A stretch of 59,949 nt of DNA, the filler included, from Sphacelaria rigidula (lineage: Eukaryota), in NCBI GenBank assembly GCA_964200075.2. It is 7 parts of 7 records of this genome, joined end to end, with 100 filler letters (N's around TTAATTAATTAA, not from the genome) between each part and the next. Parts side by side here need not be neighbours in the genome. Positions count along the whole stretch, not along the records: positions 1 to 8,480 come from CAXNAA020011008.1; 6 more parts are not named here. The stretch is one strand, 5' to 3'. The notes under the pieces are model-generated. The model saw nothing but the letters and a program-made list of their open reading frames with translations, did not search any database and was not told the DNA's origin. Both the position numbers and the translations under genes were made by a program. Shown piece after piece: positions 1-59,949 of this stretch (position 1 is its first letter; the number at the start of each line of letters is the position of its first letter).

Positions 1-68
1 AACCCCATCGGGGGTCCGCCCCTACAAAGCCGGGACGGAGCACGCCGGGTTCTCGCCGGACCAGGCTA
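1..68. repeat. Short dispersed element ending CCCTACAAAGCCGGGACGGAGCACGCCGGGTTCTCGCCGGACCAGGCT (truncated by contig start)
   Basis: The same sequence recurs at 8707-8765 and 15464-15510, always ending at CCAGGC(T). Confidence 0.85.
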
Positions 69-1471
69 ATGAATTATATATTGCAGTAGCAAGAAAGAGA
101 TGCGACCTATTCGACGATCTTCATAGTCATCAGACAGTACTGGTCTGTCTATTTCAATCAACATGGTGCCCAACCTTCGAACGTTTCGTCGACCATTCCC
201 CAAACTATCGACCGTTCCTGGACGATTACCAAAGTTCCGGTCATTGCCCCCGTACAGCGGTTTCAAGAGTTGACTACACTTGCAAGGCGGGCTCTTAGCG
301 AAACCGACATACAAATGTACACGATGAGGTACAGGTTTCAGCCCTGTCGAAGGCAGCTGTTCTCCCTGATATCAGCGTTGGCAGGGCCACCGTCATTCCA
401 GAAAACGTTGTCGGAGTGCTCCTAAGGCAAGCGTGGGATAGGAATCGTTTTCTTCACGTGTTCTGGTTTGGCGTCGTGCCCAACCTTGCATGTCGCGGCG
501 AGTGCTCGGAATACTATCTTACCATCGTATCATCGCCTCGGTAACACCTTGCAAACCCAGAAATTTTGGGTTTGGTGCAATACGCCTCATCGTATGGAAG
601 ACGCCACTGATCACTCCATGCAATCTGACTTCGGGAGCCTTGAAAGAGGAGCCCGAATTGTTTGTGAGTGACAGCCTGAGTGCCACAACATTCAGGCGCC
701 GGAGGATGCGCTCAAGGTTTTTTCCTAACCAATCATCGCGTATCTGCTGCGACGTGTTCGACGCGATCCAAACCGACGTCACGTGAAATGGTGCGGAGGG
801 TGTGGTTCTACTGTATCGTTTCATTTCACGTACAAGGGAAGTGACAGTTAGCGGCCCAGTTCAGTCAAATGTGCTTCGATGGAGATTGAGAACGGCTCGA
901 GAATTCCGGAAGCGACTACGGTCTAGCATCCACGGGATGTCTCCTGCGGTACATCATGACGTACGAAGTACATATTTTTCGGAGGCAGAGAGTATCAGGA
1001 GAAGTTCTAGGAGTATCGCTCGTGAGAGAGGGATTTCAATCACGCTGTTTTCTCGTGGAACTACACGATTGTGTGTGGCAGCTGTCAGCCGCTGTCCGCC
1101 ATATTCTTTCTTGAGGGGTTTCGACGACTACTAGAACATTGGCCTTGTGTACACCATACTATCTGTGGTACCTACTCTGCGTTCTGCGTAACCGCACACG
1201 AGAAGCAGCCAGGCTATTACAATGGTACATGAAAGAAAAATACTAGCATAAGGCGTTCCCACTTGACTCAGCCTGATTCGGACACTCAGAACAAACCCGA
1301 CATCGACCGTACTCTCGCTACCCGCCGGTACCCGATTGAAGCGCAGGCGGTTATATCCACGCAAGCAAACCCATGCAACGACTCATACGTGTATACCCTG
1401 CAGGAGCAAACGCTTTGGTGACCCTCATAGGTTGATCGCGGGAAGGCCATACCACGTGCGTCGCCGCGCTG

Positions 1472-2092
1472 GTGTGTTGTGTGTGTTGTCATCCGACACT
1501 TTCTACGATAGCCTCCCCCCTAAAAGTGCCTGGCTTCGGGGGGCAAAATCTTGACGTAAATCAAAGTGGAAGAAGCCGAGAACAAACAGCAGCTGAGAAT
1601 TCTCACACCTGAGTTCGTTCTCGCCAATGTCGGCCGAATGAAGCGCCTCGTGCAGCCTGAACCCAAACATCAGGTGCTGTATGACCGTTTTTTTCGTGAC
1701 ACTTTTGGGCTGGTTTTGGGAGGGGGGGGGGGCTATCGTAGAAAGTGTCATCTCATCTATTCGTAATACCAGTCTAAACCTTTCGGTATATGTGGATGCA
1801 TCAGCCGGCGTCACACCGGAGCAAGGTCAACACAGGAGGTCTAATGTTTGTTGTTTTCAGCACTCCGCCTTCCTTCTGCGGTGTTTGCTTTCGTTTTCAT
1901 GGTGAGAAACGTTCAGAGCGCTCCTTCTCTCGTCGACCATGAATTCGAAGTTGTGTACCAACGACATAGTCGCTCTTCTTCCTTGGGTATGATGTGAGAA
2001 AAAAAACAGATCGTGTGATTTCACCGACAGTCGGACCCGCGTCCCAGCCGTCACAATGTTTCGATGACACCAACGGAGCCACCGGGGCGACC
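1472..2092 (-). mobile_element. tRNA-derived SINE, copy 1 (tail interrupted by a MITE)
   Basis: Minus strand begins GTCGCCCCGGTGGCTCCGTTGGT (A-box-like). The body is homologous to 4360-4707 and 14591-14948, and the tail is CA-rich. Confidence 0.8.
1495..1749. mobile_element. MITE family A (~250 bp, TIR GACACTTTCTACGATAGC-C tract)
   Basis: Terminal inverted repeats GACACTTTCTACGATAGCCTCCCCCC / GGGGGGGGCTATCGTAGAAAGTGTC, flanked by ATCC/ATCT. Homologous copies lie at 53049-53298 and 54765-55104. Confidence 0.9.
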
Positions 2093-2877
2093 GGCTAGCT
2101 TGAACGCACCGTTGTTGCTTCTCACATTGCAATTATTCTTCAGGCGTAAGGGGTTTGAAACGATCGAATTACGGCTCGTAAAAATTTCGATTTTTTCAAC
2201 CACGCATGTCAAGCAAAGTGTCCGTTATTCCCGTGTGGGTAGACCGCCTCATTCCCCTTTTAGCAGGGGAATCATTTGTACAAGATTTCCACGCAACAAC
2301 GCATACAAAACGCCAGAAGATGCCATGAAGCACACGTAATCATTGGGAGGTACGTAATGCAGTAAATGAGAAACAATTCAAAGCTTTTTCAAGGAAGGTG
2401 AGAGCAAAACTCGGATCGAACGGCACGAGTTGTGTTGTAGTTTACGGTGGTTTTTCTTCGTTTTCCCCATCTTTGCTCTCCCATATATATTTTCGTCACG
2501 CGTTCCCTTTCTGGTTCCATCCCTCGGCTGAACTCTTCCTATTCCACTCGAGTTCCCTTTCGCAAGCGTTTTCGTTCGGCTGCTTCGGGGCACATTTCCC
2601 CTCTTTTTCCGGCCGTAATTCACTGTGTTTCTTCCTCCTCTCTCTCGTTTTCATACCTCCGCTTCCTCGGGTGTCCTTCGGTAACTGTTTCCCTTCCATC
2701 CACCTTGGGTACGTCCATGGCGTGATCACGGTTGAATCCAACGCGGATTAGTCAATTCACCAGCGAATCAATCCGCGAATCCACCAAATTAACCAACATT
2801 TCTCTCATGACCATCCCTCAACTCCTGCCGGATCAGCCCACACCAGGTAATCGATAGGACATAACAATCGTCGTCTC

Positions 2878-3212
2878 TAGTAGCGAGGTGTGTTCACCAC
2901 TTGGCCGATGACGAAATTTCTCGCAAACACCTTTTCTAAACAACGCTAACCCTAACCCTAACCCCAACCCAAGGCATACCGAGACCCCTCGGGCGAGGGG
3001 TGTGAAGCGTTCCCTAGGCAAAGTGTGCGGTTGGCAGACCTCAAAACGGCGCCCCAGGCGCCGATTTCGACGAAAACGCGTTCTGCGCACGCGAGGAGCA
3101 GTTAGGACTGTCAGCCCCGCTAAAGATCCGAATATTGATATTTACACTCGAATCAAGTAATAAAATTCCGGGAAAGTTCTGATCGACCAAGTTGTGAACA
3201 CGAATGGTACTA
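2878..3212. mobile_element. TIR element with an internal telomere-like (CCCTAA)n tract
   Basis: Imperfect ~45-bp TIRs (GTGTTCACCACTTGGCCGAT vs ATCGACCAAGTTGTGAACAC), CTAG at both ends, and CTAACCCTAACCCTAACCCCAACCC at 2946-2970. Confidence 0.7.
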
Positions 3213-4359
3213 GCTCCCCAGGCTATGTCACTCCCCCATGTGGTTTTATACATGGTGATTTCATGCCGACGATGGTGTGGTTGCCAAAATTACGTACCTC
3301 TCTTGAGCATCCTGTGGGCCGCACTGGATGCCAGCGATCCCTTCCACACCCGCCTCCATCTGCGCGACGAAGTCCGGACCCTTGTAGATGGTAGGTGCCG
3401 TCACGGCTCGCGCAAACTCGCCTCCGTTGAGATACTCCGTCAAGGTGGACAGGATTCTATTTTTTTCCCCAAATGGTAAATTCGGGTTGGTGTACTTGTT
3501 CAGGTTTGTCTTAATCACACGAGTGATCCTGACATTTGGCATCCACGGTAGGTTCGTTGCGAGTGAAGCGTAGGGGCGGTATGGTTATTGATTTTGTTCC
3601 CAATACTCCAGCGCAAGTCCGATGTTGAAAGACTGAGGGTTGCAGCAGTGCTTCACGTCGTGCCGGGATTGTGAGGGATCGGGTTACTTAGGAAGTGCTT
3701 CTAGCTTCAAGTACTGGGTTTGCAAGTGCTTTTCGGGGTTCATCTCGATTCATGCAATCGTGTCGCGCAGTCGTTCGTTGTTTCATTCCTCGATTAATAT
3801 CTTTTCAGCCGCCCTCTTTTTTCTTTTTTCTTCTCCTCTGCTCGTCTCTACCTTTCCCTTCCTTTTAGCAAGGTTTGTATTTGTGGCTCGCTCCTGAGGA
3901 GTTAGTTGGGGGATGCGAGTGCCTACCCGAATGGTACATTCGCCAGATGTATGTGCCGTGACCTACTTCCACAGCACTGTCGTTTGTTGAAGCTCCGTAC
4001 CTGACGCCCTGTCAGGAGCCTTTCGAGACCCTGTCGTGATCGGTGCTCGATCTTCGCCCGGCGTTTTACTAGTCTTTCCTTTTCTTGCTTTTTCCTTCGG
4101 TTCTTTCGAGTTGCTCTGTTGGTGTCATCAGTTTCTCGTGTTTCGTTTTATTTCTGTGTTTTTCGGAGTTTGCTTGAGTCAGGGAGTGCTTACGTCACGG
4201 TACACTTGAGTACATCAGGTGATCACAGCTGGATATTCGAAGCAGACGAGGTCATCTTGGACAATCAACCAACCAAACGCCATCCCCACGGAGGCTTTGT
4301 TCAACGACAGGACGTTCGATTACATGGTTGTCAAAGAGGAAGTGTGTATTGTTTTGCTT

Positions 4360-4707
4360 GTGTTGTCGTCCCATCTATTCTGGACGTCAGTCTACACCGT
4401 TCGGTGTATGTGGGCGCATCAGTCGGAGTCACACAGGAGGATGGCAAGTGCAGGAGTTATGTCTTTTCTGTTTTGTTTTAGTGCTCTACCTCCCCTCTGC
4501 GGCGCTTGCCTTTGTTTTTTATCGCGAGATGGGTTCAGCAGCCCCATTCCCTCGTTGACCCCATCAATTTGAATTTCGAGTACCGACGACATAGTCGCTC
4601 TCCCCTGTTGGGCATTATGTGAGAAAAAATCTCAGATCGCTGAAATTCGAACCCACGAACCAACGGTCAGAACATGTTGAGGTTACCAACTGAACCACCC
4701 GGGCGAC
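4360..4707 (-). mobile_element. tRNA-derived SINE, copy 2
   Basis: Minus strand carries A box GGTGGTTCAGTTGGT and B box GGTTCGAATT; the body is shared with the other copies. Confidence 0.85.
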
Positions 4708-5590
4708 TGGCTACTGCAGTTTACGAAGGAAAAACCCCAAATGAAAAGTGCTATTTTTCAGTGGAGACGCAATTGCTAGCAGAAACCATAGTGAGAGTTA
4801 CAGCTGTCCTTCCAACAGAGGGGATGAAAGAGATACCCATGTCCACGTCCTCACATTTTTAGCGATGGGAATCACATGCTTTGTAGAACAAAGTAAGACC
4901 CACATTTTCCTGACCCAATGGATTAAAATGTTATACCATCAGACCACCGGGGTGCATATTACTAGCATACACGATATCATCGCTCAAACCCCACTACAAG
5001 GTATATGGTGAGCGCGACAACCTAGCCCTTCATGACTACACCAATATGAACCAACATCTGATAAGCGTATCTGGCATGCTGTCGATTTGGTGTTTGTGAA
5101 ACGGCCGTCGCGTTTGTGCCTGCTCATGAGCTATTTAGCAACGACTATGACGGGTTTTTCGTCATGAGGAAGGGGGGCAAGTGTTTCTGACCGCTCCCTG
5201 TTGGCCATTTGAAACATGCTTCCACAACACGTGCATCACGCGTCGGGTCTCGGCTGTTTCCTAGCACATCCTCAAGACTCCCAGTACGGTACAATGGGTC
5301 GGAAAAAAACATCTCCGGGTTGATATCAAACGTTACGCTTAAGATATCCTACGATATACGACGGGGGGGTTCGACTGCACGGACTAAAAGGGTTCAAAAG
5401 TGTGGCACACGACCTCACACACTCCTTGTGCGACTGTACCTGGCTGTACCCCTCCCTGGGCGGTGTGAACGCGTGCGTCACGTTTATACTAAGAGCATTT
5501 TCGAATCGAATCTGCCTTGAAGCGACGCTTCAAAGCAATTCCTTCGTGCTGGAGGTGGCTCGAATCACTCCCCCTCCCCCCCCACCCCCC

Positions 5591-8439
5591 TTCCCCAAAT
5601 CCTAGCGATACAGCGAGAATAGAGTTTAAAAGGAAATGCAATGAAGTTGGACTACCCTGTTTGGCGAGAGGAAAAACAGAGAGGGGGGGAGAACAGTTTC
5701 GAATCACGCTAAAGAGAGCGTAAGCAAGGAGTGGGAAAGGATAGAGATAAGCAAGGTGTCGGCATGGGTCAGAAGGGTAGGATGGAGAGTACGCATAGCC
5801 AACGGAACAACAAACCTAAGACGTAGTGCGCGGGTAAACGGGTGGAAGGGGAAGCAAAACCAAGTAAGTACCCGGAAGGGGAAGGGGAGGGGACATAACG
5901 GCCCGAAGAAAATAGACAAAGACCAAACCGGTAAGGGGCAGAACAATCAAGCAAGGGGAGATAGAAATAGAAACGACGGAGGGATAACAGTCGACACGAG
6001 GAGAATGGATGATGATTCTGCAAGGAAGCTGATAACAGGATCATTGAACATGTGTGGATTCGCCACATATAAACGAAGAAGAAGAGAGATAGCCCAACGA
6101 GCAGGAAACCCCGACCTAAATATAGTGGGGGTCTAAGAGTCATGGGAGGGGGAGGGAGCGAAATAGGTTGCAAAGCTGAAGACTACAGATGGATAGGGAA
6201 AAGCAGAAGGGACAAGACCCCCAAGAGCAGGGGAGCGGGGGGAGTAGGATTCTTAGTCAAGGAATACCTGTGTGACATTATAGGAGTGATCGAAGAGAGT
6301 CATATGGACAAGGGTACCAGGAGAACGGGGAACGAAGGATTTCTTCGTAGGGAACATCTACATGCTCCCAGAATCGAAGAGTAGGGCGAACGATATACAG
6401 CGGAGGTTTGGAGAGATAGCAGCAGATGTACATAAGTACAAAGTGAAAGGAGAAAAATGTTAGTGGGAAATCTTAATCAAGGGTTGGATAAAGCAGGGCA
6501 ACCGAATGATATGATTGGGCAATACGGAGAAGATAGAAAGAACACGAATGGGGTAGATTCCTTGAGCGTAACGAGATAAAGATGCTGAACGATAGAGCAC
6601 ACAAGCCAGAGGCGCAATGGACATGAACTAAAGAATGCAAAGACGAGATAGAACGTTTCGTTCTTGACTATATAGTGGTAGAGCATGGAAACAGTGAAGG
6701 AATGGAAGTTCGTGCATGCGCGAAGGACGTGGGAACGACAGATCATTGCCTGGATGTGGACAAAAAGCCAACAGACGAGAGTTAAAAGAAATGGGCGGAG
6801 TAGAAAGTTGTACAAACGGAGAAACGATAGACTAGAATTGGGAGAAAAACATAAAGTGTTCCGAGAATGGTGGTCGAAAATGCAGTGACATTTTTCGAGC
6901 TGTTGGAACGCGTAGGTACAGTTGATACCGAAATGGAAAGGGATCGGACAGGAGCGAAGATTACAGAAGGATGGGAGCAAGGAGTTACACAAGGATGTAC
7001 GTTACTACCTAGGTTCAACGTATCTATTAATGAGCGATAGTGGCAAAGAGACAACAAAGCAAGGAGTCAAGGTGGGGGAAGATATGGTACCGGATTGATG
7101 TTCGCAGATGATTCCGTGTGGATATCATACACACCAGAAGGTTTGCAGACACAAAAAGATAAGGCGATAGAATACACTAGCAGAATGAGCGTGGCAGCGA
7201 ACGTCCACCAATGCGCGGTAGTCGTCTGTAACGAAGATAAGAAAAATCCGGTAGAGTGCGAATGGAAAGGGGGAAAAGAGGAACTGCTGATCGTAGACCA
7301 GTGTACATACCTTGGCGCAGCTGTCTGAAAAAATGTTCTTGGGATGCACATACATGAATAAAGTACTAGGAAAGGGTAAGCTTCAGATGGGAAGAATGGA
7401 CGTGATCCTCAGAGACTCGCGCCTTGATACCAGGGTCAAGAGATATATCCTGATGAACTTGATTGTACCAAAGCTGGAATATGCAGGAGAAGTATGGGAG
7501 GAAAACGTGAAGTTGGCGAAGAAGTTGGAAACAGTGCAGATGGCAGCAGCTAAGAAGATACTTGGATGCTCGAAAACGACGAGTAATACAGCATTGACAG
7601 CAGAGTTGGGAATTTACCCACTTAAAACTAACAGAGACACGAGGAAACTGAGAGCACAATATAGCGTGAAGAACATACAGAGAAAGATATTGCTAGCCTT
7701 AGTTGATGAGGATGTATGAAAAAAAATGACGAGATGGTAGGCTGGAATATGGTGGGATAGAGAAGTCGAGAAAGTATGTAAGGAGATAGGAGGAGCTCAA
7801 GACGAAATACCATCCATAGGTAAAGGCACAGAGTGCAAACAAAAGTATGAGGTATGATAGAAATGAGGGGGAAAGGAGAGCTCAAACGCAAAGTAGACGA
7901 GGAAAAACACATGGAGATATATAGGGGGTCGAGAGAGGGGATAGGGATGAAAGCATATTTGCATGGCCCAATGGATGCGGCGAAAAACTAGAAACTGCGA
8001 TTTTGGGTGGGGGACCTGGATCGGCAGGAAAGAAGAAAAATACATACCAGTAGTCGAGCGAAAGAGAAAGTAGATGCACAGAACTGTCCATGAGGCAAAG
8101 CAATGGAGAGCAGAAGTCATATAGTGGCAGAATATGAACTATACAATGAGGAACGGGACATGCTAGAGGTGAAAATGCGGGACGTGGACGAAGGATGAAA
8201 TCGTGTGATGCACTAGACAGTGGCGACAAAACGACGGCTATACTAGGAGGTAGATGGTCGCCAGAGACGGCGAAGAAGGACGGGGACAAGATACGTGAAA
8301 GTGTTTTGTGTAGTGTACAGGAGAAACGTGATGAGCACCCAAATGCAGGAAGTCTCTGTTAGGATTAGGAACGGTGCTCCGTGTCGAAAGGGATGCGTGG
8401 TCAATGGTCAAACGACTAGGGCAAGCAACGAATGAGTAC
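5591..8439 (+). mobile_element. Degenerate non-LTR retrotransposon (APE endonuclease + RT) with C-rich 3' tail
   Basis: APE motifs GSLNMCG, IVGV*ESW, GAGGVGFLVK, LDYIVV and TTDH (~6030-6750). RT motifs GVTQGCTLLP, LMFADD and TYLG (~6980-7320). C-terminal CPxG...ESRSH. Many stops and frameshifts, and RT subdomains 0-3 appear deleted. C tracts flank it at 5570-5590 and 8440-8480. Confidence 0.92.
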
Positions 8440-8480
8440 CGCACACACCCACCCACCCCACCACCCACACCACACAACAC

Positions 8481-8580
8481 NNNNNNNNNNNNNNNNNNNN
8501 NNNNNNNNNNNNNNNNNNNNNNNNTTAATTAATTAANNNNNNNNNNNNNNNNNNNNNNNNNNNNNNNNNNNNNNNNNNNN
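8481..8580. other. Artificial contig spacer (44 N + TTAATTAATTAA + 44 N); the same spacer is at 17060-17159, 25639-25738, 34217-34316, 42795-42894 and 51373-51472
   Basis: Identical 100-nt linker with stop codons in all six frames, repeated six times. Intervening contigs are 8480, 8479, 8479, 8478, 8478, 8478 and 8477 nt, i.e. sorted by size. Confidence 0.99.
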
Positions 8581-8637
8581 GTTACTGGGAAAAAAAAAAC
8601 GCAAGCGCGCAAAAAAAACCCCGGTAACCTGGTTGCC

Positions 8638-8766
8638 TAGCCTACGCAGTGAGTGGCTTGTTTTACAGCGTTATCGCCAACCAACGCCAACCACATCGAT
8701 GGTCTACCCCTACAAAGCCGGGACGGAGCACGCCGGGTTCTCGCCGGGTTCTCGCCGGACCAGGCG
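8638..8766. repeat. Short element with TAGCCT...AGGC(TA) termini (same family as 1-68)
   Basis: Starts TAGCCTACGCAG and ends CCGGACCAGGC; has an internal 12-bp tandem duplication (GGTTCTCGCCGG x2). Confidence 0.65.
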
Positions 8767-10208
8767 GTGGGAGAGGGAAGGGGGGTACTTGTGTGCGCCA
8801 TTGCATAGACAATACTTGTTAGCTGACGTTTTCGGACTCACCAATTGATGAAATACTGTGCCCTGCATTTGTGTCCTTCTCACGCCTCAGCGAAAACTTC
8901 AAATGGGCCAATCACAGATCGGAGCTCTTGAGCTTGTTCAAAACACTCACGCACATCATGGATGACCACTCACGTCACGAGTTGGCTTGTTGTAGAGATA
9001 TACACCAACACGGTGGTTAGAGAGAAAAAAATGCAGCCCACAGAAACGATCGGACCAGCAAAAGTACACAAGCGCTTCGATGCAGTCTGCAATTTGACAT
9101 TTGGTAGTTCTACACTACATCTCCCGCTGGCACATTAGCATCATCCACATCATGCACCGCGGCGAGACATTGGCAGATTGCTCTACGCTGGCGGATGACC
9201 GGAGATGGCTTTGGTTAAGAACGACTATCGAAAGAGCGCAACATGCTTCTCATTGTGAAAACGAAGGTGAGATATACGAGATTCCTTCCTTCTGGTCTCT
9301 CTCACGCATGCCAATCTGCAAGGGTGCGTTGAGTAGGGTTACCACCCGGAGATCCGCTCTCCCGAATTTTGTGTTGCGATTGGGTATATTAGTCAAGAAC
9401 GATCGCAATATTCTACCCGATATCTGGGTACTGCTGAGTTTTTTCTTCACGTGTTGCACTTCGAACCCCTCCCCCCTTCCTCGAAAGGAGTCCGTGGTCT
9501 CAAGGAATCAGCCTATCTCTCCCCAAGTACACGCCTTGCATTCTGGTCTCGCAGATTGGGTCAATACTCCCGCACTGCGTCGACTCTTGTAAAAAAAACT
9601 CAGTTAACAACCTTTGTTTACTCACGTACTCACGCTTTCGATGGTGGAGATCAGGTACTTTGAAAGAAACCCATTGCATCGGAAATAGAACCAACATTAT
9701 CTCCATTCTTATGGTGACAGTCGAACCATTTTAATTTACACCACCGAGGCGCGGCGGCAAAATGAGTAGAATGTCAATACTGCACCCAACGTTTTGGGTT
9801 TTTACAGAGCACGATCTTTAAAAAATACCCAAATGAAGGGCGTCCTCTACCCAACCCACCCTTGCAAATCTGGTCGCTGCGGGTACCACCTTGTCCGCGA
9901 GCTCAGCACTGAGGAGATTATGAGCCTACCGCCCGACCGATCTACTCGAAAATAGCGTCTTCGAGCCTGCACCCAGTTCGAGGACACCCGATCCCGGATG
10001 AGGCAGATCTAGATGACCACGACGAGGAATCTCGCACTGTGTTTTCGCGCGTTGCCCTCCGTGAGCTGATCTTCTTCTCCAGAACAAACACGCGCTCTAA
10101 AAATCGACAAGAGAAACACTGGTAAACTACCAAGGATGTATTGAAAAATATGAAAATGTTGGCCCGTCCGTACCCGTCGTGGATTCACGCAAAATGTTCA
10201 ACACGTCG

Positions 10209-10400
10209 GACAGTTCATGAGCTACCTCGAACGAACAATCGACGAGGACTGTCGGATCCCTTGTCCAAGAACATACAATAGGTACCAGTGGGGTCCGGAA
10301 AGTCAAATATCTACCTTTGCGCTACTCAGGGTGTCCGGCGTCTGGCGCTGTAGGGAGCAAGTACGGCAAAAGGGACCACATGAGCTTGCTCATGATCTGG
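10209..10400. repeat. Dispersed repeat homologous to ~28690-28850
   Basis: Shared blocks CTAC(C/A)TTTGCGCTA, GGGAGCAA(G/A)TA(C/T)GG and ATGAGCT(T/A)GCT(C/T)ATGATC. ACAGTTCATGAGCTACCT here is the reverse complement of AGGTAGCTCATGAGCTGT at ~28834, suggesting TIRs. Confidence 0.55.
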
Positions 10401-12233
10401 ATCAGTGTACTGATAGGAAATAATATTTACGTAGATCATGAGCCGTCCGAAGTATGAAATGTTTCACTTCTCGCGCCCAAGGTAAAGACCACTCAGAGGT
10501 AGCCGCGCCTCCGACATTAGTGATATCGTAGTCAGGGTGATACATCTGTGCTCCATCTGCGATTTCCAAGCTCCCCATTGTGTAGTCGAATGAACGACTT
10601 CTTGACGCCATGACTTTGAAAACAACGGGCATTTTTGCTGTGGTCGCTGGGATGCCAGCGTCAGAGGTGAACGGGTCCCAGAACTGTGTACCATGGAGCA
10701 CACAGAGATTGCTAGTCCTGGAGGGAGTGAGCTCCTCGTCGGGGATCAGACAGCTACAAAGCTGGGGGTCATGGGGAACGATCTTTCGTAGATGTTGTAT
10801 AGGGGACCGGAGCCACGGAATCCCAGGAATGCTAGGAACGTGCTTCTCATAAATACATGCATCCAAGATACAGTTGATTGCAACATGAAAAAAACCCATG
10901 AAATCTTAGAAGGTGGTCAATATCACGGTTAGGACGAATAAAACCGTGACTGAACATATGTTCATCATTTCAACGAATAGATCATACGATTCAAACATCA
11001 TTTGTAATTTATACAGGTTTTAAGCTCTTGAGTCGTGCGGTACACCGTCAACGGCACCTGTTTCCTACCTTCGGGTCATAGGGGGGTAGATCATGGGCAC
11101 GTATTAATCCCCCGTAAAAAAATGCGGAATGAAATGATTGTACATGCCACCCACACTTACCATGAGGCGTGAATGGCATCCACATCTATGCCATGCGTAT
11201 GACTCGTCCGGGACGAAGAGTCGGCACATGGTTGAATCCTCTCATCTCATGGGCATCAGTCGTACTCTCCTCCCAATCTGTATGCGGTTGAGATAACTGT
11301 ACTGCACATGTTATCCACCGTCGGAGTAATGCGGGACCAACAGTTGAATACAGGTTGACTCCTGTCATCTCATGAGAAGTCAACTCGCATACATCGTAAT
11401 TTTTCCTAACCGTGGTCTTTACTCAGTACTTCCTCTGTCCCATAAGCGCGATTGCTTACGTTTCTGCGGGCCGTCACGTAACAGTATCCGCTTTTCAATT
11501 CCTTTTTGTTATTGAATTATCTCGTGTTTTTCAAGTTGAAGTACTTTTCTTTTTTAGTAGTTGCCGTTTGCCCCCATGCGGCCCAACTGCCGCAAAAAAA
11601 TCAATCGGTCCGACATTGGCCGCATTTCGCTCCTTCTCTAAGGGCAACAACACGTCGAAAATACAGCGGGATAGCCATCGCAGTTTCCATTGACATTGCG
11701 TAGCGGCGGTCCGATAAAAGCTCGGCGCCCGGCTGGCGAGGCGGGGGATGTGGGGGATTCGGACGTGATATGGGAATCCTCGACAAAAATGTTGATAAAA
11801 AAAAGAACAGGTGAGTATAGGGTGTATTTCGACTCATTTTTTGTATGTATGTATACATTTTGCACCAGAATCGTCTGCATTGTATGTTATTTCTATAATA
11901 AACCCGACTACAGCATCGTCACTTAAACGGTTATACCCATATGAACAAATACTCGTTACCAAGCAGACTCATGGGACAGAGGAAGTATGTGTATAGACAT
12001 CGATGAACTAACCACCAAACGGTGAAAGACGTCTTCGTTTCTTTCTTGGCGGTTCGAATGACCGGCCAAAACCGAATTTTTTTCCCCCAAAGGTAAGGCT
12101 TACCGAACACTACACGAATGGGACGTTTTACTCTCTCGGTGCATGCTGCTATCTCCATAGTTTCTGGGGTAAAAAATCGATCAAAAATCCTCTGAGACTG
12201 CGGACACGTCCCCAGTTGAAGGGAAAGCGGTTT

Positions 12234-12359
12234 TCAACCCTTTGGAAACCCTGTGACGATTTTTGTTGTTGTGAATCGGCATCATTTTCAGTCATTTTGA
12301 AGTAAAAATAATGCCGATTCACAAAAACAAAAATCGCCAATGGGTTCCCAAAGGGTTAA
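12234..12359. mobile_element. Palindromic MITE with piggyBac-like termini
   Basis: Near-perfect ~125-bp foldback: TCAACCCTTTGGAAACCC...GGGTTCCCAAAGGGTTAA, i.e. CCC/GGG ends within TTAA-like flanks. Confidence 0.7.
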
Positions 12360-12387
12360 TTCAAACTGTGATGTAAAACTACTAATC

Positions 12388-12620
12388 TAGTATTATTACT
12401 GTTATTAGTATTATTTCCGCACTTTCGTCCGATCTCTCGAACCCGTGGTCACAGACGCAGGCTCGTCTTCCCAACACCGTCCCTGTCACCTATGCCTTGC
12501 AAGACATGGAATTCTCATCGTTTCTTCTGAAACTCTAAACAAAACAAGAAGGAAACAAAGCAGAACAAACAAGATAACACCAAACACAAAAAGATGAAAA
12601 ACGAAAAAAACACATCCGTC
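12388..12620 (-). mobile_element. Retroposon 3' end with (TAA/TAC)-rich tail; related copies at 43943-44110 (-) and ~26975-27037 (+)
   Basis: Shared plus-strand CCGATCTC..GAA(C/A)C(C/T)GTGGTCACAGACG(C/T)AGGCT...CAAGACATGGA next to a (TAT/TAC)n tract. Confidence 0.7.
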
Positions 12621-12638
12621 TCGACACGTTGTGTTCAC

Positions 12639-12871
12639 CTCCAGAACGAAGACAGCGTGCCGTCTTCTCGCAAAAATATTCGGCTGAACAGGTACGAAGG
12701 CAACCCGCCGTTTGTCACAGCTACCCATGGCAGATTGGCTCCATGACGTACGAAGAGCTCCGCCGCCGCCGCGTTGAGTTTGTCCTCCATCCACACAGAT
12801 ACCGCCTCGCCCGCCGCCTCGCCTGTTTTTCGGCCGCTCTCCGCCAGTGATACCACCTCCTCTGCGTTCAC
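12639..12871 (-). CDS. PfkB/ribokinase-family carbohydrate kinase, internal exon (VNAEE...WVAVTNG...FWR)
   Basis: Acceptor TGCAG and donor AG|GTGAAC. Joins in frame with exon 15974-16084 to give LKVNAEE (PfkB KxNxxE motif) and contains VAVTxG. Confidence 0.8.
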
Positions 12872-13249
12872 CTGCACATACATACCGATAACAACAGTAA
12901 CATCAAAGTCGGATTCGTGTTTTATTTTTTTTCAACACTTTATACCCTTTACCTGGCCTTCCTCGCAATGAACCCGTGGTTTTAAGGAATCGCTCCATCC
13001 CTCTCTCCGCGGTACCTGCCTGTCAATTCATTTACCGAGCGGTAGACTAGCACTGCTGCAAGCCCGTCCACTCTTATCAAAACAAAAAAATCTATCGACT
13101 CACGTGCACAGCTGCTGAGTCGTGACTGCGAACTTCTCCCTCTGACCGAGAATATAAGCAAGATTTGGATTTCCAGCAATATAAGCAAGGTTTCTACGAT
13201 GTTGAGAGAAGGGTGCCATTTGGGCACGGTGGACGTCGGACAACTTTGG

Positions 13250-13480
13250 CATACGATCACATATCACATTGGAGAGCGAAAAAAATCCGCTCGATGGGGG
13301 GGGGAGCGGTGGTGCTACACCATCCCCTCATCGGGGAAATGGCGGAAATCTGGCGTGATTGTACCCAGCGACGTAATCCGTTGCTTGCTGCCGGCGAGCA
13401 GATAGCGAACCACCTCTTCTCTCTCCGAAACGTTGAATTTCTTGCGTTTCTGCCCCTGAGAGGCACTCTCAGCAGCGGAC
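13250..13480 (-). pseudogene. Possible N-terminal remnant of a Tc1/mariner-type transposase
   Basis: KRKKFNVSEREEVVRYLLAGSKQ resembles the N-terminal helix of plant/oomycete mariner transposases. No DDE core is visible. Confidence 0.35.
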
Positions 13481-14402
13481 ATGTCCCACCAGCAGATGGG
13501 AAGGCGTTTGACCGGAGCTTCAAAGTTGGGGTGGTGAAATCGGGCGCCGTCTGCTGGGGTGGAACACACTTTATTTATGTGGTTTGAAAAATACAGCAGT
13601 TATGCGCGCTGCGCGCCAGCGCGGCGGAACCAACGAAGAAAACTGTTCGCAAAAAAGAGTTCTGCACACCCGAGTTAGACCGCTTTTTGTCCAAATCTTG
13701 CTGATATTCTCGGTCAGAGGGAGTATTACAGAAGTCATTCTCCAGTGAATTTGTGTATGCCAATGCGAACCTTTGTGACGTGACTTCAATGTGCAAACGC
13801 TCCAGCAGGAAACATCCAAATATCTTCCATGTTCTGGTCCTGGATCTTAAATGTTCTTGTCCTTGATCGCTGCCTCCCCCCGCTCAAAAAAATAATAATA
13901 TACATATATAGTAAGCTCTGTCACAATAGGATAGAACTTCGGACTCCGACAACATCGGCGAATAGCCGAGACAATGAGAAGTCAAGGACACGAGACCCAA
14001 CCAAGATACTAGATGCGTCATTTTGAGCTTCGGCATCCAGAGAGGCTAGAACAATCATACACACGCAGTACCGCTACAAATCTGAGCACCCAACAGGGTG
14101 CAGCGTTGCACGCCGTAGCTCCGCAACTACTATTTCTCGCCGGTTATCCGAAACTTGAAACGCACACGATTCGATTGTGAGCACTTTTCCTGTGCATTGC
14201 TTGAGCATTTTTGTATCTTCGGCGTTTCCGCAGTCTCGTCTTCTGTGACAGGTATGCGGCGCCTATTGTGATGTGTAGGGATTGGTGGGTGACGACACAG
14301 TATAGGTAAAGTATTATGGGTCGCGATTGAAAAACTCGTACTTCGAGACGATCATCAAGGTATCAGCAGATACATGTATGGACTTCTTGTTTTTGGCTGT
14401 TT

Positions 14403-15078
14403 GGGTATGAGTGTGGTTTTCGCGCAAGATCTTTTACACCGAAGCGATGTTGAAGAGGCTGGCCATTTTTAGTTTTTTTTTCTTGTCCTTTTGTTCTGTT
14501 TTGTTCCTTCTTATTCTTTTCTTTCTTATTTTCTTAGACTACCCTGTACCACTGCTCTACCTCCCTGTTTTCTTCACTTGTATTCAGCAAGTGTGTTGTG
14601 TTGTTGTGTTGTTCCATTTATTCTGGGCGCCAGTCTGCACCAATCGGTAGATGTGGGCGCACCAGCCGGGGTCACACAGGTGGAAGGTCAACACAGGAGT
14701 TTTTTCTCTTTTGTTTTTAATACCCCTCCTTCCTTCTGCGGTGAGTGCCTTTACTCTTTATCGCGAGAGGGGTTCAGCAGTCCCTTTCCCTCGTCGACCG
14801 TTGAGTCGAATTTTGTGTACCCACGACATAGTCGCTCTCACCTGTTGGGCATGTTGTGAGGAAAAATCCTAGATCGCTCCAGGAATTGAACCCCCTTACG
14901 CAACCATCGGAAGGTTTCGAGGTTACCAACTGAGCCACCGGGGCGACCAAGGGTTTTTCTTTTTTTGTCTTACACATAATAATAAGAAGAAGAAATAATC
15001 TCGGGTACGTCAATAATGTGACCACGGCTGGATCTCTGAGGGATCAGCTGAGGTACGACAATCAAATAAATCAAATCA
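14403..15078 (+). mobile_element. (AATC)n-tailed retroposon, interrupted by SINE copy 3
   Basis: The 5' part matches 17322-17390; the 3' end GACCACGGCTGGATC...CGACAATCAAATAAATCAAATCA matches 17524-17584, 45146-45203 and 49218-49284 (-). Confidence 0.75.
14591..14948 (-). mobile_element. tRNA-derived SINE, copy 3 (most intact)
   Basis: Head GGTCGCCCCGGTGGCTCAGTTGGTAA...GGGTTCAATTCC with A and B boxes; (CACAA)-like tail. Confidence 0.88.
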
Positions 15079-15401
15079 TATAGAACTATCGATATCCCGA
15101 TAATTCAGATATAGATGCCGATAGACTTCATCATATCAGCTCAATCTTCTAGGTTATTACATACTACGTACGATTGTAGGAGATGACAGAGGACATGTCA
15201 GGGATACATTGACACCGTGATATATCAACATGATACCAGGCCAGATCTGGCGCCTCACACTGGATACGCACCCCCGTCTGATGGACTGGTTGGTTGATTG
15301 TTGCACATCAACTGATCCTCTATGAATGCAGCCGTAACCATGAACAGAATAAACAAACCGAAATTTGAATAAACGTGAAGGCTAGCTGGAGAAGACTCGA
15401 T

Positions 15402-15510
15402 AGGGGGGGGGAAGGATACCCATGATCTTGCATGCCGTAGTCATTAGAATATTGACCTCGCATCCCTATAAAGCCGGGACGGAGCACACCGTGTTTTCGC
15501 CGGACCAGGC
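15402..15510 (-). mobile_element. Short chimeric element: TAGCCT-family end fused to a variant of the C-tailed LINE 3' end; second copy at 16995-17059
   Basis: G tract, then ATACCCATGATCTTGCATGCCGTAGTCATTAGAATATTGACCTCGCATCCCT (aligns with the LINE end), then ATAAAGCCGGGACGGAGCAC...CCAGGCT. Confidence 0.7.
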
Positions 15511-15973
15511 TCGCAATCACCAGCGCGAAGCGCAGTGATGTGTTTGGCGGGTAGAGTGGAGGGTGCGCTGCATCCTGCTAAGATTGCTCGGCCTGAAGCG
15601 TACTGGTTATCTTGCATAGGGATGACAGCCTCTAATGAGTGACTTTCCCAGTACAAGTACATCCTCTTTACTTCAGTCTTCCTCCAGCGAGTTTCCTTCC
15701 GTGCGCTCCACTCGCCGTTTGGGTACGGTACAGTGCCTCCTCTCTGATGATCATACCCAAATGTGATCACCATCGGACCAGATCAAAATGCGGGACAAAT
15801 ATACCATTTGACCAATCATCGATCATCAAGCAATCAGACAATCAGACAAACCAGTCGATCAGTTATCTCGTTATTCACTATTTACAGACGTGACCTACTT
15901 TTGAGACGTGACCTACTTATGGGACATGAGTACCCCCCTTCCCCACCCTCACTTCCCCCCACTCCCTTCTTGC

Positions 15974-16084
15974 CTTCAGGACCCCAATGAGGCCGGTATC
16001 AACGAGCGCTTTGAATCCGACAACACTGTCCACCAACACGCGCATATCCGGACCAGCGGCACCGGCTTTTAACTTCTTCATGAT
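15974..16084 (-). CDS. PfkB-family kinase, upstream internal exon (IMKKLKAGAAGPDMRVLVDSVVGFKALVDTGLIGVLK)
   Basis: Pyrimidine tract plus CCAG acceptor, 111 nt open in phase 0, GC donor AAG|GCAAG. The VLVD strand and terminal LK complete the LKVNAEE motif. Not in the ORF track. Confidence 0.75.
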
Positions 16085-16130
16085 CTGGAGATTCGGACGG
16101 ACAGACGGAGAGAGGAGGGGGGAGGGGGGG

Positions 16131-16370
16131 CGTACTCATTTGTTGCTTGCCTTAGTCATTTGACCATTGACCACGCATCCCTTTCGAGACGGAGCACCGT
16201 TCTTAATCCTAACAGACATCTCCAACATATGGGCGCTCAATGTGTTTCTTTCATACATGACACAAAGATCTTCCACATATCTTATCCCCTCCCTGTTTCG
16301 CCGTCTGTGGTCACCCTCTATACCTTAGTATAGCGACCGTTTTCTCGCTACTGTCTAATGTACCACACGA
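16131..16370 (-). mobile_element. 5'-truncated copy of the C-tailed LINE (240 bp)
   Basis: Reverse-complement homology to ~8200-8439; abuts the G tract at 16117-16130. Confidence 0.9.
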
Positions 16371-16656
16371 GGGAAGGTGGGATACACCAGAACAGACTGA
16401 CGTACCGGTCACTGCTTTCAGTTTCCCCTATACTCTGTAGCGTCGCTCTTGCTCCTCTGTTCGTCTATCTTGCCATGAAACTGTTACAGAACTGATCACC
16501 AATCTCACCATAAAAACTGCCACCGATTTTCAACTCGACACTATTCCACGGAGAGAGAGATGCTTCAATAATTATCTAGTGCACAACGTATTGACAATTC
16601 TCCACACGACACCTATTTTTTCTCGCACAAAATACCGGGGGGGGGAGGGGAAGGGG

Positions 16657-16707
16657 CGTACTCATTTGTTGTTCGTTGTTTACCTTAGTCGTTTGATCAT
16701 TGACCAC
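16657..16707 (-). mobile_element. C-tailed LINE 3' fragment with 15-bp TSD
   Basis: CACAAAATACCGGGG at 16626-16640 and again at 16705-16719. Confidence 0.88.
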
Positions 16708-16717
16708 AAAATACCGG

Positions 16718-16830
16718 GGAGAGATGGATCGATCCCTTGAGACCACGGATTCGTGCCGAGAAAGGGAAGGGGATCAAAGTGCGAAGAATAAATACATAAA
16801 TAAATGAATAAAAATATAATAACAAACAAA
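16718..16830 (+). repeat. Dispersed repeat GAGATGG..CGA.CCC...GACCACGGA(T/C)TC...AAGG..AGGGG followed by an A-rich tail; copies at ~26778-26860 and ~27160-27245
   Basis: Three homologous copies on two contigs, each followed by an A-rich run. Confidence 0.65.
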
Positions 16831-16950
16831 CACTACTATGACTTCACCAGCCTCTCCCTCACAACATGATGCTTTGGATAATGACCATGGTTCCGCAAAC
16901 TACTCTCGTAATCAACCCTTATCCTGTATGGTCGTGAAGGGGTGGGGGGA

Positions 16951-16990
16951 CGTACTCAGTTGTTGCTTGCCTTAGTCGTTTGACCATTGA
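16951..16990 (-). mobile_element. C-tailed LINE 3' fragment (40 bp)
   Basis: Flanked by GAAGGGGTGGGGGG and GAAAGGGTGGGGGG (imperfect TSD). Confidence 0.85.
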
Positions 16991-17159
16991 AAGGGTGGGG
17001 GGGGTGTACTCATGATCATGCATGCCATAGTCATCAGACCATTGACCTCGCATCCCTACNNNNNNNNNNNNNNNNNNNNNNNNNNNNNNNNNNNNNNNNN
17101 NNNTTAATTAATTAANNNNNNNNNNNNNNNNNNNNNNNNNNNNNNNNNNNNNNNNNNNN

Positions 17160-17190
17160 AAAATACCCCCCCCCTATCGTAGGATGACTC
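17160..17190. mobile_element. Right TIR of MITE family B (AAATAC-C tract-TATCGTAGGATGACTC); also at 34372-34405
   Basis: Matches the termini of the complete copy at 40415-40745. Confidence 0.75.
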
Positions 17191-17321
17191 CTTGCATGCT
17201 TCGGGAGCGCATATACATTGTTTCCATCGTATTCTCGAGGCTTCATACCCCAAACAGTACGGTCGTAGTAGGTGAGTCACGGTCTTTTCCCACGGCCTTT
17301 TGTTTCCTACGAATGAGTACG

Positions 17322-17584
17322 AGTATGAGGGTGGTTCTGCGTAAGACCTTTTAAACCGAGGCCATGTGGCAGAGGTCAGCCATCTTTTCTATCATGTATG
17401 TATTCATTTCCCCCCCTTTTTTGTTGTTGTCTACGCTGTTGTTTTGTTCTACCTTTCCTATTTCGATTTTTTGTCTTCAGCGAGTTTTCCAGGTTTGTTT
17501 TTTCTCGGGCTTGTCTATTATGGGACCACGACTGGATCCCCGGGGGCCAGTAGAAGTGAGACAACCAATCAACCAAACCAATCA
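17322..17584 (+). mobile_element. (AATC)n-tailed retroposon copy
   Basis: Homologous to 14403-15078; ends ACAACCAATCAACCAAACCAATCA. Confidence 0.75.
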
Positions 17585-18068
17585 TTTTTCGCCACAAGAC
17601 CGCACCCCGTACAGACTTCGACGATGGTCGTCATCATCTTCGCCAGTTTTGGTTGAGATCGCGAGACGATTCCAGCGTCGTAAGCGTGAAGCATGGCCCA
17701 GAGCACTTTAACAGGGGTGTGGTCGACGGTCAAACAACTAAGGCAAGCAACAAATGAGTACGCCCCACCCCCCCCGAAAATAATCGAAGGCACTTGCGGA
17801 CGGTACTTCCCTCGGGGTTTTGTCGCGTACTGGCTAGCCGCCTCAAACCTCATTTCATTGATCAACCTCATTTTTTAGAATCCCCTGTTCTTTGCTAAGC
17901 CCATCCTTGGCTCTCCCGCCCCTTTTGGGGATGCGAATGAAGTCCTTCGCCATCGCTTCATTGATCGACAAGCGATCGAACGTCTCCGTCAGTGCCGCCG
18001 CGAAGACGATGCTGAACAAACCGGGGGAAAGCACACAGCCTTGGTTGGCGGAGGGCTTAGTTAACGTC
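17585..18068 (-). pseudogene. RTE-clade LINE reverse transcriptase remnant (continues at 23851-23955)
   Basis: QGCVLSPGLFSIVFAA and WAMLHAYDAGIVSRS (degenerate YADD). The upstream part GTPAKMMFIIHQFHDGIRTCV lies on the far side of the gypsy element. It is also interrupted by a C-tailed LINE fragment at 17714-17775. Confidence 0.85.
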
Positions 18069-21000
18069 CATATCCTCTGCCAGACGAGTAAGAGAACTTT
18101 CAACGAGGGACTCCTCCAGCATCACTGGCCTCGTGCTCGACAAGTCCTTTCTTCTCACTTGTTATTTTCACAGAGTGATCCTCAACAGATCACATCACGA
18201 GCCAGACATCAAGGGGTCACACAGAAAAGGGCCATCAATCCAGGATCCCCTGTTTCCTGCCACTGCTCCAACTATGCATGCGATTATACTGAAACCTACG
18301 GCTTGGTATCATTTGGCTACAGCACCCTCAGAGCGAGTTCAAGACAAACGAACGAGCTTGACAAACGCCAAAAACCAAGGCGAAATCGCATGCGCCAATC
18401 ACAAAGAAATACCATACTCTGACGCTAACTTACTTGTCAGCGCCCGAGTCAACCGCAGTCTACGCAGTTCCTTCAAAACAAATTGAGGTGCAGAAGAATG
18501 GATCTTGCGAAGAGACTCCCACGTACATTCTTCAGCATCGAATCCATCCCAATCGACCAAAAGAATGACATCACCACCGTCATCCTCAGCGACGTGCACC
18601 AAAGCATTCATCCGACATTCATCTTGAGCATACGAGTACTGAGATAGATCTTTCAGTTCCGAGTGATCTGCAACGGCGAGTCAGTATAGAAACGCAAACG
18701 AGCGACATGGGCCGAGTGCACGGCGCCAGAAACAATCTTCTGCACCGAATACACGTGAGCGTGATCAGCTCCGACCACTCGCTACGGACCTGTCCACGTG
18801 TACATCAACTTTGGCGTCACACCTTGCCTATGAACACGGGCATACAGTGCAAAATCTCCAACTGCAAACTTGGGCAACACAGCTTGGCCCTGAGTAACCT
18901 TGCGTTTGGTTTCGCGAGACACCGCGACCGCAGCTTGAATTTTCGTTTCAAAACCGCACTTGCTTGTCACCCACGCCTCGAACCTTGTCGCGCAACGTTT
19001 CAGCATCCATGACATCGACGTTCCATTCGCCGCCAGTGACAGAAACCAGCGCGGAAAACGCTGTACGCGGCGTACGCCGAAACATCACACAATACGAAAC
19101 ATCACACAATACGGAGTGTTGCGTTAGTGTTCACGAAAAGAAATATTCAACGCCCACTGAGCAGCTGGTAGAACATCAATCCATTCAGACACCGGCCGCA
19201 GGGGATCCTGGATTGGTGGCCCTCATCTGTGTGGCCCCTTGCTGCTGGCTCGTGATGTGGTGACTTGTCGAGCACGAGGTCAGTGATACTGGAGGAGCCC
19301 CTCGTTGAAAGTCCTTTCGTTCAGACCGTCTGGCAGAGGCTAGATGTTGCACCTTGAGCGCGTCGCTCAGCTGCGCGATCAATCGATTTTTGAAGTGCGT
19401 GGTGGTATCACGAACCCACACACGCGGCACCCCCGAAGTCTTGCACCGATGGAGCAAGTGCTTAGCCGTAACCTCGGCGATGCAAGCCTCGGTCGGCTCG
19501 AACCAAATAAAATTGAAAAAATCATCCATGATAATCAAAACGTATCGAAAATCATCCTCATCGGGCAAAGACTAGCACCTTGAGGTCCGCTACTTCCGAC
19601 GTACAGAAAATCAAAGTGAACAACTTCACCTGGCGCAGTACCATGTATCGCCATAAGGACGAGATACAATCGTGCCGGCACGAGTGTCTACACAATACAA
19701 ACACTGGCGAACGAGCTCGCGAACGTGGGACTCCATGTGAGGCCACACACAATATTCTTCTAAACGGAACAGAGTCGGCGTCACACCACGGTGACCAGCC
19801 GACCGCATGTGAGCGCACAGCATCAAGCGAGTTTGTAGAGTCTTATCATCTGACGGAATCCACAAAACATCACTACTGCCAACCAACACACACGCGAAAC
19901 AAACCATCGTCAGCCAAGGCAGCTTGACCGAAAGTCTTAAGCAAAGAATAAACACCGTCGCCGACTGTTTTGCGCTGCGCGGTACGAATGACATCTACGA
20001 GGGCAGCGAATCATCGGCATCACACGGGCTGTACACGGCAACATAACGAACAGGCACGGTACGAACCTTCACCCAGCAAGACAACAAATCTCCCCAACAG
20101 TTGCGCTCTCCAGGAATGTGTTCAATGGCAAATCGATATTGGCCGAGCACACTTTTGCAATTTTCAAGCCGTTGTGCCATGGCCTTCGTCACCGATATGA
20201 CACACTCTCCGGGATCAAAAATGTATTTTAGATTGCGATGATCGGTGAAAATACGAACGCCACCCCAAAGCCAGTACTCTAGCCTTTGAAATGTGTTGAC
20301 TATCGCGAAACCTTATTTGTTCACCGTCACCCACCGCAACTAACTGTGTACCCTTGAAGCTACCACTCAAAGTGTGAGATGTTTTCAAGCGCGATGCCAC
20401 TACTAAACGCGGCGACGGGCACTTGTGTTAAAAAACTGCCCCAGTGGAAATCCGAAGCGTCTGGAATCATCAGAACAATGCACGCTGAACGAAGATGATA
20501 CAGCGGCACCGCTTGCGCCACCAGATCTTGCGCAGCACGCCATCTCCGCACACGATCCTCCGTTCAAGCGCCCTACGGGATGATACGATTACGCGCCACC
20601 GGCTTGGTCCGACGCGAAGCCCCGACCATAAGTTGTTTTAATAATCACGAAGTGGCGCAACTACTTTCGCCATGCGCGGAAGCGAAGTCCGCGACCAATT
20701 CACCCCTTGCAGAAACTGCATTAACTCACTAGCGGTTTGAGGACGTCGCATATTGCTCATACCTTGGATGCGGACGGGATCATGCGAAACAGTACCCTTG
20801 GAGTACACCTCACCCCACCAAAGCACTTCGCGGGCAAAAAAGGTGTGCTTATGCGCGGCGACGAACAGACCAACACTCTCCAAGCGGCCAAGAATTTCGT
20901 CAAGCAAAGCTAACAATACTTCTTCGGTTTCAGCAAAATAGAAAACGTCATCCATCCACACTTTACAGTTTAGACCTCGCAAGATGTCAGTCAGCACACC

Positions 21001-23850
21001 TTGGAAATGCACCGTGGTGTTCAACACGCCCTGCGGGACACGAGTATAGGCGTAAACAAATCGTCAGGCGTGACGATCGTGAAGATTTCCTGAGCCTTCG
21101 GCGCCAGTAGCAGGTCCAACTTGCCAAAGCATTGGACTCTTAGTACTCCCGCATGTCTTCTTGGCTTGGTATCACCCCCGGAGATTGTTCCACTTGCGCG
21201 TTCACCGCCTGATAGTCGCTAACCAAACGGAATGTGTCCATCTTTGGCACCGCCATCGCCGGACTCGCCTACACAGCCTGGATGTTCCTAACCACTACAC
21301 CAAAAGCCACCAAAGCTGCGAGGCATGAAGCAAATCACCCGGTCTTCACCGGATCGTAACGGCGAGGCCTGGCCTTCACAGCCTTCGCCTGTGGCTTGAG
21401 CTGCACCCTCATTGGCTCCACGCGCGGTGGTGGATCACCACGCAGCGCACGACGAAATGTATCCACGCGACGAGCCAGAATACCATGCAGACGATATGCG
21501 CCATCAGTATTCAGGCCCTTCTGCTCGGCCTGCTGCACGCTATCCTCAAGCGCACGTTCTTTTACACCTCTCTCCTCCGCAGGGTCGATAAACATGTCGG
21601 GCCCCTGATCCACCAAGCGCTCCATCGCTTCATCGGCAGGAGCCTCCTCCTCATTGGCGCTCTGGAATGACCGTATGGACACGATCGCACGCCTGACAGC
21701 AAGGTAACTGGGGTTTTCCACGCTGGTTTGTACCGGCACAGCACGCGGGCGTAACTTATCCAACGCCAGCGGGTACAAATCAATCACGAGCTCCTTCATC
21801 GTCGTCATCCCAAACAGAATCACGTTGTCCCTACCGAGCATTACTGCGAGCGTGATGAGCTGCAACTCCACCGTCCCCCACGGCGTGCGCACGCTAACAG
21901 CAACCGGCATGGTTTGATGTGTAACCGTCACGGGAGCACCCGTGGCGGTCTGTGCCGTTTGCGGTCCATTTCCGAACGGAATCTGCAGCTGAGCGCCGCC
22001 AAACTGCGAAGACATTTGTTCTAGCAACCCCACACCGATCGACGTGAGCGCGGACCCAGAATCCAAAATAACGCGGGCCATGAATGAACCTACAGAACCA
22101 GGCAAGAAAACATCTGCGCGTGAATATTCAGCCTTGCGATTGACAGGTACCACGCCTGCCGATGAACCCTGGTCGGTACCAAGAGTCACCTGACGCCAGG
22201 GCTGCCCTCCAGCACTTGATATCGATAACTGAGAATCGACGGTCCACCCAGACCACGTCGCCGAATGTGCAGACGGCGCTGTCACAGCCGTCGAAGCAGT
22301 AGGAGATGCACCAGACACGGATCCTGCCTGACCGAGGGGTTGCAAACTATTCGCTCCAGCACTCCCCACCGAAGTATTTGCATTTCCCACGTACACTGTA
22401 CGCCCCGACACGGACGAACCATAAGATCCAGAGTCACCACCTGATGACGTAGTGGAAGAAACAGAAGCGGAGGAACCACCATCGGCCGCCGATTGATTGC
22501 TACCGCGGCCGTCGCCCCCGCGTCCATGGTTGGCACGGCCCCGTCGACCGTGACGACCGCCTCGAGATTCTGGTGAATCTCGCGCACTGCCCTGAGCAGC
22601 GCCCTGAGCGCGAGGTTTAAGGCAGTCCTTAATCAGGTGTCCGCTGTCGCCGCAGTTGTAACATGCGCGTGTGGACGACGCTCGCAAAGACGGCTACTGT
22701 TTCTGTTTCTGTTGCTGTTTGCGGCGCGCACCACCTGCATTTTCCGCAGAACCCCGCAGGCCATGCGCCTCGATGGATTTCCAGTGGTCGGCGGCATCAA
22801 ATATTTTGTTGAGCACCACCGTCGGATTATTTTCCCATCCGTCTACATACGTTAGTACGCTTCTCAAATACGCCTTGAATTCCGGAGGCGAAATCCCATC
22901 CACCAAAGCTGTTGAAACCGACTCGGTTGGGCCTGGCAACGAGCTCCTGTCCTCCGCACGGTACATGGCTTGCACCGTCAGGTTTTCTGCGAAACACTTT
23001 TTCATCCATGAATTGACCATCAATGCACGATCCTTGACGGATGTTCCACCGGTCTGTGACATAGTAAGAAGTCGACGTAGGTCTGCTGCAGCCCGCGCAG
23101 TGTCATGCTTGCCGCCGGTTTTTGTGTACCCGGCATGCTGTTTCACACATCTAGCAATTCGTCGGGGGTCATAGCCCGACGGTCGTTGTACATGCCTTCA
23201 AAGCAACGGTGAAAGTAGGCCGGCATAAGTTGTCCGATGCTCACCATGGCATGCTGTATGACTCCTTGTGCATTTGCCAAATACAACCTCTCTTAGTAGT
23301 CGAGATACTTGGCGTAGAAAACTCGTGATGCGTCCTCTGTCCACACTTCGCCATATTGTGGCGGGTCTAGCGGCTCACCCAACACCAGTGGCGCTGCCGC
23401 CGCTTGAGCCATGCCGTCTAGGATTCACCATTCACGGAGAGACGCTTGCCTGACTTGCGTGTACATCAGCCCACGGAGCGTCCTCCACTGCTGTGCGCTT
23501 CAAGTTGTCTTCTTTCGACTGCGGACCAAACTGGCTTCCAGCTGCAGCCCCTCTCTTTAGCCGAACTCCCCCAACAGAGTGCTGAAAAGAAATATCTATG
23601 CATTATAGCCTCTGCCAGACGATCTGGACACGAGGACTTTCAACGAGGGACTCCTGCAGTATCACTGGCCTCGTGCTCGACAAGTCCTTTCTTCTAACTT
23701 GTCATTTTCACGGAGTGATCCTCAACAGATCAAACCACGAGCCAGATGGTAAGGGGCCACACAGAAAAGGGCCATCAATCCAAGATTCCCTGTCCCCTGC
23801 CCATGCATGCGATTGTACTGAAACCTACGGCTTGGTATCATTTGGCTAAA
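18069..23850 (-). mobile_element. Ty3/gypsy chromovirus-type LTR retrotransposon, two LTRs, degenerate
   Basis: LTRs at 18069-18321 and 23604-23850, with CGTC on both flanks. Gag ~22690-23350, CCHC knuckle CYNCGDSGHLIKDC, protease ILDSGS, RT WMDDVF, RNase H DASDFHWG, integrase HHCC and core, chromodomain LLVDWDGFDAEECTWE (18399-18611). Multiple stops and frameshifts. Confidence 0.95.
19122..19344 (+). mobile_element. Solo LTR of a related gypsy subfamily, inverted, inside the integrase
   Basis: Its reverse complement aligns with the flanking LTRs (AGCCTCTGCCAGACG...GACTTTCAACGAGGG...CTCGTGCTCGACAAGTC). TSD TGTTG at 19117-19121 and 19345-19349. Confidence 0.85.
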
Positions 23851-25738
23851 CGTCATATTATCCAGACTTCTCGCCGCTGTCAAGGCATACGCACGTCCGT
23901 ATGCCGTCGTGAAACTGGTGGATAATGAACATCATCTTGGCGGGGGTGCCGTTTCGGTAAACATCGTTACTTTTCACGGCAAACAGGCTCGGAAACAAGA
24001 ATGAAACTCTGAATCTTTTCAAGTTTTCCCCTATCGGATTCGCGGGTTATTACGGCCTGAAAGTTCACGCATATACCGAAACTAAAAATACTAAGAAGGA
24101 TGATACTTTTTTTACTTTGCCATCGAGACATGGATGATCAGTGAGGATGTAAAAATGCTTGGAGTTTGGTACATTGTCAAGTAGCGAGTTCAGAGTAGGC
24201 GAAAAAATGAGTCGTCACGACGTTTGTAGTTGAGATAGACGCACGTGTATGGGATATCAGAAACCATATTATTCGTAGTACACAGCGAGAAAGAGTCAGG
24301 GGAAAAGTCATTTGTGTGCATATAAGGGTTTGATGTTGAAACGGACACGGGCGGGGTGCATTGTGTCCAAATTTCTTGTTTCTTCCTGACGAAGAGGAAA
24401 CCCGCATTGCAAATCCGGCTAGGGCGTTGTGTTGGTCTTGTCTTCGGCCGAACAGATGTGTACCAACTTCTATGTATGGCTTGCTACTCCTTCATCTCGA
24501 GGAAAGCTCTTCACCAGGTGACACCTACCCTCTCAGCTTGTTGCTACTGTAGGACCAGTTGCAGTATCTTGAAATCCTTGGTGTCACGGGTTAAGGAGCA
24601 GGTGAGAATAGTATGAGCCTTGCCCTTTTTTATACAGTCAGTATTTGATGCAAAGTCCAACAAGTCGCTCTCGGCATCTGTCTGTCAAAAGGTAACCGCC
24701 AGCCACAGAAGAAACAGTCGAATCCCCACTACGATCAGATGCGAAACATGGCCTACTAGAGTAGACGTCCCTATTTCGGAACAGTACCAATTAAGGAACT
24801 CTTTTTGCTAATCGTCCATGACTCCGCGAAATATTGTGTTTTTTCCATTCTGTTTTTTTCTGCGTGTGCACAAGAGCACGACGCTTCTTTTGAGCTACTG
24901 CACGTGTCTCTTGTGTAAAAAAACACCATCCCAGAGCACTGTGAATAAGGGCGTGTGTGTCTTTCTTCAAAATCAGCTTTTTGGTCGATCGGTTGCTAAG
25001 CATGCAGAGAGTAAAGGTGGACCCAGAACGGGCAACAGAGGCCGTAGAAGCGGTACGCAGTAATTGACTATGCTCACGCTCTGCCATGAACAACGTTGAT
25101 GTAAGATACAATGCGGTACAAAGAGCATGCACCATGTTGCAATTATGGAGAATTAGGTAACGAATCAGAGGAATGATGTACAATGACGTAGATCATGCGA
25201 GTACAGTCAAGTGTGCATTCCGTCCAACTGCCAACACATCCCCTACTTCGATCAGTCCATCTTGGTCTATCTTGGCTCGGTTGCCAACTGCCTGTCTTGC
25301 TCTGGGGGTTAACATAAGTGTGTGTGGTGAGTTTGTGCGCGTGTGATATTGAGTGAGGGATATTGAGCGTGTGTTATTGTGTGACTGAGGGTGATTGGAG
25401 TGTGGGAGAGTAAACAGGGTGAAGTGAAGAGATACTCGAAACGTATTCTAGTGTGGAGATCGCCATTTGGGCATGTGCGGAGAGATTTCCTTTTATGACG
25501 TGTAACCTAGTAACGGCTGTTTCAGGGGTAAGTTCGCAGGAGCCCCGAAACTTCCATATCTGTACAGCCGGATCTGGGACCCCAAGGTAACAGGGATCTT
25601 CCCAGCGAACTGCTGGCTATCCCTGGGGATCACTCTTGNNNNNNNNNNNNNNNNNNNNNNNNNNNNNNNNNNNNNNNNNNNNTTAATTAATTAANNNNNN
25701 NNNNNNNNNNNNNNNNNNNNNNNNNNNNNNNNNNNNNN

Positions 25739-25827
25739 CACGCTCCGTCTCGAAAGGGATGCCTCGTTAATGGTAAAATGACTATGATAAGGCAAGCGAC
25801 AAATGAGTACGCCCCCCCCCCCCCCCC
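25739..25827 (+). mobile_element. C-tailed LINE 3' fragment followed by C16
   Basis: ...GCAAGCGACAAATGAGTACG followed by 16 C (25812-25827). Confidence 0.88.
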
Positions 25828-26405
25828 ATCGTAGCTTAACTCCATTGTTATTTGATCATCACGACAATCAATTGTGATGGTAATCATTGTTGTCGTAGTC
25901 ATAAATCATACTCATCATAATTACCAACAGTTGTTTCTCTTCTCTGTAGTGTACCAGTATTTTTCATCATTATACTCCATACAGATTAATCACATTTACC
26001 ACTATTATTATTACGTTCATCATCGCAAATCGAAGATCAAAACATCCATGGAAAGTAATGAATCGCCTGAGACAACATTTCGCAGTCAGAGTCAATGTAT
26101 ACATGATGCACACCAACAAACTGTCAACAGAAAAGCGGTGCCGAATATGTACCCAGCCTCACAGTGACCCCAAGGCATAGAGACCTTGGCGTGTACTTGA
26201 ACAGAAAACATCACGGGCCACTGCATTGTGCGGGTTTGTTCTTCAGTTGTACTGAGTCTATCTGTGTCGCCATGTAGGCCCTACCGTTTGTACAGCATCC
26301 GTCCGCGGGACAAAGGTTTGCGGTGTTGTGTTCGGAAAACGTGGGGAGAAGGAAAAAAAGAAGGGAAATACACTTGACAAAAAAAAAATGGAAAACAAAC
26401 CTTAC

Positions 26406-26588
26406 CGCAGCGAGTTGACGTTGCTCAGCGTTAAGGTTCTTTCCCGATGGAGCGTGAATAAGTCCCGGAGTGTCAATGAGGATCATGTTCGGACAAAAGC
26501 GGTACTCGACTCGAATGTTGATCTCGCGGGAGTCAAACGATCGGACGGGGTCGTTCTCAAGTCGTCGGTTCTCAGATTCGATGTACGC
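26406..26588 (-). CDS. ARC5: DRP5B/ARC5 dynamin, exon 4 (AYIESEN...LIDTPGLI...QLAA)
   Basis: CCAG acceptor, GTAAG donor, 61 codons, G3 motif DTPG. The gene continues off the contig. Confidence 0.93.
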
Positions 26589-27267
26589 CTGGGAAAGAAA
26601 CACATGAAAACAGCAAAACACGAAAAACATCACAACAAATTATGTGAGTGCAGCTGCAGCATCCGGGGTTCATTCATCATACATCAGTGTCAAACCACGG
26701 TCCACCCACACATACATGGCGTCGGAATCCTGCTCCTCTCGGGTGGATCCAATATCAGGATATACATCCTCACAGGGAAAGAGATGGGTCGAACCCTCAA
26801 GACCACGGACTCGTTCCGAGGAAGGAAAGGGGTTGGAAGGGTCACTGCGAAAAGAAAAAACGCGCCCCGATGGTCCGGTTGGTAACGGGGGTTTGATTCT
26901 TATGTCGAATGTTTTATATTTGATTTTTATTTTCGTTTCCATAATGTTTTTCAACAAAAAAGCATCTGATTTACATCGTCCACGGGTTAGAGAGATAAAC
27001 CTATGTGTGGAAAGGAATAAAAATAACAACAATAACACGTACGTACGTGAGTAGCAATCAGAAAACTATCTTTGACACGAGTCGAAGCAGTGCGGTCTGA
27101 GAGGGCTGGTCATGATCCAATCCGCGAGACCAAAATGCAAGACGTGTACGGGAAAAGAGAGAAAAATGGGTTAATTTCACGTGACCACGGACTCATCCCA
27201 AGGAAAGGGGAACGGATAAAAAAAGTGGAACGAGAAAAAAAAAAAGTTACACACCACAAGTACACAC

Positions 27268-27399
27268 CTGTATTTCTTGCAACGAACGCGCTTCCTCCTT
27301 CCCATCCTCCAACGTCAAGTAGCAGCGGGGCTGATCACACTCCGGGTTGTACTGCATACGAAGGGCAATCGGTCGACGCGTCTTGGTGCCTCCCCCAAC
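27268..27399 (-). CDS. ARC5: DRP5B/ARC5 dynamin, exon 3 (VGGGTKTRRPIALRMQYNPECDQPRCY...QEIQ)
   Basis: TAG acceptor, GTGTGT donor, 44 codons, G2 motif GGGTKTRRP diagnostic of ARC5. Not in the ORF track. Confidence 0.93.
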
Positions 27400-27603
27400 C
27401 TAATGATGAATAAACGGCAAGTATAAAAAGACAGAAGAAGAGCATCAGCGAACGGGAATGACAGAAACGGCGACGACGATAACGACGACAACGACAACAA
27501 CAACAACAAGGACATTTTTTACGAGAGGTGAGAGTTCTGGCAACAACAAAAAATGAGACAAAAAAGAAACGAAAAACAAAATCAAACAAGAAAAGACGGC
27601 GGG

Positions 27604-27751
27604 CGTACTCGTGTGTTGCTCGCCTTCATCACTTGACCATATTGACAAGGCACCCCTTCGAGACGAAAGGGGGGGCGTACTCATTTGTTGCTTGCCTTAG
27701 TCGTTTCACCACTGACCACGCATCTCTTTCGAGACGGGTCGGGGGGGGGGG
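27604..27751 (-). mobile_element. Two tandem C-tailed LINE 3' fragments in DRP5B intron 2
   Basis: Units at 27604-27665 and 27676-27737, separated and followed by G tracts. Confidence 0.85.
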
Positions 27752-27769
27752 AGTAACCAAGTATCGCAC

Positions 27770-27874
27770 CTGGTTGAATTGAAATCCCATCAATGCCTCG
27801 ATCAAAGCCGACTTGCCGCTAGTCTGGTGTCCCACCACCAACACCGCAGGAGAGTCGAAGGGCTTGTGAAAGTC
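27770..27874 (-). CDS. ARC5: DRP5B/ARC5 dynamin, exon 2 (DFHKPFDSPAVLVVGHQTSGKSALIEALMGFQFNQ)
   Basis: ACAG acceptor, GTGCG donor, 35 codons, P-loop GHQTSGKS. Confidence 0.95.
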
Positions 27875-30563
27875 CTGTTTTTATCATGAGACATCCATGC
27901 CAAAACCGAATCAAACGGCAACGACAACGACAACGAAACATACGCAGACAACAACCGAGCGCGCAGAGCAGAGTCGAGCAGAAAACATATTTGTAACACT
28001 GTCTGTTCAAGAGATATTTTTGAAACGCGAGCTAGATTTGTCAAATTAAGCCGCCTGTTTTTTTTTTGCAACCGTTTGAATCGCCATCTCTCCAATGTTC
28101 ATGTTCTTGATATCTTGATACTATTTGTATGTAAAGCGCAGGAAGAACGATTCGATTGTTTGATCGGTACACAATCACCACCATACGACGCACGGACTGG
28201 CTCAAATGACGACACTACTACGATAAAGTCAACAAACTGCAACGCTCCATCACTCACACCACAATTAACGCAAAAAACATGGAGTGGGGTCACCGAACAA
28301 GCCGCAAAAATACACCACCAAATAACATAACACGAATCCGGGCCTTGTGACGAGATATGGCGACCATTTCTCCCCCCTCCGCCATGCCCTCCCCTTCTTT
28401 CCCCACGATTTTGCTGTTTCTTTTTCAGCGGTCACATTATATTTTTTCCGGCGGGCACGTGATCCTTCTTATTCGGCGAGTTTTGTTTCCTCAGACGAGC
28501 ACATCATTTCCCCCCCCTCCCGCAAGCCAGCTTGACTTTTGTCATGTGTTCCCACTAGTGATCCCTTTTTTCAGCGAGAACGTTCTTCATTTTCCCCGAT
28601 ATTACAATTACAATTCCTGAAATAACTAATCGAAGAGAACTCTCAGACCTGTTGTCCAAAGACACAGAATTCGTGACGGCGGGGTCCGTGAAGCCAGAGC
28701 GCTACATTTGCGCTAATCCGCGTACTCTGCGTCAAGCGCTGCGAGGGAGCAAATATGGAAAAAATGCTCAAATGAGCTAGCTTATGATCCACATCTGATG
28801 TGTACATTTGTACACCGGTAGGAGGTGATACTCAGGTAGCTCATGAGCTGTTCGACGCGCGAATCCCTTCTGCAACGTAAGGCCCTTTTGGGTCAAATGA
28901 TGCATGCGATCATTAAACTAAATATATCACATTCTCACGACAAGAAGTTTACTTTCATAGCTGTCATTTTTTCCGGGATGGATAATCGAAGATCTCGTCA
29001 TCTCAGGTCTCGGTTGGCCCAGTTTCACCTTTTGACAGAACACGCGATTTTCAACTATACCGAAAAATTATAGCTGCTGCGAAATCGACATGTGTGTTTT
29101 TCGCAAAATTCGAAGTTTTTTTCCCCCATGTATTAAAATTTAAGGATATGACTAGTAGTTTGATAGATCGCTTGTCCGGCCAAAAGTCAGGCTAGGCGTA
29201 CGGAAGATCCGGACAGCGTCCCACAATGCTCTCTGAGAGCACAGCAAATCTTCAAATCTCCCCGAGGTTGAATGACACGCTGGAGTTCATACTTCTGCGA
29301 AAATTGGTGCGCGATCACTCAAATGGCCTCTCTCTTTCTGCATTTTTTTGTTATATTGGTTCCGTTTTCCCCATGAATGAGAAGCGAAAATATTTTCAGA
29401 GGGGAAGATCGATTTTATAACCCTATTTTATGACGCTTTGAATACACTGTTTTTGAACTTTTAAACTGTCGTTACCGCGACGGCTAGTGTCCTTGCAGAT
29501 CATTATTAGACCAAACGTGGCGCCTGATACAAATTCCTACTACCCCCAGTTAGAGTCACAGTGCTGTTTGCCCTGTGAAAGCCAGCGTGCCTGCTGCTCG
29601 ATCGACGATGCTTGCTCGTGGTATCGACGTCTTTACTGCATACATGCAGTAGGCAGTAGGTGCTGTCTCTCGAGCAAAAACAACTATATTCCGAACCACC
29701 CGCCCAAAGCCGGTCGCTGAAAATATCATAGTTGAATGGGCCCACGATAGTGATGTTTGTTCCAGTCTAGACGATCATGTTCGGGGGTCGAGGGGTCGGG
29801 GGGGGCGAAAGAGGCTTACAGCAACAGGTGCTCGCTTTCCCAGCTTGGGCCGCACGCGCTTCGACTTGGATCATAGACCCGACTCAAGTATATGGTGGGA
29901 CGATGGTCAACGAGGGGCCCGGAAGGGTAGAAGGTAAAAGAGCTGACCACAAGAATACGCCCTCTCTTAGTGTTGGCCCCATAAAGCACAGTACAACAGT
30001 ACTGCCTGTAGTACAATAATACAGATGCGCCATCACATGTTTGATATGCACTCAAATAGCTGGGTGCGGGGGAAAGAATGCATCAGATGATCCTCCCCGC
30101 ACCGGAGAACACAAGACAAAGAAGACGCGCCATGGCAGGATAAAGGCGGGTCCGAGGTTCGGGTGTGTGGTCAACGATAGCGGGGCAAACAGCAAATTCC
30201 CCGCAAGCCCCTGCTCAGCTGAGAAACGCATGCACCATCGCAACCATGCTCACACACGTGTCCGCCTGTGAGATGAAGGAGAAAAATGTGTCCAAAAACT
30301 ACATGACAAAAATTTTGACGTCACGGACAGGCTATGATAACATAGTGTCTGCTGTTGTGCACAAACGCCGCAATGGTGAAGGGGATTTTGCGGAAAGTTT
30401 ACAAGTTGGCCGGCCTTTTTCCTCCTTGGAGGAGGACAATTCAGGGTGCTGCACTGCACGCAGGGTTCGAAGATCATGCAACATCGATGGTGTGAAGGAT
30501 GTAAGATGACAGCCGTGTATGCTGTTGTGTGCTTGTCGGAGGTCATCCCCAGTACGAACGTGG

Positions 30564-30620
30564 TTTTAGTCGAATCCTATACTGTCTGGTCTTACCAGAC
30601 AGTATAGGATCCGACAAAAA
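30564..30620. repeat. Near-perfect hairpin (22-bp core stem, 3-nt loop)
   Basis: GTCGAATCCTATACTGTCTGGT-CTT-ACCAGACAGTATAGGATCCGAC, one mismatch in the core stem. Confidence 0.85.
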
Positions 30621-32334
30621 TCGAAAAGCGTTCACATCGGCGCTGTAAAAAAAAAGAAATCGAGTTTCAGCCGTGACGGGGAAACATGACACCACTCATC
30701 CGGGCAGAACGTGACGCGTATCCCGATGGGTTGGCTCATGGATTCACTACTGCCTGTTCTATGTAGACACAGAGACCACCAACGGACAGCTCAGGGGAGG
30801 TTTGAGAGCTGACGGCCGGATAAGAGTCGGTTGTAAACGACAATGCAAAAAACAAACGCGGCGACCAACGCCATTTTCTTCGCCACTCTATATTCGACGC
30901 CAGTCAGTGGAGACGATCAAGGGCTGGAGTACAGTCAGTACAGCAGTACCGCAGTCAGTACATATACTTCAGCTGAGGTGGATCGAACATGCGGAAACAT
31001 GACGGCAAAGTAGCGCCACTGCTGCTCTTTCTTCGTGTCTCCATCTCTCGCGCACTTCACAAAGTTTGCAATCGATGGAAGCAAAAGAAAACACACCAAC
31101 ATGATCCAACAACAGTCAGTATAAATGCATGGAATCATGAGATCAAAGAGATGCACATGAACCCGTGAAGTACAACAGTATAATAATAGTCAAGGCAGGT
31201 GAACGGCTTGGCTTTGTTCGAGTGATGACGAAAGACTCCAACAAGAGGAATTTTTGTCTGTATGTAGCGCGGTGATTCATGTTTTACCATGTACGTGCAC
31301 GAAGATGGTGTGCCATAGCAAGTACATGCGCAACATGCAGTTATCTTGCACAGCGGTCTTCGTAAAAACTCAGACAGAAGCTGCTCACTTTTTCAAGACG
31401 AAATGGGATTTGTTATCTTGGTTATTGTGCCGCCGCAATGCCAAGCCCCCCGACCGCACACCTCTGTAACTTGTTTTTCACCGTCTTCCGCTTGTACCTC
31501 TGCCTGTTTACAGTCAGTGTGCGTCTCATCTCAACATACCAACACCCATCGTTTGGTGAAAGCATCACACCTCGTACCCCCACCCCCCGCATCCTAGCTC
31601 GCAGCGCAAGTTCCGCGCTAGTGACTCAACAAACAGAATACTATCTCAGACGTGCAACATCTCTCCTCCGCAGCAGTTCGTGTGATTGAAGCGTAAGATA
31701 TGGATAGGGATGAGGTGCGTTACTTGGTAACGATGTTCTTTCTCGCCTGTCCCCCTCGTCTGCCCTGTCTCATACGCTCGGAGTATACATATTTTTGTAG
31801 AAGAAATCCAAAAACCGTCGTCAAAAACTTCAAAACAACCAAAGATACAAAAAAACTCCACCAGCAACCGGGAGAGGCCATGCACGGATAGATGGCGGTT
31901 GCGAGGTTGCACCAAATCCTCGACATCTCAATTATAACACGATGCCAACCGTCTGTGCACATGAATGCAAAATCCTGCGAAGTAATCGCAATCATGAACA
32001 TTGTGTGCACATCCTCTCGGATGAGGGGGCAGGGAGCGGGGAAGGCACACGGTTCCCACACAAGTTCAAAACAACTCAAACAGAAGTGCCAAAAAATGCA
32101 CACGATTTGACCCTCGAAAATCGAACCCATGAACGCTAGAACACATCAATGTCCAGAAACACAGGGCATGTTCACAAATAAATTGTGACATGATACGATC
32201 CTTATATTAATGACCACAGTGGGTGCTCCCTCACCGCCGGTTCGGGCTCTTTCTGTAGAGTCAACGGCCGAGTCTCTCCCAACCCACCACTCCAACACTC
32301 TTTCCCCCCAACGCCCGACACCCCTGCACCTCAC

Positions 32335-32790
32335 CTGAGCGAGTGTGTGCAGCATGTTGTAGGCCTCGTATAGCGTCTCCCTTTGCTCATCCTTGCTGTT
32401 CTTGCTTACTGAGCCCCCACCCCTAAGTTGCGCAACCCTTTCCAATAATGTCTCACGGTCCACCCGCCGGGGATTTTCAAAATAACGTCCTGACCTCTGC
32501 TCCCTTCCGGTCCTCCCCACAGCAGCAGTGCCCAACCCAGCAACGCCCTGCTTTGGTCCCCATGCGGACGTCCACCGTGCACTGTCTACATGGTGCACAG
32601 CGGATGCGAGTGAAAATGCGGTAGAAGTTACGAAAGCCCACAATCCGATTCGGCATCTCGGGCGCCTACGAAGCACGGGTGCCCTGTCTCCAACGCATCC
32701 AACATCCCCTCGTTGCATACCGAAACCTTCGCGTTCACGGTGGGAGCATCGTGCCATCGCCATATCGAATACTCCCAAGTGATTCTCCAT
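32335..32790 (-). CDS. ARC5: DRP5B/ARC5 dynamin, exon 1 with N-terminal presequence (start codon uncertain)
   Basis: Ends LYEAYNMLHTLAQ|GTGAG, matching the ARC5 N-terminal LYEAYNxLHxLAQ. Hydrophobic stretch IGLWAFVTSTAFSLASA and an LRGG motif. Several in-frame ATGs. Confidence 0.88.
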
Positions 32791-35700
32791 GTTGAGCAAC
32801 CACCATTAACCACGGACACGGCCAAGTGTTACCAGATAGTTCTTCCCCTATTGTTACCCTACCCTGAGCGTAATGCAAATGCACGACTCCCTGGGTTATG
32901 CTACACAATGACCTCCTGTCTGGGACAGAAGCGTATGTGATGGCGCGTAAAAAAACAGGGGGCAGCCTTCACGTACCGGCACGTGGAATCAGGCCTAATT
33001 TTAAGAGCGATGGAAAATGGCACAAGTAGTATCAAAATACTCGATTTTAGTATTTGGAAGATGTGACTTTAGACAGGCGGATTGCTGACCCATGACCGTG
33101 AGATTTTATGAGATAGTCTTGTGTAATTTATTATAGACATTTTCTCTGCAGCGATTTGCAGCGATTTCTTTGTTGCGGATCTCCGTTTTCTTTGTCTTCC
33201 AGTTACAGTGTGGCAGTGTTCTTCCGATGTCAAATATCTTCGTCTATTATTCCTGTTGATCGATTAATGACTGCTTGTTACGATCTGCCTTTCTGTTCTG
33301 TGTAGCGGTGCCCGCATCTTCCCCAGCATTAATTAAGCAAGATGATCGGGGAGCCTTTCTTCTTTGCATCGATCAATTTTTTTACTTTGTTTGGAGTTCA
33401 CACCCCGAACTTTTTTCACCAAAAGGGGGTACTGTACTAAACCCCCCACCCCCCCAAAAATGTCGATGGTGATGGCTACGGGGAGGTATCTTACTTAATC
33501 ACAAGAAGCGTCATTGTGTTGTTCGCTACCCGAAAAAATATATTGTAGATGATAGATGAGTGTAGGAGCAGTCAAGCTCCCCCTTCTCTCTCAAGCTTGC
33601 GTGTTACGTTGTCAATACAGCGAAGTACGCTCCACTAGAAGAACGCACTACAGGTTAGTCGCAGTTGAGTCAGGCAGCAAACTACGCTGTTGATCGTTTT
33701 CTGATTTCTGGATCGCGATCGCCACAGCAAGCGCGTCATGATTGCGCGTTACTTTCCCGTTATTTTTGTGTTGGTCTGTATTCGTAGCTGTCTCGTCTTT
33801 TTTCCCTTTATTTTTGCCATACATACCCTACAATTCGCCTACTACGTGGCTTTCCCGAAACAGATAAAAAGGAGGAGTACCTTGGGAGTACTTGAAAATT
33901 AAATACAAAGTAGGCCGATGGACACAGATGAGCGTACCCGCCCGACAAGTAAACAGGATATTCCTCGTAGTATACCTACTGTGGAAGTACCAGACAGGAA
34001 GGAAGTGCACCCCGCGCACGTCGCCCGAGGGGTACACCACCAATCAAGCGGGCGTCCGCCCTGCGATCATCAGTATGATTTTACCAAGTAAGTGCGGTGT
34101 TTAAATATCTTGTGGAAAAACCGCAGAGGATTCACGAAGCACATGAAACAACAAATTGTGAGAATTGAGGTTTAACTTCGAGATGAGGCTCAAGCCTAAA
34201 ACAGTGCTTTCCCCACNNNNNNNNNNNNNNNNNNNNNNNNNNNNNNNNNNNNNNNNNNNNTTAATTAATTAANNNNNNNNNNNNNNNNNNNNNNNNNNNN
34301 NNNNNNNNNNNNNNNNCCCGAAGGGGGGTCCGTGTCCAAGCCCACACACCAAAGAAAAAAAAACATTCAGCCCCCCCCCCCCCCCCCCCTATCGTAGGAT
34401 GACTCCTTCGCACTACTTCCAGCCCCGGTTGATTCCGGTTGATTGAAGTGTCTGTGCTTTACATTTCGGCGGGGTGTACTACGATTACGGCTTGCTGCCG
34501 TGTGTTGGATTGTCCGAACACACAAGCAGCAGACGATTCAATTTGCCGGGGCCTTGCGCCGGTTTCTGCATTGATTGTGTAGCTGATATATGAAGCCTGG
34601 GTCTTAACGCGGGGGTCGCGGCGGATAGGCGACATGCCACAACTCCATCTTTGTAGGCAGCTGAGCGGCAGGGACGGTTCGGCGCCACATAGTGATGGTG
34701 ACAGTTGTAAAGATCGCGTCACGGCCCTTGCCTTTATCATTGCGCTGCCCCTTTGCAGGTCTATCGGCATGGGCACGCGCGGCGGGGATATCGGGGCGAT
34801 AGACGACCTCTCGCACGACGGCCAGCGAGACGCACCTGGGACACCGGTGAAATTCACGGAGTTCGTATCATGCCAGGATTAATCTCCGTGTTTTAGTCTC
34901 CGTCTCATGGTATGCTATGCGCAGTGGTGAAGATATTGGTAGCTGATCCTCACCACAGTAGAAGCCCGTGTGTTTGCAATTTACATTGCCAAGCGCTTTG
35001 ATTGTCCGTCGGCGGATGGACACATGCTGTGTAATTAGGGTCTCGGTAGTATCAGGCCAGGTTTTTGTCTCGGGTGGTGTTCGCAGAGATACGGTCACGC
35101 AGGAAAATCCCCCGTATGCAAAGTCAACATAGCATAGGCCTCTGAGGTCGTGTCCACCGGGCGCTCGTTTATCATCGCCCCACCGCCGTCGCCACCCCCC
35201 CCTCGATTACTTCATCGCCTGCGCCATCACCGCGTGCAGGACGTGTCGCCCGGAAGCCTAGCTGACATCCGTGAGATGGCAGGGGGAAATCCCGCGGCAG
35301 AATCCGTCGAACGGTCAGGTGGGCGCCGATGCTGCTGATGCTGTAATATGGCTCCCCTTTGGCCCCGTAAACGCGCTGAAGGTTTCGCTTCATGTGAAGT
35401 TTTTGGGCTCAAATAAGCCTTCCCTTTTAAACCTTCAACGAGCTTGAAATTTGTGCAATGCTTATTATGTGCTCGAAATGCGCACAGATTTGCGATAATT
35501 TGTTATTCGCCTCCAGCAGCCATTTTATCAGCGGCGTGGACGTGCCTCTCATGGCCTGTGGCGTGATTCGCGACTGGTCAATAGACACGTTTCAATACTC
35601 CAAACCGCCATGGTTGTGGGTGTCACCCGACAAACGCTTCTGTAAATATTTCATGTATAGTATACTATGTTGAGTCGATAATTGTTATCAATATTTTGTA

Positions 35701-38700
35701 CAGCAGTCGTGACATGGGATAGTGCCCACTGTACATTGTACAACGTGCAACCTGCAGCGTTTGGAGGGGGGCAACCGGTGAAAGGAGGAGAAATTTTCGT
35801 CGCTTGTAGCTTGCTGGGTAAGAGGCCAACGGATGCGATATCCCGTGCCCGGAGGCTGCGATGCCCCACTGCTGCATCATGTATCATGAGTGCACGAGTG
35901 TGTAGTGTGGCATTTGTTGTTTCGATATGTCGTTTGGGGTGGCCTTGACAGTCAATGAGCGAAGGAAAGTCCTATGTTTCAACAAAAAAACAATCTCGAG
36001 GCTTCGAATACCCGAGTTGTACTCTTGTCATCCAAGGAGGCGCGCCTCTTGAGAGAATACTTCCACAATGCCCCAACAAAGACTTGAAGAAGGCGCATAA
36101 AGTACGCATATTTTCGCTGCAACAATCTTCAAATGGGGCCTGAAAGAAGGGGGAGAGTCTACAAAAAAAAGGAGCTTAATCAAAGGAAAAACGAGGTTAC
36201 GGAGCCAAAGCGTACATAGGATCGGTCCTGGCGGGGGTATATGAATGGCACAGCGGCGCGCGGTAAATTATTTTTCAACACGGTAATCCCGAGTGTACCA
36301 CGACTGACGCTTGTTCACACTCTGTGCGTTTATTCGTCCTCGTCTGTCATACGATCCGCCTCAGGTGAACCAACCGCGGCGAGGTGCTCTCCGAGGCTGT
36401 GACGGGTTGCACTGCGGATGGATGAAGACTTGTAGAAGATACGATCTAACTTTGAGCCACTGAAGTACCGGTAGCATTTGACGTCGTGCACGCCATTGCT
36501 GCACGCAATACCTGCACGTGTGGCGGCGGCGACGACGGGTGGTAAAAGAGTGGTTTCCTTTCGAATGTTTTGCACTGCAACTGAGTTCAGTCGTTGGGAT
36601 ATTTATCCCGCCGCCGTACACTTTGTCGAAGGTGTTGTCGTTCGAACCTCGTCGGCGGCCATGGAGAATGGAGACATCGCGAGATGTATTGAGTGTTGAT
36701 GACAGGTGTTTTTCCTGGGGACACGGCACATTTGGCAAGTGAATGTGGCGCTTTTGAAGCCTTCTCCAGCAAATTCCTCGCTCGCAATCATAAGTTGGCG
36801 CTTGCATCTCAGGGTCATTCATTCGCAGACCGAAAATAATGTACGAAGGATCTCCCCCGCTTCCGAGTACTACTCCCGAATTTTTGTTTTTTCTATTTCG
36901 ATTTTCTTCTTCTCGTAAAATTGCGACATGTGTGCGCTAAAGGTCCCCTGCATGGCGGGGCTTGTACTAGCTGGAATAACACGCCGCGACTTTTTCACGT
37001 CGGCGTTGATCAATGCACATTTTTTCGTTGTCACATGACTGCAATATCCCCCTCACATAGTTTGCTCGACTTCGCAGTCCCGGCGATGGGCACGGGCCAC
37101 CCACGGGCCTGCTGCGGCTACTGGGCACTCTTGCAGGCATCATCACTTGACGTTGGGTTCACAACATCACTATTTTTTTCGGAGAAGGCCGCCAAAATTG
37201 ATATTGTGAAATCCCGCTCCCGATGCGACTTCATTAGTGGCCGGAAAAATATGTTGTGGAAATGTGCCTTTGTCGGCTCCGCCGTCGTTTTTACCCGAAA
37301 GTAGGATCACGCGAGTGTTGACGCGTCGGAATGGGTTGTCTCATGCGTGTACACTATGGCAGAGCACTTTCATGACCTCCGTAGTATCACGTTTTCCGTG
37401 GGCCGAACCCGCATCATGAAGAAGAGGGGCGCTAACGCGAAAAACTCAAAAGCAAACCTCAGCACTTTCGGGCTTTCTGCGCGTCATGCTCATGTTTTTC
37501 GCGAAAGTTGCGTTCAGTAAGAAGGTATCAAATTGTAAAAATAATGACAGTTTTGTCGCTCTTTTTCTGTTTTAGACTTGGCCATTCATTACTGCAAATG
37601 AAAGTCCGGTCGGACAGGACCCTGTCACGTACGGAAGACGGAAAGGCGCTCTCGAACGATATAATCGAACACATGAACGTATTCACACTGATGAACATCC
37701 GCCGTAACCTCGTTCTCGGGGCAAAAATACGACAGAGAAGGGCGAGGAAGGGACTTGCCGATAAGATATTGTTTCGAGACATGAGAAGTGGCTAACAAAT
37801 ATTTGTTGTGTTTGAGTAAAATGAATTGAAGACATAGTAGACGTTCGTCAACCACCACTTTCGTGGTGGCAGCTACTGCAGCATTCCCGCTGGTCATACA
37901 CTACCGACACCGGCGCGCCAGTTGGAATGTATGTGGTGCCTCAGTCTGCAATATGCACTGCCATCGACTCCATTGAAACCAGAAAGCATGGGAAGGCCAG
38001 GTGCCCAACAAAAGTCGCTACGCGCACGCGGACCCTCCCGTCGTTGGCGTCCTACCCGACGGCGGGTAGCGGAAGGGGCTGCGGATGGTACGAGAGTACA
38101 GTAACTCATCGCGTTTCTAATATGCGGCGTAATCGGAACTCATGTATCGTTCGACCGTTTTACACAGTATTTTATTACTTTCGAAGCGTTTCTTTGCTTG
38201 TGCATTTCTCCACCGCGCCTGAAGTAATATGCATGAAACTTGGCACAGAGGTAAACCACAACACAGAAAGCATATTTTCAGATCGGCGGCGCGTTTTACG
38301 GGGTGACCTAGTAAAACGAAGCGAATATGGATTTGGGCGATCCCGTCTTTTCACCCTCAGAACGGTGTCCTCTCGGCCCAGATCGCGTGAGACGTCAGTG
38401 GATGCATATGTTGACACGCCGGTGCTCACTTCCACATCACGACCTTCTCAGCGGCTTCTATGTCGTCAAAAAAACATCGATTTGTTTGACGCACCTTGTG
38501 GATTATGACATTCTGCGCAGTACAAATCTTGGTATCGCCTATAGAGGAGCCCATTTCAGGAGGTGCAGCCGTGCACGCCCTGATAGCGCTTTTCCGCGCT
38601 GAAACTTCGACTGTATGTCACGTACACTACAGACAACCACCTCATGTTACTGGATTCGGGTCTGTGCGGTGCACCACTGCGTACTGCGGCGAAAAGAGGT

Positions 38701-38747
38701 CGGATTCTGTTCCGAATGAATAGATTTTGATTTTTTTGGCGTAAGAC

Positions 38748-39122
38748 TGCTTCGGTTTCAGCAAAATAGAAAATATCATCCACTCACACTTTACAGTTTA
38801 GACCTCGCAAACTGTCAGTCAGCACACCTTGAAATTACGCCGTGGCGTTCAACACGCCCTGTGGGACACGAGTGGGCGTAAACAAACGGTCAGGCGTGAC
38901 GATCGTGAAGATCTCCTGAGCCCCCGGCGCCACAGGCATCTGCCGATACCTCTGTAGCAGGTCCAACTTGCCGAAGCATTGGGCTCCCAGCAACTAACTC
39001 CCGGATGTCTTCTCGGGTTGTCATCACCACCGGAGACTGTTCCATCTGCGCATTCACCGCCTGGTAGTCGCTGACCAAACGGAATGTATCCCGCTTCGGC
39101 ACCGCCATCGCCGGACTCGCCT
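38748..39122 (-). pseudogene. Gypsy RT fragment, same family as the 18069-23850 element
   Basis: Aligns with ~20920-21270 (AVPKRDTFRLVSDYQAVN...VDDIFYFAETE). Confidence 0.9.
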
Positions 39123-40414
39123 AGGATTGACTATCGTCGAGCTGAACAATAGTGCATGTGTACGTGGATTCATCCGGGTACATGCGGTGCAGATTGATGA
39201 TATATCATGGGTACCGAATTCGGATTGTGTTATGACTTGATGTGTTATATATGAGAGAACCCGGCTTGCGGTCCTACCTCACACGATCAGTTGTGTTTTA
39301 GGGTGCATATCGGTCTTTGCATTTGGGTTGGAGGAAGTAGCTCGGGTGAAGCTTGCACGATTGATGTTTGGTGAGTGAAGGTTATACGGGTTTAATACAA
39401 GAAAAATGTATACACATTCCCCTGTGTGATATGATGTGACTGCAGGACGTAGCCATGATCTTGGGCAAAAGTGACATTGAATGATGAACATTTTCATATT
39501 CAAATAGCGGGATTTTGGCTACCCGTTGGGTTGACGTTCTACGGAGAGTATGTATTTGAATTCGAAAAAAAAGGTAGTGACCCAATCATGGCATGTATTG
39601 AGGAGCTCGGCTCTTGGATTTTATGGTATGACCACAGCTTATGATGATTATGGGGCAGCGAAACACGTTTGAAGCTGTAAGCAGTTCCAACGAGCTCACT
39701 CTCTTCTCATCTCCGGTTTTTGGCTACAACCCAATAGTTTCCCATTGGAGTATCTACAAACCGCGAGAAAGTGAGTCCCAGGGATAAGAGCAGTAGTCGG
39801 GCTGCTGTTTTGTCTGGTGTGTTTTATTGATTGAGGCTTCGGCTTGTTTCGGTTTGTGTTGTATTTGTGTGCTGTAGATAAAGCTGTAGATGAAGCTTGG
39901 ATACAATCAATTGCGTGAAAAAATACGGTGCTACGCTCGTCTGTAATTGCTTGTTGTCTCTTTGTGTGAAATACATGAGAGCGACTGTGGTCAGCCTGCG
40001 CTGCCGAGCTGAGTAAACAGACAACGTACACTGAGGTCTGAACCTGGAACAACCGTGGTGAACACCATTGCACTCTTCTCAAGGTGCCTCACCCATATTA
40101 CATCACAGTTGGAGCTCCCGCACTGCCTCTGCTGTACGATGTTTCGAGTTGCGTTGTGTTCGGACTGCCGAGCTGCCGTGTATACTACACTGCCACTGTG
40201 TGCCTTGCATGCGCATCCCTTTTGTTTGTTCATCGTCTAGCCGTCAGTAGCTGTTGCTCACTCCCAACCACCACCTTCTAAAACAAACCAACGCCCATGG
40301 AGTCCTGCGTCCATGGCCTCTACTGGGGAGATCATGTTCGCACACACCCCAGGCGCATTCAACAGTGGTTTTCTAAGCTGGCCCTTCGTGACGGAAATTT
40401 GGCCGGAAGTGTTT

Positions 40415-40745
40415 GAGTCATCCTACGATAGGGGGGGGGGGCGTACTCATTTGTTGCTTGCCTTAGTCGTTTGACCATTGACCACGCATCCCTTTCGAGA
40501 CGGAGCAATAGGGGGGGGGGGTATTTGGTTGCACGAAAAAAAAGGCTTATAAGTGTGTCAGATGACCTGCAACACTCACGATGCGCTTGTATTAGGTTTA
40601 CAACGGTGTCAATCGGTATGAACGAGCGTTATGTATCTATTATAAGCTCGTTCGAGCAACCGTTGCTGATTTCAGTGGTGATTTGTCTTGGAATATCGTG
40701 CAAGAAATGGCCCAAAATACCCCCCCCCCTATCGTAGGGTGACTC
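40415..40745. mobile_element. MITE family B (TIR GAGTCA(T/C)CCTACGATA-G tract-TATTT) carrying a C-tailed LINE fragment at 40442-40507
   Basis: TIRs at both ends with GTTT/ATTT flanks. The insert is bounded by duplicated ATA-G11 (40428-40441 and 40508-40521). Confidence 0.88.
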
Positions 40746-40889
40746 ATTTCAGGTAAGCACTTCGATGAACACAACAGATCCCCCCCCTATGGGCCAGTAA
40801 CGGAGACCCTAACCTTCGATCAGATGAAACTCGCCGCTGCAAAGATCACTGCCTGAACTGTGACACTTGGGCAGTTTGGCCCCACGATC

Positions 40890-42794
40890 GGCAATGGAGA
40901 AAATTGTACGAGAGCAGCTCGACACATTGTCAAAGTCACCAATTCTGATTTTTCCAGACTGGTCAGCTGCTGAAAATGGCTCCCGTCCGTTCCGACTGCA
41001 CACGGATTCTTCCAAAATTGGGTTTGGCTGCACACTGAAACAGGAACAAGACGATGCTAGTGTTCGCCCCATTGTATATCTGAGCCGAACCACCTACCCA
41101 AACGAACAGAACTGGTCCGTTATGGAACAAGAAGCAGGTGCAATTGTTTGGGGAGTGCGCCGACTCCGGCAATATTTGTATGACCTCCCGTTTGTGATCT
41201 ATACAGATCATAAGTCTTTGGAAAACCTCGCCAAAATGGCGGAACACAACGCCCGGGTTCAACGCTGGTTTGAAATCCTGTCTTCCTACAGCTCCACGTT
41301 GAAGTACCGCACAGATCCCCAAAACGCAAACGCCGACTTCCTGTCACGCTTGCCCTTACCAGCCCAACCCATCGACAATTCCGCCTTGGGTCGCATCACA
41401 GATCCCACCGAAGACGTTGTATATTTCATAAGCACAAATGGTCATCGCGGACCCTATACACCACTCTCACTGAACCACAACTCGGCACTTGTTGAAACCA
41501 AGCTGACGCCTTCGGCTCACGCTTCTGTACTGGGCAGTTTGGCCCCACGATCGTTGTGTTCACTTAGGAGTGAAATTCGTGCAACCACCGGCGGGTATGA
41601 TCAATTTCGTGCATCTGGTCATTGGATGGTTTGCACTGTAGAGCCGGTTTCTACTGACTACGTCCTCCCGGTTCAAGTCCGAGACCTCCTCTCGAGCCGG
41701 ACCCGAGGACGCCGGGCCGCGGAAACGGCTGCCGCCGTGGCAGCAGCCGACCCAGACCTCCCAATCCCCAACCCCATTCCAGTTACCGATAGCCTCCTTG
41801 CGCCCCCGTTACCTCCACGGCGCAAAGCCCCCAGAAAATCGACACCTTCCAAACCACCTCTGCCCACCATAGTCGAGACCTCGACTGTGCCTCCTTTACC
41901 CCGTGATGGTACCACCTCCGGTACCACACCATCCGACACCCTCCAAAACGTGGGAATAGAGGTGGACGTTACCTTTGAGAATACACTGACCACCCCCTCT
42001 GACCTTGATCCAAATAACGCCTCGTATCCATCCCACAGCGAATCGATCCCCTGCGTTTTGGACAACCCCTCCGACAGTGTATTCAAGGAACTGACCCTCT
42101 TTTCTCACGCCGATTGGGCCCGGGAACAGCAAGCTGAACCTGCTTGTAATGCAGCTATACATTATCTATCCAAAGGATGCCCCTCCCCCTTTCCAGAAAC
42201 TAAGTTCCTTGTGCCAGTAGGGCCCCACCGAGCCCCCACACAGGATGAAGTTACTGAATTATCGCGTAAAGGCACGCTTTATACGGATGATGATGGCGTT
42301 GTTCTTTTAGTTCACCGGCCCCACACGAACCCTCCTGGAGGGAAACCTACAAGTAGTCACGCCCGTTTGTTGGGTGATGCCCCCGCACGTATTTATGTTC
42401 CGATGCTTCTGCGTCCATGGGTTCTCCATGAATACCACTCACAAGCATCCACACATCTGGGCGTCGCTAGGACCTCCCAGATGCTTCATCGTTTTTTTGG
42501 TGGATTTGTATGGACCAATGTGTGCGTTGGTGGGTTCGGCGGTGTCTTCTTTGCCAAGCACGCAAAACTTCGCGTCAAACAGTTAGATGGCCGGTAATCT
42601 CTATGCCCCTTCCCAATGGGCCTGGTGAAATAGTTTCATGGGACTACTTTGGCCCCCTGCCCCTCACTGATAGTGGTAACAAGTACATTTTGTTGTTTAC
42701 GGATCGGTTCAGTCGACATGCTGTGATGAATGCTGTTTCGGAGGCCAACTATAGTGCAGAAGGGACTGCCAACGTCCTTGTGTACACATACATC
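40890..42794 (+). mobile_element. Ty3/gypsy pol fragment (RNase H + long linker + integrase), truncated by contig end
   Basis: RNase H PFRLHTDSSKIGFG...RPIVYLSR...YTDHKSL...NADFLSR. Integrase H...HLG...CLLCQARK and WDYFGPLP...YILLFTDRFSR. Frameshift at the T7 run 42492-42498. Confidence 0.93.
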
Positions 42795-44153
42795 NNNNNN
42801 NNNNNNNNNNNNNNNNNNNNNNNNNNNNNNNNNNNNNNTTAATTAATTAANNNNNNNNNNNNNNNNNNNNNNNNNNNNNNNNNNNNNNNNNNNNTTCGCG
42901 TTTCTGGCCATTTTTCGTACCTTTCTCAGGCAAAAAACGAGAAGGTATACCTTTCCTAGGCCATTGCCCAAAGAGAAAGTACACACAAGCTGGGCCGGCC
43001 TAGAAGCGAACTTAGGCTCTCAAAGCAATATGTCATTGACATGGACCAGCTAGGCCGTGGTCCGCATATCGTATTAATCATCTGATCAAGAGGACGGTGC
43101 CCATAAATCTGGGCCAACTTTTTGCCGTGGACTAAATCCCATGTCTTGTAGTCCCTATAATATACCGTACGGAGATAGCGTCCATACTAAAGTCTATATG
43201 AAACCCCGAACGATAGGTACAGCGGATGATGACGAGTTTTGGTGTGGACATTCCCGGGAGCACAGGGAAACGATCGATACCCTTACTTCAGCCTAATTCG
43301 TTATCTATTTCGAGATATGGCGCGCGCAAGGTTCCCATACTAAAATCAATACATTTCGAGCAGAGGCAAAAAATGCACAGAATCTGGATATTGCGTCTCA
43401 GGTTTTGGAATTTGGGCTTTGAAGCTTCGTATGGAGAATCGCTAGTGCAATAATAATAAAAAAAACAGCCTTTTTCGCTTTTTTTTCCTTTTTTTAGGGG
43501 AGTTTGAAGGAAAAATGGACAATGCTCTCGGACCTCCTCTCAATTTTTCAGCTTGAATAGTAGAACTGAGGTTTGAAACTTACTATGGAGATATGGCAAA
43601 GGCATGCCGAACAAAAAAAAAGGCGGGGCCCTCATTTTTCCCTCGGAAAGGTAAGGGCGTTCTCGTGAAAAAATGGTATTTACCATACTGAAACGCCCTA
43701 AACCAGTGGGTATGAAGATAAAAATAAACCTGACCCACTTTTGTACACAAACACCAAACGTGGGCCGGTGAGTGAGTGGCCTGCAAGATACTGTTCCGAA
43801 TTTCTACCGACCCGGCTTTTAAACGGCCCATTCGCCGGCCCCTATTCAGAGTTGGACCCTGACATTTGGTATGGACCATGAATGGGGCATAAAAAAAAAT
43901 ACGAGTGTCCCCACATAATTTTTTCTTCATGGGTTGAAGGCAATTATTATTACTATTACTCCCGCACACTAGCCCGATCTCACGAAACTGTGGTCACAGA
44001 CGTAGGCTGGCCTTTACAAGACATGGAGCTCTGATCGTTCCTTCCGAGACTCCAGAAACAACGAAAACGAAAACGAAAACGGAACAAACAAATGAAGAAA
44101 ACACAAGGAGAGAGACGTCACGGGAACATAGAATAAATAGCTTCCAGGTTCAC

Positions 44154-44319
44154 CTTTTGCGGCGATGACCACTCTTGGAATGTGGAGGACTCGCTGTCTT
44201 CCGGTTGCGTATTGCCGTCCGCGGATGCTGCCAACCAATTCTCCGCCAGCGCCTTGCTCTCCTGGCACAGGGTTTCGTTGAACTTAGGCGTTTCCACCGG
44301 CATGCCCGCTTCGTAGAAC
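44154..44319 (-). CDS. LTA4H: Leukotriene A4 hydrolase-like M1 aminopeptidase, internal exon (FYEAGMPVETPKFNETLCQESKALAENW...)
   Basis: GCAG acceptor, AAG|GTGAAC donor. Splices in phase to exon 51087-51182, giving FNWDAWFYEAGMP, which matches the LTA4H-family DWxxWxYxPGxP-xxPxF/Y junction into the C-terminal domain. Confidence 0.85.
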
Positions 44320-44343
44320 CTGCCCAAAGTTTTTTTCGTCACA

Positions 44344-44388
44344 TGTGTATGTATGTATGTATGTATGTATGTATGTATGCATGTATGT
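44344..44388. repeat. (GTAT)n microsatellite
   Basis: About 10 tetranucleotide units. Confidence 0.95.
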
Positions 44389-45105
44389 TTCGTTGGCCCA
44401 CGAGCATCGAGAGTAGTCTTGATGGATTTTGTGTCGAACAGATGATGATAAATATTATGCGCGTTTTGTAATATTTGAATAATGTTTTCATTTCAACGTG
44501 TTCATCAAACTCTCCAACTTCATGTTTGGTATCATCATCCAAACATGATCACCACGAACTACTGTAACTACGATTATATCTTATATAAATATGTCGTCAT
44601 CACCCGAAGCTTATTTCTCCTTCCAAGGTCTTCATTGAATACCCCGACCATGTGCTCAATGTCATCATCCAAGCACTTGTCATTACGTTCTGTACGACGA
44701 CTATTTCAGTATTTCAGTACGGTATGTCGGCGTCATCGAAAGATTACTTTTTTCCTTGGAGTTTCTTGATAAAAAAATATCTAGATTTGTAGAGGACAAC
44801 AGCACGAGCAACGGCAGCACCCTTCAAAAGCACGCTTGTATATACACAGAGTTTCAATGGCATGGTCGGAAAGAGTTGGGGCATCTTCAAGTCGCTTCTC
44901 GTGAGCATTTTCACCGAATCGAGTTCGTTCGAGAAATACCCAGCAAATGTGCTCTCGAGCACATTTCCCAGCGGTTTATTACTGCAAATCCGTACACTTA
45001 TTTTGTGGTATTTTGTTTGTCACCCTAGTAGCAATGGGAATGGATATTGTAAAAACCTGTCGTTTCGAACGGCGATGTTCATAAATAAATATATATGCGG
45101 TGACC

Positions 45106-45818
45106 GGTGACCCCGGTGGCTCAGTTGGTAATCTCGACACGTTCAGACCACGGCTGGACCCGTGGGGGGTCAGTTAAAGTGCGACAGTCAATCAAATCAA
45201 TCATCTGACGGTTGGGTCGTGGGTTCGAAACTCGGTGCAGTCACATGACTTGGGATTTTTTCTCACACCATGCCCAACAGTGGAGAGCGACCACGTATAA
45301 CAGTGTTTTCGGGAGATTGAGAGTAGAGGATACGATTGAGAGTGAGGAGTGGTCAATTAATGAATGGATCGTTTCAGTTCCGAAATGACCCCTCCGCGAG
45401 GCCCTTCTGTAGTAGCTTGCCACTGAAGTCCTTGATATCCCTGAGTAGGATATGGACATGTAGCTGTAAGGACACGACGGTGTTACAAGCAAAGAAAAGC
45501 GCACACGAAATAAAGAACTGGTTCGGTTGAAGCGAATGATAAAAACCCACTCTCAATATCACGAAACCGTTGTTGTATATCGTGGGTACGCAAAAATTGA
45601 CGTCACCGTCGGCGAGGAAAACGGACTGCTGAACCCCTTTCGCGAAAAAACAAGGCGAGCACCGCAGGAGAAAGGTGAAGTACTAAAACAAATAAAGTGA
45701 AGAAATAAATAAAATGCTGTGTTGATCCTCCTCATACGTGACCCTGGCTGCATGATGCACCTGCATGTACCAGAGGGCGTGGACTGGCGTGCAGAATAGA
45801 TGGGATGACGACACACAC
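45106..45818 (+). mobile_element. tRNA-derived SINE, copy 4, interrupted by an (AATC)-tailed fragment (45146-45203) and a TIR element (~45298-45575)
   Basis: A box at ~45115-45130 and B box GGTTCGAAA at ~45222. Inner TIRs AACAGTGTTTTCGGGAGATTGAGAGT / ACTCTCAATATCACGAAACCGTTGTT are TA-flanked. The SINE body resumes at ~45580. Confidence 0.82.
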
Positions 45819-46124
45819 TGAGAGAGAGAAATACGTACTATTGTAGTAGCTCGTATGTTACATTGGAATATAGGTACACTATGACCTAACCGTAAGCAGC
45901 ACACGATAGCACACGTGTGCGGCAGAGGTGATGATTTTCGGAATATTTCTTCCATGTGGCCAAGATATCAGTCGTTTTCCATAAGCATTGCCCCCGCTGT
46001 CTAACAACACATCACAGCCACCGAGACAACACTTTCATCACGCCACCCAGTACCGAGGTAATTGCACTGCACTGTATAGTCGGGCTACGTATGGTGAGGG
46101 TGGACAAAACGAGTGATGCAGCAG

Positions 46125-46340
46125 TAGCCTCCACCCCCAGAAAAATGGCTGGTTTGGGGAGGCAAATTCTAATTCTACATGTAAATCAAAAGGACAAAGA
46201 CCGAGCAAATCGAGCACCCTGCTGGGAACTCCCACGTTTGCGATCATTTTCGCCAATGTCGCCCATATGAGGCGCTTCGTGCAGTCTGAAACCAGCTACG
46301 ATGCGCTGTTCGCCATTTTCTTGGTGACATTTTGGGCCTT
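46125..46340. mobile_element. Diverged MITE family A copy
   Basis: CGCCAATGTCGCCCATATGAGGCGCTTCGTGCAGTCTGAA aligns with 1622-1662 and 54900-54940. Confidence 0.6.
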
Positions 46341-47581
46341 TTCATTCTTCTTTCTCTATTGTTTGTTTCTTCTTTTCTTCTTTTCTTCTCTCTTCTTCTC
46401 TTTTCTTCCTCTCTCTCTCTCTCTTTTTTTTGGGGGGGGGGGGCACAGGCCCACAGATAGGGACTGCGAACATGAGTGGCAAGATTTTTTCATCTATCAG
46501 AGGCTTTCGAAGTACGGAAACGCGGCGACCTTACACCGGTCGGATGAGAAAAACGAGTGTAATTTTGAGTAAAAAAATGCTCTTATTGCCTCACACATTG
46601 CGTCGCTGCGAGTCAGACAGCTGCTACCATCGATCGCTGGGGATCCAGCAGCTCCGTGCTGGCTCAGTTCGTTTGCCCAAACCTGCACGCGTCCGCCTTG
46701 CGTGTCTTGCCCGATCACAGCACCCGACTACAACTGAAGTACCAAAGAAGACGCAACAGACAGCTGCACAGCCGTCACGTAATCGTTTCGACGTTGTTTG
46801 GACAGCACTCTGACCCCACCCCAGTTCCGTACAGACCGAAGCACGGCATGCACCAGTACGACTGCTCAGGCATCTCCAGCGCACATTACACCATCTACGT
46901 CGTAGAGTGTTCAAGTGCACAGCAGCACAGCGACAACTACAACATAGAAATGATGAATGTGGGAAGCGCCTTGTTTGTTGGACGGAAGATTAAATAGCCA
47001 GAGCACACTACGAAGCTTTCAAGAGTGTGTAGACAGGCAGCACTGCAGTGCCAACCGACATTATTTTTTCCCCTTATTTTCTGAAAAGACGATCGCAGTG
47101 ACAGTAAGGCAACTCAAGCAGCCCCAGCGGAGACCAAACCGCCTTCGCAAAGGTCTGAACAAACACACCACAGCGCAGTGACAGCCACAGCACATGAGAG
47201 AGGGGCGCGAGCGTGTTTATGCTGCAGCACAGTGAGACAGGACTTGTCCCATGTGACAGTTCGTCCCCTGATTTCAGACGGATCCTCCACTTGTTCCGAG
47301 AGCCGATTTTCGAAAGCTCGGCCATAACCGCGCTAGCGCGAAAATCGTTGAATTCACTTTGAGTTACCCCTATCTGTGGAAGGTGAGCCTTTTGGTGGGG
47401 GGAGCTTTCGCGACATCACTCAGACGTTTTGTGGGTCGGCGTACGGGAGATAGATACAGACTTCCTCGCGCACTCACTTCTGGTGCAGCTAGAACGAAGT
47501 TGCGTCTGAACGCAAGGCGATCCTCCCGCTGGCGAACATCACAAATTTTCACACCCTGGACAATAAATAAACATGATATAA

Positions 47582-48640
47582 CACGTGATTTCACAAATTG
47601 GGGATGGAGTTTTTTTCATTGAAGATGAGAACCCGGAGAGTGAAAATGTTTGTATCCACACCACGCCTGCTCCCTGCGGGGGTAGGTCGAGGACCGCTAG
47701 TGATCTCAGACCATACACCAAGACCATCGAACCGACAAAGACGGAGCAGGGAAAGGCAACGGGCACGAGCCCGAGCATCGTGTCGGCGTGGACCCTGAGT
47801 TTGGGGCCATAGGAGATCCAGGGGTTGTGAGACACAGTGTATCTCATATCGCACTAAACTTTTCAGATACCACCTCCTTCCCCCGACTGCCCATACTGGG
47901 ACGGGCAGAAGTCCGCCTGCGATCTTAGACCACCATCCGAAGATCATCCAACGACGGCGGAGACACGAGCCCGAGCCTCGTATCGACGGGGAGACTAAGT
48001 TAAGAAGATGAGAGACACCACGATCACGGGAGTGGCGTGTGCTTCGTTTCGGAACAACTCGGTGGCGGCATGCGGCTAAACGCCAAAGCACTGGTCTGGA
48101 CACCGGGGCTATGCAGCAGCGGAGAGCGCAGTGGGGGACAGCCTAGACAGGAATGGAGAGGGATCGTGTGGGTACGCACACCAGGAGCGAGGAAGGAGTA
48201 GAGTCGGACAGAGCAGGAGAGTTGCACCTGCCTGTGAAAAAAAAACGAGCACCGGGCTAGCAATAGCCGGAGAGTCCAAAAACAACACCAAATCTTCGAA
48301 ATATGATTCTATTTCTTCACTTGCTGGTAGCTATTGACAACTACTACACGTCGTAGAAATGTGGATTTCGATAACCGAAATATTGGGGTCCTAGGTGTAA
48401 AACCAATTTTGGGGTATTTTGGTGATCCGATCGGATTCCCCAAAAATAGTTCTTGACCTAGGACCCCCATATTCCGGCCATCGAAATCCACATTTGCATG
48501 ACGTGCAGTAGTTGTCAATAGCTACCAGCAAGTGGAGAAATGGAACCATATTTCCACGATTCGGTGTGGATACGAATATCTTCATTCTCCGGGTTCTTGT
48601 CCCCATTGAAAAATCCATCCCCAACTTGTAAAAACCCGTG
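47582..48640. mobile_element. Long foldback MITE (family C) with a 621-bp insertion (47664-48284)
   Basis: The arms match the intact copy at 57697-58136. The insert is flanked by ACACCA (47658-47663 and 48285-48290), and TAA flanks both ends of the MITE. Confidence 0.85.
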
Positions 48641-48642
48641 TA

Positions 48643-48782
48643 ATATGGTCAACAGATGCAAAAGACAAAAATGTACTAGATAAATTATAGGCCTATTACG
48701 AATATTCTCGGCCGACAATAGTTACAATGGGTCCATACTATAAGCAGTACATTTATTGTCTATTGCATCTATTGACCATATA
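48643..48782. mobile_element. Small MITE with ~35-bp TIRs
   Basis: ATATGGTCAACAGATGCAAAAGACAAAAATGTACT / AGTACATTTATTGTCTATTGCATCTATTGACCATAT. Confidence 0.75.
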
Positions 48783-49139
48783 ATGTCACTGTCCAAGGTG
48801 TGCAATATATGTGAAAGATATCATTGTTTTGTGTCACAACGTGAACATACCTCAGATAGGTTTTGGCAAAATAAATAAATTCAGGCTTTTGCTTTTTATG
48901 CACTTTCCCCCCCCCCCGAAAAAAAACAAATGACTACGCCTCCCAAAAAACTTATGCGTCTCGGTAAAAAAAGGGTCACTTTGAAGCGGAAACCCCGCCG
49001 CGGCGTTAAAATTACTTGATTTTAGAGTGAAAGACCGAAAAACAAGAATATAATTTATGCGAATTGTATGCACGCATGAAACAAGCAAAAACCTAAGAAA
49101 AGTGCACCCCTAAAGTAGTATGACTCCGTAGAGTGATCC

Positions 49140-49600
49140 CGCGATAGCCCCCCCCCCCTAACTCACCCGGCACGCCTGCTCCGTCTTGGAGGGATACGTC
49201 AATGGTCAAACGACTAATAGATTGATTTGATTGATTGGTTGATTGTCGCACTTTAACTGACCCCCCAGGGATCCGCCCGTGGTCACATGATACGCGTAAC
49301 ACAAAATGGTAACACAAAACGGTAACATTCGCTGAAGAGAAGACGGAACAGAAAAAGTCGAACAGAACGACATAGTAAACGAAGACTAAAAAAAAAGAAG
49401 TAGGGAAGCAACAAATGAGTACGTCCTCCCCAATCCGGTGCCAAAACTGTCACGAAGAAGATGATCACATAGCGCATGACAACTGCTCTCGGAATGTGCA
49501 TGAAACGCGTCATATGGGCGACGTGGCGCAAAACGATCCCGAGCGCGGGAGTTTCCCGGCTGCTCGATGTGCTCGGCTTCTGTCATTTTGATTCGCATGT
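49140..49600. mobile_element. Three-level nest: MITE A > C-tailed LINE fragment > (AATC)-tailed element
   Basis: TIR-like CGATAG-C11 at 49142-49158, LINE end split into 49177-49217 and 49401-49423, (AATC) element on the minus strand from 49218, and MITE A body resuming at ~49430. Confidence 0.7.
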
Positions 49601-49819
49601 ATACTCTGAATCGCCAACTCAGCCACGTTTATTTTTCATAATTTTTTATTCTTCAAAATTATTATTATTTCATTTTCTCATTATTTCAGTTTCTCATTAT
49701 TTCATTTTCTCATTATTTCATTTTTATTTATATTCATATTTATATTTTTATGGGAGGGGATGGACGGCTATGGCAGCATCACACTTTGTAGTAGCACCTG
49801 TAGTAGAGATATAAATTTA

Positions 49820-50959
49820 CAAGGTTGTGTTCTGTAAGGTATGGTTTTCTGTATACGTGGGGTATTTTTCCGCGTATGTACCGTACCCGACAGTTCTGTG
49901 ACTTCTGTAAGACTTTCATACCGGTACCCGACAGTTCTGTAATCTCTGTGGAACTTTAATACCCTTACCCGATAGTTCTGTAAGTTCAGTACAATACATT
50001 TACCCGAACCCGAAGAGCGGGTATACCCGAAAAGAGTTACCCGATAGCCGGTACCGGTTCTCTGTAAGCCTCCCATACCGTACCCGACAAGTTCTCGAAA
50101 GTCTGCAAGACTTTCATACCGGTACTCGACAGTTCTGTAAACTCGGTGAGACTTCCATATCGGTACCCGATATTTCTGTAAGCTCTGCAAGCTTCCTGTA
50201 CCCTTTAGGGTATACCCTTGCAGATATATACCCCGTTGCAGGTACGAGCACAGGTATATACCCTCAACAAGTATGGATATAGGTTCAATCAAAACATAAC
50301 CTTATGGCCCGAACATGTACCTCCCAGCTCCTACCACCACATCCTGCCCTCTCATTCATTTCAGCACCTCAAACAAAAAATCCAAGGTTGTGTTCTGGTA
50401 GGTATGGTTTTCTGTATACCCAGGGTATTTCTCCGGGTATGTATCGTACCCGACAGTTCTGTGACTTCTGTAAGACTTTCATACTGGTGCCCGACAGTTC
50501 TGTAATCTCTGTGAGACTTTCATACCCTTACCCGATAGTTCTGTAACTTCTATACAACACATTTACTCGAACCCGAAGAGCGGGTATACCCGAAAAGAGT
50601 TACCCGATTGCTCATACCGGTTCTCTGTAAGCCTCCCATACCATACCCGACAAGTTCTCTAAAGTCTGTAAGACTTTCACACCGGTACTCGACAGTTCTG
50701 TAAGTTCTGTACATAACACTTACCCGAACCCGAGTGGCGGGTATACCCGAAAAGAGTTATCCAACTGCCGGTATCAGTTCTCTGTAAGCCTCCCGTACTG
50801 TACCCGACAAGTTTTGTAAACTCTGTAAGACTTTCATACCGGTACCCGACAGTTCTGTAAACTCTGTGAGACTTCAATATCGGTACCCGACAATTCTGAA
50901 CTCTGTGCGGAATCTCATACCCTACAGTACGTATCCGTACGTTACAGAACACAACCTTG
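49820..50959. mobile_element. Non-autonomous hAT-like element (dimeric) full of TACCCGA subrepeats
   Basis: TIR CAAGGTTGTGTTCTG / CAGAACACAACCTTG, 8-bp flanks TAAATTTA / GAAATTTA, two related units (49820-50303 and 50383-50959), and many ~39-bp repeats with core GTACCCGACAGTTCTGT. Confidence 0.8.
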
Positions 50960-51086
50960 GAAATTTATATCCTAACAGCAAAAAAAGCGCAAAATTCAGA
51001 ACACTTTTTCGATCTCCAGAAGACGCGCTCTCTCATGTATGGTAGCGATCGTACTACTCTAGTACCACTTTTGTTTATCGGCTTAC

Positions 51087-51182
51087 CACGCGTCCCAGTT
51101 GAACGAACTGAGCTCCATAGCTTTTTCCGGGAATTTTCCGAGAAAGAATGCCTTGAATTCCTCGGAGTCGATCGTACCTCGC
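51087..51182 (-). CDS. LTA4H: LTA4H-like M1 aminopeptidase, upstream internal exon (RGTIDSEEFKAFFLGKFPEKAMELSSFNWDAW)
   Basis: Long pyrimidine tract plus TCAG acceptor, TG|GTAAG donor, phase compatible with exon 44154-44319. Intron is 6767 nt. Confidence 0.85.
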
Positions 51183-51301
51183 CTGACAGCACCATGGGAG
51201 ACGGGGAGGAGCAGTGCAACGAAGGACAGAAAACGACAGAGGAAGCGGAGACGAAAGAAAAACAAAACATAATAATGGGAGGAGGTAGAGGGGGGGGGGG
51301 G

Positions 51302-51372
51302 CGGACTCATTTGTTGCTTGCCTTAGTCGTTTGACCCTTGACCGCGCATCCCTCTCGAGACGGAGCACCCTT
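51302..51372 (-). mobile_element. C-tailed LINE 3' fragment at contig end
   Basis: G12 followed by CGGACTCATTTGTTGCTTGCCTTAGTCG... Confidence 0.88.
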
Positions 51373-53048
51373 NNNNNNNNNNNNNNNNNNNNNNNNNNNN
51401 NNNNNNNNNNNNNNNNTTAATTAATTAANNNNNNNNNNNNNNNNNNNNNNNNNNNNNNNNNNNNNNNNNNNNCGGTGCCGGTAGTCCATCTGGACCACGT
51501 GTACTTTTTTCAAGTGAATATTGATGCCGATTCAGCAGGTGACCTACTCTCGCGGTCTAACGGTTAACTCCCCCTGCGGAGCTTTGGGGAGGAAGATACT
51601 CTCGCTCTGTGTTACTATTCCGTATCTCCCCTGCAATGGAGAAGAAATGCGACTTCAACCCCATTTTAGTGTTGAACCCCAAAAATTAAAATCGGCTGTT
51701 AATTCGTGATTACCGCCCCACATCTAGCCCACAGACGTCACAATACGATGGACTTGCCTCCGACTACCCCCCCCATCTCGCGAAACGAGTGGTGAGCTTC
51801 CATCGGGTCACCGCTATACGATTGCGAAGGAGGTTGCGCTCGCTATTCCACCGGTTAAGACTAGGGTGCCCAAGGGCTCCCTGGGGCCAATTTGCGAACG
51901 CTACGATGTTGGTCCCGAGTACCCGACTAAATTGTGGAAAACCGCCCCAGAGCCCATATGGACGCTATCTAGGATGTCGACCTTTCCAAATAGCGCAAGG
52001 TCTAGACATCCGTCGCTCCTGACGCCCATCAAGGTGGCGGCGCTAAAGAAGGTCAAGAAACAGAATCAGCCATTTTTTGGCCGATTTGAAAGGGGCGAAA
52101 TACGGCCAGTTTTTGGCAGACTGATTCTTTTGCGCCCGACAGCGTGCTGCAAAAAACAAAATGTCGTTCTACCTCAAAAAACGGCGAAGGAATCGAAAAC
52201 AAAATCGAAAATCAGATCGGACAACGTTGACCCACGCGGCCTTTCGGCTACCCCCTTAAAACCCTCTATGATCGCCATTTTCATCTTCTCCAGGGTAAAG
52301 TGGCCCTCCCGAGGATAAAAATGCACTCTATAGGATATATCATACTCGGTTCCGGTCATGAAACGAATAATCTGGACGGAATCTGATGCTCCAGTGACTT
52401 CTGAGGTCTGAATTCCTCCAGAGTACCACAAATATGGTGCTCGGGAGCACGTGGTTTTCGTGAACAACCATTGAAGGGAAATATGAACAGCAGAAGGAAA
52501 TATGAGCATCATTCCTCTGGAGGAGGGACCGTCTATGGCCTTTAAGGCATTTGTTGCGACTTCGGAGGACATAGCCGTGCAGCATCCTCCAGCGTGTACA
52601 TTTACACTGTGTCCTAACTGCTTCCAGGGCACCTTCAGGACCATCACGCCAGAAACAATACCACCACAACAACCCTGCAGCAAAGAGCACGAGTTGGGTG
52701 CAGGGATATAGATATACACTGCAGTAGTTGGGTATGGTGCATGTCTTGTTGGTGGAAGTTGAAACGTGAGCATCTTCTCCCACGGTCGCGGAGTCGCGCG
52801 GTGTCGGAACCATGCGCGGGGTGGGGTGCGGGCAATAACCGGCGCTTTACTGCATACATATACCCATGGACAGTGCGCAGGCAGACAAAGCTGCGCACAC
52901 TGTTCAAGTCCTTTTCACGTCGCACTGTGAGCAGAAAACATACAAATAGTCCTGCGCTATCTGTACTGTACTCTGCCCGCTTCCCTTGCACGTTCAACTG
53001 ACTACATCGGAGCATGTCAGCATGCTGCAAGAGCGGGTGTCGTGATGT

Positions 53049-53298
53049 GACACTTTCTGCAATAGCCCCCCCCAAAAAACCAGCCAAACGTGTCTCGAAA
53101 AAAATGAGCATACAGCGCCTGATGTTTGGGTTCAGGCTGCATGAAGCGCCTCATGTTGGCAACACTGGCCAGGACGAAGCCAATCGTGAGAATTCCCAGC
53201 TGCTCGTTGTGCTCGGGCTTTTCCCTTTTCGATTTACGTGAAGATTTTGCCTCCCAAAACCATGCACGTTTTGGGGGAGGGCTATCGTAGAAAGTGTC
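53049..53298. mobile_element. MITE family A copy with exact 4-bp TSD ATGT
   Basis: TIRs GACACTTTCTGCAATAGCCCC / GGGCTATCGTAGAAAGTGTC; ATGT at 53045-53048 and 53299-53302. Confidence 0.9.
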
Positions 53299-54397
53299 AT
53301 GTATACTCAGTAGCTGACGGTATATATCACCCCGATGCACCCATGCAAAGTTACGGGCATCCACTTTGTTTAGCCACACGTGGGGCATGTGGCGCGCTAA
53401 CTCTGCAGTGTATTGCTCTGTACATATACAAGCACGATATGGTACTGTCCTGCACGGCATTGTACAGTTCAGTACAGCGCCAAACCATGCTTATTGTTGT
53501 GCACGTTACATCGTCATCAACGCACAGAATACACCGCGATCATAATATTTCGCGTGTTACTGAAAACAAAATGCTGTACTTTGATGTTGGAATGGTGAAC
53601 ACAAGACTACGGGGTTATCACACCCTGTGTGTATAGATATGTGAGGTTCATATAGGGTTCACACCATAACCACAAGCTAAAGCTCTTTAGCATGGCTGTG
53701 TGTGCATACGCTCGCAATCAGTGTATGGGATTTGAAACCAGCCTAGGCTGTTGAAGACTTCGATCTTTACCGCAATTGAAATATATAAAATGGTGCGCAA
53801 GAGGATAAGTTTTCAACGATTTCTTCTGTCTCTCGATTCTCATCCACTGATACGCGGTACGGTATGTGGAACTTGAACAGCAGAAGCTGCTCGCAAATAA
53901 GTTCTTTTCTGCCGAATTTTAGGTATTGGCGGGCAAAATGAGGTTTTGTTTCGAACAGCTTCTGGTGTACAAATATATCATGTTTGCCCGATTTCAATAC
54001 TTTGGAATCAGGATTTAATTCGGACAGCAGAGGCTGTGCAAATTCCAGATTTCCACAGCACTTGTGCCTCTAAAAACAATCCAGGGGTTTTAATATCGAC
54101 ACACAGACCTTAGAGGACCCCAACATTGAAAGTCCTCTAGAGCATTACGAGTACGGATACCCAACATCCTCTAGGGGGGATTTCAAAACGGACGGAACCG
54201 AGGATGACATTCGGAAATTTCTCTACGAGGTAGCCGAATGGCCGTGTGTGTAAGGGCTCGTATGAACATAACCGACCAGACTTATGGGACAGAGGAAGTA
54301 TGTATAACTGCGCTCGCACATGGGTATCACACAACCATAAAAAGGGTTCAACTAAAATCTCATACCGACGATGCATACAGTATGTTGGTACTACCAG

Positions 54398-54642
54398 GTC
54401 TTGGACTTGACGGATCTGATCCAAGCAAACAGAGGGCCTTTGGCGGAGCCGCTGATAGCCGCGGCAGGGACAGACGTGTCTCACTGGTTTTCTGCATCAC
54501 CGACGTCTCTCCAAAAAAAAGCCTCGATGGCGGGATCCCAGACCAAACAAGGAGAGGGACAGGAGAGGGTGATTACCGGGGAGCCTCGGACATTTGTTGA
54601 TCCGCAAACCGGGTTGATCGTTCCATACCTACCAATGGGAAG
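54398..54642 (+). CDS. CYB5D1: Cytochrome b5 domain-containing protein 1 (axonemal radial-spoke protein), internal exon
   Basis: CCAG acceptor, AG|GTGCGT donor. VLDLTDLIQANRGPLAEPLIAAAGTDVSHWF...FVDPQTG...YLPMGR matches the CYB5D1 motifs DLT, AGxDISHWF, DPxTG and PxGR. Confidence 0.85.
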
Positions 54643-54764
54643 GTGCGTACACGGGAAAGTATTTCCGACCGTTTCTCTGCGGTCGGCGAAAGAAACTCCG
54701 TGCGGATATACGCTGCTGCGTCATGTATCCCGCGGCTTGTCGCGTGAGACCGATGGGAATGGTA

Positions 54765-55104
54765 GACACTTACTACGATAGCCCCCCCAAAAAAACAAGA
54801 CGTCATGATTTTGAGAGGCGAAATTTTTAGGTAAATCGAAAAGGGAAAATCCCAGCACAACAAGTAGCTGGGAATTCCCACGCTGGGGTTCGTTGTAGCC
54901 AATGTTGCCAATATGGGGCGCTTCATGCAGCCTGAACCCGAACATCAGGCGCTGTATGGCCATTTATTTCGTGACACTTCTAACTGTTTTTTTTTTTCGG
55001 GGGGGGGGCGTACTCATTTGTTGCTTGCCTTAGTCATTTGACCATTGACCACGCATCCTTTTCTCTTTCTGTCTTTTTGGGGGGGGGGCATCTTGGAAAG
55101 TGTC
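54765..55104. mobile_element. MITE family A copy with exact TSD GGTA, carrying a C-tailed LINE fragment (55009-55060) in its right TIR G tract
   Basis: GGTA at 54761-54764 and 55105-55108; a T-run/G10 motif is duplicated either side of the insert. Confidence 0.88.
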
Positions 55105-55565
55105 GGTAAGGAGATCTCGCTGCTGATCATGGCGTCAATTATCATCACTATGCCATACTTGTTACCAGGGAAAGAATTCGTGTCAAAAGAGGGGGTAGGG
55201 TCGAGAGCAGGTTTACCAGGCACCTCCGTAGTGAGACCGGTCCTCTTTCCCCGAACAACTTATACGTATATCGCAATAGTGCCGTCATGGATCTTTCGCG
55301 GAGTTCACAACAATCGTTTCGCCAAATTGAGTGTTTAGCATTTGATCCCGAGCTAGTACCCAAAATCTCGGGAATTCTTATCCATTTATGGACTTGTGTT
55401 TCTTCGGGAATACTTTGCCGAGCCAGCTGAGGAGCGGTACGAATGAACGCTCGTAGCCGTGGAATGACTCCAATGTCTATGTTTACTACACTAGCCTGCA
55501 CTGCAGCCTCGTCAATCGGTAAAAATACAGACCTACAGATACCCGGAAATAGTTCATTCATGCCC

Positions 55566-57467
55566 GAAACAGTTATGGGCGCGCCTGACCCCCCAAAATG
55601 AGCCCAAAAAGTGTCACCGACCAAAAGCACGAACAGACCGGAGATCTCGTTCACCCCCTGATTATGCACGCCGTAAAATCCCCCCAAGTACTTGTGATTT
55701 GAGTGGGGTTTCCACTTGACGATTTCCCATTTTCGTTGTCCCGGGCTACGAACCACGGCGTGCCTAGGCTACTCAACGGTGTGTATTTTTCCTAGCTACA
55801 ATCTGGAAAGATTGTGGAACCAAAGGAGTTTTGTTGATCGAGAAAATCGCAAAAAACACATGTTTTTTCCACTTAAGTTGTTATCAAACTCGAATCCCGA
55901 TGAGTTAAAAAAAATAACCACCGAATTTGTAGCTGCCGTCTTGGCGCAGATGATGCAAAACATCGCATCCCAACCGATCGCCTTGGCGATGAGTAATGTG
56001 GGCAACCGTTTGGGCTACGGGCGCAAGCCAGCACCTCCAACCCTCGCCGGTTTTCACGACAGGCGAAAACGTCACCCCTGTCCAACGCCTCATAATAGAT
56101 TACACCCATGGATGACTCTTGATACTGCAGATGGTTGATACATCGCATGTGTGGAATGTTCGGCAGGTGTAGAATTTGAACTTTTGACCAAACCCCTGGA
56201 GGCTTCAGTGTGTGCGGATATTTACCCCCATCTGTCCATGGGTTGTGATAGTGGCAAGAGTAGCGCTCGTTCTCCTGCACCCGGTGCCATCACCACGCCA
56301 CCATAGATAGCGTAGCTTTGTATATCATCTCACCTGGCGGCAAGTGTGGACAAACTCTGAACTGAAGGAGAGAATAAAGTCACAGAGCATGCTAGAAGCA
56401 CAGCTCCCATGAAAAGATCCGGATTTCGGTGTTCACAATAAAATCAAGATGAATCAACTTACCCTCCCCAATGGTCAACTATACTGCGTCAAGGCGACAC
56501 AGAAGACAGCATAAAGTCGTCAGCCCACTTTTGCTGAAGCCACATGGCACCGGAGCCCCATTCATGTCTTTCAGTGCACCGACCCGTCCTAAGACACGCG
56601 TCCGTTGTATGGGCAGTGGTGGATGACGACCAACGGTTTGTCTTCATTCCCTCTTGAAACACAATATCCTCGGGGTCCGATGAAAATCATGCATATTCAT
56701 GAAATGAAAAGGCATACCCACGGAACAACAAATACGCTCGCATAGGGCGAGTCATTAATCCGCTAAAATTGTAGAACGATGAACATGACGAGGTAGTCGA
56801 CCAACATCCGCCCATCCTACATGACACACCCGGCGACTGTACTCCACTCTTCTGTGTAAGGGCCGTCCTCGTCGTAGTTCATCAGTACGTATGGTTCTGT
56901 CGCATATTGAGCATATGATCTGATTTTGCAAAAATAAATGGCTCAGCGTTCCCGTTTCAAGCGTTGGGCTACAAATGTTCATGGTTTATACTACTTGTTT
57001 TGAATGTGTACAACAAGAATCGGATTTCAAGTAGCACTGACAATTCCGTGGGCTCCTTGTATGAGCAGTACGTGTTTTCGTTGAAATCGGCGCCACAGGC
57101 GCAGATTTGGGGTCTACCAAGGCCTCACTTTGTTCAGAGAATGTGTGTACCGTCCTTGCTCGAGGGTTCTCAATGTGCGTTGGGTTGGATCAACCCAACT
57201 AGCCTCCTGGCATCCCAGCGTATCGCAAGCATGGACGAAAAGCTACCCAGTGGCATGCAACATTTGTGGAACAACAACGGAAGTAACGGTAGGGCTCTCT
57301 ATATGAATTTTGGATCCATGTCGTTCACTTCCGATGACGTTAGGCATATTTTACCCGATGAGCCTGAATAAGTCCCAAAAGTCGATCTGTTCGTGTCTTT
57401 TCGTGATTTCGGTCGGTGATACTTTCTTTGCCCAGTTTGGGGGGTCAGGCGCGCCCATAACAATTTC
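55566..57467. repeat. Pair of diverged inverted repeats (~55566-55650 and ~57380-57467)
   Basis: GTTATGGGCGCGCCTGACCCCC...TCACCGACC is present in opposite orientations about 1.75 kb apart. Confidence 0.65.
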
Positions 57468-57696
57468 AATGCGAAATGCCCCTTTCTGGCTTTATGCAAG
57501 GGCCTGTACCACCTTCGACAAAAATAGATCACCGCTGAGGCTTCTGATGTCCAAGAATAGGATCAGATCACGTGTAGCTGTACGCACATGGCATTGTTAC
57601 AGGTGAAACGGGGACACGAAATGAAAACCCAGTCAAGTTGGAGCGAGTCATAGAACTCACTCTCAATCAAATGCTCGACATCCAACCTGGCAAAAA

Positions 57697-58136
57697 CACG
57701 GGACCTTACAAATTGGGGATGGATCTCTTATTGGAGATGAGAAACCCGGAGAATTGAAATCTTCGTATCCACACCATATCTTCGAAATATTGTTTCCTTT
57801 CTTCACCCACTTATAGTTATTGACAACTGCTTCATGCCATTGAAATTTGGATTTCGATCACCGAAATGTTGGGATCCATGGTAAAAAACGAATTTCGGAA
57901 CCACTTTGGCGTTCGTTTGGACACCCGGAACTCCCCAAAATTGGTTCTCCACCTAGGACCCTAATATTTCGGTGATCGAAATCCAAATTTCTATGGCGTG
58001 TAGCACTTGCCAATAGCTACCAGTAGGTGAAGAAATGAAACAATATTTCGAAGATATGGTGTGGATACGAAAATTTCAATTCTCCGGGTTCCTCATCCCC
58101 AATAAAAGATCCATCCCCAATTTGTAAGATCTCGTG
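57697..58136. mobile_element. Long foldback MITE (family C), intact, ~440 bp
   Basis: About 190-bp inverted arms with CACG...CGTG termini. Confidence 0.9.
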
Positions 58137-58303
58137 TTCAAAAGGGTTGTTCTATGTGGAACCTACCCTTATTTCCGAAATGACTAGCACTACCATCTAT
58201 GAGAGCTTTGGCATGCATTCGCGGTTTCCGGTGCGAGCAGTTGGACCTGGGGGAGGACAAAAGCCTTAGCCTAACACCGACAACGACCACATGCGCAATA
58301 ATA

Positions 58304-58838
58304 CAGTACTGGGCGCCTGAACTAATCATTTTATAGTTTCTTCGTATTTTGCGATTCTCTTGGGCTCTTTTGCTTGCCACTGCTCGTCACATTGGGGATC
58401 TGAAGATACTTGTATTCGCTCCACGTTCCGAGAAGAAAAACACATGTGCTCAATAATTATTGTTTTACGGGCTGACCGGTCATCGGGGGTCCTGACACGT
58501 ATCAGTCCAGATTCTGACTCTCCGGTGTTTTCAGCCGATCGAGCCTGTCCCGATCGTATTTGTGAAGAAATGTACAGGCTTGTTCTCTTTTCATTTTTCG
58601 TACTCATTGCACTATAGCCGAAAATTGTGTCTCACAGTCAATGACACTCTCCTGATAAACGGGGTATGTATTCGTACCGCCCGATAAAATTAACTCACAT
58701 TAACTCGGGTATAAGGGGGGGTAAGACTATCTGATGTTTTCCCAAACTCCACCGACTTTAGCACTTTCGAGCTTTATCAAAGAGTAGTTGTGAGAAAAAC
58801 AAAATCTGAACAAAGCGTAGTTCAGGCGCCCAGTACTA
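58304..58838. mobile_element. Tc1/mariner-like MITE
   Basis: 20-bp TIR (C)AGTACTGGGCGCCTGAACTA / TAGTTCAGGCGCCCAGTACT, preceded by TA. Confidence 0.75.
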
Positions 58839-59273
58839 TCTATGGAAAAACGAAGGGTTTGTGAACTTTGATGGTTTTGTCCAAGAGCCCGCTACCTCCC
58901 GCACACGACGCACTTCACACCCTCAACGTAAAGGTGCCCTGAAAAGTTCTCGCATTGCCAAACTGCGAGGTGGCAGAATTTACCTTGCTCCCTTCTCGTG
59001 AGAAGCTGGAAGTAGATGTAGTGGAGATGAACTCTCCTTTGGAACACCCACGAGGAGCATCCATGCCGGCTTGTGGCAAATGACAGATTCTGATTACTTG
59101 TCCCGTATCGCGAAGGAACTAGGAATATGGAAACCACTCTGAGACCCGAGTGTGCTTGCCGGGGAAAACGTACACAAACCCAAGCTACCGTGCAATGATT
59201 TCAAATTCAATCCGCCGTCTGAGAAACAGTTACCTCAACCGGAAGCCACTTGTAGGTATCAGTACTGATTCCT

Positions 59274-59298
59274 CTACTACCGCTACTACTACTACTAC

Positions 59299-59391
<93 letters not shown>

Positions 59392-59418
59392 CACTACTGC
59401 TGCTGCTACTGCTGCTGC
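59274..59418. repeat. (ACT)n microsatellite grading into (GCT)n
   Basis: About 40 trinucleotide units; explains the poly-T/S/V ORFs in the track. Confidence 0.97.
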
Positions 59419-59949
59419 TTTGACAACGACGATGACGACGATGAAAGCTGTAAAGCGTGACCGGACCACGTGCTCTTTGGATCGAATCGGGGTTGAACCC
59501 TTCGGGAACCCTACCCTCCCGTTCCCGGTCCAGTCGCCTCATTGCTGTAAGCGCTGACGAAGAAAACAAAAGGAAAAGAAAAAATCCACAACAACTATTT
59601 TTACGGCGGAAGGCCACAGAAGAATCCACCGACATACGTCATGCTCGCAACAAAAATGTCACCCCGGTGCAGTCGGATTAGTTTTATTGAAGGAGGGGGC
59701 GCAATAAAGCAAGTGTGTTCAACTTCGTGCACACAGCAAAATCAGCACCGCGGTCTCTGAATTTCACAAAACAAAAATCGGCACCATCTGTACATTTTCT
59801 GTATATTGAGACACGTGTGGCGCTGAGGCACACGGTTATGTCGGTGACGCACCGCACTGGAGTATTGCCGTGTGTTCCGTGGCCCGTGGCGAAGGATAGA
59901 TAGTTTCATCTTTTGTATTATTGGAGAGTGCCTAGACTGAGTTGACCCT

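Follow-up and report, generated by a model that had tools for sequence, protein, structure and literature searches.

A LINE family of probable brown-algal RTE-X kind that ends against C runs and is likely to insert at C/G tracts

In target-primed reverse transcription (TPRT) of the L1 type, an APE endonuclease nicks the target and the poly(A) tail of the RNA pairs with a T-rich primer at TTTT/AA. Can a LINE do the same with C and G? The question is raised by a stretch of 59,949 nucleotides of Sphacelaria rigidula (assembly GCA_964200075.2), called the window in what follows, which is made of seven contigs, each of about 8.5 kb, linked via N44-TTAATTAATTAA-N44 spacers. An initial annotation had noticed in it an APE and RT element ending without poly(A) against C-rich runs, and had proposed a C/G analogue of A/T-primed TPRT.

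The 3' end and the copies of the family

The element ends in ...GCAACAAATGAGTAC(G). When up to two mismatches are allowed, GCAACRAATGAGTAC has 13 matches in the window, for an expectation of 0.30, and none of 100 shuffles gets to 13. Twelve of these matches are true LINE copies, with at least one in each of the seven contigs, and a C-rich run adjoins each of them; the 12 ends listed in the initial annotation, spread over all seven contigs and each lying against a C/G tract, were all recovered (12/12). A run of at least four C is present in the next 14 nt for 10 of the 13 matches, compared with 3.9% of the 118,514 windows of this size (binomial P ~2e-12). Behind two more matches the C-rich sequence is impure (CGCACACACCCACC for 8440, GCCCGCCG for 27604). 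The thirteenth match (17306-17320, plus strand) is not a copy: GAGTATGAGGG comes after it and the element alignment stops at the motif. Two extra copies, both on the minus strand, have a variant 3' end, again followed by C runs (Table 1). No poly(A) tail was found on any copy of the window or of the four related public loci; as had been claimed, the copies end against C-rich runs instead. Rfam gave no match on the window, and a scan of viral contigs for the 3' end gave 0 matches.

Table 1. Copies of the family and adjoining tracts in the window
Feature	Position	Strand	Details
C-rich tract CCCCCTCCCCCCCCACCCCCCTTCCCCAAAT	5570..5600	+	directly 5' of the long copy; C8 at 5576-5583; probable C-rich target duplication, 5' copy
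LINE copy of nearly full length, dead	5601..8440	+	tblastn of P0156/P0157, blastn against L002, ORF list; APE remnant ~6040-6750; remnant of RT palm, FADD 7101-7112; thumb 7297-7719; CCHC-like motif 8085-8138; stop TGA 8433-8435
C/A-rich tail or target tract	8441..8480	+	extends into contig end
Second variant-3'-end copy	15412..15487	-	then C9 at 15403-15411; 5' flank without C run
238-nt 5'-truncated copy	16131..16368	-	C/T-rich run ~16101-16130
48-nt copy	16657..16704	-	perfect 15-nt TSD CCCCGGTATTTTGTG (C4GGTATTTTGTG), 5' copy 16705-16719, 3' copy 16626-16640; extra 16-nt C-rich tail 16641-16656
40-nt copy	16951..16990	-	sits in the C run behind variant copy 17005-17057; TSD ~C6AC3-4TT
Variant-3'-end copy, ...CATGATCATGAGTACA + C8	17005..17057	-	cut by contig end
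44-nt copy	17719..17762	+	17763-17775 is the tail CCCCACCCCCCCC; TSD not recognisable
70-nt copy at contig start	25742..25811	+	then C16 at 25812-25827
65-nt copy, downstream member of tandem pair	27604..27668	-	C7 upstream, CCCGCCG downstream
62-nt copy, upstream member of tandem pair	27676..27737	-	C11 at 27741-27751 in 5' flank; C7 at 27669-27675 behind
66-nt copy	40442..40507	-	98.6% identity to L002; in inverted terminal repeat of MITE-like element; perfect 14-nt TSD C11TAT, 5' copy 40508-40521, 3' copy 40428-40441
Split copy	49177..49423	+	parts 49177-49217 and 49403-49423, unrelated ~185-nt insertion between; tail TCCTCCCC; C11 at 49148-49158, 18 nt upstream
71-nt copy at contig end	51302..51372	-	then C12 at 51290-51301
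55-nt copy	55009..55063	-	98.4% identity to L002; within another repeat family; C10 each side (55079-55088, 54999-55008), each then A run + ACAG

The long copy begins at about codon 24 of the family ORF and aligns with residues 2-386 and 766-1253 of the ORF of the relative L002. It contains many stops, and about 1.14 kb of its RT is deleted (junction ~6978-6986). The call of an APE and an RT was therefore correct, but it concerned a degraded copy, which is too broken for any of its 13 ORF pieces, taken singly, to have given a relevant Pfam family.

The intact relatives are more telling about the domains. The L002 relative holds an intact ORF of 1253 aa (P0156, open at its 5' end), with 5 nt between its stop codon and the C run. 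In P0156, Pfam finds an N-terminal APE-like endonuclease (Exo_endo_phos, 3.1e-11, residues 64-285, extended to ~308 by Exo_endo_phos_2, 9.2e-07) and, downstream of it, a reverse transcriptase (RVT_1, 7.7e-33, residues 634-883), as in a LINE; PDB matches of the intact ORF are the L1 ORF2p and R2 reverse transcriptases, and a CCHC-like motif follows the RT in this family. A single EN-RT ORF, as in RTE-X elements, thus runs from the APE to the 3' end (1253 aa in the 5'-open case and 1360 aa with an M start). The intact ORFs P0156, P0157 and P0158 share the C-terminus ...NGQMTKASNK, which places their stop codon 5 nt ahead of the C run. All four related loci from public collections end in ...TACG followed by C8-C14.

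Most copies of the window are extremely truncated at their 5' side (40-70 nt), with eight different 5' ends, at positions 3537, 3711, 3712, 3715, 3722, 3725, 3733 and 3737 of L002. Variable 5' truncation, a constant 3' end and target site duplications (TSDs) of variable length are what is expected of a LINE.

The same junction is found well beyond the window. In four sequencing runs (X1, X2, X4 and X5), which were compared as contigs only, hundreds to thousands of copies end against C-rich runs, and the bin 40405-40511 is 100-1000 times as deep in run contigs as most bins. None of the records listed as containing the stretch is registered as RNA. Just past the 3' end, the consensus of the X1 loose ends on the plus strand is a G run, with 1347, 339, 299 and 279 records at four neighbouring places, and the corresponding rows of X2, X4 and X5 are similar. 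Tandem joints going back from 40507 to 40431 are seen in 51 contigs of X1, 36 of X2 and 15 of X4; within the window, tandem copies are 27676/27604 and 17005/16951. We rejected a hairpin or another structure-specific cause of the C runs, as well as a sequencing artefact: the runs are found inside contigs, at the four external loci and in exact TSDs.

Target duplications and uninserted sites

Is the C run a part of the target? For 7 of the 10 copies with two flanks, a run of at least four C is found in the 25 nt that precede the 5' junction, against a background of 7.2% (P ~1e-6). The three others are 16368, whose 5' flank is C/T-rich only, 17719 and 15487, and at these three we found no recognisable TSD. 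Since every flank holds C runs, strings of up to 13 nt are shared between 5' and 3' flanks of different copies. This means that only TSDs with non-C letters are informative, and just two are clean, having at least three such letters: the 15-nt TSD of 16658 and the 14-nt TSD of 40443. Two further TSDs, at 16952 and 55010, are probable. The TSDs start with C, which sets the family apart from the L1 clade with its poly(A) tail and A/T-rich target.

The uninserted state can be read from paralogues; all the empty sites seen are of this sort, and none is truly allelic. For the filled site 40443, they have the form AAAATA-C9/10/19-TATCGTAGG and lie at 17166, 40720 and 34371; furthermore, the opposite inverted repeat of the host MITE restores exactly one C run followed by TATCGTAGG. 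For the filled site 55010, they have the form GACACTTTCTACGATAG-Cn-A6CCAGCC... and lie at 1732, 53066 and 54782. Empty sites lacking G/C runs had been named as evidence that would speak against the proposal; the paralogous uninserted sites already carry the run. As the run is both inside the TSDs and present at these sites, we concluded that the element inserts at C/G tracts.

A model of integration and its rivals

The direct observations are thus the family and its domains, a C run at every 3' end and within TSDs, and uninserted paralogous sites having the run. With them in hand, we hold it likely that this is an APE-type LINE family of brown-algal RTE-X kind, ending in ...AAATGAGTACG and a C run, which integrates by TPRT at C/G tracts as had been proposed. 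The best model is a G-run primer that pairs with a C-tailed RNA, and the C runs of the readable TSDs and of the paralogous uninserted sites support the idea of a C/G counterpart to A/T-primed TPRT. The endonuclease would nick the bottom strand at the G run or within it, and the freed 3' end of this run would pair with the C residues in which the RNA ends. These residues would most likely be due to read-through, as every source copy has a C run behind it. Reverse transcription would begin at the G of ...GTACG, and a cut of the top strand some 14-25 nt downstream would lead to the duplication of the whole C run together with a few further bases. Each insertion would therefore have a C run on both sides, and these regenerated runs would be new targets, which would explain the tandem arrays.

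The best surviving rival dispenses with the RNA tail: the endonuclease would read the edge of the G/C run, priming would occur without base pairing as in R2, and all the C would come from the duplicated target. The run lengths at 40443 (11 and 11) and at 55010 (10 and 10) are equal on both sides, which is also compatible with such priming, and 27604 has 7 against CCCGCCG. At 16658, however, the upstream TSD has 4 C while at the 3' junction 20 nt of C-rich sequence precede the identical GGTATTTTGTG; this asymmetry means that 16 nt arrived with the element. Besides, with C behind every source copy, a read-through RNA would carry C anyway. We consider this rival rather improbable.

It is much less probable still that the 40-70-nt pieces are a satellite, or passengers in other repeats, spread by duplication of DNA. 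Tandem units of ~70-77 nt are indeed frequent in the contigs of the sequencing runs, and several copies are inside other repeat families, but the eight different 5' ends, the unrelated flanks, the exact TSDs that two copies have of their own and the host-repeat paralogues without the piece all speak against it. Least credible of all is an untemplated poly(C), which a nucleotidyl transferase or the terminal-transferase activity of the RT would put on the RNA or cDNA, with random insertion sites: it would account for the C after the end of each copy and for run lengths from 4 to 16, but not for a C run that also lies upstream of the 5' junction in 7/10 copies, within exact TSDs, and that pre-exists at the uninserted paralogous sites.

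Within pairing of a G-run primer with the C-tailed RNA, a more precise scenario can be put forward tentatively, at somewhat less than even chances. The C run of a daughter copy would be wholly donated by the target, the nick would be where the G run has its 3' border, the read-through C would serve as an annealing handle only, and the duplication would be in register (11/11, 10/10). For want of a 3' UTR, the recognition signal of the RT would lie in the last ~65 coding nt. The family would create hot spots for itself, form tandem arrays and spread into homopolymer runs in the inverted repeats of other transposons; this would be microsatellite-specific LINE integration in a mononucleotide version. 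We found no conserved RNA hairpin at the 3' end: the last 101 nt have an MFE z of 0.16, with 111 of 200 shuffles folding as well, and the alifold consensus of the 3' end has 10 pairs, 0 of them with a compensatory change. A GAAA-capped hairpin that had been spotted there by eye has support neither from MFE nor from covariation.

The window has 34 C/G homopolymers of at least 7 nt, when about 4.6 are expected, and duplication of C runs by this LINE family probably accounts for much of the excess. It may also be behind many contig breaks; three copies are at contig ends. If an endonuclease for G/C runs and a pairing between tail and primer do act together here, this would be a clean natural test of the weight of base pairing in the choice of LINE targets.

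Relation to Ectocarpus RTE-X elements and to other LINEs

The initial annotation knew of no described family with such a tail and target, and had named a match to an element annotated with both as a ground for refutation. Entries of the curated TE library of Ectocarpus supply that match, and the belief is not supported: RTEX-1_Ec32 and RTEX-2_Ec32 are noted there as "single EN-RT ORF; (C)n 3'" and "(C)n termini/TSD", with a "C-rich" TSD (PMC12477816, Supplementary Material 3). RTEX-N1_Ec32 and RTEX-N2_Ec32, the non-autonomous partners of RTE-X LINEs, have the same (C)n and C-rich annotation; the notes on these elements add "can be present in tandem", and RTE-X is given as the most abundant TE group of the Ectocarpus genome, with 16,418 copies (3.41%) (PMC12477816). 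As far as these entries go, RTEX_Ec32 and the Sphacelaria family have in common a single EN-RT ORF, a (C)n 3' end with a C-rich TSD, a very high copy number, and short non-autonomous or truncated forms sharing a 3' end of ~60-100 nt and found in tandem.

The closest named protein relatives are from Ectocarpus sp. CCAP 1310/34, with 55-71% identity, and one Ectocarpus protein shares the C-terminal peptide (...NGAPSRKGRVANGQMTTASNK, compared with ...NGAPSRKGCVVNGQMTKASNK in the Sphacelaria family). The distant named matches include a Branchiostoma protein; the best blastp match reported for RTEX-2_Ec32 is RTEX-1_BF (PMC12477816). Identities of 55-71%, and not near 100%, apparently set the Sphacelaria family apart from RTEX_Ec32 as to species or family, the library being compared by description only. 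The placement in RTE-X is one by likeness to the Ectocarpus annotation. The association of a C tail with a C target is already known from this library, and what is gained here is anatomical detail, not discovery. "C-rich" has 0 occurrences in the main text of PMC12477816, the published record being a table note, and the RTEX_Ec32 entries come without TSD anatomy, empty sites or mechanism. A search of the literature for poly-C-tailed non-LTR elements and poly-C TPRT gave nothing relevant among the matches listed.

For the RTE clade proper, the Ectocarpus library notes "(CAA)n 3'" for RTE-1_Ec32 and RTE-2_Ec32 (PMC12477816). The Sphacelaria family resembles this clade in its single APE-RT ORF and its few-nt 3' UTR before a simple repeat; it differs in its tail, which is (C)n and not AT-rich or (CAA)n, and in the CCHC-like motif behind the RT. 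Very short 3' UTRs in the RTE clade were reportedly described by Malik and Eickbush in 1998.

With L1, the family would share the APE nick, the pairing of a homopolymer primer with the tail, a TSD starting with the tail base, frequent 5' truncation and insertion into older tails. It differs from L1 in using C/G and not A/T, in having no visible polyadenylation, and in its single ORF, which reaches to 5 nt from the end and leaves practically no 3' UTR. To our knowledge, homopolymer-targeted LINEs beyond the A/T kind are rare. The microsatellite-specific LINEs, Kibi for (TC)n, Koshi for (TTC)n, Waldo for (ACAY)n, Mino for (AC)n and Dong for (TAA)n, belong to the clades Tx1/L1, R1 and R4. In them as in the Sphacelaria family, the repeat of the tail is that of the target and is regenerated on both sides; here, however, the repeat unit is a single nucleotide, and those LINEs would stand in other clades.

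The conserved 3' end and the C-rich sequence behind it

The window consists of seven contigs of about 8.5 kb, separated by N44-TTAATTAATTAA-N44 spacers. The motif GCAACRAATGAGTAC has 13 matches in it at two mismatches or fewer, when 0.30 would be expected, and none of 100 shuffles reaches 13. Twelve of the 13 are the ends listed by the initial annotation, and none of the seven contigs is without one; the match at 17306-17320 was ruled out as a copy. Read in sense, the 12 true ends share about 40-70 nt upstream, ...GCTCCGTCTCGAAAGGGATGCGTGGTCAATGGTCAAAYGACTAAGGCAAGCAACAAATGAGTAC, and the nucleotide right after the motif is G (10 ends), C (one end) or, in a variant, A, before C-rich sequence. 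A C run of at least 4 lies inside the following 14 nt for 10 of the 13 matches (background 3.9%, binomial P ~2e-12), and impure C-rich tracts follow two further matches. All 12 true ends thus have C-rich sequence behind them, as had been claimed of every end, and it is also confirmed that no copy in the window carries a poly(A) tail.

A blastn search with an intact relative brought to light two more copies, both with a variant 3' end that reads ...GACTAYGGCATGCAWGATCATGRGTA followed by a C run. This sister 3' end suggests a second related LINE family having the same kind of target. Two C-terminal forms are likewise seen among Ectocarpus proteins.

The same 3' end exists outside the window: four of four external loci (three from metagenomes and one from a MAG) end in ...TACG followed by C8-C14. 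The fourth, L004, came from an exact-pattern search and belongs to a MAG labelled "uncultured bacterium". Its contig carries 430 nt of the LINE coding 3' end and C14; most likely, algal DNA was mis-binned into this bacterial MAG. We also aligned the contigs of four sequencing runs (X1, X2, X4 and X5) to positions 38800-42000, at a likeness of at least 88%. The bin 40405-40511, which holds the 66-nt copy, has in X1 a summed depth of 1.5e7 compared to 1e3-1e5 in most bins. Just past the 3' end of the element, at places 40431-40434 of the + strand, the loose ends that precede them in X1 show a G-run consensus in 1347, 339, 299 and 279 records, and the rows of X2, X4 and X5 are similar. Such contigs speak for presence, not for copy number.

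Features of the window
Feature	Position	Strand	Remarks
Long LINE copy	5601-8440	+	purine-rich sense strand, many stops
Variant 3'-end copy	17005-17057		C8 behind; blastn
Variant 3'-end copy	15412-15487		C9 behind; blastn
TSD CCCCGGTATTTTGTG	16705-16719 and 16626-16640		around 48-nt copy 16657-16704
TSD C11TAT	40508-40521 and 40428-40441		around 66-nt copy 40442-40507
TSD C6AC3-4TT (probable)			around copy 16951-16990
TSD C10 + A run + ACAG (probable)			around copy 55009-55063
MITE-like element, ~330 bp	40415-40746		TTT on both flanks
Second repeat family	1690-1760, 53040-53110, 54760-54800, 54960-55100		one end GACACTTTCTACGATAG + C7-11 + A6CCAGCCAAAAGTGTCACGAAAAAAA
Insertion of ~185 nt	49218-49402		splits a LINE 3' end

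Coding capacity of the element

The sense strand of the long copy has a GC skew of 0.35 and an AT skew of 0.33, and its single ORF pieces gave no match in Pfam. With the 140-aa thumb ORF (7297-7719) as query, phmmer returned 635 proteins. A locus search yielded three marine-metagenome contigs, one of which, L002, holds an uninterrupted frame of 1253 aa, P0156. This protein has an APE domain (Exo_endo_phos, residues 64-285; up to about 308 with Exo_endo_phos_2), RVT_1 at residues 634-883 and a CCHC-like motif C-terminal to the RT. In the PDB, this RT has matches to human L1 ORF2p and to R2 proteins. The long copy aligns to residues 2-386 and 766-1253 of P0156, and to 108-1161 and 2305-3775 of L002 DNA with 71-76% identity. 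This alignment in two parts means that about 1.14 kb of RT was lost. The start of the copy corresponds to about codon 24 of P0157, a full ORF of 1360 aa with an M start, 88% identical to P0156. The copy is dead; its description as an APE and RT element is right, given the domains of the L002 frame and the alignment to P0156. The run behind it (8441-8480) is C/A-rich, CACACCCACCCACCCCACCACCCACACC, and not pure C; the contig ends inside this run.

The frame of L002 ends in ...KASNK-TGA, within AAATGAGTACG; the stop codon is therefore located 5 nt before the C run. The C-terminal peptide of P0156 also ends P0157 and P0158, two further intact ORFs, and a (G)CVVNG-like motif is found near the C-termini of more distant relatives (38-39% identity). 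The conserved 3' end therefore codes for protein, and the element is without a 3' UTR.

Target sites and insertion

We looked for target-site duplications (TSDs) around the ten copies having both flanks, omitting 17057, 25742 and 51372 (contig edges) and the split copy 49177. A C run of at least 4 occurs within 25 nt 5' of the 5' junction in seven of the ten (background 7.2%, P ~1e-6). Flanks of different copies, when cross-compared, share strings as long as 13 nt. Since C runs are present in every flank, only duplications including non-C letters are decisive; there are two of these, and the table gives two probable TSDs besides. For three of the ten copies (16368, 17719 and 15487) no TSD was found. 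Microhomologies of 1-5 nt were noted by eye at the 5' junctions. At copy 16657-16704, 4 C are present in the upstream TSD and 20 C-rich nt precede the same GGTATTTTGTG at the 3' junction; about 16 nt of C-rich tail thus came with the element. The C runs are equal on both sides of 40442-40507 (11/11) and of 55009-55063 (10/10), which points to a run frequently copied, in register, from the target.

The copy 40442-40507 is inside one inverted terminal repeat of the MITE-like element, whose arms, TGAGTCAYCCTACGATA-G10/11, are 96% complementary. The other arm has a single run, AAAATA-C10-TATCGTAGGGTGACTCA, and deleting the LINE piece with one C11TAT restores the exact arm. The motif AAAATA-Cn-TATCGTAGGGTGACTCA is found without insertion at 17166 (C9) and 34371 (C19), and in contigs of X2, X4 and X5 the MITE is missing, 40411 being joined to 40747. 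The copy 55009-55063 lies in the second repeat family, uninserted paralogues of which are at 1732, 53066 and 54782. These uninserted sites, which are paralogues and not alleles, show that the C run was present before the LINE arrived.

In the usual geometry of target-primed reverse transcription, the start of the TSD is the position of the bottom-strand nick. As the TSDs start with the C run, the primer would be a 3' end of the bottom strand that consists of G, which agrees with the G-run primer proposed initially. Judging from a small number of junctions, the RNA would read through into the C run behind the source copy, the G-run primer would pair with the read-through C residues, and cDNA synthesis would begin at ...GTACG. 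Each insertion would then regenerate the run on both sides, which would explain the tandem pairs 27676/27604 and 17005/16951 as well as the joints going back from 40507 to 40431 in the sequencing runs (51, 36 and 15 contigs in X1, X2 and X4). The C/G-tract mechanism of the initial annotation is supported in outline by the C-run TSDs and the uninserted paralogues with a run, at the level of sequence.

Several other observations concern the repeats. The MITE-like inverted terminal repeats read TGAGTCAYCCTACGATA + G10/11 + TATTT..., with the homopolymer run at a distance of 17 nt from either end; their terminal motif is also present at 17166-17190 and 34371-34405 and, more weakly, at 25812-25845, 15385-15411 and 5340-5369. 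In three copies of the second family, conservation extends beyond 120 nt, but on one side alone. Its 17-nt end piece and the MITE terminus have CTACGATA in common, with a C run after the former where the latter has a G run. The whole window has 34 C/G runs of at least 7 in 59 kb (about 4.6 expected from composition), around half next to LINE copies and the remainder mostly within these two families. The insertion 49218-49402 ends, in antisense, in a CAAT/CAAC-rich stretch, and similar CAATCAACC-rich pieces are near 17600-17640 and 15290-15320; a possible identity is an RTE-type element whose tail is (CAA)n-like, such as the library entries of PMC12477816 give for Ectocarpus RTE-1/2. Arrays of tandem repeats with units of 41 nt and 157 nt, and a (CTA)45 microsatellite, occupy 49879-50906 and 59274-59410.

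Relation to the RTE-X elements of Ectocarpus

A full-text literature search gave no report of a poly-C-tailed non-LTR element. Such elements are nevertheless annotated in a curated Ectocarpus library (PMC12477816): RTEX-1a_Ec32 (5867 bp) is described as "single EN-RT ORF; (C)n 3'", RTEX-2_Ec32 has 5582 bp, the non-autonomous RTEX-N1/N2 have 3' 60-100 bp in common, RTEX-1a, RTEX-2 and RTEX-N1/N2 all have "C-rich" as TSD, and RTEX-N1a "can be present in tandem". With 16,418 copies, or 3.41% of the genome, RTE-X exceeds every other LINE group there in abundance (PMC12477816). Tail and target are absent from the main text as available, "C-rich" having 0 occurrences (PMC12477816).

Among named proteins, the best matches to P0156 come from Ectocarpus sp. 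CCAP 1310/34, where they are entered as "unnamed protein product"; one has 55% identity across 76% of the query, others 71% and 62% across shorter stretches. The sequencing runs that contain part of the DNA carry a coded organism or "algae metagenome" as label, and the host would most likely be a brown alga or a near stramenopile relative. One Ectocarpus model has the C-terminus ...NGAPSRKGRVANGQMTTASNK, a peptide near-identical to that of the element, and two others end in the sister form ...RGRVVNGLTAK. The element resembles the RTEX_Ec32 families by its single EN-RT ORF, (C)n end, C-rich TSD and tandem habit. Taken together, these protein matches, the C-terminal peptide and the shared features make it very likely, on sequence grounds, that it belongs to the brown-algal RTE-X group. 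The novelty first attributed to it is not upheld, as Ectocarpus RTE-X entries already carry a (C)n 3' end and a "C-rich" TSD (PMC12477816): the element adds, from another alga, a new member to a kind annotated before, and what its TSD anatomy and its uninserted paralogues show extends a little beyond the published table note.
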